From Thermoplasmata archaeon (lineage in GTDB: Archaea > Thermoplasmatota > Thermoplasmata > Lutacidiplasmatales > UBA184): a stretch of 64,000 nucleotides of DNA. A program made the position numbers and the translations under genes. Under the pieces are notes generated by a model that saw nothing but the letters and a program-made list of their open reading frames with translations, made no database searches and was not told the DNA's origin. Position 1 is the first letter of the stretch. Each line of letters opens with the position of its first letter. This document shows, in pieces, positions 1 through 64,000 of the stretch. The DNA is taken from contig JAKIVU010000002.1 of the NCBI GenBank assembly GCA_022750375.1, positions 38,946-102,945 of the forward strand. The letters run 5' to 3'.

Positions 1-538
1 CGCCCAACGGCACACTGACGGAGTTCCTCAACTGACCGGACCGGACGTCGGCGAGCTGCAACGACCCGCCCCCGAGGTCCGAGACAAGGTCGTTGTCGAG
101 CTCCCAAGCGGCCGCCATGCTGAGGTAGGCGTAGCGGGCCTCCTCGGCGCCCGAAATGATCCGGAGCGAAACGCCGGTCGACCGCTCCACGCGACGGACG
201 AACTCCGCGCCGTTCGGCGCGTCCCGGACCGCGCTCGTAGCGACCGCGATCGTGCGGGTGAGCCCCAACGACCGCACGGTCTGCGCGAAGCTGTCGACCG
301 CGGCGATTCCCCGTTCTATCGCGGCGGCGGTCAGTCGCCCGTCCGGGCCGGTGCCGAGCCCCAGCCGCGGCGACTCCTTGGTCTCGTAGAACGCCCGCAC
401 CGCACCAGAGGCCGCCGCCTCGAACGCGACGAACCGGGCGGTGTTCGACCCGACGTCGATGACCCCGATCGTGCGACCGGGTCGGGCCCGGGTGCCGTTG
501 GCCGCGGCATGGAGCACCACCGAGCGCGCGCGGTCCAC
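1..538 (-). CDS. Ppx/GppA-family exopolyphosphatase/phosphatase, N-terminal part (gene runs off the window start)
   Basis: Manual reverse translation gives an open frame from GTG at 538 to position 1. It reads VDRARSVV..GRTIGVIDVGSNTARFVAFE..AVATSAVRDAPNG..ISGAEEARYAYL..DLGGGSLQL, the ASKHA-fold phosphate motifs typical of Ppx/GppA. It is absent from the ORF track because no stop lies inside the window. Start codon uncertain. Confidence 0.75.
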   Translation of the reverse strand, partial: MDRARSVVLHAAANGTRARPGRTIGVIDVGSNTARFVAFEAAASGAVRAFYETKESPRLGLGTGPDGRLTAAAIERGIAAVDSFAQTVRSLGLTRTIAVATSAVRDAPNGAEFVRRVERSTGVSLRIISGAEEARYAYLSMAAAWELDNDLVSDLGGGSLQLADVRSGQLRNSVSVPLG

Positions 539-559
539 GGCCTCCCACAGGAAGTTTCC

Positions 560-567
560 CTAATAGA
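560..567 (-). promoter_or_regulatory. TATA-like box (tctattag on minus strand) about 25 nt upstream of the Ppx GTG
   Basis: AT-rich octamer in an otherwise GC-rich spacer. Its distance to the start codon fits an archaeal TATA box with a leaderless or short-leader mRNA. Confidence 0.3.
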
Positions 568-723
568 GGTGAGCGAGGATTTTTCGGCCAAGCGAGGGCT
601 TACTATCCGCCGGTCGTCCCGTCCGAGGGGGCGACCACGGCGAGGAGGCCGACGCGACCGCGGGTCCGCCCCGCGCTACTCGCCCAGGAACTCGAACGAC
701 TGCTCGCGGAAGTCGCCGGGTCG

Positions 724-1551
724 GTGGATGAGGTCGTCGCCCGGCCCCACCCCTCCCCGGAGAGCCTCCACGAACTGCACCGGGAGATGCGCCGGTTACG
801 GCACGCCCTCGCGCTCTGGGAGCAGTTGCTCGCGAGCCGTCACCGAGACCTGGTCCTCCCGCTCGATCGGCGCCTCAAACGGCTGGCCCGACTCGTCGGC
901 CGCGTCCGGGACCGCGACGTCGTCATCGAGCTGATCGAAGGGCCGACGCTGCCTCGCCCCGCTCGAGAGGAGATCGCGCTGGTCGCCCGATTGCGCTCGC
1001 GACTGCGCGACGACGCGCGTACCGGCCGGGAGCTGCTTCGGGTGTTCCTCCGGTCCGAGCGCGACGCGCACCTGTTCGAGGGATTTCGCGAGAGCCTCGA
1101 ACTCGCCGTTCGTCCCGGGGCGGGGATCCACCTGGCGAGCACGCTGGAGGAGGAGCAGGCTCGGCGCCACGAAGAGGCTCGGGAGGCCCACCGACGAGCT
1201 CGCCGGCGCCCGACCTCCGTTCGACTCCACCGGTTGCGGATCCAGGTACGCCGACTGCGGCACCTGACGGAGGTGCGCACGCGACTCGAGGGGAAGACCG
1301 GCAACACCCTTCCGCCCGCTATCCGACGCCTGCAAATTCGGCTCGGCCGTCTCCACGACCTCGATATCGTGCTGGGTGACCTCGACCCGGACCTTCGCTC
1401 CACCGACTGGGTTCGGTCGCTGAAGGACGAACGCCGGGCCACTCGCCGCGCGATCCGCGAGTCGATCCGCGCCCACCACTGGCCCAAGATTTCGCTCGTC
1501 CCTCCGGCCCCCGGACGACCCGAACCCCCGACCCGACGCGCACGCTCATAG
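724..1551 (+). CDS. CHAD domain protein
   Basis: Helical, Arg/Leu-rich protein with CHAD-type repeats: HELHREMRRLRHAL, HRLRIQVRRLRHLTEV, IRRLQIRLGRLHDLDIV. Divergent from the Ppx gene. GTG start as listed; the true start could differ. Confidence 0.7.
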   Translation: MDEVVARPHPSPESLHELHREMRRLRHALALWEQLLASRHRDLVLPLDRRLKRLARLVGRVRDRDVVIELIEGPTLPRPAREEIALVARLRSRLRDDARTGRELLRVFLRSERDAHLFEGFRESLELAVRPGAGIHLASTLEEEQARRHEEAREAHRRARRRPTSVRLHRLRIQVRRLRHLTEVRTRLEGKTGNTLPPAIRRLQIRLGRLHDLDIVLGDLDPDLRSTDWVRSLKDERRATRRAIRESIRAHHWPKISLVPPAPGRPEPPTRRARS

Positions 1552-1574
1552 GGCCCGCTCGCTGTCGGCCCGGC

Positions 1575-3086
1575 GTGCCCGACCTGCCCCGCCCGGAGTT
1601 CGACGCCGCGTTGCGCGACGCGCTCGGGGAAACGGGTGCGGTCGGGGCGACCGTGCGACAGCTCGCCACTCGGCTCGACCATCGCCCGGACCGTGTCGAA
1701 CGAGCGCTCACCGAGCTACGGCTTCGCGGGGACGTCGCCCGGTTGGGTCGTGGACTGTACGTTCTCCGGGACTTCGAGCGACTGGACGGTCGGAGCGACT
1801 TTGTCGACCCCGCCGCTTTCGTGGAGCGCTTCGTTCGAGAGAACGGTATCGCCCTCGGCGCGTACGCCGGGCCGATCACGTTCCGCTCCAACGAGTCGCT
1901 TCCCGTTCACCGATGGTGGCCGTACGTGCAGGGCTACTCGGCTGATTTCGTGCGGGGGGTCCTCGATGCCGCCCAGCTCGGCCGTCGGGCCACCGTCCTT
2001 GACCCGTTCGCCGGCAGTGGGACCAGTTTGGTCGAAGCGCGACGGGGAGGCGCCCGAGCGTTGGGGACGGAGCTCCTGGCACCGGCGGTGCTCGCTGCCC
2101 GGGTCAAAACGCGATTCGAACTCCCCGCGCGTGTACTCCGTGCGGGGGGACGGCGCACCGTCGAGCGCGGGCGTCGACGCGCCCCGGGAACGTTGCCGTT
2201 CCTGAGAGAGACTCGACGCCAGTTCGACCCTGGTACGCTGGACGATCTCACTCGCCTTCGCGACGCCCTCCCCCGCGACGAAACCCCGATCACGGAGGCG
2301 TTGCGTCTCGCGTTCGGCCGGATCCTGATCCCGTCGAGTCGGCTCCACCGATCCCCCTGCCTTGGGTACGACCGACGGCATCGGCCGTCGGACCGGAGCC
2401 CCTTCGACCGGTTCCTCGAGGCGGTCGATGAGATGGCGGCCGACCTCGACTCGCTTGCTTCGGAGCGCGCGCACTGGGGTCCCGCGGCCCGGATCGTGGA
2501 AGGCGACTCCCGTACCGTGCGATGGCCGGCAGGGTCCGTGGACCTTGCCGTCACGAGCCCACCCTACGTCAACGGGATGGACTACGTCATGAACTACAAG
2601 ATCGACCTCGCGTGGCTCGGCTATGCCCACTCGTATGCCGACCTCGCGGCGTTGCGCAGCGCCGAGGTCGCCTGCGACAACCTGCCGCGTACGGAGACCC
2701 TGCCCTATCGCTCCGTCTCCGGTTCCATCGACCCGTGGCTCGACGAGATCCTCCCGCGGATCCGCGACAACGTCGCCCGCAAACGCTCCTACCGCCGGGA
2801 CGATGTCCACGCGGTCGTTCGACGGTACTTCTCCGACCTCGTCCCGGTCCTCACGAACGTTCGCGACGCGCTCGCCCCCGGCGGGCGATTCGTGCTGGTG
2901 GTCGGCGACTCCCTCTTAGCCGGCACCTACGTTCCGGCGGACCTGCTGACTGCACGATTGGGCGCTTCGCTCGGTTACCGGATCGTTTCCGTCGAGGTCG
3001 CGCGCCCCCGTCGCAGCGGACAGCGACGTTCGTTCGTCCTGCGGGAGTCGGTCGTGACGCTCGAGCGCCCTCGTTCCGCGGCGTAG
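1575..3086 (+). CDS. DNA (N6-adenine/N4-cytosine-type) methyltransferase with N-terminal winged-helix domain
   Basis: AdoMet motif I VLDPFAGSGTSLVEA near residue 143. Catalytic motif IV VTSPPYVNG near residue 328. HRWWPYVQGYSADFV precedes motif I. N-terminus ATVRQLATRL..LTELRLRGDVARLGRGLYVL looks like a wHTH. Confidence 0.8.
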   Translation: MPDLPRPEFDAALRDALGETGAVGATVRQLATRLDHRPDRVERALTELRLRGDVARLGRGLYVLRDFERLDGRSDFVDPAAFVERFVRENGIALGAYAGPITFRSNESLPVHRWWPYVQGYSADFVRGVLDAAQLGRRATVLDPFAGSGTSLVEARRGGARALGTELLAPAVLAARVKTRFELPARVLRAGGRRTVERGRRRAPGTLPFLRETRRQFDPGTLDDLTRLRDALPRDETPITEALRLAFGRILIPSSRLHRSPCLGYDRRHRPSDRSPFDRFLEAVDEMAADLDSLASERAHWGPAARIVEGDSRTVRWPAGSVDLAVTSPPYVNGMDYVMNYKIDLAWLGYAHSYADLAALRSAEVACDNLPRTETLPYRSVSGSIDPWLDEILPRIRDNVARKRSYRRDDVHAVVRRYFSDLVPVLTNVRDALAPGGRFVLVVGDSLLAGTYVPADLLTARLGASLGYRIVSVEVARPRRSGQRRSFVLRESVVTLERPRSAA

Positions 3087-3131
3087 TGGTCGGGCGGCAG
3101 GTTCATCGCGTCGGGAGCCCCTCTCTCCTCG

Positions 3132-3419
3132 ATGTTCTGTCCCGTCTGTGGTCGTGCGATGACGGGGCCGGCGAGCCCCACCGTCCCGTTCCCGATGTTC
3201 CTGTGCGCGCACCACGGGGTCGTCTACGACCGCCGCCGGGACTCCTGGCACGGATTGCCCGAGGTGGAGACGAAGCTCTGTTGTCCGATCTGCGGCACCT
3301 CGATGGAGTTCGAGCCGAAGGAACCGCCGGCGAGGATCTTCTTCTGCTACCAGTGCGGGACGACGTTCGACAAGGAGCGGGGCACGTGGTACGGACTCGC
3401 GTTCCACCAGGGCCCGTAG
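3132..3419 (+). CDS. Small tandem zinc-ribbon protein (95 aa)
   Basis: Two homologous halves. The first is CPVCGRAM..FLCAHHGVVYDRRRDSWHGL and the second is CPICGTSM..FFCYQCGTTFDKERGTWYGL. Composition is not the Arg/Pro-rich type seen in junk frames. Confidence 0.55.
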   Translation: MFCPVCGRAMTGPASPTVPFPMFLCAHHGVVYDRRRDSWHGLPEVETKLCCPICGTSMEFEPKEPPARIFFCYQCGTTFDKERGTWYGLAFHQGP

Positions 3420-3495
3420 GGTCCGGTGCGACCGGACGTTCCGCTGGAAGCAAACCCTTACCTCCCCTTCCGCCCCGTTCCGGGACGGAGGCGAG

Positions 3496-4248
3496 ATGCC
3501 GCCGCCAGACACCGAGCCACATTTTCTCGAGCCGTTGCTCGGGGTCGTGTTCGACCTCGATGGCACCCTGGTCCTCTCCCACCACGACTTCGGCCGGATG
3601 CGCGCCGAGGTGATCCGTATCGCGGAGCAGCACGGGGTCGTCCCCGGGCATCTCTCGGTCCGGGACCCGATCCACCGGATCGTCGAGACCGCCCGTGAGG
3701 AGCTCGCGAATTCGGGGGCGCCGGAGGGGAACCTCTTCCGGTTCGAAGCGGAGTACCCGAAGCGGATCGACGCGATCGAGGCCGAGGCGCTGCCGCGCAC
3801 GGTCGTACGCCCCGGCGCCGAGTCGCTCTTGCGGGCCCTCAGCGAGCGCGGCTTTCGCCTCGGGGTGCTCACCCGCAGTTCAGAGTACTTCGCCCGGAAC
3901 GCGCTCGCCCGTACGGGTCTCGGCCCGTTCTTCCCGTACCTGCGCAGCCGCAGCGCTCCCGGGCCCCAGAAGCCGTCGCCCGAAGCGCTCCAGCTCCTCC
4001 TCCGGGAGATGGAGATCCCCGAAGACCGAGCCCTGTTCGTGGGCGATCACTTGGTCGATGCCGAATGCGCGACGCGGGCTCGGGTGCGGTTCTACGGGAT
4101 CCTGCCCGACCCGTCGGACCAGAGCCCGGAACCGATGACCGAGGACCGGTTCTTGGCCGGCGGAGCGGCCGCCGTCGCGAAGGATCTGACGGAACTGGCG
4201 CGCCACCTCGACGTCGCGGGTCCGATGCGGCCCACGCCCGCCGGCTGA
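3496..4248 (+). CDS. HAD-superfamily hydrolase (phosphatase-like)
   Basis: Motif I VVFDLDGTLV, motif II LTRS region, motif IV FVGDHLVDAEC. Size of 250 aa is typical. Confidence 0.8.
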   Translation: MPPPDTEPHFLEPLLGVVFDLDGTLVLSHHDFGRMRAEVIRIAEQHGVVPGHLSVRDPIHRIVETAREELANSGAPEGNLFRFEAEYPKRIDAIEAEALPRTVVRPGAESLLRALSERGFRLGVLTRSSEYFARNALARTGLGPFFPYLRSRSAPGPQKPSPEALQLLLREMEIPEDRALFVGDHLVDAECATRARVRFYGILPDPSDQSPEPMTEDRFLAGGAAAVAKDLTELARHLDVAGPMRPTPAG

Positions 4249-4254
4249 TCCCGC

Positions 4255-5298
4255 TCAGAGGTATTCGCCGTACGCGTGGATCACCGCGCGTTCGGCGGTC
4301 GCCCACGCCTCGGGGATCTGGTTCCAGCCGTTCCGCTGGTCGCCCACGCAGTAGAGGCCGGGGATCGGGGCTCCGGTCGCCTCGGTGAGCACCCGGCAAT
4401 CTTCGTCCGTCATCACGTATCCGTCGGCGTCGAACTTTGCGCCGAGCGATCGCGGGAACTCGTGGTGCATGTCGTACCATCCGAGCGCGCTGAAGCCCCG
4501 GTCGTAGCTCCGGTGGCTCCCGTCGGCAAACTTCACGCCGAACCGTTTTTCCCGGATCTCGTCGAACCCGACCACCTCGAGGTCGGTGTGCTGTATCCCC
4601 TTCTCTGCGAGGGTCGCCGCGAGCGGGGCGCGCTCGACCTCGGGGACGCCGTCGAGCAGGGGCTGGCCCAGGGTGAGGAGTTCGACCGACGTCGGCCGGA
4701 AGTGCAGGAGGTCGAGCGCGGTCCGTGCAGCGAACGCATCGTCGCCGAGGACCGCGACCGACCTTCTCGTGAGCTCGTGGCCGTCGCACAGGATGCAGAA
4801 ATCGACGAGCGCCTGGTTCGCCCATGGGAAGATCGGGTCGATCTCTCCGCCCACCGAGGGGATCCGGTCGACGACGCCCTGCGCGAGGACGAGGGCCCGT
4901 CCGCGGACCACGTGGGTCTGCTTCAGCCATTCGAACGTGACGGTATACTCCCGTTCGACTCGCGCCACCGCCACGGCGCGTGCGGGGGTGAAGTAGCCCA
5001 CCGTCTCCGCCTTCCGCACCGCGGCGACCTGTTCGTCGAGAAGCTTGTGGCCGGAGATCCCGCCGGGGAATCCGGGGATGTTGTCCATTCTGGGCGAGTA
5101 GTACGAACGGGAGTACTTCGGTCCGCGGTCCACGATCGCCGCCGAGTGGCCGAGGAGCGACGCCTTAAGGCCCGCCTGGAGCCCCGCGTGTCCCCCCCCG
5201 ATCACGAGGAAGTCGTACGACTCCTGCACGCGAGGAAGGCCCGGCACAGCGTGGACCACCCGCCGCGGGAATTTCAGGCCTCCTTCTTCCGCGCGCAT
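4255..5298 (-). CDS. FAD-dependent pyridine nucleotide-disulfide oxidoreductase (thioredoxin-reductase-like)
   Basis: N-terminal Rossmann motif YDFLVIGGGHAGLQAG. C-terminal GLYCVGDQRNG flavin motif. The central second dinucleotide motif looks degenerate (VAVLGDDAFAA). Confidence 0.75.
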   Translation of the reverse strand: MRAEEGGLKFPRRVVHAVPGLPRVQESYDFLVIGGGHAGLQAGLKASLLGHSAAIVDRGPKYSRSYYSPRMDNIPGFPGGISGHKLLDEQVAAVRKAETVGYFTPARAVAVARVEREYTVTFEWLKQTHVVRGRALVLAQGVVDRIPSVGGEIDPIFPWANQALVDFCILCDGHELTRRSVAVLGDDAFAARTALDLLHFRPTSVELLTLGQPLLDGVPEVERAPLAATLAEKGIQHTDLEVVGFDEIREKRFGVKFADGSHRSYDRGFSALGWYDMHHEFPRSLGAKFDADGYVMTDEDCRVLTEATGAPIPGLYCVGDQRNGWNQIPEAWATAERAVIHAYGEYL

Positions 5299-5393
5299 CG
5301 CGCGGACCCCGGAAATCCGTCGCGCGGACGCTCCGGTGACGGCAAAACTTAAGCCCGAACCTCCTCCTCCTTCGCTTCGGGTTCCTGACGGCT

Positions 5394-6536
5394 GTGCCGG
5401 CCCGCGCCGCGAAGAGCGCGCTGGGGGGGACTCTATTTCTCGAGGACGGGACTCGCTTCGACGGAGAAGGGCTCGGAGCGACCGCTCGCCGCGTCGGCGA
5501 GGTCGTGTTCACGACCGGAATGGTCGGATATCCGGAGTCCCTCACGGACCCATCGTTCCGCGGGCAGATCCTGACGTTCACGTACCCGTTGATCGGGAAC
5601 TACGGCGTTCCCTCGAACGACCTCGACGCGGACGGGCTGCCCCGACTCGAAAGCGGGGAGGTTCAGCCGCGCGGGGTCGTGGTTCGCGGGACGACCGCAC
5701 CGAACCATTGGCAGAGCGAGCGTACGCTGGACGACTGGCTCCGGGCCGAGCGGGTCCCCGGGGTCCGGGGCGTCGATACCCGACGGCTCACCGAGCACCT
5801 GCGGTCGAAGGGAGTCGTTCGGGGCGTCGTCGACGTAGGCCCGCTGGACGACCGACCGTCCGACGAGGAGCTCGCGAAGTCGATCCGCGCCGCCCCGCAG
5901 TACGGGGAGGAGAACTTCATGGCCGAGGTTGCCCCCGCCCGGCCGACACTGATCGTACGCCGAGGAGGGCCCGTGGTCGCAGCGCTCGACTGCGGTATTA
6001 AGGCGAGCATCGTGCGTGCGCTCCTCGACCGGGGCGTCTCGGTCCTCCGACTACCGTACGACCATGAAGTGCCGGCGAAATGGGAGGGTCGCCGCGTCGC
6101 GGGTCTTCTCATCGGGAACGGACCCGGGGACCCGTCGGAGCTCGGCCCGACGATCGAGGAGCTCGCCCGGCCGTCGACCCGCGCCTTTCCGACGCTCGGG
6201 ATCTGTCTCGGACAGCAGCTGATCGCGCTCGCGCGCGGCGCGACCACGTTCAAGCTCAAGTACGGTCATCGGGGCCAGAACAAGACGATCTACTTCTCCG
6301 ACGGACGGGCGCTCATCGTCAGCGAGAACCACGGTTACGCGGTCGACCCCGCCTCGCTCGCCGACACGGGGCTCGACGTCTGGGCCACGAATCCCGACGA
6401 CGGGACCCTCGAAGGATTGCGCGACAGCGGTGGACGGGTCCTGGCGCTGCAGGGCCACCCGGAAGGCCACCCGGGACCGCAGGAGGCCGGGTTCGTCTTC
6501 GACCGGTTCGTCCAGAAGGTGAAGCGTCGCGCATGA
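5394..6536 (+). CDS. carA: Carbamoyl-phosphate synthase small (glutaminase) subunit
   Basis: LFLEDGTRFDGEG, GMVGYPESLTDPSFRGQILTFTYPLIGNYG, catalytic GICLGQQL and GHRGQN motifs. The stop overlaps the carB ATG (ATGA). Confidence 0.95.
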   Translation: MPARAAKSALGGTLFLEDGTRFDGEGLGATARRVGEVVFTTGMVGYPESLTDPSFRGQILTFTYPLIGNYGVPSNDLDADGLPRLESGEVQPRGVVVRGTTAPNHWQSERTLDDWLRAERVPGVRGVDTRRLTEHLRSKGVVRGVVDVGPLDDRPSDEELAKSIRAAPQYGEENFMAEVAPARPTLIVRRGGPVVAALDCGIKASIVRALLDRGVSVLRLPYDHEVPAKWEGRRVAGLLIGNGPGDPSELGPTIEELARPSTRAFPTLGICLGQQLIALARGATTFKLKYGHRGQNKTIYFSDGRALIVSENHGYAVDPASLADTGLDVWATNPDDGTLEGLRDSGGRVLALQGHPEGHPGPQEAGFVFDRFVQKVKRRA

Positions 6537-9500
6537 CGGTCTCCCTCCCTTCGAAGGTGCTGCTCCTCGGCAGCGGTGCCCTCAAGATCGGGGAGGCCGG
6601 GGAGTTCGACTACTCCGGCAGCCAGTGCCTGAAGGCGCTCGAGGAAGAAGGCGTCTACGCGATCGTCGTCAACCCGAATATCGCCACCCTCCAGACGGAC
6701 CCCCCGCGCCGGGGTCGGGTCTACTTTCAACCGCTCGTGCCGGAGTTCGTCGCGCCGATCCTCGAAGCGGAGCGTCCCGAGGGGATCCTGCTCTCGTTCG
6801 GGGGTCAGACCGCGCTCAACTGCGGCGTCCAGCTCTCGGATTCCGGCGCGCTCCGTAAGTCGGGGACTCGCGTCCTCGGCACGCCGCTCACCGGCATCAA
6901 GGCGACCGAGGACCGGGGCAAGTTCGTCCGCATCATGGCCCGGGCGCGGGTGCCGACGCTCCCCAGCCGCGCCGTCTACAACTACGAGGAAGCGGCGGCC
7001 GCCGCCGAGACGCTCGGCTATCCGGTGATGGTCCGGGTCGCCTACACGCTCGGCGGCAAGGGCGGCGGCGTGGCGCTGGACCGAGGGGAACTTCGGGAGG
7101 TCGTCGCCCGCGGCCTCCGCGCGAGCCCGGTCGGTCAGGTGCTCCTCGAACGGTACGTCGGGACGTTCAAGCAGCTCGAGTACGAGGTCGTGCGCGATGC
7201 GAAGGGGAACACGCTCACGGTCTGCAACATGGAGAACGTGCTCAGCATGCGCGTCCACACCGGCGACAACATCGTCGTCGCGCCGAGCCAGACGCTCACC
7301 GACCACGAGTACCAGATGCTCCGCCAGGCGGCGATCCGGGCCGCGGACGCCTGCGGGATCGTCGGCGAGTGCAACATCCAGTTCTGCCTCGACCCGGTGA
7401 GTGAGGAGTACTACGCGATCGAGATCAACGCCCGTCTCTCCCGCTCGAGCGCGCTCGCCAGCAAGGCGACCGGCTACCCGCTCGCGTACGTGGCGGCGAA
7501 GCTCGCGCTCGGATACACGCTCCCCGAGCTGAAGAACCGGATCACCGGCGTCACGACCGCCTGCTTCGAGCCGGCGCTCGACTACGTCGTCGTCAAGCTT
7601 CCGCGGTGGGACCTCGACAAGTTCGAGCGGGCCGACCGTCGCCTCGGGCCCGCGATGAAGTCGGTCGGGGAGGTGATGGGGATCGGCGCGTCGTTCCCCG
7701 AAGCGATCTCGAAAGCCGTGCGCATGAGCGACCCCCGCGCGGACCTCCTGCCGCCCGCCGAGGTCCGGGAGCCGGCGGCGATACTCGCCGACCTCGCCCA
7801 GCCGACGCCCGAGGTCCTGTTCCGGGTCCTCGAGGCCCTGCGGGCCGGGATCGACCCGGAGACGATCGCTCGGGTATCGTGGATCGACCGGTGGTTCGTC
7901 GACTGCCTCGGAGAGATCGAGAGCACGCATCGGGCGCTCGGCGCGGTCGCCGACGGCGACGTGCCGGTACCATTACTACGTCGCGCGAAGGAGCTCGGAT
8001 TCTCCGACCGCGCGGTCGGCCGCACCGCGCGGGTCGACGAGGAGGAGGTGCGCCGTCGCCGCCTCGCGGAAGGGATCCGCCCCCGAGTTCGGATGATCGA
8101 CACGCTCGCGGGGGAGTGGCCCGCCCGAACGAACTACCTCTACCTTACCTACCGCGCGGACGCGGACGACGTGCGTCCGATGCCGAAAGGCTCCGTCCTC
8201 GTCATCGGCGCGGGTCCGTACCGTATCGGCTCGAGCGTGGAGTTCGACTGGTCGACCATGAACCTCGTGGAGGGGCTGAAGGCGGAAGGAGTCCCCGGCG
8301 TCTCCGTCCTCAACTCGAACCCCGAGACCGTCTCCACCGACTACGACCGGTCGGACCGGCTCTACTTCGAGGAGATCACGCTCGAACGGACGCGCGACCT
8401 GTTCGACTTCGAATCGTTCGCCGGGGTCGTCACGTGCGTCGGGAGCCAGCTCGCCCAGAATCTGACCCCGCTCCTCCAGATGTGCGGGGTGCCGATCCTG
8501 GGGACGGCCTCGAAATCGATCGATATGGCGGAGAACCGCGCCGAGTTCGCCCGCCTCGTCGAACGGCTGGAGATCCCCCAACCCGCGTGGCGGGCGTTCA
8601 CGACCGTCGACGAAGCGAGCGGCTTCGCGGACGAGGTCGGCTACCCCGTGCTGGTCCGTCCGTCGTACGTGCTGAGCGGACAGGCGATGCGGGTGATCTG
8701 GGGACGGAACGACCTCGGCCGGTTCCTCTCGCAAGCCGCCCGCGTCTCCCCCGAGCACCCCGTGGTGATCACGAAGTTCATCGAAGGCGCGGACGAGGTC
8801 GAGCTGGATGCGATCTCGGACGGGAAGCGGGTGTTGGTCGCCGGGGTGCTCGAGCACGTCGAGCGGGCCGGGGTCCATTCGGGCGACGCGATCTTCTGCC
8901 TGCCGCCCCGACACACGACGCCCGAGGTGCAGGCGCAGCTGATCGATGCCGCCGGCCGACTCGCGACCACGCTCGCGATCCGGGGCCCGTTCAACGTGCA
9001 GTTCCTCGTGAAGAACGACGCCTACCAGATCATCGAGTTGAATCTCCGGGCGAGCCGCTCCCTCCCGTTCCTCGCGAAGGCGACGGGGGTCCCGCTCCTC
9101 CGGGAAGCGGCGCGCGCGATGCTCGGTCGACCGATCTCGCGGGAGGGCGTCGCGCCCCTGCCTCCCGGGCGGTGGGGGGTGAAGGTCCCCCAGTTCTCGT
9201 TCCTCCAGCTCGCGGGCTCGGACCCGCTGCTGGGCGTCGAGATGCAGTCCACGGGGGAGGTCGCCTGCTTCGGCCCGACGTTCTCCGACGCCCTGGTGAA
9301 GGCGCTGGTGGCGACGGGCGTTCGACTGGTCCCGCGACGCGGCACCGCCTTCCTCTCGGTCGGCGGCCCCGAACTCAAAGAACAGCTCCTCCCCGTCGCG
9401 CACCGGCTACGGACGCTGGGGCTGAAGATCTCGGCCACGGAGGACACGGGTGCGTTCCTCGCCGCCCGGGGGATCCGGGGCGTACGGATCCTGCACAAGG

Positions 9501-9841
9501 TGAGCGAGCCGGACCGGCATCCGAACGTCACCGAGGCGCTCGACCGGGGGAACATCGACCTGCTGCTGAACGTGCCGCTGTCGCTGACGCAGGAGAAGTT
9601 CGAACAGATGCTCGAGGACGAGTACATCCTACGGCGGCGCGCGGTCGAGCTCGGGATCCCGCTCTTCACGAGTCTGGAGGCGTTCTCTGCGTACGTCGAA
9701 GGCGTCGCCTGGCTCGAGGACCATCCGCTCACGGTCGAGCCGCTCTACGGCTCCCCGGAGCCCGGAGCCGCCCCGGGAGCCGATGCCCGCCAACTGCCGG
9801 TCGTTCCGCGACGGCGTCGCCGTCGACGTCGCAAGGACTGA
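6533..9841 (+). CDS. carB: Carbamoyl-phosphate synthase large subunit
   Basis: True start is ATG 6533 ([31 protein letters not shown]). The first ~150 aa of listed ORF 6080..9841 are an Arg-rich artefact lying inside carA. Two ATP-grasp halves and an MGS-like C-terminus are present. The protein ends in an unusual [11 protein letters not shown] tail. Confidence 0.95.
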   Translation: [1102 protein letters not shown]

Positions 9842-9868
9842 ATCCGCCGCGCGGCCCGCGTCGGGGAC

Positions 9869-10531
9869 CTACGCGATCGGGAACTTCGTCACCGAGAACT
9901 CGGGGACGACCGTCGAGGTATCGAGCACTTCGGGGATCCCGCGAATCCGTTCCGTCACGAAGTCGAGCACCCGCCGTTTGGTCGCGGGCGGGGGGAAATC
10001 GAGGACGACGAGGATGTCCCAGTCGCCCGTCAGGAAGTGGAGCTCCTTGACCTCGGGCAGCGTCTCCAGGAGATTGCGGATCCGGTCGAGGTCGCCGCCG
10101 CGCACCTTGAGGTAGGTGAACGCGCGGACGCTGTGCAGCTCGCTCGGCATCAGCTCGGAGAGCTTCTCGTCCGTGAACTGCACCGCGCCCTCGAGTCGTG
10201 GGCCCTTCGGAGAGATCAGCACCGGGAACGTCTGGACGCCGCGCAGGTGCTCGGCGATCAGCCGCTCCACCCGTCCGACCTTCTCGATGTCGACGACCTT
10301 GATGTGATACCCCCGCCGGGCGGCGATCTCCTCCGCGTGCGCGACGCAGCGCGCCTGGTCGTCCGAGAGAAAGAGGATCCCCTCCTCCCCGCGCGTGGTC
10401 CCTTCCCCCGCGCTCTGTGCGCCCTGGGGGGAGGAGGTCGCGACCTCGGTGGCCACCGGGGTACGATAGAATGTCGAGATCCCCCGCTTCGATTGAACGT
10501 AGAGGATCAGTTCCCGGGTCTCGTCGGCCAT
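9869..10531 (-). CDS. Lrp/AsnC-type ligand-binding (RAM) domain protein with N-terminal thioredoxin/glutaredoxin-like region; no HTH seen
   Basis: C-terminal half VRAFTYLKVRGGDLDRIRNLLETLPEVKELHFLTGDWDILVVL..IPEVLDTSTVV matches the AsnC/Lrp C-terminal fold. The middle ILFLSDDQARCVAHAEEIAARRGYHIKVVDIEK..VQTFPVLIS resembles a monothiol Grx-like fold. Confidence 0.65.
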   Translation of the reverse strand: MADETRELILYVQSKRGISTFYRTPVATEVATSSPQGAQSAGEGTTRGEEGILFLSDDQARCVAHAEEIAARRGYHIKVVDIEKVGRVERLIAEHLRGVQTFPVLISPKGPRLEGAVQFTDEKLSELMPSELHSVRAFTYLKVRGGDLDRIRNLLETLPEVKELHFLTGDWDILVVLDFPPPATKRRVLDFVTERIRGIPEVLDTSTVVPEFSVTKFPIA

Positions 10532-10557
10532 CGGCGGGGCGTCCCAAGCGGAGCGCT

Positions 10558-10565
10558 CTATTTAA
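10558..10565 (-). promoter_or_regulatory. TATA-like box (ttaaatag on minus strand) about 30 nt upstream of ATG 10531
   Basis: AT-rich octamer in a GC-rich spacer. It shares the AAATAG core with other putative boxes in this window. Confidence 0.4.
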
Positions 10566-10647
10566 TCAAATGGAGGTCCCGGAAGTGCCGGGGCCCCCGC
10601 CCCGAAGGGCGGGGGAAAAGGTTCGCACGGGCTCGCGCGTTGCGGGA

Positions 10648-11178
10648 CTAGTAGCGCTTGTAGCTGTCGGAGCGCTCTCGGCCCCCACCGCCACTGCCGC
10701 CACCTTGGCCGCCGCCGCCACCGGAGTAGCGTCCGCCGCCACCGCCACCGCCGCCGCCACCGTAGCCACCGCTTCCGCGGTCACGGAAGCCGCCGCCACC
10801 GAACGATCGGCGCTCGCTCTCGAACTCTTGCTGGCTCATGTCGAGCGTCTGGTTGACCTCGGGGATCGCCTCGGTCGACTTCGAGAGGTTCCCGTAGCGG
10901 CCCACGTTGAGGCGCATGTGCCCGCGGACGAGGGAGACGTACCCGTTGTCCACCAGGATGACCTCGTCCTTCGCGATCGAGCCGATCTGCTCGTTCCAGA
11001 GGGACAGGGTGATCACGGCCGTGTCGTCGCCGACGACGGCTTCGCACACCTTTCGGGGGTCGCCAAACTTGCCCATGACCTCCTTGGGTTCGCCCACGCT
11101 CAGTACCTTCGCGAGGACGTTCACTTGCTTCGAGTTCGGCGTTAGGTCTCGCACTTTGGTCAGGGGTTTGTCTACCAT
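10648..11178 (-). CDS. OB-fold single-stranded DNA-binding protein (SSB/RPA-like) with Gly/Arg-rich C-terminal tail
   Basis: True start is ATG 11178 (MVDKPLTKVRDLTPNSKQVNVLAKVLSVGEPKEV..VGDDTAVITLSLWNEQ..VILVDNGYVSLVRGHMRLNVG), a single OB fold. The tail is FGGGGFRDRGSGGYGGGGGGGGGGRYSGGGGGQGGGSGGGGRERSDSYKRY. The upstream 66 aa of the listed ORF look non-coding. Confidence 0.75.
   Translation of the reverse strand: MVDKPLTKVRDLTPNSKQVNVLAKVLSVGEPKEVMGKFGDPRKVCEAVVGDDTAVITLSLWNEQIGSIAKDEVILVDNGYVSLVRGHMRLNVGRYGNLSKSTEAIPEVNQTLDMSQQEFESERRSFGGGGFRDRGSGGYGGGGGGGGGGRYSGGGGGQGGGSGGGGRERSDSYKRY
10681..10803 (-). repeat. Low-complexity (GGN)n coding tract for the Gly-rich SSB tail
   Basis: The plus strand reads a ccgccaccgcc-type simple repeat. 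It translates on the minus strand to a 41-aa Gly-dominated segment. Confidence 0.8.
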
Positions 11179-11325
11179 CTCTTGTCGCCTTCTTGGTTCG
11201 CGTTCTGCGTTCGGGAATCGAGGAGCGACCCTCGTCGAGAGAACACTCGTCGAAACTAGGACGGGCGCGACGCTCGATGCTGGCTGGGCTCTGGGATTCC
11301 TCGACTGGCGCATGACGGAGGCGGG

Positions 11326-11334
11326 GATATAAAG
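11326..11334 (+). promoter_or_regulatory. TATA box candidate (gatataaag) upstream of the TPR gene
   Basis: Strongest AT-rich element in the 11179-11381 spacer, about 50 nt upstream of the listed GTG 11382. Confidence 0.35.
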
Positions 11335-11381
11335 CCGCCGTCGCCGCGTGACGGTGCCGCACGGGCGCCCCGCCACCGCCG

Positions 11382-12203
11382 GTGCCGCTCGGGCGGCATC
11401 CTTTTCCGCCGAGAGCCGCCTCGGTGCCCCGGGACCCCCCCGTGAGCCAGCGATTCGACCTCGGCGTGCACCATTTCCTTCGTCGAGAGTACGACGCCGC
11501 CCAACGGGCGTTCCGGGACGTCGTCCGGGAACGACCGACCGACGCGGGCGCCTGGTCGTACTACGGGATCTGCCTCGCCCATCTCGGGCAGGCGATGGAG
11601 GCGGAAGGGGCGCTGTCGCGCGCGGTCGCGCTCACCCCCTCGAATGCCGAAGCCTGGTTCCACCTCGGCGTGGCCCGCTCGCTCCGGGAGGAGTGGGGAC
11701 TCGCCGCCCTCGCCTATCGACGCACCGTCGCGCTCACCCCCGAGGACCTGGTCGCCTGGCACCGGCTCGGGGTCTCGCTCGCGGAATCCGGTGACGAGAC
11801 CGGCGCCTCGGCCGCGTTCGAACGGGCGCTCGTGCTCTCCCGGGACGGGTCGAGCCCGGACGGAAGCCCGCGCAGCTTCACTACCCCGGCGGGGGACGAT
11901 CACGTAGACGAGACGGGAGAACGAGAAGGGAGCCGGGAGGCGAAGAGCTGGCTCGAGCTCGCGCTGTCGCTCTTGACCCTGGGGGAGGAAGAAGAAGCGG
12001 TCGCCGCCTACGACCGCGCCTACACCCTCGACCCCGAGCGCGCGTCCCGCTCGCTCTTCCGCCCGATGTTGAAGCTCCTGACCGCCGTGGAAGGAGCGGG
12101 CGCGCCGGAACCGGCGGCACCGATGGCGGCAGTACCCGGTCAACCCGAGGGGCCTACGCTCCGTCGTCCGGAGCCGACCGTAGAGCGCCCCGAGATCGGC
12201 TGA
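11382..12203 (+). CDS. TPR-repeat protein
   Basis: At least three 34-aa TPR units: AGAWSYYGICLAHLGQAMEAEGALSRAVALTPSN, AEAWFHLGVARSLREEWGLAALAYRRTVALTPED, LVAWHRLGVSLAESGDETGASAAFERALVLS, plus a later SWLELALSLLTLGEEEEAVAAYDRAYTLDP. Start uncertain. Confidence 0.7.
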   Translation: MPLGRHPFPPRAASVPRDPPVSQRFDLGVHHFLRREYDAAQRAFRDVVRERPTDAGAWSYYGICLAHLGQAMEAEGALSRAVALTPSNAEAWFHLGVARSLREEWGLAALAYRRTVALTPEDLVAWHRLGVSLAESGDETGASAAFERALVLSRDGSSPDGSPRSFTTPAGDDHVDETGEREGSREAKSWLELALSLLTLGEEEEAVAAYDRAYTLDPERASRSLFRPMLKLLTAVEGAGAPEPAAPMAAVPGQPEGPTLRRPEPTVERPEIG

Positions 12204-12218
12204 GCGCGCACCGGCCGC

Positions 12219-13367
12219 CTAGAGCGGCTTCGGCGGGACCGTCACGATCGTCGACTCCGCCCACTCCTTGACCTTCTCGCGGGCGGCCGCGTGGCTCTCG
12301 TAGAACTTGTGGACCCGCTCGATGAGTTGCCCCTTGCAGTCCCCGCACAGGAGCTCCCCGGATTTGCAGGTCCGCGTCACCTCCGCGAACTTCGCCTCCG
12401 ACTCGGCGAACCGTGTCCGCCAGAGCGCCCAGACCGAACAGATCTCGGGCGTCGCGCCGAGGCGCCGCTGCTCTTCCACGGTCGCGCGTCCGCCGGTGAA
12501 CGCGGCGCGCAGCTTCCGCTCGACGGTCTTCGGCGGGTCGTTGAGGAAGAGCGCGTCGTCGGCGCGGTTCCCGGTCGTCGACATCGTCCCTTCCCCGAGC
12601 AGTCCCTGGACCATGCGGGAGTGGATCAGCGCCGGTTTCGGGTAGCCGAGGCCTTCCGCGATGTCGCGCGTCAGCCGGAAATGCGGGTCCTGGTCGATGC
12701 CGCACGGGATCAGGCACGGTACCGACCGGCCCTCCGCCCACGACGGCCAGAACGCGGGGACGCTCTGAAGCGCCGTGTAGAACACGAGGCCGATGTTGGT
12801 GCTCGGCGTGAAGCCGAACACCGCCTTGACGTTCGAGTACGTGATCTTCCGCGCCACTCGGATCGCGAGCGGGTACATCGCGCCGATCGAACGGGAATCG
12901 AAGAAGACGTGCGTCCGCTTCGGGTCGAACCCGAGGGCGAGGATGTCGTAGAGGTTCTCGAGGCCCCAGTGGGCCGTCTCCTCGCGGGTGAGACCCGAGC
13001 GGGCCCAGAACTTCTCGTCGTCCGTGATCTGGATGTACATGGGTACGCCGAGGCGTCGTTGCAGCCATTGGCACAGGTCGAACGGGACGAGGTGCGACGT
13101 GTGGAGCGGCCCGGAAGGCCCGCGGCCGGAGTAGAGGAAGAACGGACGGCCGTTTGCGTAGCCGTCGAGCAGCGGCAAGAGGTCGCGGTGGGAGTAGTAG
13201 ATCCCCCGGGTCAGGAGCGGATGCAGCTCCCCTCCGGAGACATGATGGATCCGGGCGAGGACCTCGGGCGTGATCTCCTGGGTCCCGAACAGCTCCCGCA
13301 GCCGGTCGTAGTCGATCTTGCCCTTGACCTCGTACGGAGTGACCACGAAGTCGTCGGGCGCGGGCAT
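12219..13367 (-). CDS. trpS: Tryptophan--tRNA ligase (archaeal/eukaryotic type)
   Basis: VTPYEVKGKIDYDRLRELFG, FFLYSGRGPSGPLHTSHLVPF (HIGH-type), ITDDEKF, and a KMSKS-like region GEGTMSTTGN. Length of 382 aa is typical. Confidence 0.95.
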   Translation of the reverse strand: MPAPDDFVVTPYEVKGKIDYDRLRELFGTQEITPEVLARIHHVSGGELHPLLTRGIYYSHRDLLPLLDGYANGRPFFLYSGRGPSGPLHTSHLVPFDLCQWLQRRLGVPMYIQITDDEKFWARSGLTREETAHWGLENLYDILALGFDPKRTHVFFDSRSIGAMYPLAIRVARKITYSNVKAVFGFTPSTNIGLVFYTALQSVPAFWPSWAEGRSVPCLIPCGIDQDPHFRLTRDIAEGLGYPKPALIHSRMVQGLLGEGTMSTTGNRADDALFLNDPPKTVERKLRAAFTGGRATVEEQRRLGATPEICSVWALWRTRFAESEAKFAEVTRTCKSGELLCGDCKGQLIERVHKFYESHAAAREKVKEWAESTIVTVPPKPL

Positions 13368-13380
13368 GGTCGTCCGCCCG

Positions 13381-13689
13381 TCACCCTTCGGGGAAGGTGA
13401 TCTTGGCGAGGATCGACTCGCGCTCCCCGAGCGGGACCCCGGCGGTGCTGAGCGCGTCCGCGACGCACGAGCGGGAATGCTCGTGGTGGATGCTGTGACC
13501 GCACGACGGGCACGTCGCCCACCCTTCGATCAGACGTCGGAGCCCCTCCCGAGACGTCGACGAATCCCGGCGTGCGAACCGTTCGACCAGGATCGCACCG
13601 CCCGCCTGGTTCTCGAGATTCGAGAGCGGCACGCGCACGGGGGTGTTGCAGATCGGGCAGCGGGCGGGATTCCGGCAGGTGCAGGTCAT
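13381..13689 (-). CDS. Putative zinc-ribbon protein (102 aa) immediately upstream of trpS
   Basis: CxC..CPIC near the N-terminus and CPSCGHSIHHEH further on. Its stop is 13 nt from the trpS start on the same strand. Composition is less Arg-biased than the overlapping frames. Confidence 0.45.
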   Translation of the reverse strand: MTCTCRNPARCPICNTPVRVPLSNLENQAGGAILVERFARRDSSTSREGLRRLIEGWATCPSCGHSIHHEHSRSCVADALSTAGVPLGERESILAKITFPEG

Positions 13690-13792
13690 GGGCGAAAGGG
13701 TACCGGTCGAACCGACCTAAAAGCCCGCTGCCCGACGACCGGAGGAGAGATGGACGGATATCCTCAAGAGCGAGGACCGCCGGTTCCCGTCC

Positions 13793-14128
13793 GTGCCCGA
13801 TACTCCCGAAGGACAGGCGCGCGAGATGCACCTCGAGATGATGGAGGTGCTGAAGCTCCTCAACCGGGTCGAGGAAGAACATGGAGCGACCGAGGGGCTC
13901 GAGAAGGACGAGGTCGTCCACATGCTCGGGAAGGTCGGCTTCCCGTCCGTGACCGTCGACCAGGCCGGACAAACGTTGGACGTGCTGATCGCGAACGGCC
14001 TCGCGCGGTGCCTCACCGACTCCGAGTACGCCTGGGATCGGGGAAGGGTCGTCGGGGAGCGGTTCGCCATCACCCTGGATGGGAAGCGGCTCCTGTTGAA
14101 AGAGCTCGAACGCGTCGGACGGGTCTAG
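13793..14128 (+). CDS. Small winged-helix-like protein, paralog of 15171..15521
   Basis: MEVLKLLNRVEEEHG..VVHMLGKV..TLDVLIANGLARCL..FAITLDGKRLLLKELERVGRV, with balanced composition. The start may instead be ATG 13826. Confidence 0.55.
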   Translation: MPDTPEGQAREMHLEMMEVLKLLNRVEEEHGATEGLEKDEVVHMLGKVGFPSVTVDQAGQTLDVLIANGLARCLTDSEYAWDRGRVVGERFAITLDGKRLLLKELERVGRV

Positions 14129-14172
14129 CCTCCCCCGCAAGCCCGCTTTATCCCCGGCGGCCTCTCCCGTCC

Positions 14173-15123
14173 GTGGTGCTTCGGAACGAGAGCCGTCACT
14201 TCCGCGTCGAGCGACTGGCCCCCGGCGTGCACGCCGCCGTCGCCACGCCCGACGGGTTCGGTCTCTGCAATTCTGGGATCGTCGACCTCGGAGGGGCCAC
14301 GGTCGTCTTCGACTCGATGCTCACTCCGATGGCCGGCGCCGCGCTCGCGCGCGCCGCCGAGCGGTGCACCGGACGCGCGCCCGATTGGGTGGTGAACAGC
14401 CACTGGCACGGCGACCACATCTGGGGAAACTCGGCGTTCGCGAATGGCCACGTCGTCTCCACCCGTCGGGTCCGACAGGTCGTACTCCAGAAAAGTCGTA
14501 AACAGTTCGACGACTGCCGCCGGGAGTTCCCAGCCGAGCTCGCGAAACTGCGCGCGCCGGACCCGTCCATCCACCCCGACGACGTGCGGGAGCTCCGCGG
14601 TTGGTTCCGCGGGATCCTCGCGACCCCGCGTTCCCACCGGGTTGTCCCGCCGGAAGTGACCTTCACCGACGAACTGGTCCTCGAAGGCACTCGTCGGTCG
14701 TTGCGACTCATTTCCTACGGCGGTGGCCACTCCCCGAGCGACGTGTTCGGTTATCTGCCGGACGAGCAGATCCTGTTCACCGGCGACCTCGCGCTGGTCG
14801 GTTACCACCTATCGGTCGGGGACGGCTGGCCCGACGAGTGGCTACGGATCCTCGCCCGGATGCGACGGCTGCGCGTCGACTCCCTCCTGCCCGGCCATGG
14901 GCCGCTCGGCACCGCGAAGACCCTCGAGCGTGGGCAGCGATACCTCCGGGACCTGACGCGGATCGTGCGGTCCGCGATCCGCCGGGGAACTCCCCTTGCC
15001 GAGCTCGAACGAACGCCGATTCCCGCGCCGTACCGCGACTGGCGGTTCGCGTTCATGTTCCCTGACAACCTCCGGCGAACGTACCGGTTGGCGACGGCCG
15101 GGACGCCCCGCCGGACGCCGTGA
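14173..15123 (+). CDS. MBL-fold metallo-hydrolase
   Basis: Only the 3' third of listed ORF 13318..15123 looks coding, starting at GTG 14173 or 14176. Motifs are VVNSHWHGDHIWGN (HxHxDH), GGGHSPSD and LLPGHGP. Confidence 0.85.
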   Translation: MVLRNESRHFRVERLAPGVHAAVATPDGFGLCNSGIVDLGGATVVFDSMLTPMAGAALARAAERCTGRAPDWVVNSHWHGDHIWGNSAFANGHVVSTRRVRQVVLQKSRKQFDDCRREFPAELAKLRAPDPSIHPDDVRELRGWFRGILATPRSHRVVPPEVTFTDELVLEGTRRSLRLISYGGGHSPSDVFGYLPDEQILFTGDLALVGYHLSVGDGWPDEWLRILARMRRLRVDSLLPGHGPLGTAKTLERGQRYLRDLTRIVRSAIRRGTPLAELERTPIPAPYRDWRFAFMFPDNLRRTYRLATAGTPRRTP

Positions 15124-15137
15124 ATCTGCCGTGGGCA

Positions 15138-15145
15138 TTTAAGTA
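15138..15145 (+). promoter_or_regulatory. TATA-like box (tttaagta) about 30 nt upstream of ATG 15171
   Basis: AT-rich octamer. The same TTAAGTA core also precedes rps15. Confidence 0.4.
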
Positions 15146-15170
15146 GAAGAACGCCGCGTAGTAAACGAGC

Positions 15171-15521
15171 ATGCCTACCGGGGACGCTCCGGATCCGGTC
15201 CGGGCGACGCTCGTCGCGATCCTGCAGCAGTTGAACCGAGCCGAGTCGCTCCACGAAGGCCGGGAGCGGGACCAGGCGCTCGCCCTCGCCGACCTCGAGC
15301 GGATGCTCTCCAAGTTCTGGGCGATCGACCAGGACCTCGTCAAGGTCCCGCTCGCACTCGGGCTCCTCGTCCGGAACGGGATGGTCGAAGTGCATTCCGG
15401 CGGGAACTACGCCTCTCCGAAACCCGGACCGAAGCCGGCGGTCAAGGCGCATTACCGGATCACCGCGGGCGGGAAGCAATTCCTGGTCGAGAACCTCCAA
15501 AAGAGCGACCGGATCAGCTGA
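15171..15521 (+). CDS. Small winged-helix-like protein, paralog of 13793..14128
   Basis: VAILQQLNRAESLHEG..LERMLSKF..ALGLLVRNGMVEV..YRITAGGKQFLVENLQKSDRIS. Same order of conserved positions as the 13793 protein. Confidence 0.6.
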   Translation: MPTGDAPDPVRATLVAILQQLNRAESLHEGRERDQALALADLERMLSKFWAIDQDLVKVPLALGLLVRNGMVEVHSGGNYASPKPGPKPAVKAHYRITAGGKQFLVENLQKSDRIS

Positions 15522-15564
15522 ATCCGACCCGCTCCGCCTCCCTCGATTTCCCCTCGGAAAAACC

Positions 15565-15572
15565 GTTAAGTA
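15565..15572 (+). promoter_or_regulatory. TATA-like box (gttaagta) about 28 nt upstream of the rps15 ATG
   Basis: AT-rich octamer in the spacer, at a distance consistent with a leaderless transcript. Confidence 0.4.
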
Positions 15573-15596
15573 GCCATCGAGAGTGGGCGGGCCCCC

Positions 15597-16052
15597 ATGT
15601 CGAGGATCCACTCCGGGCACAAGGGCCGCGCCGGCTCGCACCGGCCCTATCCTCTGACGAAACCCGAGTGGGTCACCGCCTCCTCGGAGGAGGTCGTCAC
15701 CCAGGCCGTTCAGCTCGCGAAGGGCGGAATGGGCCAGGCGCTGGTCGGGCAGACGCTGCGAGACTCCTACGCCATCCCGCTCTCCCGCGCGATCACGGGG
15801 AGGCGACTCGGTACCCTGCTGAGCGAGCACGGCATCAAGCCCGAGATACCGGACGACCTCCAGGCGCTGCTCAAGCGCGTCGTGCACCTTCAACGCCACC
15901 TCCGGACCCACCCGAAGGATCTCGCCAACCGTCGAGGGCTCAACCTGATGGAGTCGCGGATCCGACGTCTCGCCCGATACTACCGCCGGACCCGCAAGCT
16001 CCCCGAGAGCTGGCGGTACTCGGCCGCGGGTGCGGCGCTCCAGGTGGAGTGA
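15597..16052 (+). CDS. rps15: 30S ribosomal protein S15 (uS15, archaeal S13e type)
   Basis: [18 protein letters not shown]..., [44 protein letters not shown]. 151 aa. Confidence 0.95.
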
Positions 16053-17443
16053 TGCCTTCGGGCCCCGACGGTTTCGTTGCCGACGCGAAATATCGGACCG
16101 AATTCGAGCACGCCCGGGCCCTCGTGCTCGGCCACCCTCGTCGCTGGCGCGTCATCTATCATTACGACGCGGACGGGATCGCGAGCGCATCGTCCGCGAT
16201 GCGGGCGTTCGCACGGCTAGGATATCCGGCCCAGGCGACCGCGCTCGCCGGCGTCGAGCGCGACCGGATGAGGACCCTCACCGAGAGCACGGCCGGCCCG
16301 ATCCTCGTGGTCGACACCGGGGCGAGCTGGCTCGACCTGTTCGCGCACCACCCGCACCCGGTCGTCGTGCTCGACCATCACCAGTACGCCGGCGCGCCGA
16401 ACCCGCCCGCGCTTCCCGAGCACGTCGCGTTCGTGAACCCGCTCGATTGGGGCGTCGACGGGATGAGCGAGATGTGCGCGGCGACCCTCACCTGGCTGTT
16501 CACCGTCTTTCTCGACCCGCTCAATTGGGACAACGCCCCCTGGGGCCTCTCGGGAGCGATCGGCGACCGTCAGCACGTGGGGGGTTTCCGTGGTCTGAAC
16601 GCGCGCCTGGTCGAAGAGGCGACCACCCGCTCCCTGGTCGTTCGCCGACCCGGCCTCGCGCTCTTCGGAGCCACGATGGGGGCGGCGATCGCCGGTGGCA
16701 TCGACCCGTTCGTCCGGGGCCTCTCCGGCCGCCCGGAGGCGGTCGGGAAGTTCCTCGATACGCTCGGGGTCGACCCGGCGCGACCGCCGTCGAGCCTCTC
16801 GGCCGAAGAGACGCGGCGCCTCGTCGAGGCACTGCGCACGCGGCTCGCCGGCGCGGGCGTCGCTCCGGAAGCGGTGCAGATCCTCGACCAGGAGCGATGG
16901 TTCCTCCCGGCGCTCGGCCTCGACGCGGAAGAGGTCTCGAACCGTCAGAGCGCCGCCGGACGGGCCAAGATGCCGGGGGTCGGGGTCGCCTACGCGCTCG
17001 GGGACCCGTCCTCGGCCGAGCGAGTTCGCCTCGCGGAGGACGGGTGGCGGTCGGGCGTCCTGCGCGGGCTGCGTCGACTGGAAGACGAGGGTGTAAATTC
17101 GATGAGTTCTTTGCAGTGGTTCGAGAGCCCGGACACCACCCTCGCGGGCACTCAGGCCGGTATGGCGATCCTCTACCTCCTCGACCCGGAACGGCCCGTC
17201 TTCGCCTTCTCGGAAGGGTCCGGACCGACGAAGGTCAGCGCGCGAGCCACCCTCCGGCTCGTCGACCGCGGCGTCGACCTCACCGTGACCTGCGCGAGAT
17301 CGGCGGCGGCGGTCGGCGGGGAAGGCGGCGGGCACCGGGTGGCGAGCGGTGCCACGATCCCGGCCGGCACCCGCGAGAAGTTCCTCGCCGAGGCGAACGA
17401 GATCCTCGGCCGTCAGCTGAGCGCCCGCACGGAGGCGTCGTGA
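16052..17443 (+). CDS. DHH-family RecJ/GAN-like nuclease
   Basis: True start is ATG 16052, overlapping the rps15 stop (TGATG). DHH motifs are present: [12 protein letters not shown] (DxD), [14 protein letters not shown] (DHH). The 5' 128 codons of listed ORF 15668..17443 lie in another frame of rps15. Confidence 0.85.
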
Positions 17444-20058
17444 GCGAGACGCCCGAGGCGGCATCGCCTCCCCCTCCGACCGACCGGATCCACGACCGCC
17501 CGCTGGAGCGGGAGATGCACCAGTCGTACCTCGACTACGCGATGAGTGTGATCGTCGGGCGGGCCCTTCCCGACGGACGCAACGGACTGAAGCCGGTCCA
17601 ACGCCGCATCCTCTGGTCGATGTGGGAATCGGGGGCGACCCACGACCGGGCGTACCGCAAGTCGGCGCGCACCGTCGGGGACGTCCTCGGGAAGTACCAC
17701 CCGCACGGCGACCTCGCGGTCTACGACGCGCTGGTCCGGATGGCGCAGCCGTTCAGTCTCCGGTATCCCCTCATCGACGGGCAGGGGAACTTCGGCTCGA
17801 TCGACGGCGACTCCCCCGCCGCGATGCGGTACACGGAAGCCCGGCTCTCCCCGATCGCGGAGGAGCTGCTCCTCGACATTGAGAAGGAGACGGTCGACTG
17901 GACCGACAACTTCGACGGGACGCTGAAAGAACCGCTCGACGTCCCCTCCAAGATCCCGAATCTGCTCGTCAACGGCTCCGCGGGGATCGCGGTCGGCATG
18001 GCGACCAACATGCCGCCCCACAACCTCAACGAGATCGCGGATGCGCTCCTGCTCCTCATCGCGAACCCGGACGCGGGCGTCGAGGAACTCCACAAGGTCG
18101 TGCCGGGCCCGGATTTCCCGGGCGGCGGGTACCTTTCCGAGGAGGGGATCCGCGAGGCGTACGCGACCGGCCGTGGAACGCTCCACCTGCGCGGGACCGC
18201 CGAGATCCGCGAGCGGGACGGCCGCGACGAGATCGTCATCACCGAGATCCCGTACGAGGTCAACAAGACCGCGCTGCTCGAACTGATCGCCGACCTCGTC
18301 AAGAACAAGCGGATCGACGGCATCACCGACCTCCGGGACGAATCGGACCGGCACGGCACCAGCGTCGTCCTCGAGCTCCGCCGCGACGCCCCGGCCGAGA
18401 TCGTGCTCAACCGCCTCTACGAGCACACACCGCTCGAGACGAGCTTCGGCGTGATCAACCTCTGCCTGGTCGAGGGGCGCCCGCGCGTTCTGCCGCTCAA
18501 GGACCTGTTGCTCCTCCACCTCGACCATCGTCGGACGGTCCTCACCCGACGCACGACGTTCGACCTCCGGAAGACCGAGGAGCGCCTCCATCTCCTCGAA
18601 GGCTTCCTGACGGCGATCGACCACATCGACGAGGTGATCAAGATCATCCGCCGGTCGAAGGACGTCCCCGCCGCCGAGACGAGCCTGATGGGGAAGTTCC
18701 TCCTCTCGAGCGAGCAGGCGAAGGCGATCCTCGACATGCGCCTTTCGCGACTGACCGCGCTCGAGCGCGAGGCGGTCGAGCAGGAGAAGAACGAGAAGGA
18801 GGCGCTCGCGCGGACGCTGCGCGAGATCCTCGCCTCCCGCGAACGGCTCGACCGACTGATCGTCGACGAGCTCACGGACCTCAAGGAACGGTGCGGCGAC
18901 GCCCGCCGGACCCGCATCGTTCCGGCGTTCACGGCGCGGACCCTCGAGGACCTGATCCCCGACACCGATGTCGTCGTCCTCGTCACCCGGGACGGCTACA
19001 TCAAGCGCCTCCCGCTCGACCAGTACCGGCGCCAGCATCGCGGCGGACGCGGGCTGATCCGGATGGAGACGAAGGAGGAGGACTACGTCATCCGGACGTT
19101 CGTCACCCGCACCCACGACGACGTGCTGTTCTTCACGAACAAAGGCCGCGTCTACCAGCTCAAGGCGTACGAGCTCCCCGAAGGGAGCCGCCAGTCGAAG
19201 GGAAAGGCGGTCATCAACCTCCTGCCGCGCCTGAAGGACGGGGAGCGGGTGCAGACCCTCCTCCCGCTCCACGACCTCTCCACGGCGGGCTCGTTGTTCT
19301 TCGCGACGCGGCGGGGGCTCGTCAAGCGGACGACGCTCGACCAGTTCCAGAACATCCGCGTGAGCGGCATCCAGGCGGTCCTGCTCGAGGAAGGGGACGA
19401 GCTGGTCGGCGTCGCCCTCGTCACCGACGAGTCGACCGAGGTCCTCCTCGCGACCCGCTCCGGCCAACTCGTCCGGTTCCCACTCTCCGAGGTGCGACCG
19501 ATGGGCCGCGCGACGTACGGGGTCATCGGGGTGCGCCTCTCCGCGGCGAAGGACGACCACGTCGTCGCGATGGCACCGGTGAGCCCGAAGTTCCCGACGT
19601 TGCTCTCGCTCACCTCGACCGGTTATGGAAAGCGCAGTCTGACCGAGGAGTATCGCGAGACGAAGCGGGGCGCGAAAGGCGTCCGTACGATCCGCACCGG
19701 AGGCCGGAACGGGGCCGTCGTCGCGGTCCTTCCGACCACCGACCTCTCCGAGCTGCTCGTCACGACCCACAACGGGATCACGATCCGCGTGGCGGTGAAG
19801 GGGATCCGCGCGCAGGCCCGCAACACCCTCGGCGTCCGCGTGATCCGCCTCGACGAGGGAGACGAGGTTCGGGACGCCGTCATCCTCGCGGCCCCGGTCG
19901 ATGGGGAGGCGAACGGAGTGCCGTCGTCCCCGACGGACGCCGAGCTCCCGAATCCCGTCGAGCCCGAGGAGGACGACGCGATGCCCCCGCCGCCCGCGCC
20001 GGACGACGAGGAGGAGAACGACGATGGGACGACGCCCGACGCGACGGATCCACCGTAA
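17440..20058 (+). CDS. gyrA: DNA gyrase subunit A
   Basis: GTG 17440 overlaps the upstream stop (GTGA). Motifs: [36 protein letters not shown], active-site [10 protein letters not shown], beta-pinwheel repeats and an acidic C-terminal tail. The upstream 470 codons of listed ORF 16030..20058 are artefact. Confidence 0.95.
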
Positions 20059-20212
20059 CCGGATCCTGCGCTGCCCGACGTGCGGCTCGACGCGGGTCGT
20101 GCTGAGCGCCGGGTCGATCACCGGGCAGGTCTACCACTGCCTCGATTGCCAGTACATCGGCTCGTTGATCCTGGAAGTCGACGTCGCCGACGACGGCACC
20201 CCGCTGCCGTAG
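20024..20212 (+). CDS. Putative small zinc-ribbon protein (62 aa)
   Basis: [42 protein letters not shown], with CxxC..CxxC. The internal ATG of listed ORF 19901..20212 overlaps the last 35 nt of gyrA. Confidence 0.4.
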
Positions 20213-20218
20213 TCGAGC

Positions 20219-21499
20219 TCAGTCGTCCGCGTCGACCGACGCGAGCACGCCCGGGGCGCGAGGGGGACGGACCGCCTGCTGCTCGGCGGCGGCGACGAGC
20301 GCGAGGGCGCGGACCGTCGGAAGGACGTCGTGGGTCCGCACGAGCGCCGCCCCGCGCTCCGCGGCGAGGACCGCGGCCGCGATGCTCGCCTCGAGCCGCT
20401 CTGCCGGAGCCGCTCCCCCCAGGAAGGACTTCCGGGACGCGCCGATCACGACCGGGTAGCCGAGGCTGCGGAACTCCCCCGCGTGCACGAGGAGCTCGAG
20501 GCTCTGCTCCGCGGACTTCCCGAACCCGAGGCCGGGGTCGACGAGGAGCTTCTCGGGCGCGACCCCGGAACGGATCGCCGTCTCGGTCGCCGCGGCGAGC
20601 GCGCCGAACACCTCCCCGCGCAGGTCGGAGTACGCCAGGTCGTCCTGCATCGTCGCGGGCGTTCCGCGCATGTGCATCACGATCACCGCGGCGTCCGACC
20701 GGGCGGCGACCCGGCGCATCTCCTCCGAACGCAGTCCCTCGACATCGTTGATCACGTCCGCCCCCGCGGCGACCGCCTGCGCGGCGACCTCGGCGTGCCG
20801 GGTGTCGATGGAGATCGGCACCGGACTCCGGTCCCGCAGCGCCTCCAGCACGGGCGCCACACGGCGCCACTCGGACTCGGCGGACGTAGGGACCGCCCCC
20901 GGGCGCGTCGACTCCCCACCGATGTCGAGAAGGCTCGCGCCCTCCTCGGCGAGCCGAAGCGCGGCGGCCGTCGCCTCCGCTGGGGCCGGGAACTTCCCGC
21001 CGTCGGAGAACGAATCGGGGGTCACGTTGACGACTCCCATGACCCGCGGGTGGTCTCCCAGCGTCAAGGAACGATGCGCCCCGACGACGGTGCGGGGGCC
21101 GTGCGCCACGTACGCCCGCAAGGCGCGGTCGACCTCCCCCGCAAGCTCGGTGAGACCGAACGGTTGACGACGGAGCTTCGGCAACAGCCGTCGGTACTGT
21201 CCCCACGTCGCGAGGAGCAGTACGGGGCTCGACGCGACCGAGTGGTCCGCGACCCCCCGCGCGTGGGCGGCGTCCCCCCCGACCGAGAGGAGCTCCTGCT
21301 TGAGCAGCGGCGACGCCTTCAGCGACACCGCGGAGAGCCGAACGGGAAATATCCGACCCTTGCGCGTCATGATCCCGACCCCTTCGGGGTCGCTCTCGGT
21401 GCGCTCGATCTCGCGGGCGATCTCGTCGAGGCGCTCCCATTCGAGCACGCGCGCTCCGAACCGATGCGACAGGGGTTCGACGGCGACGGGCTCCGACAC
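20219..21499 (-). CDS. folP: Dihydropteroate synthase with an N-terminal extra domain of roughly 150-190 aa
   Basis: Pterin-binding core VMGVVNVTPDSFSDGG, LLDIGGESTRPG, ISIDT, INDV, and DPGLGFGK..ASRKSF. I prefer GTG 21499 (VSEPVAVE..) because a TATA-like box sits about 26 nt upstream. The listed ATG 21619 would also overlap the divergent kinase gene. Confidence 0.85.
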   Translation of the reverse strand: MSEPVAVEPLSHRFGARVLEWERLDEIAREIERTESDPEGVGIMTRKGRIFPVRLSAVSLKASPLLKQELLSVGGDAAHARGVADHSVASSPVLLLATWGQYRRLLPKLRRQPFGLTELAGEVDRALRAYVAHGPRTVVGAHRSLTLGDHPRVMGVVNVTPDSFSDGGKFPAPAEATAAALRLAEEGASLLDIGGESTRPGAVPTSAESEWRRVAPVLEALRDRSPVPISIDTRHAEVAAQAVAAGADVINDVEGLRSEEMRRVAARSDAAVIVMHMRGTPATMQDDLAYSDLRGEVFGALAAATETAIRSGVAPEKLLVDPGLGFGKSAEQSLELLVHAGEFRSLGYPVVIGASRKSFLGGAAPAERLEASIAAAVLAAERGAALVRTHDVLPTVRALALVAAAEQQAVRPPRAPGVLASVDADD

Positions 21500-21521
21500 G
21501 TTCGGGGGAGTCGCCCGAGCG

Positions 21522-21528
21522 ATAAATA
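21522..21528. promoter_or_regulatory. TATA-like element (ataaata) in the folP/kinase divergent spacer
   Basis: The only AT-rich heptamer in 21500-21590. It lies about 26 nt from folP GTG 21499 and about 65 nt from kinase ATG 21591. Confidence 0.35.
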
Positions 21529-21590
21529 CGGCCGCTCCCCGCACCGGGCAACACCGTTTAGCGGCGGGGCCGGTCCCGGACCCTGCTTCG

Positions 21591-22313
21591 ATGGTCGTGG
21601 TATCTCCGGGACGGGTCATCGCGGTCGACGGGGCTTCCGCCGCTGGAAAGACGCGCGCGGTCGTGGCCGTCGCACGGTCGACGGGCTGGAGCGCGCTCCG
21701 CGAAGGATATCGTCGCCTCTCTCACGCCCCCTCCCTGGGCTTCACCTCGTCGCGGGAGCTCCTTGCGCTGGAGCAACGACTCCTGCGCGAGGAGGCCCGT
21801 CGGTTTTCCGAAGCACGCGCCCAAGCGCGGGACGGGATCACGGTGATCGCCGACTCCGGATTCCTCGGGCCCCTCACGTACACGGAGGGGTTGGTCGCTC
21901 TGGGGGCCGCGCCCCGGTCTGTACTTGCATCTCTCCTCGCCCTCGCGCGCCGGCTCGAGCATCGGGGCACGTGGGGGCTCGCGGACGCGTACGTCTTTGT
22001 CGACACGCCCGCGTCGGTCCGCGACGCGCGCACGCGGGCGGACCCCCGCGGTCATCCTCCGGAGTTCGCGCGTCGCCATCGGGAGGTCGGGAACCTGGAG
22101 CGCCGGTTCTATCGCGAACGGTTCGCCCCGCTCCTCGGCTCCCGATTCCGTTCCGTTTCCGGTGTCGGCGCCCCGGCGGTCGTGGCGCGACGGGTCGCCC
22201 GAGCGGCGCGGGACCGGGGCACCCCCTCGCCCGAGCGGGGGTTGGCGGAGGCCGTGCTCGCCCTCTTCCCGGCGAGCGACGGGCCGGTGGACCCCTCCCG
22301 CGGTAATCGTTAA
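21591..22313 (+). CDS. P-loop NTPase, nucleoside/nucleotide-kinase-like
   Basis: Start at ATG 21591 (MVVVSPGRVIAVDGASAAGKTRAV, Walker A). Also IADSGFLGPLTYT and VFVDTPASVRDAR. The upstream part of listed ORF 21300..22313 is antisense to folP. Confidence 0.6.
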   Translation: MVVVSPGRVIAVDGASAAGKTRAVVAVARSTGWSALREGYRRLSHAPSLGFTSSRELLALEQRLLREEARRFSEARAQARDGITVIADSGFLGPLTYTEGLVALGAAPRSVLASLLALARRLEHRGTWGLADAYVFVDTPASVRDARTRADPRGHPPEFARRHREVGNLERRFYRERFAPLLGSRFRSVSGVGAPAVVARRVARAARDRGTPSPERGLAEAVLALFPASDGPVDPSRGNR

Positions 22314-22316
22314 GAA
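22309..22316 (+). promoter_or_regulatory. TATA-like box (gttaagaa) about 30 nt upstream of the Sm gene ATG
   Basis: AT-rich octamer at leaderless spacing. Confidence 0.35.
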
Positions 22317-22342
22317 GGCGACCCGGCCTCGCCCGCCCTCCT

Positions 22343-22555
22343 ATGCGCCCCCTCGATGCGCTCCAGCAGAGCCTGCACAAGCGGGTCCTCGTGGAAATGA
22401 AGGGCGGACGCTCGTACCGTGGCGTCCTGGACGCCTACGACCAGCACCTGAACCTCGTCCTTTCCGCGGCCGAAGAGGTCGTAAAGGATGTCGTCACTCC
22501 GCACAGCGGGTTGACGCTCGTCCGGGGCGACTCGATCGTCTACATCTCACCGTAG
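22343..22555 (+). CDS. Sm-like (LSm/SmAP) protein
   Basis: Sm1 motif VLVEMKGGRSYRGVLDAYDQHLNLVL and Sm2 motif LVRGDSIVYIS. 70 aa. Confidence 0.9.
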   Translation: MRPLDALQQSLHKRVLVEMKGGRSYRGVLDAYDQHLNLVLSAAEEVVKDVVTPHSGLTLVRGDSIVYISP

Positions 22556-22567
22556 GAGAACACGCGC

Positions 22568-22732
22568 ATGTCCAAGGGAACTCCGTCCAGCCGGGGAGGC
22601 AAGATCGTCCACGTCATCTGCCGCCGCTGCGGGCGCCACTCCTACCACCGCCAGAAGAAGGTCTGCTCGTCCTGCGGGTTCGGGGATACCGCCCGACGCC
22701 GTGGCTACGACTGGGCCAAGATCAAGCGATAG
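22568..22732 (+). CDS. rpl37e: 50S ribosomal protein L37e
   Basis: Not in the ORF track because it is shorter than 60 aa. Manual translation: [54 protein letters not shown]. It has the C-x2-C-x14-C-x2-C zinc ribbon. Sm followed by L37e is a classic archaeal gene pair. Confidence 0.9.
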
Positions 22733-22845
22733 GGTCGTCCCCAGCCCCTCTCCCGCCCGACCGTGTGGTCCTGGATTGGTCCGGACGCACTCGCACAGGT
22801 CTTTGAGCGGCGAATACCTCGCTCGGTTGGAGTCGATCTAGCGCC

Positions 22846-23556
22846 GTGAGTTTTCGAAATCGCCTCGTTGCGGAGAGATTTCTCGCACTGCGCGTGCCGT
22901 GGCCGGATTGGATTTTCGTCCCCGTCCTTATTCTCTGGGTCGTCGTCAACTTCGGATTCTATCCAGCCTATCCGTCATTCATCCTCGCAGTCGGGACGTT
23001 CCGGGCGCACTCGAATGTCATCTTCCCCATCACGTGGGGTTGTGCTCTCCTATTGTTCGCGTACGGGCTTTGGCTGTTTCATCGTCGCTACGCCCTTGAT
23101 CTCGTCCGCACCGTCGTCTACGCGATAGCTCTCTCCTTCGCGGCCACGTCGCTCTTTGAGATCCTCTACCAGAACGTCGGGATCGGAGCCGGCGTGGGCA
23201 ACCAGTCGCTGGAGGGCCAGGCAATCAACCTGAGTGCCTTGCTCCTGGCGCTCTCGAGTCTTCGATTCTGGCGACTCAGCCGGCCGTTCCTGATGTCGGC
23301 CGTCCTGTTCCTCGGCGGATGGCTACTATGGCTCGCCGCAGGGTATCCGCAGATCTACAACCCCTCCGCAGGCCTCGCCTCCGAGGGCTATGCATTCAAC
23401 TCGGTCCTCAAGGTCGGGGCGTTCGTCGTCGTCGCTCTGCTGGTCAGCTTTGCGCTCCCGTGGATAGAGGAACGACCCCCTGCCGAGGGCAAAGGCCCAA
23501 TATCCGAGGAAACACCCGTGGCCGCTTCTACCGCGGAGTCAGCGACCAGGCCGTAG
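22846..23556 (+). CDS. Integral membrane protein, function unknown
   Basis: About six hydrophobic spans, for example WIFVPVLILWVVVNFGFY, WGCALLLFAYGLWLF, VVYAIALSFAATSLFEIL, VLFLGGWLLWLAAG, VGAFVVVALLVSFAL. GC is visibly lower than in neighbouring genes. The 3' end overlaps the convergent mpg end by 18 nt. Confidence 0.65.
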   Translation: MSFRNRLVAERFLALRVPWPDWIFVPVLILWVVVNFGFYPAYPSFILAVGTFRAHSNVIFPITWGCALLLFAYGLWLFHRRYALDLVRTVVYAIALSFAATSLFEILYQNVGIGAGVGNQSLEGQAINLSALLLALSSLRFWRLSRPFLMSAVLFLGGWLLWLAAGYPQIYNPSAGLASEGYAFNSVLKVGAFVVVALLVSFALPWIEERPPAEGKGPISEETPVAASTAESATRP

Positions 23557-24141
23557 TGCCGGTCGGGGCCGAGAGACCGCGGCGTCGCCGTCGATCCAAA
23601 AGCGGAGCGGCCGCTCGGTGGCGCGACTGATCCCTACGCGCGCCCCCACGCCGATCCGTCGCGGTCGCACCCGGCGAGCGAACACGGCGACCCGGCTCCC
23701 GACGGTGACGTCCACGCCGTCGTCTTCGATCCTGACCCCCAACGCGCGACAGAGCCGACCCGGCCCGGTCGCCGTCTCGTCGCCGGCCGCCAACAGGGCG
23801 CCGGCCCGGAGGAGCACCGCTTCCCCGCGCCGGGTGACAAGGTTCGCGCACACGACCTGGTGGATCCGATAGACGTAGAGACTGCCGGGGGGGCCGAACA
23901 TCGACCGGTTGCGTCGGGTCGGTCCTCGAAACGCGTGACTTGCCTCGTCGCCGCGGAGGTACGCCTCCGTTTCGACGAGGCGTACTTCCCGGGTGAGGCC
24001 GTGCGCGGTGACTCGAAGACGCGCTCCGAGCAGTTCCCGCGCGACCCCGACAGTGGGGCGGTCGAAGAACGCCCGCCCGAGGCGGCGTTCCTCGGCCGGG
24101 TCAGAGGAGCTTGCCGCGGTCCGCGAGCGGATGCCCGTCAA
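23539..24141 (-). CDS. mpg: DNA-3-methyladenine (methylpurine) glycosylase, Mpg/AAG family
   Basis: FFDRPTVGVARELLGARL, LVETEAYLG-like (VETEAYLRGDEASHAF), RNRSMFGPPGSLYVYRIH, GPGRLCRALGV. The listed start is a TTG that overlaps the upstream gene by 41 nt, so the start is uncertain. Confidence 0.85.
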   Translation of the reverse strand: MTGIRSRTAASSSDPAEERRLGRAFFDRPTVGVARELLGARLRVTAHGLTREVRLVETEAYLRGDEASHAFRGPTRRNRSMFGPPGSLYVYRIHQVVCANLVTRRGEAVLLRAGALLAAGDETATGPGRLCRALGVRIEDDGVDVTVGSRVAVFARRVRPRRIGVGARVGISRATERPLRFWIDGDAAVSRPRPALRPGR

Positions 24142-25210
24142 CGGTGACCGTCGCCTCCCCGACCGTGATCCAGGAGAGGTATCGGCAGCGGTTGCGACCG
24201 CCGTAGATCGTGTTGCCTCCGACGGCGAGCGTCACGGTGCCCGCCTCTTCGTCCTCGGCCTGGGGGACTCCGGGAGCGAGGGCGGTGTTCAGCCCGAGCG
24301 CGAACAGCGCGACGACCTCGCGACCCCGGGGGGCCCAGGCGAAGTCGGCCTCGAACGTCTCCGCCCCCTCCGTGTACCAGTAGTTCCGGAGGCGCCCGCG
24401 CTCGACCTCCCATTGGGCTCCCGCGACGCGGCCCGAGGAGAGGAAGCTCGGACGGTTGCCCACCACCGTACCCTCCGCACTTCCCTCTTCCACCGCAACG
24501 ACCGCGGACCCGGCGGGACTCGCGCTGACGGTCCGGCCGTGCCGCCGATCGTCCCGGTCGATTCGTCCGTCGTCGACCCACGGTGTGCGCCCGCGCAGCC
24601 GCAACGAGACGTCCGTCCCGTTCGCCGCCGTCACACGCAACGTGCGACCGGTCCGGAGCAGGCGCGCGGTACGCTTCGCATCGCGCGCGAGCGCGGCGTA
24701 GTCGACCTCCGTGATCGCCCGGATCAGCTGGCTCCGCCACGTCGCCGCCGGAACGGACCACCGCTCGGCCTGCGCGTCGGAAACGTAGCCGAGCAGGCAG
24801 CGCACGGTCCGGATCCGCGCACGCTGCGTTCGGCGTAGCCATTCGTCGTCCGCCCCGAGGAGCGAGGCCGACCGCTGGGGGGGCATCGCACGAAGGCGGG
24901 GCCGGTCGGCCGGCCCCGGAAAGTAGACGATGGCGTCGGCTCGGGAGACCGCGGCGACGACCGGCGGCGAGGGGCCGGACCATCGCGCGGGGGAGCCGGG
25001 GAGGTCGAGACTGCGCCAGAACGCGTCCTCATCCTCGAGGACGAGGAACGGACGCGCGCCGAGCCGTCGGGCCTCGGTGACGCACGCGGTCGCCCAGGGA
25101 AGGGTGTGATTCCACGTGAGCACGGCGACGTGCTCGCCCCGTCGCACGGCGAGCGCGCTGCCCAGCAGCGCCCGAGCGACCGCGGGTGGACTCGCTTCGT
25201 TCGAGGGCAT
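24101..25210 (-). CDS. M29-family (AmpS/aminopeptidase T-like) aminopeptidase
   Basis: Start at ATG 25210 (MPSNEASPPAVARALLGSALAVRRGEHVAVL..EARRLGARPFLVLEDE). The C-terminal LAVGGNTIYGG region is typical of M29. The upstream 378 codons of listed ORF 24101..26344 are artefact. Confidence 0.8.
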   Translation of the reverse strand: MPSNEASPPAVARALLGSALAVRRGEHVAVLTWNHTLPWATACVTEARRLGARPFLVLEDEDAFWRSLDLPGSPARWSGPSPPVVAAVSRADAIVYFPGPADRPRLRAMPPQRSASLLGADDEWLRRTQRARIRTVRCLLGYVSDAQAERWSVPAATWRSQLIRAITEVDYAALARDAKRTARLLRTGRTLRVTAANGTDVSLRLRGRTPWVDDGRIDRDDRRHGRTVSASPAGSAVVAVEEGSAEGTVVGNRPSFLSSGRVAGAQWEVERGRLRNYWYTEGAETFEADFAWAPRGREVVALFALGLNTALAPGVPQAEDEEAGTVTLAVGGNTIYGGRNRCRYLSWITVGEATVTVDGHPLADRGKLL

Positions 25211-25233
25211 CGGCCAGACGTAGGGACGCGCGA

Positions 25234-26562
25234 TTATAGGGCGGTGGCGCCCGACCGAACACTCGCGACGATCGTCGGCGCGGCGGTCGGGTCGGCTGCG
25301 AGCGCCCGCGCCACCGCGACGATCAGGTGGCCGGCGTCGTCGTACGGCGGAGAGAAGCCGAACGGACCGAGGTGTCGGGGAAAGTCGGCCCACCCACCCC
25401 TCCCGGAAGCCGCGTTTCGGACGACCGTCCGGATCCGCCGCCCTCGCGAGAAGTCGGCGATGTCTCGGCGGAGTCCCGGCGCGGCGCCCGCGGCGCGCGC
25501 GACGTCGAGCCACGCTCGGAGCTTTTCCGGTCGGTGGCGGCGCCGTCGCGCTCCGTATCCGAAGACGCCGTTGAAGTACAGGAACGGTCCGCCATGCTCC
25601 ATCGCTTCGAGGAGCGTCCGGCTTCCGGTGACGATCCGGAGCTCCGCGCGGGCGAACCGACGCCGCCACGCTCGCGGCGACAGCGGGCCGACCGCTACGA
25701 TGACCCGGTCGGAGGGGAACGTCGTGGCCCATTCCCGACCCGTGCGTACGTAGAGCCGCACGCGAGGTCTCGCCTCGGAGAGCCCGGCGACCACGCCCGG
25801 CGCGATCGCCTCGGCACTCGGCGGGCTCGCATACCAGACCCACTCCCTCGCGGTCTTCGCCGCGCGGCGCGCGTCCGAGCGCCGGTATCGGGGCCAGAGG
25901 GGCCCGGTCTGGACCGCGGCGGGATACTCTCGTGCGAACTGTCGGTCGGCCCGGAACGTGGCGAACAGGTGGAGCACGTTCGCCCGGTCGAACGCTCGAT
26001 GCGTCCGGAACGCCGTTCGGAACTGATCCACCTCTCCGGCACGTTGGGACCGGGCGAGACGGGCGGGCAGCGCGCGGCGGAGCACTCCCCCCTCGCGGAG
26101 ACGCTCCCGATTTTCTTCCGCGGAGGGAAGGGTTCGCGCGAACTCCTCGAGACTGACGTGCAACGTCGACGCGGGCCCGTACGCCTCCTCGACCGCCCGC
26201 GCCTCGAGTTCCCACGGGCCCCCCCGACCGAACGGTTCGGGTCGGCTCGGGGCGGCGCTGATCCCCCACGCCGGGGAGACCGTCAGTGCGGCCGGCGCGA
26301 GAGGAACGAGCCGATCCCGGCGCTCCACGGGCGGCCAATCCCACGGACCGTCCACTGAGCGCGGAAGCGCACGGCCGGGGAGGCGGAAGAGGAGCGGACG
26401 GAACCCGGCCCGCGCGAGTTCCCGGCCCGCGGCGAGGACCTCCTCGATGTCCCCGAGACCACCGCCCACGACGGCGGGAAAGAGATAGACGTCGACCCCG
26501 GGACGCCGGCGACCGGTCCTAGGCGACGGGTCGGTAGAGCGTCTGATCGGTGAGGGCTTCAT
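25234..26562 (-). CDS. Hypothetical protein with glycosyltransferase-B-like N-terminal signature
   Basis: Start at ATG 26562 (MKPSPIRR..VDVYLFPAVVGGGLGDIEEVLAAGRELARAGF), a strand, Gly-loop and helix as in GT-B enzymes. The C-terminal half has RIVTGSRTLLEAMEHGGPFLY. I recognise no specific family. It overlaps the upstream GNAT gene by 44 nt. Confidence 0.5.
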   Translation of the reverse strand: MKPSPIRRSTDPSPRTGRRRPGVDVYLFPAVVGGGLGDIEEVLAAGRELARAGFRPLLFRLPGRALPRSVDGPWDWPPVERRDRLVPLAPAALTVSPAWGISAAPSRPEPFGRGGPWELEARAVEEAYGPASTLHVSLEEFARTLPSAEENRERLREGGVLRRALPARLARSQRAGEVDQFRTAFRTHRAFDRANVLHLFATFRADRQFAREYPAAVQTGPLWPRYRRSDARRAAKTAREWVWYASPPSAEAIAPGVVAGLSEARPRVRLYVRTGREWATTFPSDRVIVAVGPLSPRAWRRRFARAELRIVTGSRTLLEAMEHGGPFLYFNGVFGYGARRRRHRPEKLRAWLDVARAAGAAPGLRRDIADFSRGRRIRTVVRNAASGRGGWADFPRHLGPFGFSPPYDDAGHLIVAVARALAADPTAAPTIVASVRSGATAL

Positions 26563-27451
26563 GGAATCCTCCTTCCAAGAGGGCCGCGCGGCCGCGCACG
26601 TTCGAGGCCGGTAGTCGCGTCGCGATCCGGGGAGCTCCCTGCGCGACGCACCAGTCGATCGCCGTGCGAACCAGCGCGATGGCTTCGGGGGCCGAGACTC
26701 CTTCCCCGATGATCGGGCTGGAGACGTGACCGGAGTTCGACGCGCGCGTGGCCGTGGCCGAGAGGTGCCCCTCCGGTCCCTGGCCGTGGTCGACGACCCA
26801 GGCGGCCGACGCGCTCTCGAGCACGCGGTCCACGAAGCTCGAGCCCCGCAGCGCACCTTCCGCGACCGGGAGCACTTCCAGCACTTCGGGGGGAGTGGAC
26901 CGGCGCGCCACTTCGACCAGAGGGCGCGCATCGCGGGGACGGAACGGACGGATCGCGGTCGACGGGCCACCGGTGAGGGGCGCATTCGCGTCCCGGACGA
27001 ACAGCGCCCCTTCGCGGAGCGGGCGGTATCCGATCCGCTCGTAGAGGGTCCGCGCCGCAGCGTTCTGGCTGAGCACGTCCAGGACGATGTACCGCCGTCC
27101 GGTGGCTTGCGTGACGGCCCGCGCCCGTTCGAGCAGCGCCTGGGCGAGACCCCGCCGTCGATAGGCGGGGTCGACGACCACGGTGCTGACGTACCCGGAC
27201 CGCTCCGGGAACGACAGCAGCGTCGTCGCGACGACCTTACCGTCTTCCTCGACCACGAAGAACCGGTAGATCGGCCGGCCGAAGAGACGCAGGAGCCGGA
27301 TCACGAACTGGGTGTCCCAGCGGAACAACCTCCGTACGACCTTCGCGAACCCCTCCGGGTTCGTGCCGATCAGCGCCTCTTCCTCGGGGAATCCGATCTT
27401 CAGCAGTTCGAAGACCCGGGTCGCGTCCGTCTTCTTCAGTTCTCGGATCAT
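26519..27451 (-). CDS. GNAT-family N-acetyltransferase (N-terminal GNAT domain plus a second GNAT-like half)
   Basis: Acetyl-CoA motif A YVSTVVVDPAYRRRGLAQALLERA and TLYERIGYRP. The ATG overlaps the HEAT gene stop (ATGA). Confidence 0.8.
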   Translation of the reverse strand: MIRELKKTDATRVFELLKIGFPEEEALIGTNPEGFAKVVRRLFRWDTQFVIRLLRLFGRPIYRFFVVEEDGKVVATTLLSFPERSGYVSTVVVDPAYRRRGLAQALLERARAVTQATGRRYIVLDVLSQNAAARTLYERIGYRPLREGALFVRDANAPLTGGPSTAIRPFRPRDARPLVEVARRSTPPEVLEVLPVAEGALRGSSFVDRVLESASAAWVVDHGQGPEGHLSATATRASNSGHVSSPIIGEGVSAPEAIALVRTAIDWCVAQGAPRIATRLPASNVRGRAALLEGGFHEALTDQTLYRPVA

Positions 27452-28941
27452 CCGCTCTCCTCGTCGTCCGCGGAGGCGGGGATCGCGGTCTCGAACAGCA
27501 TGCGAAGGGTCGGCGGCGTGACGTCCCCGCCGACCTCGGGGAGGGGAAGACGCGCGAGCCGGTCGAGTTCCTCCTCCGAGAGCCGCTCGCGGACGTCAAG
27601 GAGCGCCCGATGCACGAACGGGTCGGACGTGCCGTGGGAGAGACGGCCGAGCGCTTGCACGGCCGCGTCGAACAGCCGGCTCTCCGCGTCGGACCGCACG
27701 TTCCCGGCGGGGTCCGGGTCCTCGAGGACGAGTTCGTCCGGGTCGCCCGGCCGGACCCCGTAGAGCAGTCGGACGAGCTCTTCCCGGGCGCCGTCGTCCG
27801 CGAGCCGCCCGAGGGTCCAGATCGCGGCGAGCTTCACCTCCGCGACCGGGTCGGTGAGCTCCTCGCGGATCCGCGGCGCCGCTTCGGTGAGACCGAGACG
27901 GCCGATGGCGTAGGTGGCGCCCCGGCGCGGCCACGGGTGGACGTCGTGCAGAAGTTCGAGGAGGACCGGCAGTTCGTCCGCTCCCCCGGCGGCCCCGAGC
28001 GCGATCGCCGCGGCGCCTCGCACGGCCCACGACGGGTCCCGGGCGTGCGTCAGCGCGGCGGCGCGGGCCTCGGGCACGCCGAGGTCGCCGAGGGCGTGGA
28101 GCGCACAGACGCGCACCCAGTGGGCCGGATGGTCGCTCGCGGCGAGGAGCGCTGGCACCGCCTCGACCGAGCCGATCCGTCCGAGCGCCACGAGGATCGC
28201 GGGCTTCTCCCAGGTCTCGGGGGTCGCCAGTCGTTCGAGCAGGAGCGGCACGCTCCCCCGGTCGCGGTGGCGGCCGAGCACGACAGCCGCGGCGACGCGC
28301 ACGCGACGAGACGGGTCCGCGAGGAACGGCCGAACGGTCGGGATGACGGAGGCGTCCGTCCGGCGGCCGAGCCCGAGGACCGCCTCGCGACGGACCCGGT
28401 CGTTCGGGTCGGCGAGGAGCGGAGCGAGGGCGTCGGCGGCCGCATCCGTGCCGATCGCGCCGAGCGCGGAAGCGACGACCTGACGGACCTCGGGGGACGG
28501 GTCCGTCGCGTGTACGGCGAGCACGGGGATCGACCGCGGGTCGGCGAGAGCGCGAAGCGCCCCGGCGACGCGAGCGCGCACGATCGCGTCGGGGTCCTCG
28601 AACGCCGCCTCGAGCGGTTCGCGGCTCTCGGCCCGACCGATCGCGCCCAGCGCCTCGGCGGCGCTCGCCCGCACTCCGATGTCCGGGTCGGTCAGCGCCG
28701 CGGCCAGCGTGCTGCGGCCCCTCGGGTCCTTCAGGATGCCGAGCGCGACCGCCGCCGTCTGGCGGAGCCCCGGCGACGGGTCACTCAAGGCGAGGAGCAG
28801 CGGCGTGAGGTCCTCGAGACGTCCCTCCGCGATGCTCCTTCGGATCTTCGCCGCCTGGCGCGACGGGGTTTCCGGGGGGCGACGTGGGGCTCGTCGGGGC
28901 GTGGTGCGCGGTCGGGTCGTTCGCCGCGATCGGGGAGCCAC
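27448..28941 (-). CDS. HEAT (PBS-lyase-type) repeat protein with basic N-terminal tail
   Basis: At least ten repeats of the form D(P/A)xxxVRxxAAxALGxxG. Examples: LTDPDIGVRASAAEALGAIG, FEDPDAIVRARVAGALRAL, ATDPSPEVRQVVASALGAIG, LADPNDRVRREAVLGLG. The N-terminal 45 aa are Arg/Pro/Thr-rich. GTG start uncertain. Confidence 0.8.
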   Translation of the reverse strand: MAPRSRRTTRPRTTPRRAPRRPPETPSRQAAKIRRSIAEGRLEDLTPLLLALSDPSPGLRQTAAVALGILKDPRGRSTLAAALTDPDIGVRASAAEALGAIGRAESREPLEAAFEDPDAIVRARVAGALRALADPRSIPVLAVHATDPSPEVRQVVASALGAIGTDAAADALAPLLADPNDRVRREAVLGLGRRTDASVIPTVRPFLADPSRRVRVAAAVVLGRHRDRGSVPLLLERLATPETWEKPAILVALGRIGSVEAVPALLAASDHPAHWVRVCALHALGDLGVPEARAAALTHARDPSWAVRGAAAIALGAAGGADELPVLLELLHDVHPWPRRGATYAIGRLGLTEAAPRIREELTDPVAEVKLAAIWTLGRLADDGAREELVRLLYGVRPGDPDELVLEDPDPAGNVRSDAESRLFDAAVQALGRLSHGTSDPFVHRALLDVRERLSEEELDRLARLPLPEVGGDVTPPTLRMLFETAIPASADDEESG

Positions 28942-28963
28942 CTTCCTTCGACGCTGTACGGGG

Positions 28964-31300
28964 CTAAAACGTCCCCCCGGTTCCGTCGGGGTCCGCGAAG
29001 GCGGCCTGGGCGACCCCTTCGGGGGACCGGTACGGCTCCCGCTCCGGTGACGGGGCGACCCCCCACCGCTCGAGCAGGGTCGCGCGGTCGACTCCGAGCG
29101 GAGCGAGCAGCGTCTCCGCCGCGCGGGCCAGCAGGTCGAGGTACGCCCCGGCGTCGTACGGCTCGTCGCCCTGCAGCAGCTCGGCCGCCCGCACGCGGTG
29201 CCGGAACGAGCGGCTCCGTCGGTCGAGCACGACGTACCGGACGAGCTCGCCCGCCTCCCGGTGGACCCCGGCGCCCGCGAGCTGGCGGAGGGCAGCGACC
29301 GAGTCGGTGAACGTCACGAACGCCTCCGGCGCCTGCCCGATCCGGTGCGAGATGAGCAGCTCGTCCGCAGGCCACGACCCCGCCGCGAGCCGCTCGGCGA
29401 ACAGGTCGGCCCGGGCGAGGGCGCGCGGCAGGAGCGCACGGACCCCCTCCGCGTCGCGCGCCGAGCGGAACAAGGAGAGGACCTCCCCCTCGAACCGGCG
29501 CACGAGTACCGTGGTATCGTGCCGCCGCGCCCCGATCCCGCGGAGCTTGAACTCCCCGTGCTCGTAGAGCCCGTAGTACCGGTTCGGGACGCCGAGGCCG
29601 TGCGTCGTCGCGGGGAGGAACAGGATCCACCGGTAGCGCCCCTCGTAGCTGAGTGGCAGGTCGAACCGTGCGCTCATCGCGCGCGCGAACGCCTCCGGGT
29701 CCGGGGGCCGGTCCGGGTCGATCGGCCGCACCCAGAGCGAGTCGACGATCCCGTGGACCACGCGGTAGCCGGCGTCTTCCGCGGTCGGCACGAGGTCGGC
29801 GAGGAGCCGGCGCGCGTAGGCGTTGATCGCCTCGTGGCACTCGATCCGGCCGAACCGGGCGTTCCGGTATCCCTGATAGCCGAATGCCGTGACGAGGATC
29901 CATTTCAGCATCTTGACCCGACGTTTCAACCGCACCACCTCGTCGGGCGGGGTCCCGGGCCGTTTCATCGCCGCCTTGTACGCCATCCGGCGGGCGAGGA
30001 GGGGGGCGAGCGTACGGGGGATCAGCCCCACCCGGCGCGTGCACGACCGGTAGCCGAGCCCCGGCGCCCGGATCGGGCTCGCGGGGCAGCAGCGGCACTC
30101 GAGCGTCTCGGCCGAGAGGTTGTTCCGCACCATGATCGACGGGTAGAGGCTCGCGAAATCGAACTCGTCGATCCGGTCGTGGACGCCGACCGGGGGGAGG
30201 AAGATCACCCCACCCCGGTCCGCGGCGACCAGGTGGTCGCCGCGTCGGAACATCTCGGGGCGGTTCTTCTTCCACGGCACGTGCGCGCCGAGCGCGAGCG
30301 CGTGGGCCATCTCCATCGCGGTGAAGCAGGTCCCGGGCGATTGGCGGACGACGGTCGAGAGCGAGAGCCGGGAGAGCCGGGCGGCGTCGACGAGCCCGGC
30401 GATATCGGCGTCGTCGAAGAGGAACGAGTTCTCCCGGTCGATATGGAAACGACCGGGGACCGGGTACGACGCGGCGCGGTGGTGGACCACGCCGTACGAC
30501 TCGAACGACCGCGCCCGGCGGGACGGGCGGAACGGCGCCCGCTCGCGACCGAGCTCAAAGACGTCGGGGCCGAGGCCGCACGCGGCGGCCCGCCGGTAGA
30601 GCCACGGGAGGTCGAACGCATCGCCGCCCTGGGTCAGGAGCACGTCGGGGTCGCTCCGCGCGAGCTCGTCCACGAGCGCGCGCAGGAGCTCCTCCTCGGA
30701 ACCTTCGAGCGTCACGTCGCCGAGCCGGACCGACCCGATGTGTCCGTCGGGCGGCGGGATGCGTCCCCGACGCTCGCCCGCGATGTGGACCTCGAGCCGG
30801 GCGACGCGGAGCGGCGGGGTGACGTAGTCGATCGTCTCCGCCGGCTCGGTCGCCGTGAGGGCGGCGCCGTGCCCCATCACCGGAGCGAACGGGTAGAGCG
30901 CGTGGCCGAGGTGGTAGAGCTGGGGAGGGACGAGGTCGACGTCGTAGAGCCGGTACCGTTCGAACCCTCCGAGCGCGTCGACCGACCGGGCGAGCGCGCG
31001 ACGGCGCGGGTTCCGTTCGGGGGTCACCGCGAGGACCGTGCGAGGTCGCCGGTCGTAGAGCGACGGCGCGAGCACCCGACGCTCCACGACCGCGACCGCG
31101 GGGTCGCCCTCGAGCCGTCGCGCGAGGTCGACGAGGTCGTCCCGGGGCCCTTCGACCAGGAACGGCGGACGGAACTCGACCGCGGTCCGGCGCACCCGAC
31201 CCGACGACCGCTCCTTCCGCCAGAGGACGACCGAGCGACCGTCGTCGCTGTCGGTGATATCGAGCAGCCAGCCGTCCGCGGTCGGGGCCGGCCCGTCCAC
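28964..31300 (-). CDS. polB: Family-B DNA polymerase with degenerate Exo I, motif B and motif C (PolB2-like)
   Basis: PolB landmarks: GWLLDITD..FRPPFLVEG (N-terminus), GGDAFDLPWLY (Exo II-like), DEFDFASLYPSIMVRNNLS (motif A). Deviations: VARLEVHIA where FDIET is expected, KWILVTAFGYQGY where KxxxNSxYG is expected, and VVHGIVDSLWV where YGDTDS is expected. The GTG start lies 2 nt after the upstream stop. Confidence 0.85.
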   Translation of the reverse strand: MDGPAPTADGWLLDITDSDDGRSVVLWRKERSSGRVRRTAVEFRPPFLVEGPRDDLVDLARRLEGDPAVAVVERRVLAPSLYDRRPRTVLAVTPERNPRRRALARSVDALGGFERYRLYDVDLVPPQLYHLGHALYPFAPVMGHGAALTATEPAETIDYVTPPLRVARLEVHIAGERRGRIPPPDGHIGSVRLGDVTLEGSEEELLRALVDELARSDPDVLLTQGGDAFDLPWLYRRAAACGLGPDVFELGRERAPFRPSRRARSFESYGVVHHRAASYPVPGRFHIDRENSFLFDDADIAGLVDAARLSRLSLSTVVRQSPGTCFTAMEMAHALALGAHVPWKKNRPEMFRRGDHLVAADRGGVIFLPPVGVHDRIDEFDFASLYPSIMVRNNLSAETLECRCCPASPIRAPGLGYRSCTRRVGLIPRTLAPLLARRMAYKAAMKRPGTPPDEVVRLKRRVKMLKWILVTAFGYQGYRNARFGRIECHEAINAYARRLLADLVPTAEDAGYRVVHGIVDSLWVRPIDPDRPPDPEAFARAMSARFDLPLSYEGRYRWILFLPATTHGLGVPNRYYGLYEHGEFKLRGIGARRHDTTVLVRRFEGEVLSLFRSARDAEGVRALLPRALARADLFAERLAAGSWPADELLISHRIGQAPEAFVTFTDSVAALRQLAGAGVHREAGELVRYVVLDRRSRSFRHRVRAAELLQGDEPYDAGAYLDLLARAAETLLAPLGVDRATLLERWGVAPSPEREPYRSPEGVAQAAFADPDGTGGTF

Positions 31301-31302
31301 GG

Positions 31303-31557
31303 TCAGCGCGCGACCGGTCGGCCCGCGGGTTCGGCGGGCAGCCGTCGAGCGAGGTCGAGGAGGACGGAGAGGAGGATCGACTCGAGGAGGTCCGGGCTCC
31401 CGACGTACGTCGCCTGGGCGGCGTACCGACGGGCCCCGGTCCGGAGCGTCTCGAACGCGGCGCGTTCCTCGGGGGTCGTGAGGAGCCGCGCGAACTCGTC
31501 CCAGCGTTTCATCCGTTCCTCGAGTGCCTGGCGGTACGTCGGAGCGGTGCGCCCCAT
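31303..31557 (-). CDS. Small helical protein (84 aa; alternative 69-aa form from ATG 31512)
   Basis: MGRTAPTYRQALEERMKRWDEFARLLTTPEERAAFETLRTGARRYAAQATYVGSPDLLESILLSVLLDLARRL.. ATG 31512 forms an ATGA overlap with the upstream stop. ATG 31557 gives a 49-nt overlap. No family recognised. Confidence 0.45.
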   Translation of the reverse strand: MGRTAPTYRQALEERMKRWDEFARLLTTPEERAAFETLRTGARRYAAQATYVGSPDLLESILLSVLLDLARRLPAEPAGRPVAR

Positions 31558-32387
31558 GCGATCACCTCCTCGGCGGAACCGCCGCCGAACTCCTCCATCC
31601 CCCGCTGCCCTCCGGCGCGGGGGACGATGGCGAGCCGGGCGTCGTCGCGGAGGGCGCGCAGGCGGAGTGTGCCGGGTCCCCGGACGAACGTGACGAGGTC
31701 GCACCAGCGGGGTCCCTCGTCGACGAGGCCGGGGAACCGGTCGAGGCCCCCGGGGTTGAGGGTGAGGAGGAGGGGCGCGCGCACATCGTCCGCGAGCGTT
31801 CGCAGCGCCCGTGCGACGTGCCGCAGGAGCGCGGCGCGTTCGTCGTCCGGGATCTCGTCGGCCGCGAACAGCGCCGGAAGGTCGTGCGCGACGAGGAGCG
31901 TGGGCGGATGCCGTCGTGCCTCGGCAGCCCAGCCGTCGACCAGGGCAACCATCTGGTACGCGGTGAACGCCCGGGCGAGCCGGATCCTTCGCAACGTCTC
32001 GGTCGCGTCGACCCCGAGCGAACGGCCGAGCTCTCCGATCCGATACGGGTGGAACCGGTTCCCTCCCTCGAGGAGCGAGATCCGGCCGCGCGCGAGTGCG
32101 TTCCCGGCGTAGAGCAGCTCGAGCATCGGTTCGACGGCGACCCCGGGACCGGTCCAGAGCGTCACCTCGCCCGGAGCGAACCGGCGGGCGAGCCACGGGA
32201 AGAGCGCCGGCTCGGGCGGGAGGAGGGGGCCGGCGCGCGATCGACGGGAGTGCGGCGCGAGGTGGATCCGGGCGATGCCCGCGCTCGGTGCCGGTGGGGC
32301 GGTCGACGGGGCGTCGAACGGGAACGGGTCGAACGGTTCTACCTCGTCCGGTGCGAGGGCGGGCTCGAGGTCGAACGCATCCGTCAT
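31509..32387 (-). CDS. RecA/RadA/KaiC-fold protein lacking the Walker A Lys/Thr (predicted inactive ATPase)
   Basis: GEVTLWTGPGVAVEPMLELL occupies the P-loop position with no GK[ST]. It is followed by ISLLEGGNRFHPYRIGEL, RIRLARAFTAYQMVALV and PTLLVAHDLPALF (Walker B-like hhhhD). The N-terminal ~70 aa are Pro/Asp/Phe-rich (EPFDPFPFDAP). Confidence 0.6.
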   Translation of the reverse strand: MTDAFDLEPALAPDEVEPFDPFPFDAPSTAPPAPSAGIARIHLAPHSRRSRAGPLLPPEPALFPWLARRFAPGEVTLWTGPGVAVEPMLELLYAGNALARGRISLLEGGNRFHPYRIGELGRSLGVDATETLRRIRLARAFTAYQMVALVDGWAAEARRHPPTLLVAHDLPALFAADEIPDDERAALLRHVARALRTLADDVRAPLLLTLNPGGLDRFPGLVDEGPRWCDLVTFVRGPGTLRLRALRDDARLAIVPRAGGQRGMEEFGGGSAEEVIAWGAPLRRTARHSRNG

Positions 32388-32493
32388 CAGTCGATACCGG
32401 CCCTGTTGAGGGGACGGACCGCTCTAAAGCGGCCGCTCGGGGGGCGTTGAAACGGGTCCGGGAACGGGGCGTTCCCGGCGTCCCCCGCGCGGC

Positions 32494-33261
32494 CTACAGG
32501 TCGAGACGCGAACTCCCGGGGGGCGGAGGAAGGCCGAGCTGCTCGCTGAGCGAACGACCGTTCGTCGCGGCGTCCCCGCGGAAATGGTTGTTGAAGAACC
32601 CGTAGACGACGCGCGCGTTCTCGGCGAGGGTCTGGACCCGGGGGACCCACGCCGTGACCTCCTCGACCGAGTACGTGTAGTCGTACCACGTCGGGTTCCC
32701 GTGCCCGTGCCAGCGCACGTAGGCGAACGGCGCGGTGACGCGGAGGTCGACCGGAAGGTGGGGACCGTCGACGATCACGTAGGCGAGGCCGAACTCCTCG
32801 AGCAGCGCGTACGATTCGGGAACGAGCCACGACCGCTCGCGGAACTCGACGGCGACGGGGAGGTCGCGGGGCAGGGACGAGTAGAACGTGCGGACCGTCC
32901 CGGGGTCGAACGGGAGGGACGGCGGCAGCTGGAGGAGCGCCGCCGCGAACTTCCCGGCGTCCCGGATCGGTTTCATCACCGCAAGGAATCGCGCGAGCTC
33001 CTCGTCGGTCGCGACGAGCCTTAGGTCGTGCGTGATCGTCTGAGGGAACTTCGCGGCGAACCGAAATCCGGTGGGAGTCCTCCGCACCCACGACGCGGCG
33101 ACCGACGAGGGCGGGAGCCGGTAGAACGTGGAGTTGACCTCGACGATCGGGAACAGGCTCGCGTAGTACCGCAGCTTGTCCGACGCGCCGTGCGGAGGGT
33201 AGACCCGACCCACCCACTCGGGGTAGTCCCATCCGCTCGTCCCCAGCAGGATGTTCCCCAT
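32494..33261 (-). CDS. DUF72 (UPF0759) family protein
   Basis: Start at ATG 33261 (MGNILLGTSGWDYPEWVGRVYP..YYASLFPIVEVNSTFYRLP..FAAKFPQTITH..FNNHFRGDA). The upstream 168 codons of the listed ORF are artefact. Confidence 0.85.
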   Translation of the reverse strand: MGNILLGTSGWDYPEWVGRVYPPHGASDKLRYYASLFPIVEVNSTFYRLPPSSVAASWVRRTPTGFRFAAKFPQTITHDLRLVATDEELARFLAVMKPIRDAGKFAAALLQLPPSLPFDPGTVRTFYSSLPRDLPVAVEFRERSWLVPESYALLEEFGLAYVIVDGPHLPVDLRVTAPFAYVRWHGHGNPTWYDYTYSVEEVTAWVPRVQTLAENARVVYGFFNNHFRGDAATNGRSLSEQLGLPPPPGSSRLDL

Positions 33262-33341
33262 GGGGTCCCGGCGTTCCGAAGGTCCGGCGACCGTTAAGGT
33301 GGGCGGAACGCCTGGAATGTGCCGGTCCCTCAAGTCAAACG

Positions 33342-33349
33342 AAAATAGG
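33342..33349 (+). promoter_or_regulatory. TATA-like box (aaaatagg) about 33 nt upstream of the ferredoxin ATG
   Basis: Carries the AAATAGG core shared with boxes at 33718, 46462 and 46804. Confidence 0.4.
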
Positions 33350-33377
33350 ACCGCTTCCTCCCCGGATCGGGATCCGG

Positions 33378-33656
33378 ATGGTTCAGGTCGACATCGACGA
33401 GGCGAAGTGCACGGGGTGCGCCCACTGCCGGGATGTCTGTCCGGTGAACGTCTTCGAACTCCGCCCCCGGGACCAACTGCCCGATGTCGTCGATGATCCC
33501 GAGATCGCGGCGAAGTTCCAGTTCCGGGGAGAGAAGTCGCTCGCGATCCACGGGCCCGAGTGCATCGTCTGCGAGGCATGCCTCTTCGAGTGTGAAGGCG
33601 AATGCATCCTGATCGTGGACGATGAGAAACACGTCCACAAATCGACGTACAAGTAG
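33378..33656 (+). CDS. 2x[4Fe-4S] ferredoxin-type protein
   Basis: CTGCAHCRDVCP and CIVCEACLFECE cluster motifs. 92 aa. Confidence 0.85.
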   Translation: MVQVDIDEAKCTGCAHCRDVCPVNVFELRPRDQLPDVVDDPEIAAKFQFRGEKSLAIHGPECIVCEACLFECEGECILIVDDEKHVHKSTYK

Positions 33657-33717
33657 GGCCCGAAGCCCCCCGGTACGCGAGCCGCCGGAGCAGATTTCTC
33701 CCCGGCCCGGGGCAGGC

Positions 33718-33726
33718 GTTAAATAG
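33718..33726 (+). promoter_or_regulatory. TATA-like box (gttaaatag) about 28 nt upstream of the atpF GTG
   Basis: AT-rich element at leaderless spacing ahead of the atpFABD block. Confidence 0.4.
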
Positions 33727-33749
33727 GCCGCGGCCCCGCCGATGACGCC

Positions 33750-34088
33750 GTGCCCGAAACGCCAATCGTCCGAGGGCGCACTGTAGTACTTGGCGAGCGC
33801 GAGCTCGCGATCGGCTTCCGCCTGATCGGCCTCAAGGACGTCGTCGACGTGACCCCGGAAACCTCCGTGGCCGAGTTCCAGCGCGTGATGAGCGCCGGGA
33901 GCTACAACCTCGTGATCGCGAGCCAATCGATCCGGGCGCGACTCTCCGAGGCGCAGCGGGCCCACGCGGACTCGTCCCTCGCCCCCCTCGTCGTCTTCGT
34001 TCCCACCCCCACCGGTGAGTTCGAGGTCGAAAGCATCAACGCGCTCGCCAAGCGCGTGCTCGGCGTCACGCTCGCGGTCTCTGCCTAA
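33750..34088 (+). CDS. atpF: A-type ATP synthase subunit F
   Basis: [34 protein letters not shown]. The size and its position directly before atpA fit subunit F. Confidence 0.8.
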
Positions 34089-34102
34089 CGAAGGAGAGTT
34101 CG

Positions 34103-35902
34103 ATGGGGGTTGTCGGGCGTGTCTCCGGTCCGGTCGTCATCGCCGAGGGTCTCGCGGGTGCGAAAATGTTCGACGTCGTCCGCGTCGGTTCGCTCGGGCT
34201 CGTCGGGGAGATCATCCGGCTCGTCGGCGGGACGGCGACCGTCCAAGTCTACGAGGACACGACGGGGATTCGCCCCGGCGACCCCGTGGAGAACACCGGT
34301 CAGGCCCTTTCGGTCGAGCTGGGACCCGGCCTTCTCAAGTCGATCTACGATGGCGTCCAGCGGCCGCTGGACGTGATCCAGAAGAGTCTCGGGGACTTCA
34401 TCACTCGCGGTTTCGTCGCTCCGCCCCTCGACGAGAAGGCGAAGTGGGATTTCACCGCCACGCTCGCGGCGGGCACCGAGGTCACGGCAGGGGCGGTGCT
34501 CGGAACGGTGCAGGAGACGCCCCTCATTCTTCACAAGATCATGATCCCGCCCGGTGTAGAGGGGACCGTCACGAAGCTTGCGAGTGGAACGTACACGATC
34601 CGCGAACCGATTGGTTCGATCAAGACGGCCGCCGGCACCCAACCCCTCTGGCTCAGTCAGAAGTGGATCGTCCGGATTCCACGGCCGGTCCAACAAAAGC
34701 TTGCACCCGACATCCCTCTGATCACCGGTCAACGGGTCGTCGACTCCTTCTTTTCGGTTGCCAAGGGTGGAACGGCGTGCGTGCCGGGCGCCTTCGGGAC
34801 CGGCAAGACCGTACTGCAGCAGCAACTCGCCAAGTGGGCCGACTCCGACGTCGTCGTTTATGTGGGTTGCGGAGAGCGTGGGAACGAGATGACCGAGGTG
34901 CTCGCGACGTTCCCAACACTCGTCGACCCGAAGAGTAAGCGGCCACTCATGGAGCGAACGATCCTTATCGCCAACACCTCCAACATGCCGGTCGCCGCAC
35001 GCGAGGCGAGCGTCTACACGGGGATCACCATCGCGGAATACTACCGGGACATGGGGTACGACGTCGCCCTGATGGCCGACTCGACCAGCCGATGGGCCGA
35101 GGCGATGCGGGAGATCTCAGGTCGCCTCGAGGAGATGCCGGGGGAGGAAGGGTACCCGGCCTACTTGGGCCGACGTATTGCCGAATTCTACGAACGGTCG
35201 GGGCGCGTCGTGACGCTCTCTCCCGAAGGTCGCAACGGTTCGATCAGCGTCATCGGCGCAGTCTCTCCGGCGGGTGGAGACACGTCCGAACCCGTCAGCC
35301 AGAACACCCTCCGGGTGGTCCGGGTCTTCTGGGCGCTCGATGCCTCGCTCGCGGCCCGTCGTCACTTCCCGTCGATCAACTGGCTGCAGAGCTACTCGCT
35401 CTACATCAACGACCTGGAGCCGTGGTTTCGTGCCAACCTTTCGAAGGAGTTCGTCCCACTGCGGCAGAAGGCCCTCGAGGTCCTGCAGAAGGAGTCGGAG
35501 CTCCAGGAGATCGTTCAACTGGTGGGCGTCGACGCGCTGCCCGAGCGCGAGAAGGCCGTGCTGGACGTCGCGAAGATGCTCCGGGAGGATTACCTCCAGC
35601 AGAGCGCCTACGACGACGTCGACACCTACACGTCCATCCAGAAGCAGTACCGCATGCTCCGCGCAATCCTTTCTTTCGGCGACCGCGAGCTTGAGGCGAT
35701 CGGCAAGGGAGCTACGGTCGCTCAGATCCAGCGATTGCCGATTCGCACGAAGTTGTCGCGAATGAAATGGATCCCCGAGGCGGAACTCCAGAACCAGTTC
35801 GACCAGATCGAGCTGGAAATGGGTGAGGCGATCGGCGCGGTCACTGTGGCCGCTTCCTCTTCCGGCGTTACTCCGGCCGTTGCTGCGGCCCCGGGGGCCT
35901 AA
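34103..35902 (+). CDS. atpA: A-type ATP synthase catalytic subunit A
   Basis: [13 protein letters not shown], Walker [12 protein letters not shown], and [25 protein letters not shown]. 599 aa, with no intein-sized insertion. Confidence 0.97.
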
Positions 35903-35906
35903 GTTC

Positions 35907-37334
35907 ATGGCCGCGAAAGGAGCCCCTCCGTCGCAGCGGACGTCAGACGTCCCGATCGACTACCGGACCGTCGATCGGGTGACGGGGCCGCTGCTGTTCG
36001 TTCGGGACGTGGCAAACGCCGCGTACGGCGAGATCGTCGAGATCACCCTTCCGAATGGCTCGCGCCTCCAGGGCCAGGTACTCGACTCACGGAAGGGGCT
36101 CGCCATCGTCCAGGTGTTCGGCCCGACCATGGGAATGAACATCGAGACGACCAGCGTCAAGTTCCTGGGCGAGGTCGCGACTCTTCCCGTCTCGGACGAA
36201 CTGCTCGGACGGGTGTTCAACGGGCTCGGCGAACCGCGGGACGGCGGGCCGAAGATCGTGAGCGAGACCCGGCTCGAGATCGTCGGGAGCGCGATGAACC
36301 CGTACTCGCGGGAGGAGCCCAGCGAGTTCATCCAGACGGGGATCTCGACGATCGACGCTATGAACACTCTCGTCCGGGGACAGAAGCTCCCGATCTTCTC
36401 GGGCGCAGGTCTCCCGCACAACCAGATCGCCGCCCAGATCGTCCGTCAAGCGAAACTGCGGAACTCCACCGAAGGGTTCGCGGTCGTCTTCGCCGCGATG
36501 GGGATCACGAGCGAGGAGGCGAACTTCTTCCTAAAGGAGTTCGAGTCGACCGGGGCGCTCGAACGCGCGGTCGTGTTCCTGAACCTCTCCTCCGACCCGT
36601 CGATGGAACGGGTCGTGACGCCGCGGATGGCGCTGACCGCCGCCGAGTTCCTGGCGTACGAGCGGGACCTCCACGTCCTGGTCGTGCTGACGGACATGAC
36701 GAACTATTGCGAAGCACTCCGGGAGGTCTCGGCCGCTCGGGACGAGGTTCCGGGTCGTCGCGGCTATCCGGGGTACATGTACACCGACCTCGCGACGATC
36801 TACGAGCGCGCCGGAAAGATCCACGGCCGCAAGGGCTCGATCACTCAGCTCCCGATCCTGACGATGCCCGCCGACGATGTGACCCACCCGATCCCCGACC
36901 TCACCGGGTACATCACCGAGGGCCAGATCTACGTCAGCCGCGAGCTGCAACGCCGGGGTGTTTACCCTCCGATCGACGTGCTCCCCTCGCTCTCTCGGCT
37001 CATGAACCAGGGGATCGGGAAGAGCCGAACCCGCGAGGACCACCGGGGGGTCGCGGACCAGCTGTTCGCCGCGTACGCGACGGGCAAGGACCAGCGCGCG
37101 CTCTCCGCGATCGTCGGCGAGGAATCCTTGAGCGAGGTCGACCGACTCTATCTCAAGGCGGCGGACCGCTTCGAGACCGAGTTCGTCAACCAGCGTCCCG
37201 ACGAGGACCGGACCATCGACCAGAGCCTCACGATCGGCTGGGACATCCTCTCCGACCTTCCCGACTCGGAGTTGAAGCGGATCAAGCCCGAGTTCGTCGA
37301 GAAGTACCGCGTCCGAAAGAGCACCGTCACCTAG
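35907..37334 (+). CDS. atpB: A-type ATP synthase subunit B
   Basis: Start at ATG 35907 ([26 protein letters not shown]). Also [14 protein letters not shown] and [19 protein letters not shown]. Confidence 0.97.
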
Positions 37335-37354
37335 GTCCGGGGAGAGAGGACGAC

Positions 37355-37999
37355 GTGCCCGCCGAAACCGTTCGTCCGACCCGCCTCGAACTGTTGCGCA
37401 CGCGGCGACGGATCGTCGTCGCGAAGAAGGGATTAAATCTTCTCAAGCTGAAACGGACCGCGCTCATCGTCGAGTTCTTCGCGATCTCGAAGGAGGCGAT
37501 GAAGCTCCGTGGCGACCTTCAGGCGCGCATCGCGCGCGGATACGAATCGATCCGGATGGCGGAGATGATGGAGGGCCCCACTCGCCTCGAGAGCATCTCG
37601 ATGCTGCTCCCGGACGTCCTCCCCATCCAGGTCGCGACGAAGAACGTCATGGGAGTACGCACCCCGCGCGTCGACCGGGGCGACTACCGTCCGGTCGCTG
37701 CCCCCGAGCTGCTCGACCTTCCGACGTCCGTCAACGAGTCGATCCGTCACTTCCAGGGTATCTATTCGGTCGTGCTCGATATCGCCGAGAAAGAGAACGC
37801 CCTCCGCCGCCTCCTGAAAGAGATCGAGAAGACGAAGCGTCGTGCGAGCGCGATCGAGAACGTCTTGATCCCGCGGCTGCAGGGCACGGTACGGTACATC
37901 AAGTTCCGATTCGACGAGCTCGAACGGGACGCGTTCAGCATGTTGAAGAGCGTCAAACGAAAGATGGAGGCGACGGAGGCCGATGCGGTCAGCGCCTAA
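37355..37999 (+). CDS. atpD: A-type ATP synthase subunit D
   Basis: GTG 37355 (VPAETVRPTRLELLRTRRRIVVAKKGLNLLKLKRTAL..). Coiled-coil central stalk composition. The 5' portion of listed ORF 36707..37999 lies inside atpB. Confidence 0.9.
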   Translation: MPAETVRPTRLELLRTRRRIVVAKKGLNLLKLKRTALIVEFFAISKEAMKLRGDLQARIARGYESIRMAEMMEGPTRLESISMLLPDVLPIQVATKNVMGVRTPRVDRGDYRPVAAPELLDLPTSVNESIRHFQGIYSVVLDIAEKENALRRLLKEIEKTKRRASAIENVLIPRLQGTVRYIKFRFDELERDAFSMLKSVKRKMEATEADAVSA

Positions 38000-38108
38000 C
38001 GCCGCCGTCCGCCGGTTCCGCCTCGTGCGGAACCTCTCGTTCGCGATCAAGGTCGCCGCGCTCGTGGGGCTCGTCGTCTTCCTTGCCGTCTACTTTGGAG
38101 GCGCGTAA
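37983..38108 (+). CDS. Putative 41-aa single-pass membrane peptide between atpD and atpH
   Basis: Manual translation: MRSAPNAAVRRFRLVRNLSFAIKVAALVGLVVFLAVYFGGA*. The ATG overlaps the last codons of atpD, and its TAA is followed directly by the atpH GTG 38109. It is below the ORF-track cutoff. Confidence 0.3.
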   Translation: MRSAPNAAVRRFRLVRNLSFAIKVAALVGLVVFLAVYFGGA

Positions 38109-38465
38109 GTGGCCGCCTCGTCCTCCGGCACCGGGCTCGGCTCGATCGAGGCGCTGAAGCGGGTCAAGGCGACCGAGAACGACTGGGAGCTCAAGCTTCG
38201 GGCGGCGCGCGGCGCGGCGGCAGAGACGATCGATCGCCTGCGGAACGACAGCGAGGCGGCCGTCCGAGCCGCCCAGGCCGCCGCCGACGCCGAGCGGGCA
38301 CGCGCGGTCCAGGCGGCACGGGCCGAAGCGGACCAGGAGGCGGCCGGGATCCTCGCGGAAGGTACGAACGTCGCCGAGGCGGCGGCCCGCGGAGAAGGGA
38401 AGCGCCCCGCCGACAAGAAGGACAAGATCCTCGGGGCCGTGCTCGCCGGGTTCTCGAAGGACTGA
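38109..38465 (+). CDS. atpH: A-type ATP synthase subunit H
   Basis: 118-aa Ala/Glu/Arg-rich coiled-coil protein (IEALKRVKATENDWELKLRAARGAAAETIDRLR..) directly upstream of atpI, as expected for subunit H. Confidence 0.7.
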   Translation: MAASSSGTGLGSIEALKRVKATENDWELKLRAARGAAAETIDRLRNDSEAAVRAAQAAADAERARAVQAARAEADQEAAGILAEGTNVAEAAARGEGKRPADKKDKILGAVLAGFSKD

Positions 38466-38480
38466 CGGAGCGACCGGACC

Positions 38481-40502
38481 ATGGGGATCCTTCGCCCGGA
38501 ACGGATGACCAAGGTCGGCATCCTCGGCCTCAAGGACGACCGAGAACGCATCCTCACCGTGCTGCACGACCTGCGACTCGCTCAGGTCGAGCCGCTCTCC
38601 CCCGAAGCCCTCGCCGAGCTGGTGCCAGAGCGCGGGACGGAAACGCAGCGGGCGATCGGCGACGAGGCGCTCCGATTCCGGGGTCTCAAGACCGCCCTCC
38701 CGGCGGTTCCCGTCGGCTCCCCTCGCCAGTTCGACACCCTCGCGGACATCCTCGCCGCCACGAAGACCGTCCCGATCGACGCCGAGGTCGGCGACCTGAC
38801 GCGGGAGAACGACCGCCTCCTCACGGAACAACAGGCGACCGACGAAGCGGTCGCGCTCCTCCAGAAGATCTCGTTCTATTCGGACCGCCTCGAGTACCTC
38901 CGCGCGCAGAGCTTCGTCAGCTTTTTCGGCGAGGGCGACGTCGAAGCGGGCGCGGCCCTGCGAGCCGCGCTCCCTCCGACGGCCGATGCCCAGTTCCTGG
39001 ACGACCCGGCCGCGTCCGGCCGCTTCCTCGTCAGCCTTCGCCGAAGCTCCGCGGACCTGCTCGCCCGGGCCGCGCAAGCGAGCAACGTGCATCTCACCGC
39101 GCTCCCGTCGGTCGCCGGCACTCCGACGGACGAGCTCGTCGTGCTCCGTCAACGGCGCGAGGTGATCGCCCTCCGCCGCGTCGCGATCGCCGAGCGCCTC
39201 GGGGCGCTCTCTCGGGACTGGTATCCTGTGATCGCCGCGATCGACGAGGCCCTGCAGGTCGAGAACCGGAAGGTCGAGGTGCTCTCCAAGTTGGGCGCGG
39301 GTCGCTCCACCTTCGCGCTCGAAGCGTGGGTCCCCAGCCGCGACCTCGGGCGTCTCGCCTCCGTCGTCCAGTCCGTCAGCGGAGGACGGGCCTACCTGTA
39401 CTCGGTCCCGACGACCGAGGAGCCGCCCACGCTGATGAGCAACCCGGCGGGCGTCCGTCGGTTCGAGTTCTTCATCCGGTTCTACTCGCTGCCCCAGGCG
39501 ACCGAGTGGGACCCGACCCTCGTCTTTGCGATCGTATTCCCGATCTTCTTCGGTCTGATGCTCGGAGACTGGGGCTACGGCATCACGATCCTTCTGATCT
39601 GTCTCTGGATGATCAACGGCTTCCCGGGCGCCCGCTATCTGCCCAAGTTCGGGCGGACCTTCGTGAAACGGATCATGGGTCCCCAGGGAATGCGTCAGCT
39701 CGCCTACGCCCTCCTTCCGGGCTGCGCCCTCGCGATCGCACTGGGGCTCTACTGGGATGCGTTCTTCGGCTACCCGCTGCTCGCACGCCTCTTCGGGTAC
39801 GTCGCGCCGATCAACCCGTTGCGTTCATCCGACGTCGCGCTGTTGCTGATCGTCGCGGGGTTCGTCGGTCTCGGGATGGTGACGCTCGGATTCGTCTTCG
39901 GCCTGCTCAAGGAGTACTTCCACCACCATTACCGGGGCGTCATCGGAAAGGCGGGCGGGATCATGTTCGCCTGGGGGGTCGCCTTCGTGGGCCTCTGCGT
40001 GATCGGCCTCAAGACCGGTGGGGTCCTCACGACGTCCGACTCCACGTCGAACCCGTTCTTTCTCGTGTACCTCACCGTGCTCGTCGTGGGACTACTGCTC
40101 ATGATCGGCGGCGAGGGGGTCCAGAACGGGATGATGGCCCTCATCGAGGTCGTGAGCCACATCCTATCCTACACACGGCTGATCGGGATCCTTCTCGCGA
40201 GCGTCGTCCTCGCGCTGATCATCAACTCGATCGGCGGCGGCCTCGTCCTGGGAGGGACGGTCGTGGGCGTGATCCTCGGGCTCGTCATCATCCTCATCGG
40301 CCAATCGTTCAACGTCATCCTCGGGGTCTTCGAGCCCGGCATCCAAGGAGCGCGGCTGATCTTCGTCGAGTACTTCTCGAAGTTCTACACGGGGAACGGC
40401 AAACCGTTCCGACCGTTCGGCGCCCCGCGAACGCATACGGTCTCGAGCATCACGCCGGACGGACTCGTCGCCGGGCCGATTCTGCAGTCGCCGCCCACGT
40501 AA
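38481..40502 (+). CDS. atpI: A-type ATP synthase subunit I (a-subunit homolog)
   Basis: A cytosolic coiled-coil N-terminal half is followed by about 7-8 TM helices. The conserved C-terminal region reads VSHILSYTRLIGILLASVVLA. 673 aa. Confidence 0.9.
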   Translation: MGILRPERMTKVGILGLKDDRERILTVLHDLRLAQVEPLSPEALAELVPERGTETQRAIGDEALRFRGLKTALPAVPVGSPRQFDTLADILAATKTVPIDAEVGDLTRENDRLLTEQQATDEAVALLQKISFYSDRLEYLRAQSFVSFFGEGDVEAGAALRAALPPTADAQFLDDPAASGRFLVSLRRSSADLLARAAQASNVHLTALPSVAGTPTDELVVLRQRREVIALRRVAIAERLGALSRDWYPVIAAIDEALQVENRKVEVLSKLGAGRSTFALEAWVPSRDLGRLASVVQSVSGGRAYLYSVPTTEEPPTLMSNPAGVRRFEFFIRFYSLPQATEWDPTLVFAIVFPIFFGLMLGDWGYGITILLICLWMINGFPGARYLPKFGRTFVKRIMGPQGMRQLAYALLPGCALAIALGLYWDAFFGYPLLARLFGYVAPINPLRSSDVALLLIVAGFVGLGMVTLGFVFGLLKEYFHHHYRGVIGKAGGIMFAWGVAFVGLCVIGLKTGGVLTTSDSTSNPFFLVYLTVLVVGLLLMIGGEGVQNGMMALIEVVSHILSYTRLIGILLASVVLALIINSIGGGLVLGGTVVGVILGLVIILIGQSFNVILGVFEPGIQGARLIFVEYFSKFYTGNGKPFRPFGAPRTHTVSSITPDGLVAGPILQSPPT

Positions 40503-40516
40503 CGCGGGGGCGTCCT

Positions 40517-41593
40517 TCAGACGCGCGGAGAGACGAGGAGCGGCGTGAGCCGGTCCGCGGAGATCCCGTAGAGCTTCGCGAAGGCGATCCGACGGACGTC
40601 CTCCCGCTCGAGTTCGGCGAGCAGCAGGTAGGTGAAGACCACCGAGAGCGAGAGCGGGTAGGTGCGGAGTCGTCGCAGTTCGGTGACCGCCCGGTCCCGC
40701 GAGAGCGCCGACTCATAGGCGGTCAGGCTCTGCGCGCTCTGGAACTCGGCGGTCCCTTCGGCGATGCTCGGGAACCGCGCGGCGAGCCGCTCCGCGAGCT
40801 CGGGGACACCCCGGACCCCGTAGAGGTCGGGGACCTGAGCGGCGAGGACGGTGCCGCCGTCGAACCACCGGGAGAGTACCTCGTCCATCGGGAGGTCGGC
40901 CGCCTTTCCCTTCAGCAGGAGGAGCGCGTTGCGCACGTCGATCTCGCTCGCCAGGAACTGCCGCACGACCCACTCGTCGCCCTGGAAGAAGCGGCTCGCC
41001 TCGAGCACCCGTCGGTAGTACTCGCGGTCGAGCGCATGGAGGATGGGGAAAATGTCGTGGGTCCGCTGGAACGCCTCGATGAGCGGGAGGACGATCCCAC
41101 CGTAGCCGTACCGCACGAGGGCGGTCGCGGTCGCCTCGAGGGTCGGCTGGGCGAGCAGCTGGCGGAAATCGTCGAGCGTGAGGACCCCGGCGTAGAGTCC
41201 GGCGGGGATCTCGCGACTCGAGACCAGATGGTCCTCGGTCTCCGTGACCGACCTCCCTTGCGCCTTCGCGGCGAGGATCAGCTCGACGTTCTGAAGGTCC
41301 CAGCGGGTGAGATACGCGCCGACCACGCCGCGGCCCGCGAACGGGGTCGCCTCGTAGGCGTGGCGGTTGCGGCGGACGAACGTCCGGTTGATCGCGATCT
41401 CGACGAGCGCGACCCCCTGGTAGGCGGCGCGGGCGGCCTGTACGTCCGGCCCGTAAGGGGTCCCGTCGAGGATCTTGGCGACCTCGTTCGGGTCCTTGGC
41501 CCCGGTGAGTTGAACGTACGTCTCCTTCGAGAGGAAGGAGGTGAACTCGGGTTTCAGGCGCCCCAGGGCGCTCGCGTACGCGGAGGCGGCCAT
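40517..41593 (-). CDS. atpC: A-type ATP synthase subunit C (V-type d homolog)
   Basis: 358-aa all-helical protein with YLTRWDLQNVELILAAK, DVRNALLLLKGK and ELEREDVRRIAFAKLYG, as is characteristic of subunit C. Confidence 0.85.
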   Translation of the reverse strand: MAASAYASALGRLKPEFTSFLSKETYVQLTGAKDPNEVAKILDGTPYGPDVQAARAAYQGVALVEIAINRTFVRRNRHAYEATPFAGRGVVGAYLTRWDLQNVELILAAKAQGRSVTETEDHLVSSREIPAGLYAGVLTLDDFRQLLAQPTLEATATALVRYGYGGIVLPLIEAFQRTHDIFPILHALDREYYRRVLEASRFFQGDEWVVRQFLASEIDVRNALLLLKGKAADLPMDEVLSRWFDGGTVLAAQVPDLYGVRGVPELAERLAARFPSIAEGTAEFQSAQSLTAYESALSRDRAVTELRRLRTYPLSLSVVFTYLLLAELEREDVRRIAFAKLYGISADRLTPLLVSPRV

Positions 41594-41604
41594 GCAGACC
41601 GTCC

Positions 41605-42156
41605 TCAGGCGAGGAGCTCGCGGACCTCGTCCTCGCGCAGGCGCAACAGCTCGTCGAACGAGAGGTTGAGGCGGCGGCTCTTGTCGGTCGTCTCGGCGAT
41701 CAGCCCGCCGAGGATCGACTGGGGGGTCGGGTCGAACGACTTCCCCGCGACCTTGGCGAGGGCGGCGGCATCCTCGCTGCGTCCCGAGATCCGGAGCTGT
41801 CGCCCGAGCGAGGCGTTCGCGACATCGGCCATGCGCTTCAGCACCGCGGGGTACCCGGCGGTGGCGGTGTAGTTCGTGAGCAGCGCCCGCGTTTCGCGGA
41901 GACCGCTCTCGAGGCGTTGCTCGCGCGCCTCGTAGAGCATCTTGCGCGCCTTCAACTTCGCCGCAGCGACCCGTTGGGCCCGCTCGCGGGCGACCTCCAT
42001 CTCGGTCGCGCGTTGGGAGGTCGTGCGGATCTCGGCGATGCGACGGTCGCGGTCCGTGACGATCCGGACGCCCTCCGCCTTCTGCTGATCGATCGTCGCC
42101 TGGAGCTCCGCCTCGGCGTGCTGGCGGATCTCCTCGACGAGGCTCTCGAGGCTCAT
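41605..42156 (-). CDS. atpE: A-type ATP synthase subunit E
   Basis: Start at ATG 42156 (MSLESLVEEIRQHAEAELQATIDQQKAEGVRI..): a long N-terminal helix plus a globular C-terminus. The upstream 163 codons of the listed ORF are artefact. Confidence 0.85.
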   Translation of the reverse strand: MSLESLVEEIRQHAEAELQATIDQQKAEGVRIVTDRDRRIAEIRTTSQRATEMEVARERAQRVAAAKLKARKMLYEAREQRLESGLRETRALLTNYTATAGYPAVLKRMADVANASLGRQLRISGRSEDAAALAKVAGKSFDPTPQSILGGLIAETTDKSRRLNLSFDELLRLREDEVRELLA

Positions 42157-42173
42157 GGGAGCGGTTCGCCCAT

Positions 42174-42413
42174 TCAGGCGTGCAGGATCCCGAGCAGGAG
42201 GATGATCCCGAGCACGAATCCGATGATCCAGAGCGTTTCGGGAATCACGAAGAAGAACAGCACCTGACCGAACTTCTCGGGCTTCTCGGCGATGATGCCC
42301 ATCCCCGCGGCGCCGATACCGGACTGCGCCATGCCCGTGCCGATGAGACCCCCGGCGATGGCGATACCGGCGGCGAGCGCGGCCCAATCGGCGTAATCCG
42401 TGGGTAGTTGCAT
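42174..42413 (-). CDS. atpK: A-type ATP synthase proteolipid subunit K (c subunit)
   Basis: Start at ATG 42413 (MQLPTDYADWAALAAGIAIAGGLIGTGMAQSGIGAAGMGIIAEKPEKFGQVLFFFVIPETLWIIGFV..). It is a two-TM hairpin with the conserved carboxylate (PET). Confidence 0.9.
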   Translation of the reverse strand: MQLPTDYADWAALAAGIAIAGGLIGTGMAQSGIGAAGMGIIAEKPEKFGQVLFFFVIPETLWIIGFVLGIILLLGILHA

Positions 42414-42443
42414 AGGTGGTCCCGGGCGGCCGAGAAAAGTAGG

Positions 42444-42451
42444 GTATATAG
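42444..42451 (-). promoter_or_regulatory. TATA box candidate (ctatatac on minus strand) about 33 nt upstream of atpK
   Basis: The strongest AT-rich element in the 42414-42533 spacer. Confidence 0.4.
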
Positions 42452-42533
42452 CCCCCACCCCACGGCGACCGGACGAGGCGAAAGCCCGGGGTGTTCCGGG
42501 CGGTTCCGGAAGCCGCCCGCATGGGCGGCGGGG

Positions 42534-43004
42534 CTAGTCGTCCTCGTCCGTTTCGTCGTCGTCCGACGCGTCCTGCGGCGCTCGACGCACGAGTTCGATC
42601 GACCCGACCCAAGCGACCCCTCCGAGGAGATACGCCGAGGCGCATACGAGACAGAGCGCGTGGATCTCGGCGAGCTCCACGTAGAGCAGCCAGAAGGACA
42701 ACACTACCCCCACGGTCGTGACCGCGAGCAGCGCATAGGCGGTCCGGCGGTCGTCGGGGCGCTGCTCGGCCAGTGCGGCGACGACGAGGATCGCGACGAA
42801 CCCGAGGACGCCCCAGAGATAATCCGGGACGTCGAGGGTGCTCGTGAGCCCGCTCGAATCGACCGCCTGGCAGGAGAGGAACGTGTTCACGGAGCAGATG
42901 CTGCGCAGCGCGGCGTCGAAGAACTCGGCGGCGGCGAAGATCGCGACGATGAGACCGACCCCGGCAGCGAAGTAGACCGCCGAGCGGACGTCCCGGGTGC
43001 GCAT
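42534..43004 (-). CDS. Vitamin K epoxide reductase (VKOR) family membrane protein
   Basis: Four hydrophobic helices. The loop cysteine pair is CSVNTFLSC (C-x7-C) and the CLVC redox motif sits at the start of the last helix. The C-terminal tail is acidic. Confidence 0.8.
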   Translation of the reverse strand: MRTRDVRSAVYFAAGVGLIVAIFAAAEFFDAALRSICSVNTFLSCQAVDSSGLTSTLDVPDYLWGVLGFVAILVVAALAEQRPDDRRTAYALLAVTTVGVVLSFWLLYVELAEIHALCLVCASAYLLGGVAWVGSIELVRRAPQDASDDDETDEDD

Positions 43005-43008
43005 CCGA

Positions 43009-44196
43009 CTACCCGATCTGGTTCAAGTCGCCGGTCACCGCGGTCTGGGTCGCCGTCGTCCAGTGGTACTCGCTCGCCAGAGTTGTGACGGGAACTCCGG
43101 ACCCCTTGGCCATGAACGCCATCAGCCACCAGGCGGGGGTCTGGATCGCGCTCCAGGGGGCGCCCGATTCCGTCGCGACCGAGCTCTGGACCGCGCTCGC
43201 CCCTCCGTTCTGACCGTCTGCCCACGTGGAGAGGGAGGTCGGGGCGACGAGCGACGCACCGAAGTGGACGTAGATGCCTCCGACCACCAGGAAGGGGATC
43301 GCCCCACCGCCGTAGGCGCTCACGTACGCCTGCTGGTAGCAGTTGGACGTTCCCGGGAAGTTCCCCTGGGACCCGGACGTATCCTCGCTGACCTGGAAAG
43401 CGATCGTCGAGGACGTGACCTGCGCATTCGCGAGGACGATCTCCGGGGTATACGGCCCGGCAGGATCGTCGGAAGAATACGATGTCGGCACGTTCCCGAC
43501 CGAATTCGAGAAGTCGGAGAGGGCTTTCCAGATCGCCCAGCTACTGGCGGAGCAGTACGGGCACCACGTCGCCCCGTAGAAGTAGACGATCGGCTTACCA
43601 TCCTCCTGCCACGCGTTGGCGCTGGCCTTGTACCACCCTCCGGGTTCGCCCGCCAGGGTGCTCTGCGGGGGGAGGTACGGGCATCCGAAGGCGAGGTAGC
43701 CGACCACTCCCGCCGAACCGGCGACGAGGAGTCCCAGCACCACCCCGGTGAGGACGGTGGTCCGGAACGTCGGGGACCAACGCTTACCGGAGCTTCGCAG
43801 CAGACCGAACAGAAGGATGAACGCGGCGACCGCGAGCGCGATCGCGAGCCACGGGATCGCGCTCAGCAGGATCCCCACCGGAGAGGGGGCAAGGTAGGCG
43901 AGGAGGAACCAGACCCCGAACGTCGGGGTCAGTAGATATCCGAGGCGCGGCAGGTTCCATGTGCTCTCGGTCAACACGGCGCTCTTCTTCGAGGGCCGCG
44001 CATCGGTCGACTCCTTACCGGTACGCCCCTCGCGGGATCTCTGCCGGTGATACAACCCCCGGAGCGCGCGGCCGGCGTCGTGCACGGACGCGTCCGGGTG
44101 GAAACCGACCTTCGGGTCCTCGGCGATCCGGTTCCAGTCCCAGTCTTTCGACCGGAGCTCCTCGACCCGGTCCCAGTCGACCATCGTCTTTCCCAC
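43009..44196 (-). CDS. Membrane-anchored thioredoxin-like protein (DUF929-like, WCPYC motif)
   Basis: A cytoplasmic N-terminus is followed by about 3-4 TM helices. The Ser/Thr/Gly-rich external domain carries IVYFYGATWCPYCSASSWAIWKAL. Its stop lies 4 nt before the VKOR start. Confidence 0.7.
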   Translation of the reverse strand: MGKTMVDWDRVEELRSKDWDWNRIAEDPKVGFHPDASVHDAGRALRGLYHRQRSREGRTGKESTDARPSKKSAVLTESTWNLPRLGYLLTPTFGVWFLLAYLAPSPVGILLSAIPWLAIALAVAAFILLFGLLRSSGKRWSPTFRTTVLTGVVLGLLVAGSAGVVGYLAFGCPYLPPQSTLAGEPGGWYKASANAWQEDGKPIVYFYGATWCPYCSASSWAIWKALSDFSNSVGNVPTSYSSDDPAGPYTPEIVLANAQVTSSTIAFQVSEDTSGSQGNFPGTSNCYQQAYVSAYGGGAIPFLVVGGIYVHFGASLVAPTSLSTWADGQNGGASAVQSSVATESGAPWSAIQTPAWWLMAFMAKGSGVPVTTLASEYHWTTATQTAVTGDLNQIG

Positions 44197-44294
44197 CCTC
44201 CTGCCCCTATTGGTCTTTCCCCTCTGACGCGGGGCCCCGCAGGGACGACCGCCTCCCCCGTCTCGCTTTTACCCGGGACAAGGTGGCGTCCGGG

Positions 44295-45197
44295 ATGCGC
44301 GTCACCTTCCTCGGGACCGCCGGGTCGTGGCCGACGAAGGACCGCTCCGCGAGCGCGATCGCCGTCGACCTCGAACGGGAGCTGATCCTCCTCGACTGCG
44401 GGGAGGGGACCCAACGACAGTTCTTCCAGTCGTCCGCCTCGTTCATGCGGGTGCGGCGGATCTTCCTCTCCCATTTCCACGGTGACCATTTCCTGGGTCT
44501 CCCCGGCCTCATCCAGAGCATGTGCCTCAACAACCGGACGGATCCGCTCGACGTCTACGGCCCGCCCGACGCGAAGGAGATGGTCGCTCGCGCCCTCTCC
44601 ATGGGGTACTTCACGCTCCGGTTCCCGGTCGACGTGCACGCGCTCTCCCCGGGGGAATCCGTCGAGCTCGACGGATTCACGGTACGCACGGCGCACGCCG
44701 AGCATCCCGTGCCTTCGCTCGCCTACCGGATCGACGAGGCCCCGAAGCGGGGCCGATTCGATGCCGTGCGGGCCCGTTCGCTCGGGATCCACGGCCCCGA
44801 CTTCCGCCGCCTCGAGGCCGGCGAGACCGTGCATGTCGGCGCACAGGTCGTCCACCCCGCCGACGTGATGGGCGAGCCGAGACCGGGCCGGTCGATCGTC
44901 TATTCCGGGGACACTGGCCCGTCGGACGACGTGCGCCGACTCGCGCATCGTGCGACCGTGCTGATCCACGAGGCGACGGTCGGTCAGGAGATCGAGGCGG
45001 AGGCCAACGTGTGGGGACACTCGTCGGCACGACAGGCCGCGGAACTCGCGCGAAGCGCCGAGGCCCGCGCCCTCTTCCTCACCCACTTCTCCTCCCGCTA
45101 CAAGGAGCTCGAGCCCCTCGAGAACGAGGCGCGGGTCGTCTTCCCGGGGTCGCGCGTCGCTCGCGACCTCCTCGACGAACTGGTCCACCAGCCATGA
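44295..45197 (+). CDS. rnz: Ribonuclease Z (tRNA 3' endonuclease)
   Basis: Start at ATG 44295 (MRVTFLGTAGSWPTKDR..LLDCGEGTQRQ..LSHFHGDHFLGLPGL..YSGDT..HEAT..GHSS..LTHFSSRY). Confidence 0.9.
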   Translation: MRVTFLGTAGSWPTKDRSASAIAVDLERELILLDCGEGTQRQFFQSSASFMRVRRIFLSHFHGDHFLGLPGLIQSMCLNNRTDPLDVYGPPDAKEMVARALSMGYFTLRFPVDVHALSPGESVELDGFTVRTAHAEHPVPSLAYRIDEAPKRGRFDAVRARSLGIHGPDFRRLEAGETVHVGAQVVHPADVMGEPRPGRSIVYSGDTGPSDDVRRLAHRATVLIHEATVGQEIEAEANVWGHSSARQAAELARSAEARALFLTHFSSRYKELEPLENEARVVFPGSRVARDLLDELVHQP

Positions 45198-46447
45198 TCC
45201 CGGCGGACCTTCTCCTCACGGACGTCGGTGAGGTCGCGACGCTCGCGCGCGGGGCGGTGCCCCGGACCGGTGCCGCGATGCGCGAACTGAGCCTCGTCCA
45301 TGACGCGTCGATCGCGGTCGCCGATGGGCGTATCGTGTGGGTGGGTCCGGCCGGCCGTCGCGCCCGTTCCGTGCGCCTCGCCCCGGGAGGCTCGGTCGTC
45401 TCCGCCGACGGAGGCGTCGTCGTCCCGGGGTTCGTGGATGCCCACACGCACGTGCTGTTCGCCGGCGACCGGGCGTTCGAACTCCCCCTCAAGGTGGGGG
45501 GCGCGAGCTACGCCGAGATCGCCCGCCGCGGCGGGGGCCTCTACTCCACGGTCCGGGCGACCCGGGCCGCGTCGGACGCGGTGCTGATGCGGGAGAGTGG
45601 GGAACGACTCCGTCGGATGGTCGCCTACGGTTCGACTTCGATCGAGGTGAAGTCGGGGTACGCGCTCGACGTTCCGGGAGAGTTGCGCCTGCTCCGAATG
45701 ATCCCCCGGCTCGCCGAGCAACTGGGGGTCACGCTCGTGCCGACCTTCCTCGGCGCTCACGCCGTTCCGGAGACGTATCGGGGGCGCACGGACGACTACG
45801 TCGAACTGCTGGTTCGGCAGGCGCTCCCCGCCGTCGCCCGAGAAGGACTCGCTCGGTTCTGTGATGTGTTCTGCGAACCCGGATTTTTCACCGTGCGACA
45901 ATCGGAACGACTGCTTCGGGCGGCGCTGGGCCTCGGCCTCGCGGTGAAGGTGCACGCCGAGGAGTTCGTGCTCTCGGGCGGTGCCCGGCTCGCGGCGCGG
46001 CTGCGTGCGACGTCCGCCGAACACCTCCTGCGCGCGACCGCCGAGGACCGGCGTCGGCTCGCCGCGGCCGGCGTGACGGCGGTGCTGCTCCCCCTCACGG
46101 CATTCACCGCGTCGCCCGCCCGCCGAAGCCCCGGGCGCGAGATGGTCGATGCGGGAGTGCCGGTCGCTCTCGGCACGGACTGCTCCCCGAACTCCTGGGT
46201 CGAGTCGATGCCCCTCGTCCTCGCCCACGCGGTCCACGGCGGCGGGCTCACGCCGGCCGAGGCGCTGACCGCGGCGACCGTCAATGCGGCCCACGCGGTC
46301 GGTCTCGAGGGCGGCGGACGGCTGGTCGCCGGCGCCCCCGCCGATTTCGCCGTGTTCTCGACCGATTCCGTCGACCAGCTCGGCTACCGGTTCGACGCGA
46401 TTCCGAGCGCGGTTTATCGTCAGGGAAAACGCGTTTCTCCCTCGTAA
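45194..46447 (+). CDS. hutI: Imidazolonepropionase-like amidohydrolase
   Basis: The ATG overlaps the rnz stop (ATGA). Motifs: VVPGFVDAHTHVLFAG, IEVKSGYAL, TFLGAHAVP, KVHAEE, and ALGTDCSPNS. No other hut genes are nearby, so the substrate assignment is tentative. Confidence 0.7.
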   Translation: MIPADLLLTDVGEVATLARGAVPRTGAAMRELSLVHDASIAVADGRIVWVGPAGRRARSVRLAPGGSVVSADGGVVVPGFVDAHTHVLFAGDRAFELPLKVGGASYAEIARRGGGLYSTVRATRAASDAVLMRESGERLRRMVAYGSTSIEVKSGYALDVPGELRLLRMIPRLAEQLGVTLVPTFLGAHAVPETYRGRTDDYVELLVRQALPAVAREGLARFCDVFCEPGFFTVRQSERLLRAALGLGLAVKVHAEEFVLSGGARLAARLRATSAEHLLRATAEDRRRLAAAGVTAVLLPLTAFTASPARRSPGREMVDAGVPVALGTDCSPNSWVESMPLVLAHAVHGGGLTPAEALTAATVNAAHAVGLEGGGRLVAGAPADFAVFSTDSVDQLGYRFDAIPSAVYRQGKRVSPS

Positions 46448-46461
46448 CTCCGTCAGTACAT

Positions 46462-46469
46462 CTAAATAG
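46462..46469 (+). promoter_or_regulatory. TATA-like box (ctaaatag) about 38 nt upstream of ATG 46504
   Basis: AAATAGG core. The same octamer core recurs at 46804. Confidence 0.45.
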
Positions 46470-46503
46470 GACCCCTTTCTCTCTCGGCGATAGAGGTCGC
46501 CAA

Positions 46504-46719
46504 ATGTCCGAAAAAGTGGGCAAAGAGCAGATCAAGCGCGAGAAGGGCTACCTGTATTACCTGGGCAAGGACGGGTACCTCTGGAAGACGCCGACCAAGC
46601 TGAACAAGTCCGGCAAGAAGGCGCGTGTCGGGACCGAGAAAGTCGTGCGGGCGGATGGCTACATGTACTTCCTCGACAAGAAGGGATTCATCTCCCGCGC
46701 CAAGATGAAGAACGCCTGA
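46504..46719 (+). CDS. Small lysine-rich protein with two GY(L/M)Y(Y/F)LxKxG(Y/F) repeats (71 aa)
   Basis: MSEKVGKEQIKREKGYLYYLGKDGYLWKTPTKLNKSGKKARVGTEKVVRADGYMYFLDKKGFISRAKMKNA. GC is visibly lower, the ATG is clean, and the gene has its own TATA-like box and a hairpin plus T8 terminator. Confidence 0.65.
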   Translation: MSEKVGKEQIKREKGYLYYLGKDGYLWKTPTKLNKSGKKARVGTEKVVRADGYMYFLDKKGFISRAKMKNA

Positions 46720-46741
46720 TCCGACACACCCTTTCCGGGGG

Positions 46742-46777
46742 CCTCCCTTCGGGGAGGTTCCCCTCGACATTTTTTTT
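46742..46777 (+). terminator. Stem-loop (cctccc-ttcg-gggagg) followed by a T8 tract
   Basis: Perfect 6-bp GC stem with a UUCG loop at 46742-46757, extendable by flanking G/C pairs. An eight-T run at 46770-46777 lies 23-58 nt after the stop of the 46504 gene. It is the only convincing oligo-T tract in an intergenic region of this window. Confidence 0.55.
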
Positions 46778-46803
46778 CTGCGACGGGCACTCGGACGCAG
46801 TTC

Positions 46804-46811
46804 GCAAATAG
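46804..46811 (+). promoter_or_regulatory. TATA-like box (gcaaatag) about 36 nt upstream of GTG 46844
   Basis: Shares the AAATAGGA core with the box at 46462. Confidence 0.35.
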
Positions 46812-46843
46812 GAGGACGCCGTCGACCGCGCGGGAGAGTCTCC

Positions 46844-47017
46844 GTGAGCTGTCGTAACGACCCCGACGATCCGCGAAAGTGCGAGCGCTGCGGGGCGTTC
46901 CTGTGGGTCGCGGAGGAAGGACTCTACTGTGGGGACTGCGGCAGCGTGATGCCGTGCACGATGCGCGTGCTTCCGTTGCCGCCCGAACCGGTCCCGCGTT
47001 CGACGCGGCCGGTCTAA
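46844..47017 (+). CDS. Putative small zinc-ribbon protein (57 aa)
   Basis: Manual translation from GTG: VSCRNDPDDPRKCERCGAFLWVAEEGLYCGDCGSVMPCTMRVLPLPPEPVPRSTRPV*, with CxxC..CxxC. Below the ORF-track cutoff. Its end overlaps the convergent membrane gene by 4 nt. Confidence 0.35.
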   Translation: MSCRNDPDDPRKCERCGAFLWVAEEGLYCGDCGSVMPCTMRVLPLPPEPVPRSTRPV

Positions 47018-48054
47018 CCCGCGCCCGCGGGGACGGCGGACGCCGGTGTGCCCCGGGACCCACTGTACCGTCGCCAGAGGGAGTAGAAGAACATCACGAA
47101 CAGCACGTCCGCGACAAGCACGATCGGAATCAGGATCTGGGCGATGAGGCCAAAGAGGAATATCGGCGCCAGCGCCCCGAGCGCGAGCATCACGAGCTGC
47201 GCTTCGTTGTGGGACCTCCCGACGCCGCGGCGGACGGCGAAGAACAGGGCACCGGAGATCGCGATCTCGAGCACTCCCACCGCCGGAGCGCCGAGCGGGG
47301 TGTGCTCGCCGATCCCGGGCACGAGCACGATGATCGGGTACCACACGAGTCCGAGCAGGAAACAAAGCGGTGGCCCGTAGCGCGGTCCTTCCGAGGTCGG
47401 GTCAAGTAAGTTCGCCGGAAGCCGGTAGGCGAGGTACGCGAGTCCCAGTGCGACCAGCACTCCCAGCACCTCGAGCAACCCGCCGACGGGGTAGTAGTGC
47501 TCGATGGCGGCGAGCACTGCGATGTCGACGACGAAGATCGCGAGGGCCACCCCCACCTGTCCGTTCGTGAGGAGCGGACGTCCGCGAGTTTCGGGGAGTG
47601 CGAGCCCGAGCAGTAGGATCGGGAGCCCGATGCTGAGCACGACGTGGATCTGGAGGACGCCGATCACCCAGACCCAGTTGACTCCGAGATAGTGGCCGTA
47701 GGAGCCGAGGCCCCCGACGACCGACGCTTTCGGATTGAAGAGCGTGGTGAGGCCGGTCCCCTCCTCGAGTATACCGTATCCGGCCCCGAGCGCCAGGACG
47801 GCCGCCCAGCTTTTTCTCCACCGAACGAGCGCCTCGCGGATCAGGAGTACGCCCGGCCCATAGAGACCGAGATTCAGGGCGAGGAAGAGGAGGAACACCG
47901 GCAGGTACGCGACGATCCCTTCGAAGGAGGACGACCCCGAGAGGTACTCGGGGATCCCGGGGGAGAGGCAGAGCAGGAAGAGCACCGGATGGCGGCGGAA
48001 GAAAGCGACAAACTTCGGGAACGGCGTCGCCGGAGCGACGGACGGGAGGCTCAC
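47014..48054 (-). CDS. Polytopic membrane protein, function unknown
   Basis: About 9-10 hydrophobic helices, for example VLFLLCLSPGIPEYL, LPVFLLFLALNLGLYGPGVLLI, VWVIGVLQIHVVLSIGLPILLLGL. I prefer GTG 48054 because a TATA-like box lies about 26 nt upstream. The listed ORF extends to 48192. Confidence 0.7.
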   Translation of the reverse strand: MSLPSVAPATPFPKFVAFFRRHPVLFLLCLSPGIPEYLSGSSSFEGIVAYLPVFLLFLALNLGLYGPGVLLIREALVRWRKSWAAVLALGAGYGILEEGTGLTTLFNPKASVVGGLGSYGHYLGVNWVWVIGVLQIHVVLSIGLPILLLGLALPETRGRPLLTNGQVGVALAIFVVDIAVLAAIEHYYPVGGLLEVLGVLVALGLAYLAYRLPANLLDPTSEGPRYGPPLCFLLGLVWYPIIVLVPGIGEHTPLGAPAVGVLEIAISGALFFAVRRGVGRSHNEAQLVMLALGALAPIFLFGLIAQILIPIVLVADVLFVMFFYSLWRRYSGSRGTPASAVPAGAG

Positions 48055-48076
48055 GGGCCCGTCGTGGTCGAACGAC

Positions 48077-48084
48077 CTACATAG
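48077..48084 (-). promoter_or_regulatory. TATA-like box (ctatgtag on minus strand) about 26 nt upstream of GTG 48054
   Basis: AT-rich octamer at leaderless spacing. It supports the shorter start for the membrane gene. Confidence 0.35.
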
Positions 48085-48356
48085 ACCCGCGTCACCGGCG
48101 GAAAAATCGAATGAGTTCTTCCGGAGGAACGGCTTGTGCGCTTCGAGCGACGCGTTCCGACGCCGTCGGAGCACGGCTCCGACCGAGTACACTTATACCA
48201 CCTCGCACTAAGCGCCAGCCGGAGGAACTCGACGGGTGTCCCGAGCGGCACCGGCTGCGTCCCATTCCACCGCCGGCCGGCGGGAAACGGCCCCACTTCG
48301 GGGGCGTTTCGCGAACTGGCCCGCAGTGGAATAGGCTCACCCGGTGATCTCGTCTC

Positions 48357-48380
48357 GACCCGGACCATCTCGGTCGGGTC
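48357..48380 (+). promoter_or_regulatory. Hairpin in the nrdJ 5' leader
   Basis: gacccggacc / atctc / ggtcgggtc forms a 9-10 bp stem with one bulge. It ends about 20 nt before the nrdJ ATG and just before a GGAG purine tract (gaaggagtga). Confidence 0.3.
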
Positions 48381-48401
48381 CTCTTGAAGGAGTGAGCCTC
48401 A

Positions 48402-51188
48402 ATGGCCGTCGCACGAAAACGCCCTACCGCCGCCTCCGAGGAGCCGGTCGCACGACCGTCCGCCCGGATCGGGAGAGAACCGATTCCCGTCTCGCGCCTC
48501 GTCCCCCGCGGCAAGACCGCGTTCGACACCGTACAGTGGCGGAGCCACGACGCGGTGATCAAGAACGCCGAAGGGAGCGTCATCTTCGAGCAGAAAGGGA
48601 TCCGGGCCCCGGTCTCCTGGTCGGAGACGAGCGTCAACATCGCCGCGTCCAAGTACTTCCGGATCATCCAGGGTCGGCGGGAGACCGCGATCGACGGGAT
48701 GATCCGTCGGGTCTGTCACTGGATCTCCCAGAAAGGGGTCGAGCTCGGCTACATCGACACCTCGGACGAAGCGACGACGTTCGAGGAGAGCCTCGCCTAT
48801 CTCATGGTGCAGCAGATGGCGGCGTTCAACAGCCCCGTCTGGTTCAACGTCGGGGTACGGGAACCGCCCCAGTGCTCCGCCTGCTTCATCCAATCGGTCG
48901 CCGACGACATGGATTCGATCCTCGCCCTCGCGACCAGCGAGGGCCGACTGTTCAAGGGCGGCAGCGGGACGGGCTCGAACCTCTCCTCGCTGCGCGGCAG
49001 CAAGGAGAAGCTCGCGGGCGGCGGCATCGCGAGCGGTCCGGTCTCGTTCATGCGGGCGTTCGACGCCCTCGCGGGCGTCATCAAATCCGGCGGCACGACG
49101 CGCCGGGCGGCGAAGATGGTCATCCTCAACATGGACCACCCGGACATCCAGGATTTCATCGACTGCAAGGTCCGGGAAGAGGACAAGGCGCTCGCGCTCA
49201 TCCGCGAGGGATACTCCTCCAACTTCGACGGCACCGACCCCGACTCGGCGTACGCCTCCATCGCCTACCAGAACGCGAACCACTCCGTGCGGATCCCCGA
49301 CTCGTTCATGGAGGCGGTCATCCGGGACGGCGAGTGGAAGACGACCAACCGGACCGACCACACGGTCGCCGGTGCGTTCCGGGCGCGGGAGCTCTGGCGC
49401 AAGCTCGCCTACGCGGCGTGGCGGTGCGGCGACCCCGGCGTGCAGTTCGACGACATCACGAACGATTGGCACACCTGCTCGATGACCGGCCGGATCAACG
49501 CGTCCAACCCGTGCAGCGAGTACCTGTTCCTGGACGACACGGCCTGCAACCTCGCGTCGATCAACCTGATGAAGTTCCTCGACCCGAAGGGGCTCCTGGA
49601 CGTCGAGATGTACCGGCAGGCGGTCCGGACGATGATCCTCGCGATGGAGATCCTCGTCGACGCCTCCAGCTATCCGACCCCGTCGATCGCGCAGAACTCG
49701 CACGACTTCCGGCCGCTCGGTCTCGGCTACGCGAACCTGGGCTCGCTCCTGATGCACTACGGCCTCGCCTACGATTCGGATGCCGGCCGGACGCTCGCCG
49801 CCGCGGTCTCGGCGTTCCTCTCGGCGGAAGGGTACCACATGTCGAGCGAGATCGCGAAGCGCATGGGTCCGTTCGCCGGCTTCGAGAAGAACCGTACCCC
49901 GATGCTGCGCGTGATGGGCAAGCACGCGAAGTCGGCCGAGCAGATCCCGATCAACGATGCGCGCCTCACCGGATTCGTCCAGGCGGCGATCGACCGCTGG
50001 CACGACACCGCGAAGGCCGGCGAGCTCTGGGGCTACCGGAACGCGCAGATCTCCGTGATCGCGCCGACGGGAACGATCGGCCTCCTGATGGGCTGCGACA
50101 CGCTCGGGCTCGAACCCGAGCTCTCGCTCGTGAAGACCAAGAACCTGGTCGGCGGCGGGGTGATCCGGATGGTCAACCGCACCGTGCCGGACGGGCTCTC
50201 GAGCCTCGGCTACACTCCGGACGAGATCCGCGCGGTCACCCAGCACGTCGAGAAGACCGGCGCGATCGAAGGCGCCCCGATCCTCAAGCCCGCGGACCTC
50301 CCGGTCTTCGACTGCGCGCTCGCGCCCGCCGGGAGCACGCGGACGATCCCGCCCATGGGCCACCTGAAAATGCTCGCGTCGGTCCAGCCGTTCCTCTCCG
50401 GCGGGGCGTCCAAGACGATCAACCTCCCGAACGAGGCGACGGTCGAGGACATCGAGAAGATCTACCTCGAGGCGTGGCGCCACGGCATCAAGTCGGTCGC
50501 GCTCTACCGCGACGGCTGCAAGGCGAGCCAACCGTTCGAGACCGGCAAGGGACGGGCCGGCGCGCCCGGCGGCCCGCGCGGGCCGACCCGCGAACGCCTG
50601 CCGGACGAGCGGGACGCGCTCACGCACCATTTCTCGGTCGGAGGGCACGACGGCTACGTCACGGTCGGGCTCTATCCCGATGGCCGCCCGGGCGAGATCT
50701 TCTTCCGCGTCACGAAGGAAGGCTCGACCGTCAACGGCCTCATGGACTCGCTCGGGATCTCGATGTCGATGGCGCTCCAGCACGGAGTGCCGTTGAAGGA
50801 CCTCGTGCGGAAGCTCGCGCACCTTCGGTTCGAGCCGGCGGGAGCGACCAACAACCCGAAGATCCGGTTCGCGAAATCGATCCCCGACTACGTCGCGCGC
50901 TGGCTCGCGATCGAGTTCCTCACGGAGGACGAGCGCCGGTCGATCGGCCTCGAAGGCCCCGCCGCCGAACCGAACGGGAACGGCCACGGGACGTCCGCCG
51001 CCACGAAACCGTCCGCCCCGGGACAGACCGTGAAGTTCGAGACCCGCGTCCTCGACACGTTCTCGGGCGAGCCGCAGGGGGGCGTCAGCGAAGACTCCCC
51101 GTCGTGCGCGATCTGCGGCGGGATCATGGTCCGGTCGGGCACCTGCTACGCGTGCACGGTCTGCGGGTCGACGAGCGGCTGCTCGTAG
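48402..51188 (+). CDS. nrdJ: Adenosylcobalamin-dependent (class II) ribonucleotide reductase
   Basis: FDTVQWRSHDAVI, SNPCSEYLFLDDTACNLASINL (active-site Cys and Glu), and SKTINLPNEATVEDI. The C-terminal zinc-ribbon tail is CAICGGIMVRSGTCYACTVCGSTSGCS. Confidence 0.95.
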   Translation: MAVARKRPTAASEEPVARPSARIGREPIPVSRLVPRGKTAFDTVQWRSHDAVIKNAEGSVIFEQKGIRAPVSWSETSVNIAASKYFRIIQGRRETAIDGMIRRVCHWISQKGVELGYIDTSDEATTFEESLAYLMVQQMAAFNSPVWFNVGVREPPQCSACFIQSVADDMDSILALATSEGRLFKGGSGTGSNLSSLRGSKEKLAGGGIASGPVSFMRAFDALAGVIKSGGTTRRAAKMVILNMDHPDIQDFIDCKVREEDKALALIREGYSSNFDGTDPDSAYASIAYQNANHSVRIPDSFMEAVIRDGEWKTTNRTDHTVAGAFRARELWRKLAYAAWRCGDPGVQFDDITNDWHTCSMTGRINASNPCSEYLFLDDTACNLASINLMKFLDPKGLLDVEMYRQAVRTMILAMEILVDASSYPTPSIAQNSHDFRPLGLGYANLGSLLMHYGLAYDSDAGRTLAAAVSAFLSAEGYHMSSEIAKRMGPFAGFEKNRTPMLRVMGKHAKSAEQIPINDARLTGFVQAAIDRWHDTAKAGELWGYRNAQISVIAPTGTIGLLMGCDTLGLEPELSLVKTKNLVGGGVIRMVNRTVPDGLSSLGYTPDEIRAVTQHVEKTGAIEGAPILKPADLPVFDCALAPAGSTRTIPPMGHLKMLASVQPFLSGGASKTINLPNEATVEDIEKIYLEAWRHGIKSVALYRDGCKASQPFETGKGRAGAPGGPRGPTRERLPDERDALTHHFSVGGHDGYVTVGLYPDGRPGEIFFRVTKEGSTVNGLMDSLGISMSMALQHGVPLKDLVRKLAHLRFEPAGATNNPKIRFAKSIPDYVARWLAIEFLTEDERRSIGLEGPAAEPNGNGHGTSAATKPSAPGQTVKFETRVLDTFSGEPQGGVSEDSPSCAICGGIMVRSGTCYACTVCGSTSGCS

Positions 51189-51219
51189 GCGCTCCGCGCG
51201 CCGAACGGCGCAACCCTTT

Positions 51220-52797
51220 CTACAGCCGGCCCGCCGAGACGGGGGGCGCGGCGTCCTTCTCGGGCGCGAGGCTCGGCGCACCGCTCTGCTGACCGGAGCG
51301 GCTCCCGTCCGCGAGGAACCGGAAGTTCCGGAGCCCGAGCGAGAGAAGCGCGCCGATCATCCCGAACGCGGCGACGATCCCGAAGACGAACTCGTAGCCG
51401 ACGACGTGGTAGTTCTGGAACGACCCGAACGGGGTGACGATCGTGAAGGCGTAGCTCGCGAGGATCGAGGTGACGAGGACCGGTCCGATCGCCGAGCCGA
51501 GGTTCCGGAACGTCTGGTTCATGCCGGTCTGGACCCCCATCGTCCGCGGGTCGACCGAGAGGACGATGACGTTCGTCATCGCGATCAGGACCGCGACGTT
51601 GCCGACCATGATCGGGACCGCGAGCACCGCGATGTCGTAGATCGACCGGTTGAACGTGACGAGCCCGAGCGCCCCCACGATGATCAGGACGAAGCCGAGG
51701 ATCATGATCGGCTTCGGACCGTAGGCGCCGATCGCCCGCCCGAGGAACGGGCCGGTGATCATCATGCCGAACACGGCGGGAATGAAGACGAGCGCCGCGG
51801 TGAGCTCGCTCAGGCCGTAGCCCGGCGACGGGTATTCCCCGAGGATGATCAGGACGGTGAACAGGAGGAACATCGTCATTCCGACGAACACTCCGTTCAC
51901 GTTCGAGATCCAGATGTTCCGCTCCTTCAACGACTGGAACGAGACGACCGGGCTCGACGCGCGGGGCTCCCAGAAGAGGAAGAACGCGAACGCGAGGAGC
52001 GAGAGCAGCAGGAACTCCGGCACGCCCCAGGGGAGACCGTGGAACGTGACCGCCGAGACGGTCGTCCATCCCCAGTACGCTCCCTCCGTGATGCCGAGCA
52101 TCAGGAAGGCGAGGCCGGCGCCGAGGCTCACGATGCCGGGGAAATCGATCTTTCGCTGGAGTCGGATCTGGGATTCGCGGATGAAGACGGCCGCCAGAAT
52201 GAACACGAGGATCGCGACCGGGATGACCGTGTGGTAGGTCAGCTGCCAGCCGTACGTCTGGGCGATCCAACCCCCGCCGACGAGACCCGCCGCGGCGCCC
52301 GTCGCGAACATCCCGGAGAGGAGTCCCTGCGCCTGCCCGACCCGGGCGGGCGGAAAGACCTCGGGGAGCATCGCGAATCCGAGGGGGAACATCGCCATCC
52401 CGACGCCCTGCACCGCACGCACCGCGATCAGCACGTAGATCTGGTCCGGACGGCTCACGCCGAAGGCGCCACCGATCTGGGGAGTGAACCCCGCAATGCT
52501 CACGGCGACGGCGTAGACGCCCATCGCCACGAGGAGGACCCGCTTCTTCCCGTAGATGTCGCCGAGCTTGCCGAAGATCGGTGTCACGACGACGCCGACG
52601 AGCAGGTAGGCGGAGAGGATCCAAGCGATCGTGCTCGAGTCGTAGACGTGGAAGAACGATTCGAAATTGCTGAACGCCGGCAACACCATCGTCTCGACGT
52701 AGGTGACCATGATGGCCATCCCCGCGAGGATCAACAGGACCGTCGTGGCGTACCGGGAGTCGTAGACCCTCGGTGCGGTCGGGTTCGCGGTGCTCAT
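51220..52797 (-). CDS. MFS transporter (14-TM drug/H+ antiporter-like)
   Basis: Start at ATG 52797 (MSTANPTAPRVYDSRYATTVLLILAGMAIM..), overlapping the MarR stop (ATGA). Contains the GKLGDIYGKKRVLL motif and about 14 hydrophobic helices. Confidence 0.9.
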   Translation of the reverse strand: MSTANPTAPRVYDSRYATTVLLILAGMAIMVTYVETMVLPAFSNFESFFHVYDSSTIAWILSAYLLVGVVVTPIFGKLGDIYGKKRVLLVAMGVYAVAVSIAGFTPQIGGAFGVSRPDQIYVLIAVRAVQGVGMAMFPLGFAMLPEVFPPARVGQAQGLLSGMFATGAAAGLVGGGWIAQTYGWQLTYHTVIPVAILVFILAAVFIRESQIRLQRKIDFPGIVSLGAGLAFLMLGITEGAYWGWTTVSAVTFHGLPWGVPEFLLLSLLAFAFFLFWEPRASSPVVSFQSLKERNIWISNVNGVFVGMTMFLLFTVLIILGEYPSPGYGLSELTAALVFIPAVFGMMITGPFLGRAIGAYGPKPIMILGFVLIIVGALGLVTFNRSIYDIAVLAVPIMVGNVAVLIAMTNVIVLSVDPRTMGVQTGMNQTFRNLGSAIGPVLVTSILASYAFTIVTPFGSFQNYHVVGYEFVFGIVAAFGMIGALLSLGLRNFRFLADGSRSGQQSGAPSLAPEKDAAPPVSAGRL

Positions 52798-53282
52798 GCG
52801 CCGACTCCCGGGCGGCCGCCCGTCGCGTCGAGGTGGCGGTTCAATTCTCGAAAGACGCGGACCGCGGTCGTGACGTCCTCGGCCGGCAACTCGGCGGCGG
52901 CGTCCGCCATCATCCGACCGATCCGGCCCCACAGGCGGGCCTCGACCCGGCGCCCCTTCGGCGTCAGCGTGAGCACCACGGCGCGGCGGTCCCGCACCGA
53001 CCGTTGGCGCGTGAGCAGGCCGGCGCGCTCCAGGTCATCGACCTTCGCACAGACCGTCGGGGCCGACACCGAGAGGTACCGCGCCACGGTGGTCAGCGAC
53101 GCCGATTGAAGGCTCGACACGAGGTGCATCGCCCAGAACTGTCCCATCGTGATCCCTTCGGCCTCGAGGGCGGGGTGGGACCGGCGGAGGACCGATTGCA
53201 TGACCCCGTGCACCGCCGCGACGAGCTGGTCGGCGTCGCCGGGGGATGCGTCTCGTCGAGCAAGGGCAGCGGTCGCGACCAT
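52794..53282 (-). CDS. MarR-family transcriptional regulator
   Basis: wHTH LTTVARYLSVSAPTVCAKVDDLERAGLLTRQRSVRDRRAVVLTLTPKG. 162 aa, lying upstream of the MFS gene. Confidence 0.9.
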   Translation of the reverse strand: MVATAALARRDASPGDADQLVAAVHGVMQSVLRRSHPALEAEGITMGQFWAMHLVSSLQSASLTTVARYLSVSAPTVCAKVDDLERAGLLTRQRSVRDRRAVVLTLTPKGRRVEARLWGRIGRMMADAAAELPAEDVTTAVRVFRELNRHLDATGGRPGVGA

Positions 53283-53310
53283 GAGGACTCCTAAGTATTA
53301 GGACTCCTAA
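53282..53310 (-). promoter_or_regulatory. Two tandem 13-bp palindromic sites (TTAGGA-N-TCCTAA), probable MarR operator
   Basis: ttaggactcctaa at 53298-53310, and tgaggactcctaa at 53282-53294 with one mismatch. The centres are 16 bp apart, between the TATA-like atataa (53321-53326) and the MarR ATG (53282). Confidence 0.5.
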
Positions 53311-53320
53311 TGATTAGAGC

Positions 53321-53326
53321 ATATAA
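53321..53326 (-). promoter_or_regulatory. TATA box candidate (ttatat on minus strand) for the marR-MFS operon
   Basis: AT-rich hexamer about 41 nt upstream of the MarR ATG. The whole 53283-53335 spacer is markedly AT-rich. Confidence 0.4.
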
Positions 53327-53338
53327 CGATTCCGAGGG

Positions 53339-53746
53339 CTAGGCGAGCGCGTACCGCGCGAGCTCCACGAGGTCCGTAAGGCGGGGCCGGGAGTCGGTCG
53401 GGACGGCGACCCCGCCCCAGGCGGCGACGATCGCCCCCGACGGGAAGGCGGCGTCCGTGCCGGCGTTCTGCGCTCCGAGCGCCGACGGCGGGCCGCGACG
53501 GTCGACCTCGAGCACGACCACCAGCGCGCCGACCGGACCCGAATCGACCGCGAGTCCGGCCCGGGGCCCGGTCCCCCACTCCTCGACCCGCGCCTCCTCG
53601 TCGTTCAGGTGGGCGATCCGGGCCCGTCGGCCCGCGGGCCGCTTGCCTCCTTTCGGCGCGGGCCGCCAGGCGATGCGGCCGCCGGCGTCCCGGTACCGGG
53701 CCAACAGCCCGGCGTCGATCCGCAACGGCTCGGCCGAGGCGGTCAC
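53339..53746 (-). CDS. Hypothetical protein (135 aa)
   Basis: GTG 53746 overlaps the stop of the upstream DUF2400 gene (GTGA). Sequence: VTASAEPLRIDAGLLARYRDAGGRIAWRPAPKGG..EEARVEEWGTGPRAGLAVDSGPVGALVVVLEV..LTDLVELARYALA. No family recognised. Only the 3' part of listed ORF 53339..54331 is used. Confidence 0.45.
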   Translation of the reverse strand: MTASAEPLRIDAGLLARYRDAGGRIAWRPAPKGGKRPAGRRARIAHLNDEEARVEEWGTGPRAGLAVDSGPVGALVVVLEVDRRGPPSALGAQNAGTDAAFPSGAIVAAWGGVAVPTDSRPRLTDLVELARYALA

Positions 53747-54630
53747 GCCGCCACCTTCCGCCCCCGCCACAGGAGGCAGTCCGGGCGGACCGAGCACGGG
53801 CCACAGATGGCGAGATCCCGTTCCTTCGGGCAGTCGCCGGAGATGCCCGTGTGGCAGAGCACGAAGTCGTATCGGACCGGGTCGATCGGGTCGATCCGGC
53901 GCAGCGCCTCGCTCACTTCCTCGACCGCGTCCCAGGAGCGCGTGCGTCGTGCGGTGAGACCGAGGTGGTAGGCGATCCAGTAGACGTGCTGGTCGAGCGG
54001 GACCCGCAGTTCCCCCGTGGGGACCTTCGTCCAGTACCCGAGGTCGGGGTACCGGCCCCGTACCATCCATCGGACGAACAGCGTGAGGCGCTTGCACGGA
54101 CTGCCGGACCGTTCGAGCGGACTGGGAAACAACGCGCGATACCCGGCCGGCGCTCGCCCCAGGTTCCGCGAACGCCCGGTGCCCCGCAGCACCGACGAGA
54201 GGCGGTCGAGCCCGCCGGCGAACCCGCCGGCCGACGACCCCTCGAGGAACGCCTCCTCCAGCGATCGGTGGCCCGCGTAATAGTCCGTGAGCACTCGAAA
54301 GAGGTGGTCGAGTTGATCCCCCCGGATCCACCGGTGACGGAACGCGAGGAGACGTGCACGGCGCTCCGTCGCGTGGACCGGGTCGACCAGCCAGCCGACG
54401 TCCCCGCCCGCGAGCGCGGCGACGCGGCCGATCGCGCCGCGGATGGCGGTCGTGTTCCCGATCGCCAGCGTAGCGCCCAGGATCCCGGCGACCTCCCCTC
54501 GACGGGCATCCGTGGCGAGCGGCCGGATCGAGGAGATCGGGTCGTCCGCGAAGGACCGGTCGAACGCGAACCGCCCGTAGAGCTGCTCGAGATGCTGCGG
54601 GAGCTCAGGGGTCGGACGGTGGGAGCGCAT
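53743..54630 (-). CDS. TIGR02757/DUF2400-like protein (HhH-GPD-superfamily-like, with C-terminal Cys cluster)
   Basis: Start at ATG 54630 (MRSHRPTPELPQHLEQLYGRF..). Contains CKRLTLFVRWMVRG..PDLGYW..VPLDQHVYWIAYHLGL. The C-terminal CPKERDLAICGPCSVRPDC is C-x8-C-x2-C-x5-C, resembling the EndoIII FeS loop. Confidence 0.7.
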   Translation of the reverse strand: MRSHRPTPELPQHLEQLYGRFAFDRSFADDPISSIRPLATDARRGEVAGILGATLAIGNTTAIRGAIGRVAALAGGDVGWLVDPVHATERRARLLAFRHRWIRGDQLDHLFRVLTDYYAGHRSLEEAFLEGSSAGGFAGGLDRLSSVLRGTGRSRNLGRAPAGYRALFPSPLERSGSPCKRLTLFVRWMVRGRYPDLGYWTKVPTGELRVPLDQHVYWIAYHLGLTARRTRSWDAVEEVSEALRRIDPIDPVRYDFVLCHTGISGDCPKERDLAICGPCSVRPDCLLWRGRKVAA

Positions 54631-54727
54631 CGGAGCGGACGACCGCGGGGGCGAATTTACGCTTGCTCGCTGCCGCGGGGGCGGCGGACACTGCCGATAA
54701 CTAGACCGACGTCCTCGCTCGTGGAAG

Positions 54728-55522
54728 ATGCCCGAGCCGGTCGTGCTGCGTCCGACCATCGACCGGCCCTGGCTCGAACGGGCGGCCGCCGCCGACCCGA
54801 TCGCCCACGCCCTCGCTCTCTGGGACCTCGACCACTATCCGGACCGGATCCGATTCGTCTCGGCGGTCCGGGGGGAGGAGACGGTCGGCTACCTCCTCGT
54901 CTGGCTGGGCCATCCGACGATCCCAATCGCCCACTGGTTTGGTCCGAGCGCGGACGCACCGGGCCTCGCGGAAGGTCTCCCGCCTCGCCCCCTCGTCGCC
55001 ATCGCACCGGAAGAAGTGAGCCTCGACATCGCTCGAGCCCGGGGTCCGGTGACACGCCACGGCCTGTTGCTCTACGTCGTCGAGCGCGGGGTCGCCCGGG
55101 CCGTCGCGGGACCGTCCGAGGGGGTCCGCAGGCTCACGCGCGTCGACCGTCCGGCGCTGGTCGCCCTCGCCTCGCGTCGGGGCGACCTGGTCGTCTCGGA
55201 GTACTCGCACATCGACCCCGAACAGGAGGCGATCTGGGGATCGTTCGAAGGAGGACGGCTGCGGGCGGTCGCGCGCGCGGTGGTCCGACTTCCGAACCTG
55301 TGGCTGCTGGGAGGCGTCTACGTCGACCCGAGCGCTCGGGGGAAGGGCCTGGGGGTGGCGGTCGTGGGGGCGGCGCTGGAAGCGGGAGTGCGAGAGGGCG
55401 CGACGGTCGCGCTGTATGTTCGGGCCGACCGTGCGGCCGCGCGGTCCGTCTACGAGCGTGCCGGTTTTCAGCTCCGCGGCCAACGCGTCTGGCTCGACGC
55501 GGGGGCCGGGCTCGAACCCTGA
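54728..55522 (+). CDS. GNAT-family acetyltransferase
   Basis: The C-terminal half carries motif A LGGVYVDPSARGKGLGVAVVGAAL and SVYERAGFQ. The N-terminal half is a GNAT-like extra domain. Confidence 0.7.
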   Translation: MPEPVVLRPTIDRPWLERAAAADPIAHALALWDLDHYPDRIRFVSAVRGEETVGYLLVWLGHPTIPIAHWFGPSADAPGLAEGLPPRPLVAIAPEEVSLDIARARGPVTRHGLLLYVVERGVARAVAGPSEGVRRLTRVDRPALVALASRRGDLVVSEYSHIDPEQEAIWGSFEGGRLRAVARAVVRLPNLWLLGGVYVDPSARGKGLGVAVVGAALEAGVREGATVALYVRADRAAARSVYERAGFQLRGQRVWLDAGAGLEP

Positions 55523-55566
55523 CCCCGAAGACCCCTAAACCCTGATGCGTTCCCGCCCGGCAACCG

Positions 55567-57213
55567 ATGCCCACGAACGCGGATGCCGCCGAACTGTTCC
55601 GGGGGATCGCGGATGTCTTGGACGTCCTCGGCGAACGATTCAAGCCGGAGGCGTATCGCCGGGCGGCGCGCTCCATCGAGAGCTTGACCGAGGGGCTCGC
55701 CGACGTCGCGGCCCGCGGCGACCTGCGCACGATCCCGGGGGTCGGCGACGCGATCGAGGAGAAGATCCGAGAGTACCTCGGCACCGGGCGCCTCGACTAC
55801 TACGACCGACTCCAGAAGGAGGTGCCTCCGGGAATCCTCACCCTCCTACGTATCCCCGGTCTCGGGCCGAAGACGGCCCGACGATTCTGGCTCGAGCTCG
55901 GGGTCGAAGGGCCCGCCGAGCTCGCCGACGCGATCCAACAGCATCGACTGGATGGGGTCAAGGGGTTCGGTCCCAAGAAGATCGAGCAGATCCGCGTCGC
56001 GCTCGCCGCCGCGGCAGGAGCCCCCGCCGCCGCCCGGCTCCCGATCGAGGTCGCGACCGCGATCGCGCAGCGCCTGGTCGCCGGCCTCCGCGCCGCCGGA
56101 GGTGTCGAACAGATCGAGCTCGCGGGGAGCTTCCGTCGCGGCCGGGAGACGGTCGGGGACCTCGACATCCTCGTGACGTCGGCCGACCCCGAGCGGATCT
56201 TCGACGCGTTCAGCCGCCTGCCCGATGTGGGCGAGGTGAAGCTCCGCGGCGGTACGAAGGAGACCGTCGTGCTCCGCGGTGGTCTCCAGGTCGACCTCCG
56301 CGTGGTCGAGCCGGCGGCGTTCGGCGCCGCGTGGCAATATTTCACCGGCTCGAAGGACCACAACGTGCGCCTCCGATCCCTCGCCCGCGACCGCGGATTG
56401 AAGATCAACGAGTACGGCGTCTTCCGCGGTGAGGAACGGGTCGGGGGTCGAACCGAACAGGAAGTGTACGGCACCCTCGACCTCGCCTGGATCCCTCCCG
56501 AGCTCCGGGAGGACCGGGGAGAGATCGACGCCGCCGCGAAGGGCCCACTCCCTCCGCTCGTCGAGCGGACGGACCTCGTGGGCGACCTCCATTTGCATTT
56601 GCCGCCGGGGGCCGGCGCACGAGACGTCGACCAGCTCGTCGCGACGGCGCGCGCACGAAAGCTCTCCTACCTCGGCCTCGTCGTGGCGCGTGTAGAACCC
56701 GACGCGAGCCGGTCGACGTTGTCGACGGCCGTGCTCGACCGACTCGACTCCGTGAAGTCGGCCGGCCTCACGATCGTTCGAGCGGTCGAGGCGGGAGCGG
56801 ACGGTATTCCCGCCGAATGGGCGAAGCTCCGGCACGACTACGTGATCGTACGACCCACGGCGGCACAGGCGGAGCCGCCAACCTCCGCCCGGACTCCGTT
56901 CGGGGCGGCGTTGGTCGCCCACGTCGGCGGCGAGGAGTCCGGCCGACGCTGGGTCGCCTGGGCACGGTCGCAAGGAGCGGCGGTCGAGGTTGGCCCCGGG
57001 CCCGACCGGCTCGACTCGACCGGCGCCCGCACCGCACGGGAGGCCCGGGTCCCGCTCGTGCTGCCGACCGGAGTCGACCGGCAGGAAGATGACCCGACGT
57101 GTCCCGTCGCCCTCGGATTCGCGCGTCGCGCCGGTGCCGGTCCGAGTGACGTGCGCAATACGGCGCCGGTCGCGGAAATTACGGCGGCTTGGTCGAAGAA
57201 GCGGCGGGCGTGA
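55567..57213 (+). CDS. polX: Family-X DNA polymerase with C-terminal PHP domain
   Basis: HhH motifs IPGVGDAIEEKI and IPGLGPKTARRF. Catalytic GSFRRGRETVGDLDILV plus VDLRVV. YFTGSKDHN. The PHP domain begins at GDLHLHLPP. Confidence 0.9.
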   Translation: MPTNADAAELFRGIADVLDVLGERFKPEAYRRAARSIESLTEGLADVAARGDLRTIPGVGDAIEEKIREYLGTGRLDYYDRLQKEVPPGILTLLRIPGLGPKTARRFWLELGVEGPAELADAIQQHRLDGVKGFGPKKIEQIRVALAAAAGAPAAARLPIEVATAIAQRLVAGLRAAGGVEQIELAGSFRRGRETVGDLDILVTSADPERIFDAFSRLPDVGEVKLRGGTKETVVLRGGLQVDLRVVEPAAFGAAWQYFTGSKDHNVRLRSLARDRGLKINEYGVFRGEERVGGRTEQEVYGTLDLAWIPPELREDRGEIDAAAKGPLPPLVERTDLVGDLHLHLPPGAGARDVDQLVATARARKLSYLGLVVARVEPDASRSTLSTAVLDRLDSVKSAGLTIVRAVEAGADGIPAEWAKLRHDYVIVRPTAAQAEPPTSARTPFGAALVAHVGGEESGRRWVAWARSQGAAVEVGPGPDRLDSTGARTAREARVPLVLPTGVDRQEDDPTCPVALGFARRAGAGPSDVRNTAPVAEITAAWSKKRRA

Positions 57214-57601
57214 ACCCGGTACGGGGCGGGACAGCGCGTCCCCCGGAAACAGCCTCTGGCCCGTGAGGGGTCGCCACCAGACAGCTAGTACAGCGGTGGG
57301 CGGACGGTACGAGTCCATGGCGCCAGTAGCAATCGGTACACAGCGCGCGACCGCATCCCCAGCAGCGGGGAGTGGCCGACGAGGAACCGACCGGGGTCGC
57401 GCAGTTGACGCAGGCCCGAGGGGACGTGAGGGGGTCGGCACGGAGCGCGGGGGGCTCGGGAAGCCGCCGGCGGCCCCCGGCCGGGTCGGGGGAGTGCACC
57501 GGACGCTCCGGCGGGACCGGGGCCGTGCGGGGCGGCATGTCCGCTAGCAAAGGCCGTCGGGGCGGGTCGCTCACCGAAAAGGGCACGCCCATACCATTCA
57601 T
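57179..57601 (-). CDS. Putative Pro-rich protein with a four-CxxC zinc-binding module
   Basis: CVNCATPVGSSSATPRCWGCGRALCTDCYWRHGLVPSAHRCTSC holds four CxxC pairs in 44 aa. Start uncertain (ATG 57601, 57592 or 57538). The 3' end overlaps the polX end by 35 nt (convergent). Confidence 0.35.
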   Translation of the reverse strand: MNGMGVPFSVSDPPRRPLLADMPPRTAPVPPERPVHSPDPAGGRRRLPEPPALRADPLTSPRACVNCATPVGSSSATPRCWGCGRALCTDCYWRHGLVPSAHRCTSCLVATPHGPEAVSGGRAVPPRTGFTPAASSTKPP

Positions 57602-58018
57602 ATGACCTTGTCTCGAACGGGGGGTGTTCCACTGGACCTCCCGGGTTCATGTAGGGCCGCGGTGGAGGCGCCGGACGTGTCGGTTGCCCGGCCCTATCGC
57701 ACCCGGACGGTACGTCCGGTCGACCTCGAATCGCACCGCTCCAACGCCGCCATCCCCGTGGCGGTCGTCGTCGTCGTGATCGGGCTCTACCTCGGAACGT
57801 ACTCGGTGCTCTTGCCCGCGTTCCTCGGGTTGATGCTGCTCTTCTCGTCGGGGTCGCTGCTCTCGACGCGGCTGAACCCGTTGAGCCCGATGTTCTACCT
57901 TACGAAGAAGCCGTCGTTCCTCGCAATCGGTGTCGTGTTCCTCAGCTCCCTGATCCTCTTCTACGGCGCGTATGTCTACTGGATTCACCAGATGGGACCG
58001 ATTGTGCCGCACTTCTAG
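57602..58018 (+). CDS. Small membrane protein (3 predicted TM helices)
   Basis: AIPVAVVVVVIGLYLGTYSVLLPAFLGLMLLFSSGSLL..FLAIGVVFLSSLILFYGAYVYWI. The listed ATG abuts the divergent ATG 57601, so GTG 57677 is a plausible real start. Confidence 0.5.
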   Translation: MTLSRTGGVPLDLPGSCRAAVEAPDVSVARPYRTRTVRPVDLESHRSNAAIPVAVVVVVIGLYLGTYSVLLPAFLGLMLLFSSGSLLSTRLNPLSPMFYLTKKPSFLAIGVVFLSSLILFYGAYVYWIHQMGPIVPHF

Positions 58019-58032
58019 GGGCCGACCCGCCC

Positions 58033-59007
58033 CTACGACTCCACCCGGGCGAGCACCTTCAGCGCGGTCAGCGTGATCATCTTGCTCGGTTTCCCGCGCA
58101 CTTCGAGAGCCACGGGGGTGGGGCGGTCCTTCGGGTGTTTCCGGTACCACTCCGCGGCCCCCGCCCCTTCGACGTCCGGGTGGACCGCGTCCAGGTTCCA
58201 GCGACCGTCGGCCCGCCGCTTCTTCTTCAAGAGCCCGAGAGCGAAGCGGAGACGCGGGTCGGAGCCGTATCCCAACGCTGTCACGATGTCGAGCCCGACG
58301 AGGATGTCGTAGTAGTAGTGCACGGGGTAGTGGAACCGGTACCACGGTCGATACCGGGCGCCCTGGCGATGTAGCTCCCGTTCGAGGAAGAATTCCGCGC
58401 CTTGTTCCACCGCCGACTGCATGCTCGCGGTCCGCTTCGACCGGGGGTAGGCCGCCAACGCGCTGAGTCCCTCCCACGAGTCGAGGTTGCGTCCCGAGGC
58501 CGGCCCGTTCCCGAACGACCAGCAGGTCCAACCCCCTTTCGGGTGCGCGGTCTTGACGAGCCACTCGAGGACGCGACGGACCCGTCGGTCGTCGGTGTAC
58601 CCGAACCGGATCAGCGCGCGGGCCATGTTGCCGGCGACGCAGTGATGCGGCGAGCTCTTGGACCCGGGAAGCCACGCATATCGGGTCGCGGAGCGCTCCA
58701 TCCACCACTCGCACGAAGCGCCGACCCGGTCGTCGGCCCGGGTCATGCCGAGGTCGGAGAGCATCAACATCTTCCAGTTGGTCGAGAGATACTTCGGCTG
58801 GTAGAAGTTCCGGGAATTCACCCACCACCCCTCCGGGGACCGCTCCGCGAGGATCTCCGCCGCCCAACCGGTCTCCGGGATCCTCGTCTTCGCGGCGCGG
58901 ACCTCCGGGTCGCGCTCGGGTCGGCCGAGGAGTTCGGTCAGGGTGCGGTAGCGGATCGACGGCTGGTCCTCGGCGAGCAGCCAGTCGAGCACTTTCCGGG
59001 ACGGCAT
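58033..59007 (-). CDS. Alpha/alpha-toroid protein (prenyltransferase/squalene-cyclase-like repeats)
   Basis: Repeated aromatic and GGW-type elements: SPEGWWVN, HPKGGWTCWSF, ADGRWNL, plus DSWEGLSALAAYP. 324 aa. The family call comes from the repeat pattern only. Confidence 0.6.
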   Translation of the reverse strand: MPSRKVLDWLLAEDQPSIRYRTLTELLGRPERDPEVRAAKTRIPETGWAAEILAERSPEGWWVNSRNFYQPKYLSTNWKMLMLSDLGMTRADDRVGASCEWWMERSATRYAWLPGSKSSPHHCVAGNMARALIRFGYTDDRRVRRVLEWLVKTAHPKGGWTCWSFGNGPASGRNLDSWEGLSALAAYPRSKRTASMQSAVEQGAEFFLERELHRQGARYRPWYRFHYPVHYYYDILVGLDIVTALGYGSDPRLRFALGLLKKKRRADGRWNLDAVHPDVEGAGAAEWYRKHPKDRPTPVALEVRGKPSKMITLTALKVLARVES

Positions 59008-59064
59008 GGCCCCGCCCCATGGCCGGCGGTCATCAAGAACTGTCGGGGGAGGTCGCGGAACGGC

Positions 59065-59970
59065 CTACGCCGCGATCATCCGCTCGAGGGCCCGCCGCGC
59101 CCGCGCCGCGGTCGCCTCGGGCACGTCGATGACGAACTGATTCTCGGCGAGGGAGGCACGGATGTCCTCGAGGTCGATCTCCTTCATGTACGGACAGATG
59201 GTCCCCTCGTCGAGCGGGATGAATCGGGTCGTGGGATTCAGTCGCCGCATCCGGTGAAGGATGCCGACCTCGGTCGCCACGAGGACCTCGGGGGCGCGGG
59301 TCTCCTCGGCGAACCGGACCATGCCGTCGGTCGAGAGCACGCGGTCGACCAGCGGGAGCGCTTGGGTCGCGCAGCCGCATTCCGGGTGCGCGACGATCGG
59401 TGCCCCCGGGTGCTCCCGGCGGGCACGGTCCATGTCTTCCGGACGCATCTTGGCGTGGACCGGGCAGTCGCCGACCCACAGGTGCATCGCGCGTCCGGTT
59501 TTCTTGCGCACGTAGTCGCCGAGGAACATGTCGGGGAGGAATAGTATCTCCCGGTCCGCGGGGATCCCCTCGACGACCTTGACGGCGTTCGAACTCGTGC
59601 AGCAGTAGTCGGACTCCGCCTTGACCTCGGCCGACGTGTTGATGTAGGCGACGACGGCCGCGCCGGGGTGCTGCGCCTTCCATTCGCGCAGCTGTTCCGC
59701 CGTGATCGAATCGGCGAGCCCACAGCCCGCCTTCAGGTCGGGGAGGAGCACGGTTCGCGAGGGGTTCAGGATCTTCGCGGTCTCCGCCATGAACCGGACG
59801 CCCGCGAACACGATCACGGGCCGGTCGGCCTCCATCGCCTTCCGGGAGAGATACAGCGAATCGCCGACGAAGTCGGCCGCGTCCTGCACCTCGGGGCGCT
59901 GGTAGTTGTGCGCCAGGAGAACGGCGTTCCGTTCCTCCTTCAAACGAGCGACCTCGGCTTCCAGCGACAT
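59065..59970 (-). CDS. nadA: Quinolinate synthase
   Basis: NAVLLAHNYQRPEVQD, VRFMAETAKILNP, VAYINTSAEVKA, CTSSNA and CPYM motifs. 301 aa. Confidence 0.95.
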   Translation of the reverse strand: MSLEAEVARLKEERNAVLLAHNYQRPEVQDAADFVGDSLYLSRKAMEADRPVIVFAGVRFMAETAKILNPSRTVLLPDLKAGCGLADSITAEQLREWKAQHPGAAVVAYINTSAEVKAESDYCCTSSNAVKVVEGIPADREILFLPDMFLGDYVRKKTGRAMHLWVGDCPVHAKMRPEDMDRARREHPGAPIVAHPECGCATQALPLVDRVLSTDGMVRFAEETRAPEVLVATEVGILHRMRRLNPTTRFIPLDEGTICPYMKEIDLEDIRASLAENQFVIDVPEATAARARRALERMIAA

Positions 59971-59986
59971 CGGCGACCCCGACGTT

Positions 59987-60883
59987 CTAGGTTCGCCGAG
60001 GGCTTAAGCGGGCGGGCCGGAGCTCGAGGTGGTACGGGAGCGCCGGGGCCGAATGGGTCAGCGAACCGAGGCTCGCGGCATCGGCTCCGACGCGACGATA
60101 GGCACCGATCGTGGTCGCGGTGATGCCTCCGGAGAGCTCGATCCAGCGTCCGCGCCGCAGGTGCGCCCGTTCCAGGGCCCGGACGATCGCGAGGGCGCGG
60201 GTAGGGGTCGCGTTGTCGATGAGCAGCGTCTCCGCGCCGGCCCGCGCCGCGCGGAGGGCCTGAGCGACCGACCGAACCTCGACCTCGACCCGCTCCCCGG
60301 GGCGTGCGGCGGCGCGCGCACGTCGCACCGCGTCCTCGAGGGGGACGAGCGCGAGATGATTGTTCTTGACGAGGAGCGCCTCCGACAGGTCGCGACGATG
60401 CGGCCGGCCGCCGCCGTGCACGACCGCGGCTTTCTCGAGGTCGCGGAGGCCCGGCAGGGTCTTCCGCGTCGCCCAGACCTCGAGCGGTCGCGGGCTCCCC
60501 CGAGCCGCACGGACCGCCCGGGCCGTGGCGCTCGCCACCCCGCTCGCGTGCATCATCACGTTCAGGAGCGTTCGCTCGATCCCGAGGATCCGTCGTGCGT
60601 CGCCCCGAAGCCGCAGCACGACCTCCCCGGGGCGGACCGGGGCTCCGTCCTTCCGTGCCACAACGATACGGAGGCCCGCTGCCCGAGCGATCGCGCGCGC
60701 CCAGACGATCCCGGAAACGACCCCGCTCCCCTGGGCGACGACGCGGCCTTCCGCGGAGAGTGCCTTCGGGAGCAGTGCCCGCGTCGTCCGGTCGTGGTCG
60801 ACCCGGTCCTCGGCGAGGGCCCGCCGCGCGACGTCGTTCGCCGACCGGGCCACGTCCCGCGCCCCGCTAGCGCGACGGCGCAT
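59987..60883 (-). CDS. nadC: Nicotinate-nucleotide pyrophosphorylase (quinolinate phosphoribosyltransferase)
   Basis: ALAEDRVDHDRTT, ERTLLNVMMHASGVAS, TRKTLPGLR, LLVKNNH, and LIDN..SGGI. The listed start overlaps the upstream gene by 17 nt; GTG 60853 is an alternative. Confidence 0.9.
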   Translation of the reverse strand: MRRRASGARDVARSANDVARRALAEDRVDHDRTTRALLPKALSAEGRVVAQGSGVVSGIVWARAIARAAGLRIVVARKDGAPVRPGEVVLRLRGDARRILGIERTLLNVMMHASGVASATARAVRAARGSPRPLEVWATRKTLPGLRDLEKAAVVHGGGRPHRRDLSEALLVKNNHLALVPLEDAVRRARAAARPGERVEVEVRSVAQALRAARAGAETLLIDNATPTRALAIVRALERAHLRRGRWIELSGGITATTIGAYRRVGADAASLGSLTHSAPALPYHLELRPARLSPRRT

Positions 60884-63287
60884 CGTGGGACGACTCCTTC
60901 GCGGCGAGCGCGCTCTTCAGTCGCTCGAAATCGACCGCGATATCGGGCCGGAGCGTCGGGAGGTGCTGCCGCTCCAGCTCGGCGACGCGCCGCCGAGCAC
61001 TCGAGCGGTCCCCGCGCGCGTACGAAAGTTGGGCGAGCCGCAGCACCACGTCGACCTCGTCGGCGGGGGCCTTCAGCTCACGGACGATCCGGTAGGCGTC
61101 GAGCAGGTCGGCCTCGGCGCGGTCGTACTCGCCGCGGTCGAGTCCGATCTTCCCCTGGATGATCAACGATTGCACGAGCCCGAAGCGGTCACCGATCCGT
61201 TCGAGGATCTCGCGCGACCGCTGGTTCCGCGCGGTCGCCTCGTCGAGACGGCCCGCCATGCGGAGGATGTCGGCGATGTTGAACAGCGACCACCCGAGCC
61301 GGCGGACGTCGTGCGCTTTCTCTGCAAGACGGATCGCCTCCTCGAACTCGGCGAGCGCCTCGGTGTATCGGGGCTTCGCTCCCCCGTAGCCGGCGATCAG
61401 CACGCCGAGGAACAGGTGGGCATGGGCGGCCTCCCGTGCGTCGCCGAGGCTCTCCAGCGTGCGCGCGGCCTCCCGCGCCTCGGTGAACGCCCCGTCCGAG
61501 CGGCCCATCATCGCGAGCACGTTCGCCCGCCAGATCCGAGCGGAGGCGGTCGTGCGTTCGTCCTTCAGCTCCTGGGCCAGGCGCAGGAGCTCGTCGTCCT
61601 CGGCGAGCGCCTCCTCGTACCGGCCCATGTAGTAGAGCGCCTCGCCGAGCAGGCGGCGGCCGTTCATCTGGGTCCGGGGCTGACCCGCGAGGTCGACGGA
61701 GTCGAGCACGGTCCGGCTCGTCTTCTCCGCCTCCCGCCACTCACCCTGGTCGGTCAGGATCCGGGCGAGGTAGAGGTCGAGGAGCGCGAGCACGTGCGGC
61801 GAGAGCCGGCGGCGGAGCCCGCGGCGCGCGCGGTGCTCGCGCAGCAACGTCTCGGCCTGCTTTAACTCCCCTTGATGGTCGATCTGTCGCGCGAGCTCGA
61901 TGACGATCTCCGTCTCCCCGTCCCAGTCGTCCGAGCGGAGGCGGCGGTGGCTCTCGAGCGCGCGTTCGAGGTGCTCGCGGGCGACCTCGGGGGAGAACGA
62001 CCGGACCGCGACATCGGCGGCCTCCCGGTTGTACTGGATCGATTTCTCGTCGACCTTGCCGAGGTAGAAGTGGCGGGCGAGCGCGTAGATCGTCGTCAGG
62101 TCCGAGCTGCCGCCGGCCTCGAGGGCCTCGGCGGCGTGACGGTGGAGCAGCCGACGCCGGCTCTCGGTGAGATGGTCGTAGACCTCCGTCCGGACGCGAT
62201 CGTCCGGGAACGCGAGCAGTTCGCCGGGCCGCTCGAACAGGAGCCCGCGTCCGACCAGGCGGTCGAGCGCCTCGGTCAGCCGTTCCTCCTCCTCCCCGCT
62301 CGCGCGCAGGAGCAACGAGAACGGGAACTCGGAGCCGAGGACCGCCGCGACCGCGACGACCCGTTGCTCCTCGGGGTCGAGCGAGGGGAGCGCCTGGACC
62401 CCGTCGCGCGACGACGGTCCCGACCGTCCGGCGGCGAGCGCGTCCCCCGACCCGAGCAGCCGCCGTTCGAACTGTTCGAGCAGGAGCGGGTTCCCTCCCG
62501 TCTCCGAATGCCGTCGGGCGATCTCCTCCGACGAGAACACGCGGCCCGGGTCGCGTCGGTGTAGGAACTCTGCGACCTCGTTCGAGGTGAGCGGGCGGAG
62601 GAGGATCCGACCGGCATGGGTCGACGCTTCGAGACCCTCCAGGCGGGCACGACGCGCCTCGGTCAGCCCCGGGTAGGGCCGTACCGTGGCGAGGATCCAG
62701 AGCGGCCGGTTCTGCAGCTGACGGGCGAGCTGCTCGATCGCTTCGAGCGACGGTTCGTCCGCCCGGTGGAGGTCTTCGAGCACCAGCACGGTGGGGCCCC
62801 GTTGCGTGAACGCGAGGAACTGCTCCGCGATGCCGGTCCACAACGGGTCGCGGATCGCATCGCCGCGGTCGTCCGCTTCCCCCAGCGCTTCGAGGAGCCG
62901 CTCTTCGATGCGGACCGGCGACGAACGCGCGGCGTCGTCCATGCGAGGGGCGAACCCGATCAGGAATCCTTCCGGACCCGGCGCGCCGGGCACGACGGGG
63001 TCTCCTTGATCCCCCGACGACCGGCCGCTCTCGAGCGCCGACCGGATGAGCGCGAACGGTGGGGGGGCGTCCAACGGCGGGGCGCGGCCTTCGAGGACGC
63101 GGATCCCCCGCGAACGGATGTCCCCGACGAGCCCGTCCACGAGGATCGACTTCCCGACTCCCGTGTCCCCCACGAGGAAGGTGACGCCCCCGTGTCCCGC
63201 CCGTGCGTCCTCGAACCGGCGGTGGAGCGCCTCTACGGCCTCCACGCGTCCGACGAACGGTCGGCCGTTCCCGGCTTCGGCCGCCAT
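60867..63287 (-). CDS. STAND/AAA_16-type P-loop NTPase fused to a long TPR array
   Basis: FVGRVEAVEAL..GVTFLVGDTGVGKSIL (Walker A) and TVLVLEDLHRADEPSLEAIEQL (Walker B). At least six TPR-like units follow (ALARHFYLGK.., LGEALYYMGRYEEALAEDDE.., AHAHLFLGVLIAGYG.., LGWSLFNIADILRMAGRLDEA..). No DNA-binding or effector domain is seen. Confidence 0.8.
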   Translation of the reverse strand: MAAEAGNGRPFVGRVEAVEALHRRFEDARAGHGGVTFLVGDTGVGKSILVDGLVGDIRSRGIRVLEGRAPPLDAPPPFALIRSALESGRSSGDQGDPVVPGAPGPEGFLIGFAPRMDDAARSSPVRIEERLLEALGEADDRGDAIRDPLWTGIAEQFLAFTQRGPTVLVLEDLHRADEPSLEAIEQLARQLQNRPLWILATVRPYPGLTEARRARLEGLEASTHAGRILLRPLTSNEVAEFLHRRDPGRVFSSEEIARRHSETGGNPLLLEQFERRLLGSGDALAAGRSGPSSRDGVQALPSLDPEEQRVVAVAAVLGSEFPFSLLLRASGEEEERLTEALDRLVGRGLLFERPGELLAFPDDRVRTEVYDHLTESRRRLLHRHAAEALEAGGSSDLTTIYALARHFYLGKVDEKSIQYNREAADVAVRSFSPEVAREHLERALESHRRLRSDDWDGETEIVIELARQIDHQGELKQAETLLREHRARRGLRRRLSPHVLALLDLYLARILTDQGEWREAEKTSRTVLDSVDLAGQPRTQMNGRRLLGEALYYMGRYEEALAEDDELLRLAQELKDERTTASARIWRANVLAMMGRSDGAFTEAREAARTLESLGDAREAAHAHLFLGVLIAGYGGAKPRYTEALAEFEEAIRLAEKAHDVRRLGWSLFNIADILRMAGRLDEATARNQRSREILERIGDRFGLVQSLIIQGKIGLDRGEYDRAEADLLDAYRIVRELKAPADEVDVVLRLAQLSYARGDRSSARRRVAELERQHLPTLRPDIAVDFERLKSALAAKESSHDAPSR

Positions 63288-63318
63288 GTGGTTGGTTCGT
63301 ATGGGGCGGGTGGGCTAT

Positions 63319-64000
63319 TTACACTCGCGGCCGAGAGGCTTTGACGAACGGAAGGGCGACCACGCGCGCCGGAACCTCCTGGCCCCGGATCTCGAGCGAC
63401 ACGACCGTGTCGGGACGCGCGGTCTCGCGGGGAAGGTAGGCGAGGGCGATCCCGTGACCGAGGATCGGGGAGAGTCCTCCGCTCGTGACTTCCGTGATCG
63501 TTTTCCCGTCCACGCGGACCGGTGTCCCGTGTCGGGGGATCGCTCCTTCGGTCGTGAGCACGATCCCGACGAGTCGGACGGGCGGGCCCTCCGCGACCTC
63601 CTTCTCGAGCGGCGGCCGACCCACGAACGGATGGTCGAACGACACGAACCGGTCCTGCCCGGCCTCGATCGGCGTCCGGTCCCGGTGGAAGTCCTGGCCC
63701 GACAGCAGGTACCCCTTCTCGAGCCGTAGCGTGTCCCGCGCACCGAGTCCGACCGGCACCGCGCCGGCCCCCACGAGGCGCTCGGCGAGCGCGTCGGCGA
63801 CCTCCGCGCGGACGAGGAGTTCGTAGCCGAGCTCTCCGGTGTATCCCGTTCGGCTCACGAGCGTCGCCCCGTCAAGACCGGCGGGGATCGAGACGCCGAC
63901 ATGACCCGAGCGTTCGGCTCCCGCCCCGTCGAGCGGGAAGCGGCGGGCGTGGTAGAACGGCATCGCAGCGAGGTCCCAACCGAAGGTGCTTTCGAGGAGG
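63319..64000 (-). CDS. gcvT: Glycine cleavage system T protein (aminomethyltransferase), C-terminal part; the gene continues past the window end
   Basis: VSRTGYTGELGYELLV, GLGARDTLRLEKGY, and VTSGGLSPILGHGIALAYL. The reading frame stays open upstream of the listed Met to position 64000. Confidence 0.9.
   Translation of the reverse strand, partial: LLESTFGWDLAAMPFYHARRFPLDGAGAERSGHVGVSIPAGLDGATLVSRTGYTGELGYELLVRAEVADALAERLVGAGAVPVGLGARDTLRLEKGYLLSGQDFHRDRTPIEAGQDRFVSFDHPFVGRPPLEKEVAEGPPVRLVGIVLTTEGAIPRHGTPVRVDGKTITEVTSGGLSPILGHGIALAYLPRETARPDTVVSLEIRGQEVPARVVALPFVKASRPRV

Follow-up and report, generated by a model that had tools for sequence, protein, structure and literature searches.

An iRadA-PPB2-PolB2 operon in a Thermoplasmata archaeon as a catalogued member of the archaeal 'PolB2 mutasome' group

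A conserved archaeal operon of PolB2, arCOG07300 and an inactivated RadA was described by Makarova et al. 2014 (PMC4104785), and in the models of Timinskas et al. 2025 (PMC11791011) its products form a heteropentamer, the 'PolB2 mutasome', which was explicitly compared with Pol V. The only experimentally studied case is the Dpo2 (PolB2) operon of Sulfolobus/Saccharolobus islandicus, while the Thermoplasmata version is known from genes and models. Sulfolobus Dpo2, having the motif IID, is described in the introduction of PMC11791011 as an active polymerase that is induced by damage and on which targeted mutagenesis depends. The E. coli Pol V mutasome (UmuD'2C-RecA-ATP) is an analogue and not a homologue. 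It resembles the archaeal complex in that the translesion polymerase binds one RecA-family protomer via an oligomerisation-like motif, that a small oligomeric subunit puts its N-terminal arm near the active site and that the sliding clamp is used (PMC11791011), whereas it has a Y-family instead of a B-family polymerase, an active recombinase RecA instead of a dedicated inactive paralogue, and a UmuD' that is unrelated to PPB2. Eukaryotic Pol zeta (Rev3-Rev7x2-Pol31-Pol32) is also a multisubunit family-B translesion 'extender' with an inactive exonuclease (PMC11791011), but its accessory subunits are unrelated to iRadA and PPB2.

In the window, i.e., the whole stretch of 64,000 nucleotides analysed here, the ORF scan finds the three co-directional genes of the preliminary description, and all features given below lie on the minus strand. 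They are iRadA, an inactive RadA/Rad51 homologue (31509..32387; 292 aa, ATG start), PPB2 (arCOG07300 / Pfam DUF8156), the three-helix partner of PolB2 (31303..31557; 84 aa), and PolB2, a Dpo2-type family-B polymerase (28964..31300; 778 aa) with its GTG start 2 nt past the TGA of PPB2. This composition, first read as an eroded family-B polymerase with two partners, one an inactive RecA-fold protein and the other small and helical, matches the published operon, and each protein shows the sequence hallmarks of its family. Moreover, the locus is itself a row in supplementary file 1 of Timinskas 2025 (PMC11791011), under Thermoplasmata archaeon, with the entries MCI4338934.1 (PolB2), MCI4338935.1 (PPB2) and MCI4338936.1 (iRadA). 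The row gives operon group 1a, a DUF72 neighbour, the IVD motif (HGIVDSLWV, residue 516) and the iRadA clamp-binding motif QRGMEEFG at 261 with 24 residues after it, beside which stands -2.1, presumably the motif score. The first 399 aa of the window PolB2 are identical to MCI4338934.1 as printed, with the motif positions agreeing, and a 61-aa stretch covering motifs B and C is also identical. Thus, the trio is the already described iRadA-PPB2(arCOG07300)-PolB2 'mutasome' operon, which is real and, because the exact locus was already catalogued in 2025, not new; the linkage of the three genes, which had been left open before, was described in the same two papers (PMC4104785, PMC11791011).

Relative to the catalogued group 1a operons of Thermoplasmata, which have DUF72 and sometimes SRAP upstream (PMC11791011), there is no substantial difference, the row of the window having no SRAP gene and an iRadA tail of 24 residues. 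For example, Thermoplasmata archaeon M9B2D (PNX53385-87) has the same gene order, DUF72 upstream and the same HGIVDSLWV (IVD), with the PIP-like motif of iRadA reading QSHLEAFG rather than QRGMEEFG. The S. islandicus operon has the same three protein families, the dead exonuclease, the MGRT arm on PPB2 and the D(K/R) loop on PolB2, and in both the first Asp of motif C is replaced by Ile (IID there, IVD here). By contrast, the S. islandicus genes run PPB2-PolB2-iRadA (group 3a) and those here iRadA-PPB2-PolB2.

PolB2 is matched by both Pfam DNA_pol_B and DNA_pol_B_exo1, and its motifs were placed by alignment against Thermococcales PolB structures. Two of the landmarks pointed out previously are recovered, namely motif A DFASLYPS (30137..30160), where Asp381 is kept and invariant, and the Exo II-like GGDAFD. 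The three deviations that had been placed by hand are also borne out. No DxE is present at Exo I in either plausible alignment, PPLRVARLEVHIA or ATEPAETIDY. Motif B, KWILVTAFGY (29876..29905) versus KiLaNSlYGY, keeps the Lys but has Val for the Asn and Phe for the Tyr of KxxxNSxYG, two substitutions that could be detrimental to dNTP binding. Motif C, HGIVDS (29738..29755) versus YSDTDG, has Ile for the first Asp and keeps the second, D520, as an invariant residue. By the textbook assignment, Asp381 and Asp520 are presumed to bind the metal ions of PolB2, and since both are invariant, it probably has polymerase activity, as Dpo2 of Sulfolobus does. The word 'degenerate' that had been applied to it is overstated for a polymerase with D381 and D520 invariant.

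The same losses, which affect motifs B and C and the exonuclease, could alternatively mean that PolB2 is dead and that the complex is an inactive scaffold or regulator acting on replication or origin usage, as in the original idea of Makarova 2014 (PMC4104785), where inactivation and a link to arORC2 were proposed. This is unlikely in our view, because Asp381, Asp520 and Lys466 are invariant in homologues of 36-90% identity, which is unexpected for a decayed site, because Dpo2 of Sulfolobus, whose motif C likewise reads I-x-D, is active in translesion synthesis (introduction of PMC11791011), and because no Orc1/Cdc6 gene is found among those window ORFs that were scanned. Note also that Asp288 is invariant across related homologues; it belongs to the PolB2-specific D(K/R) motif D288-R289 in the RFHIDR loop (30434..30451), which touches the N-terminal arm of PPB2 in the published models (PMC11791011).

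The nearest solved structures are those of replicative Thermococcales PolB enzymes, as would be expected if the gene encoded a misidentified replicative PolB3 or PolB1, or a polymerase of a mobile element (casposon, pPolB element). This is effectively refuted. PolB2 is far under the NCBIfam cut-offs for 'DNA-directed DNA polymerase I' and 'DNA polymerase II', its best NCBIfam matches being two models named only 'type B DNA-directed DNA polymerase', a name that does not imply PolB2 specificity. The loss of the exonuclease DxE also argues against it, and the published tree puts the window sequence in PolB2 (PMC11791011). As for a mobile element, neither Cas1 nor an integrase is present among the annotated neighbouring genes, and the locus adjoins an A/V-type ATP synthase operon, a chromosomal context that is conserved in all Thermoplasmata loci examined.

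The RecA/RadA layout read earlier in the 292-aa protein is agreed upon by a weak Pfam Rad51 match (E = 1.8e-5), the profile match to PDB RadA (E = 1.5e-15), the AlphaFold model, which has the RadA ATPase-core fold with core pLDDT > 90, and the best Foldseek matches of this model, RadA/Rad51/DMC1 at about E = 1e-12. The disordered N-terminus is likewise seen in the model, as residues 1-37. The P-loop position, GPGVAVEP (residues 80-87; 32127..32150), is degenerate and varies among homologues; as had been noted, it has no Lys or Thr, and it contains no Walker A GK[ST], the loop being collapsed in the model to about 2 residues between the strand 74-79 and the helix 82-98. The proposed Walker B-like LLVAHD does sit on the Walker B strand, but HMMER pairs its His, not its Asp, with the Walker B Asp of RadA, and this position varies (D/E/G/S) in iRadA homologues. 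In the Imu cassette, too, an inactive RecA-like protein stands beside a specialised mutagenic polymerase, and the cassette is tied to damage-induced mutagenesis. The comparison with ImuA-ImuB-DnaE2 drawn in the preliminary description can be kept as an analogy, a functional resemblance only and not homology, since neither a Y-family-like ImuB nor a C-family DnaE2 belongs to the trio, and iRadA is of the RadA/Rad51 branch.

The RadA fold and the Rad51-oligomerisation-like interface in the published models (PMC11791011) would also suit an accessory role in recombination or fork restart, with iRadA as a RadA-paralogue mediator (RadB/aRadC-type) and PolB2 extending D-loops instead of bypassing lesions, and the promoter element in common with ribonucleotide reductase, discussed below, would fit a general replication-stress response. 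We give this a low probability, as iRadA has neither an ATPase site nor an N-terminal HhH domain, the published modelling binds PolB2 to iRadA and not to active RadA, and the Sulfolobus genetics, as given in the introduction of the same paper (PMC11791011), point to targeted mutagenesis. Near its C-terminal end, iRadA carries the putative PCNA-interacting, PIP-like motif QRGMEEFG (residues 261-268; 31584..31607), where Q-x-x-[LMI]-x-x-F is kept in iRadA of all related loci, even at about 25% identity. The motif is weak, being non-canonical (FG, not FF) and 24 residues from the C-terminus; this tail results from the overlap of the iRadA 3' end with the start of PPB2.

For the small ORF, the coordinates given at first imply the correct start, ATG 31557, whereby the first 49 nt of PPB2 lie within the 3' end of iRadA, but the ATGA overlap at the internal ATG 31512 that was highlighted is incidental and is not the start. 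The start at 31557 follows from the conserved N-terminus, (M/V/L)GRT(A/V)PT(Y/F)R in every related locus and MGRTAPTYR here, with G2, R3 and T4 invariant and R9 nearly so, and from the perfect Shine-Dalgarno GGAGGTGAT that precedes it by 3 nt; the Shine-Dalgarno feature, AGGAGGTGAT (31561..31570), lies within the iRadA coding sequence. The protein is helical as anticipated, with three helices in the predicted structure; its monomer model is of moderate confidence (pLDDT 73) and has no PDB fold match in the structure search. The 84-aa sequence itself had no match in the Pfam copy that was searched, while its homologues carry PF26485.

Of 51 loci in related Thermoplasmata genomes, about 49 carry all three genes, even where PolB2 identity falls to 36%, and most have DUF72 upstream; in one related genome PolB2 is without nearby partners. 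Here the DUF72 gene (32494..33261; 255 aa, Pfam E = 5e-64) is directly upstream with a 106-nt spacer, and DUF72, whose TIM-barrel fold is related to UV-damage endonuclease, is enriched beside polB2 in the published survey (PMC11791011). Downstream, a HEAT-repeat protein (27448..28941; 497 aa) starts 22 nt after the PolB2 stop; its gene, a conserved neighbour in the clade, is possibly co-transcribed with the operon. It is overlapped at its end by 4 nt by a GNAT acetyltransferase (26519..27451; 310 aa), also a conserved downstream neighbour, and Acetyltransf_1 is counted among the polB2 neighbours in Table S1 of PMC11791011.

Transcription of the operon probably starts from the TATA-box-like GCTTTAGAG (32422..32430), which precedes the iRadA ATG by 35-43 nt and is conserved, as GCTT(T/A)AGA, at most of the related loci. 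The palindrome GGAACGCCCCGTTCCCGGACCCGTTTC (GRAAC-N15-17-GTTYC; 32449..32475), a candidate operator, ends about 18 nt before this box and recurs there in 43 of the 52 upstream regions, against 5 matches elsewhere in PolB2-locus sequence. This conservation suggests that a regulator would act at the palindrome and that DNA damage or replication stress would switch transcription on. By contrast, induction of Dpo2 in S. islandicus depends on Orc1-2 via a different element, the ANTTTC motif (PMC6061795). The class II ribonucleotide reductase gene also has GRAAC-N15-17-GTTYC, again immediately in front of its TATA box. The shared palindrome suggests that this gene and the polB2 operon form a common regulon.

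Based on the published AlphaFold models and the Sulfolobales genetics, the following pathway can be proposed. PolB2 would be the catalytic subunit, without proofreading, and would probably extend mismatched or lesion-opposed primer termini. It is predicted to bind one iRadA via a Rad51-oligomerisation-like beta-alpha motif, for which F257-R-P-S, shortly before the invariant HID288R loop, is a candidate. A PPB2 trimer would then dock, with one N-terminal MGRT arm (R3, R9) entering the PolB2/iRadA cleft near the DNA, and the complex may be tethered to PCNA by the putative C-terminal PIP-like motif of iRadA. PPB2 would be translated from its own strong Shine-Dalgarno within the iRadA gene, which together with the 49-nt overlap fits the higher PPB2 stoichiometry (3:1:1). 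The damage-tolerance, 'mutasome-like' reading made from the letters of the DNA is the same conclusion as that drawn in the literature for this trio (PMC4104785, PMC11791011), and we consider it quite likely that the locus is a chromosomal 'PolB2 mutasome' operon of group 1a, by which this uncultured soil Thermoplasmata archaeon would carry out error-prone damage bypass.

The three minus-strand open reading frames that the preliminary description had placed at 31509-32387, 31303-31557 and 28964-31300 are all recovered by an ORF scan of the window, the G+C content of which is about 70%, and they correspond to a system that is known. A conserved operon joining PolB2 to an inactivated RadA and to arCOG07300, a small helical protein, was described by Makarova, Krupovic and Koonin in 2014 (PMC4104785), and in the survey of Timinskas et al. 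2025 (PMC11791011) the partners were renamed PPB2 and iRadA, a PolB2:iRadA:PPB2x3 'mutasome' was modelled, and the MGRT arm, the D(K/R) loop and the Rad51-like PolB2-iRadA interface were defined. Supplementary file 1 of PMC11791011 holds a row for this locus (MCI4338934.1 / MCI4338936.1 / MCI4338935.1, Thermoplasmata archaeon, GCA_022750375.1), with the group '1a (iRadA-PPB2-PolB2)', a DUF72 neighbour, HGIVDSLWV / IVD at 516, and the iRadA motif QRGMEEFG at 261 with 24 residues following. The 399 PolB2 residues and the 61-aa motif stretch of that row are identical to the window protein and the motif positions agree, so the locus is an already catalogued member of the known system. The reading of the trio as a 'mutasome-like' damage-tolerance module is thus supported by the published description (PMC4104785, PMC11791011), and the trio, the 'mutasome' interpretation and the exact locus are all already known. 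As a discovery the locus has no worth; its value is confirmatory, in that a functional module was recognised from raw sequence.

For the first gene, iRadA (292 aa, 31509-32387, minus strand), the proposed RecA-type fold is upheld. As a single sequence the protein gives a weak match to Pfam Rad51, and a profile built from 14 sequences hits RadA structures with E = 1.5e-15, only from residue 101 on. The AlphaFold model has a mean pLDDT of 80, with the core above 90, and its best Foldseek matches are the ATPase cores of RadA, Rad51 and DMC1, at about E = 1e-12. Because the Walker A region cannot be aligned to the RadA structures in the PDB, either with HMMER from the single sequence or with the profile, it was placed from the AlphaFold model. 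There, strand 74-79 is joined to helix 82-98 by a loop of about two residues, collapsed at the P-loop position, where the sequence GPGVAVEP lacks Lys and Thr, as had been claimed, and is unconserved in homologues. Judged by sequence and model together, the ATPase site of iRadA is lost. Of the Walker B-like LLVAHD that had been pointed out, the strand is present, but its acidic residue is out of register and varies in homologues. The N-terminus is disordered as anticipated, with residues 1-37 below pLDDT 50; it is variable among homologues, and the model has no helical (HhH) domain before the core. Near the C-terminus lies a PIP-like sequence, Q261-R-G-M-E-E-F267-G, predicted to bind PCNA, and all related loci have Q-x-x-[LMI]-x-x-F in their iRadA, even relatives with about 25% identity. 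The published survey likewise reports clamp-binding motifs mostly on iRadA (PMC11791011).

The polymerase (PolB2, 778 aa, 28964-31300, minus strand) matches Pfam DNA_pol_B at 8e-19 and DNA_pol_B_exo1 at 4e-7, and PolB structures in the PDB at 1e-35 with the single sequence and 1e-70 with the profile. Its best NCBIfam models, NF004418 and NF004416, have no fuller description than 'type B DNA-directed DNA polymerase' and score far above the 'DNA polymerase I/II' models, with every NCBIfam score under the cut-off. Alignment to Thermococcales PolB structures agrees with the preliminary calls for motifs A, B and C: motif A is DFASLYPS, with its Asp retained; motif B reads KWILVTAFGY, as against KiLaNSlYGY in Thermococcales PolB; and motif C, HGIVDS, aligns to YSDTDG, with the first Asp replaced and the second retained. 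Across 11 homologues of 36-86% identity, D381 of motif A, K466 to G474 of motif B and H516-G-I-V-D520-S of motif C are invariant. D381 and D520, which by textbook assignment we take to be the catalytic metal-coordinating aspartates, are, as this conservation indicates, under strict selection. For the exonuclease motif Exo I, the absence of DxE that had been noted stands, while its placement as LEVHIA is one of two alternatives, since HMMER pairs DIET with PAET (ATEPAETIDY) and the classical 'PPLRV..' landmark favours LEVHIA; both are without DxE. Among the homologues neither the acidic candidates of Exo I nor the Asp of Exo II is conserved, the Exo III acidic position stays Asp or Glu, and in PolB2 the Exo III Tyr has become Phe. 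With no Exo I DxE, unconserved Exo I and Exo II acidic positions and the Tyr-to-Phe change, the proofreading function of PolB2 is, on these residues, lost. For the polymerase, 'specialised' fits better than the term 'degenerate' that had been applied to it, the presumed metal ligands D381 and D520 being invariant. D288 of the RFHID288R289 loop, which carries the D(K/R) motif defined in PMC11791011, is also invariant across the 11 homologues, and the sequence alignment gives (F/M)-R-(P/G)-(S/A), at residues 257-260, as a candidate for the beta-alpha motif, similar to that of Rad51 oligomerisation, by which PolB2 would bind iRadA. It is noted that PolB2 is identical to MCI4338934.1 over the 399 + 61 residues in print, an entry that falls in PolB2 in the clustering and tree of its authors (PMC11791011); through this identity with an entry of the published tree, the enzyme belongs to the PolB2 clade and not to PolB1 or PolB3.

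The small protein between them (PPB2, 84 aa, 31303-31557, minus strand) has an AlphaFold model with three helices, 8-25, 29-52 and 57-72. PPB2 would be expected to form a homotrimer and to resemble the sigma-factor N-terminal domain in fold; the monomer model (pLDDT 73) gave no fold match in the PDB. It gave no match to Pfam or NCBIfam, but the local Pfam copy appears to be without PF26485 (DUF8156), so that this is not evidence against membership; PF26485 is precomputed on each of the 120 PPB2 homologues listed, which are up to 98% identical. One cluster of PPB2 sequences, P0142, is attributed to 'Acidimicrobiia bacterium'. In the N-terminus, MGRTAPTYR, residues G2, R3 and T4 never vary and the conservation of R9 is 90% or more, and in all related loci the frame begins (M/V/L)GRT(A/V)PT(Y/F)R, with ATG, GTG or TTG as the start codon. 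PPB2 is the most conserved of the trio: its identity is 70-100% in almost every closer locus and falls to 67% in two (L034 and L041), as compared with 53-86% for iRadA.

The conserved N-terminus bears on how the genes are joined. The coordinates proposed for the small gene are retained, but the internal ATG at 31512, which had been read as the coupling start within an ATGA overlap, is dropped, as the conserved GRT frame and a Shine-Dalgarno sequence, AGGAGGTGAT, 3 nt upstream of ATG 31557, both point to the latter codon. With the start at ATG 31557, the gene overlaps the final 49 nt of the iRadA gene and the ATGA at 31512 is incidental. A separate strong Shine-Dalgarno sequence for PPB2 fits with the production of PPB2 in excess. 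The GTG of PolB2 lies 2 nt after the TGA of PPB2, as had been described. Note also that the conserved MGRT arm of PPB2 is encoded out of frame within the last 49 nt of iRadA (31509-31557, minus strand). Since nearly all close relatives preserve the overlap, the iRadA tail past the PIP-like motif is constrained by the N-terminus of PPB2. In distant relatives (L048-L052) the overlap is missing or amounts to a few nucleotides, and iRadA stops a few residues past the motif. Two kinds of longer frame were also seen: in locus L039 (4862-5956) the iRadA and PPB2 frames are joined into a single 364-aa ORF, and in loci L027, L034, L041 and L047 (~5711-6073) the PPB2 frame extends for about 120 aa, beyond the point where PolB2 begins. 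Such frames may reflect gene fusions like those reported in PMC11791011, or assembly frameshifts.

Co-location in related genomes had been set as a test of the module. The search with PolB2 recovered 51 genome loci, the relatives being 'Thermoplasmata archaeon' MAGs, mostly from soil, and iRadA, PPB2 and PolB2 stand in the same order in about 49 of them; one locus is truncated, and another, L038, has a lone PolB2. The trio is kept even in Sysuiplasmataceae-like genomes, where PolB2 is 36% identical. L038 is a genuine exception: its PolB2 (3876-6221) is 63% identical, a 1193-aa surface-protein-like ORF lies upstream, and neither iRadA nor PPB2 is present in the 3.8 kb before it or the 6 kb after it. 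One record with the same operon and a PolB2 79% identical (L016, DAIDCO010000015.1) is titled 'bacterium isolate clean3188' and is probably a mislabelled Thermoplasmata MAG.

Around the trio, the operon block adjoins an A/V-type ATP synthase operon, and a DUF72 gene lies upstream in most loci. DUF72, SRAP and Orc1/Cdc6 are enriched near polB2 in the published survey (PMC11791011); no Orc1/Cdc6 or SRAP neighbour was found among the larger window ORFs scanned. Downstream, a HEAT-repeat protein gene (27448-28941, minus strand) begins 22 nt past the PolB2 stop, and a GNAT acetyltransferase gene (26519-27451, minus strand) overlaps its end by 4 nt. As these two genes trail PolB2 in most close relatives, they may be on one transcript with the operon; Acetyltransf_1 was tallied among polB2 neighbours, and not discussed, in PMC11791011. 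The window also holds a methylpurine-DNA glycosylase gene (Pfam Pur_DNA_glyco, E = 5e-45; 23539-24141, minus strand), about 5 kb downstream of PolB2, and a family-X DNA polymerase gene with Pol beta thumb, palm and HHH domains (55567-57213, plus strand).

Based on these features, taken from sequence for all three proteins and from models for the fold of iRadA and the secondary structure of PPB2, the working of the module can be proposed as follows. By analogy with Sulfolobales and with the published models, a damage-induced, proofreading-deficient PolB2 would extend mismatched or lesion-opposed termini; according to those models a single iRadA and a trimer of PPB2 would stabilise it, and the complex would be recruited to PCNA via the PIP-like motif of iRadA. 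Three other readings are disfavoured, namely that the complex is a dead scaffold or regulator, that iRadA and PolB2 serve as a recombination accessory, and that PolB2 is a replicative or mobile-element polymerase: against them, jointly, stand the catalytic residues, which do not vary, the lost ATPase of iRadA and the conserved chromosomal synteny. A mobile-element or casposon origin and a replicative PolB identity are rejected in view of the gene context and the motifs. The comparison with the bacterial ImuA-ImuB-DnaE2 cassette, which the preliminary description had drawn, holds as an analogy but not as homology by polymerase family: that cassette has a Y-family-like ImuB and a C-family DnaE2, whereas the locus has neither, its only polymerase being of family B.

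Besides the Sulfolobales data, indirect support for damage induction comes from an operator-like palindrome at the promoter. The spacer upstream of iRadA is 106 nt long and holds two conserved features on the minus strand, a TATA-like box, GCTTTAGAG, at 32422-32430, and, about 18 nt further upstream, a palindromic element, GGAACGCCCCGTTCCCGGACCCGTTTC, at 32449-32475. The palindrome has the pattern GRAAC-N15-17-GTTYC; of 52 related upstream regions, 43 have it at the iRadA-PPB2-PolB2 promoter, and it persists where the spacer is no longer similar. The pattern occurs once more in the 64-kb window, at 48284-48310, against a chance expectation of 0.77 for the window. This second copy precedes a class II ribonucleotide reductase (RNR) gene by 118 nt and an AT-rich box by about 19 nt, and of 75 related metagenome loci 68 keep it at the class II RNR promoter. 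In about 1.05 Mb of related sequence the palindrome is almost confined to these two promoters; it was not found upstream of the methylpurine-DNA glycosylase or family-X polymerase genes.

Two readings of the palindrome can be considered. The inner positions are only weakly self-complementary, and the Rfam search was negative for both the window and the RNR leader; from its sequence, therefore, the element is more likely an operator for a dimeric regulator than a hairpin, and the hairpin reading was set aside for the weak self-complementarity. Taking the operator further, we regard it as a real possibility, at somewhat less than even chances, that the palindrome marks out a regulon for DNA damage or replication stress, so far undescribed, which a dimeric regulator controls in soil Thermoplasmata. 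At Sulfolobales damage-response promoters Orc1-2 binds an ANTTTC element (PMC6061795), which the GTTTC half-site of the palindrome resembles, but the half-site is too short for the resemblance to carry much weight. A literature search on the palindrome and on an archaeal RNR or DNA-damage regulon found no description. The operon is known, but its regulation in this soil Thermoplasmata lineage may be new.

Finally, we note that nearly all members of an abundant, uncultured clade of soil Thermoplasmata carry the module in strongly conserved form, with PPB2 slower to diverge than its partners. The palindrome shared with the RNR promoter is the only lead to follow from this locus, and it could offer a first handle on DNA-damage regulation outside Sulfolobales.
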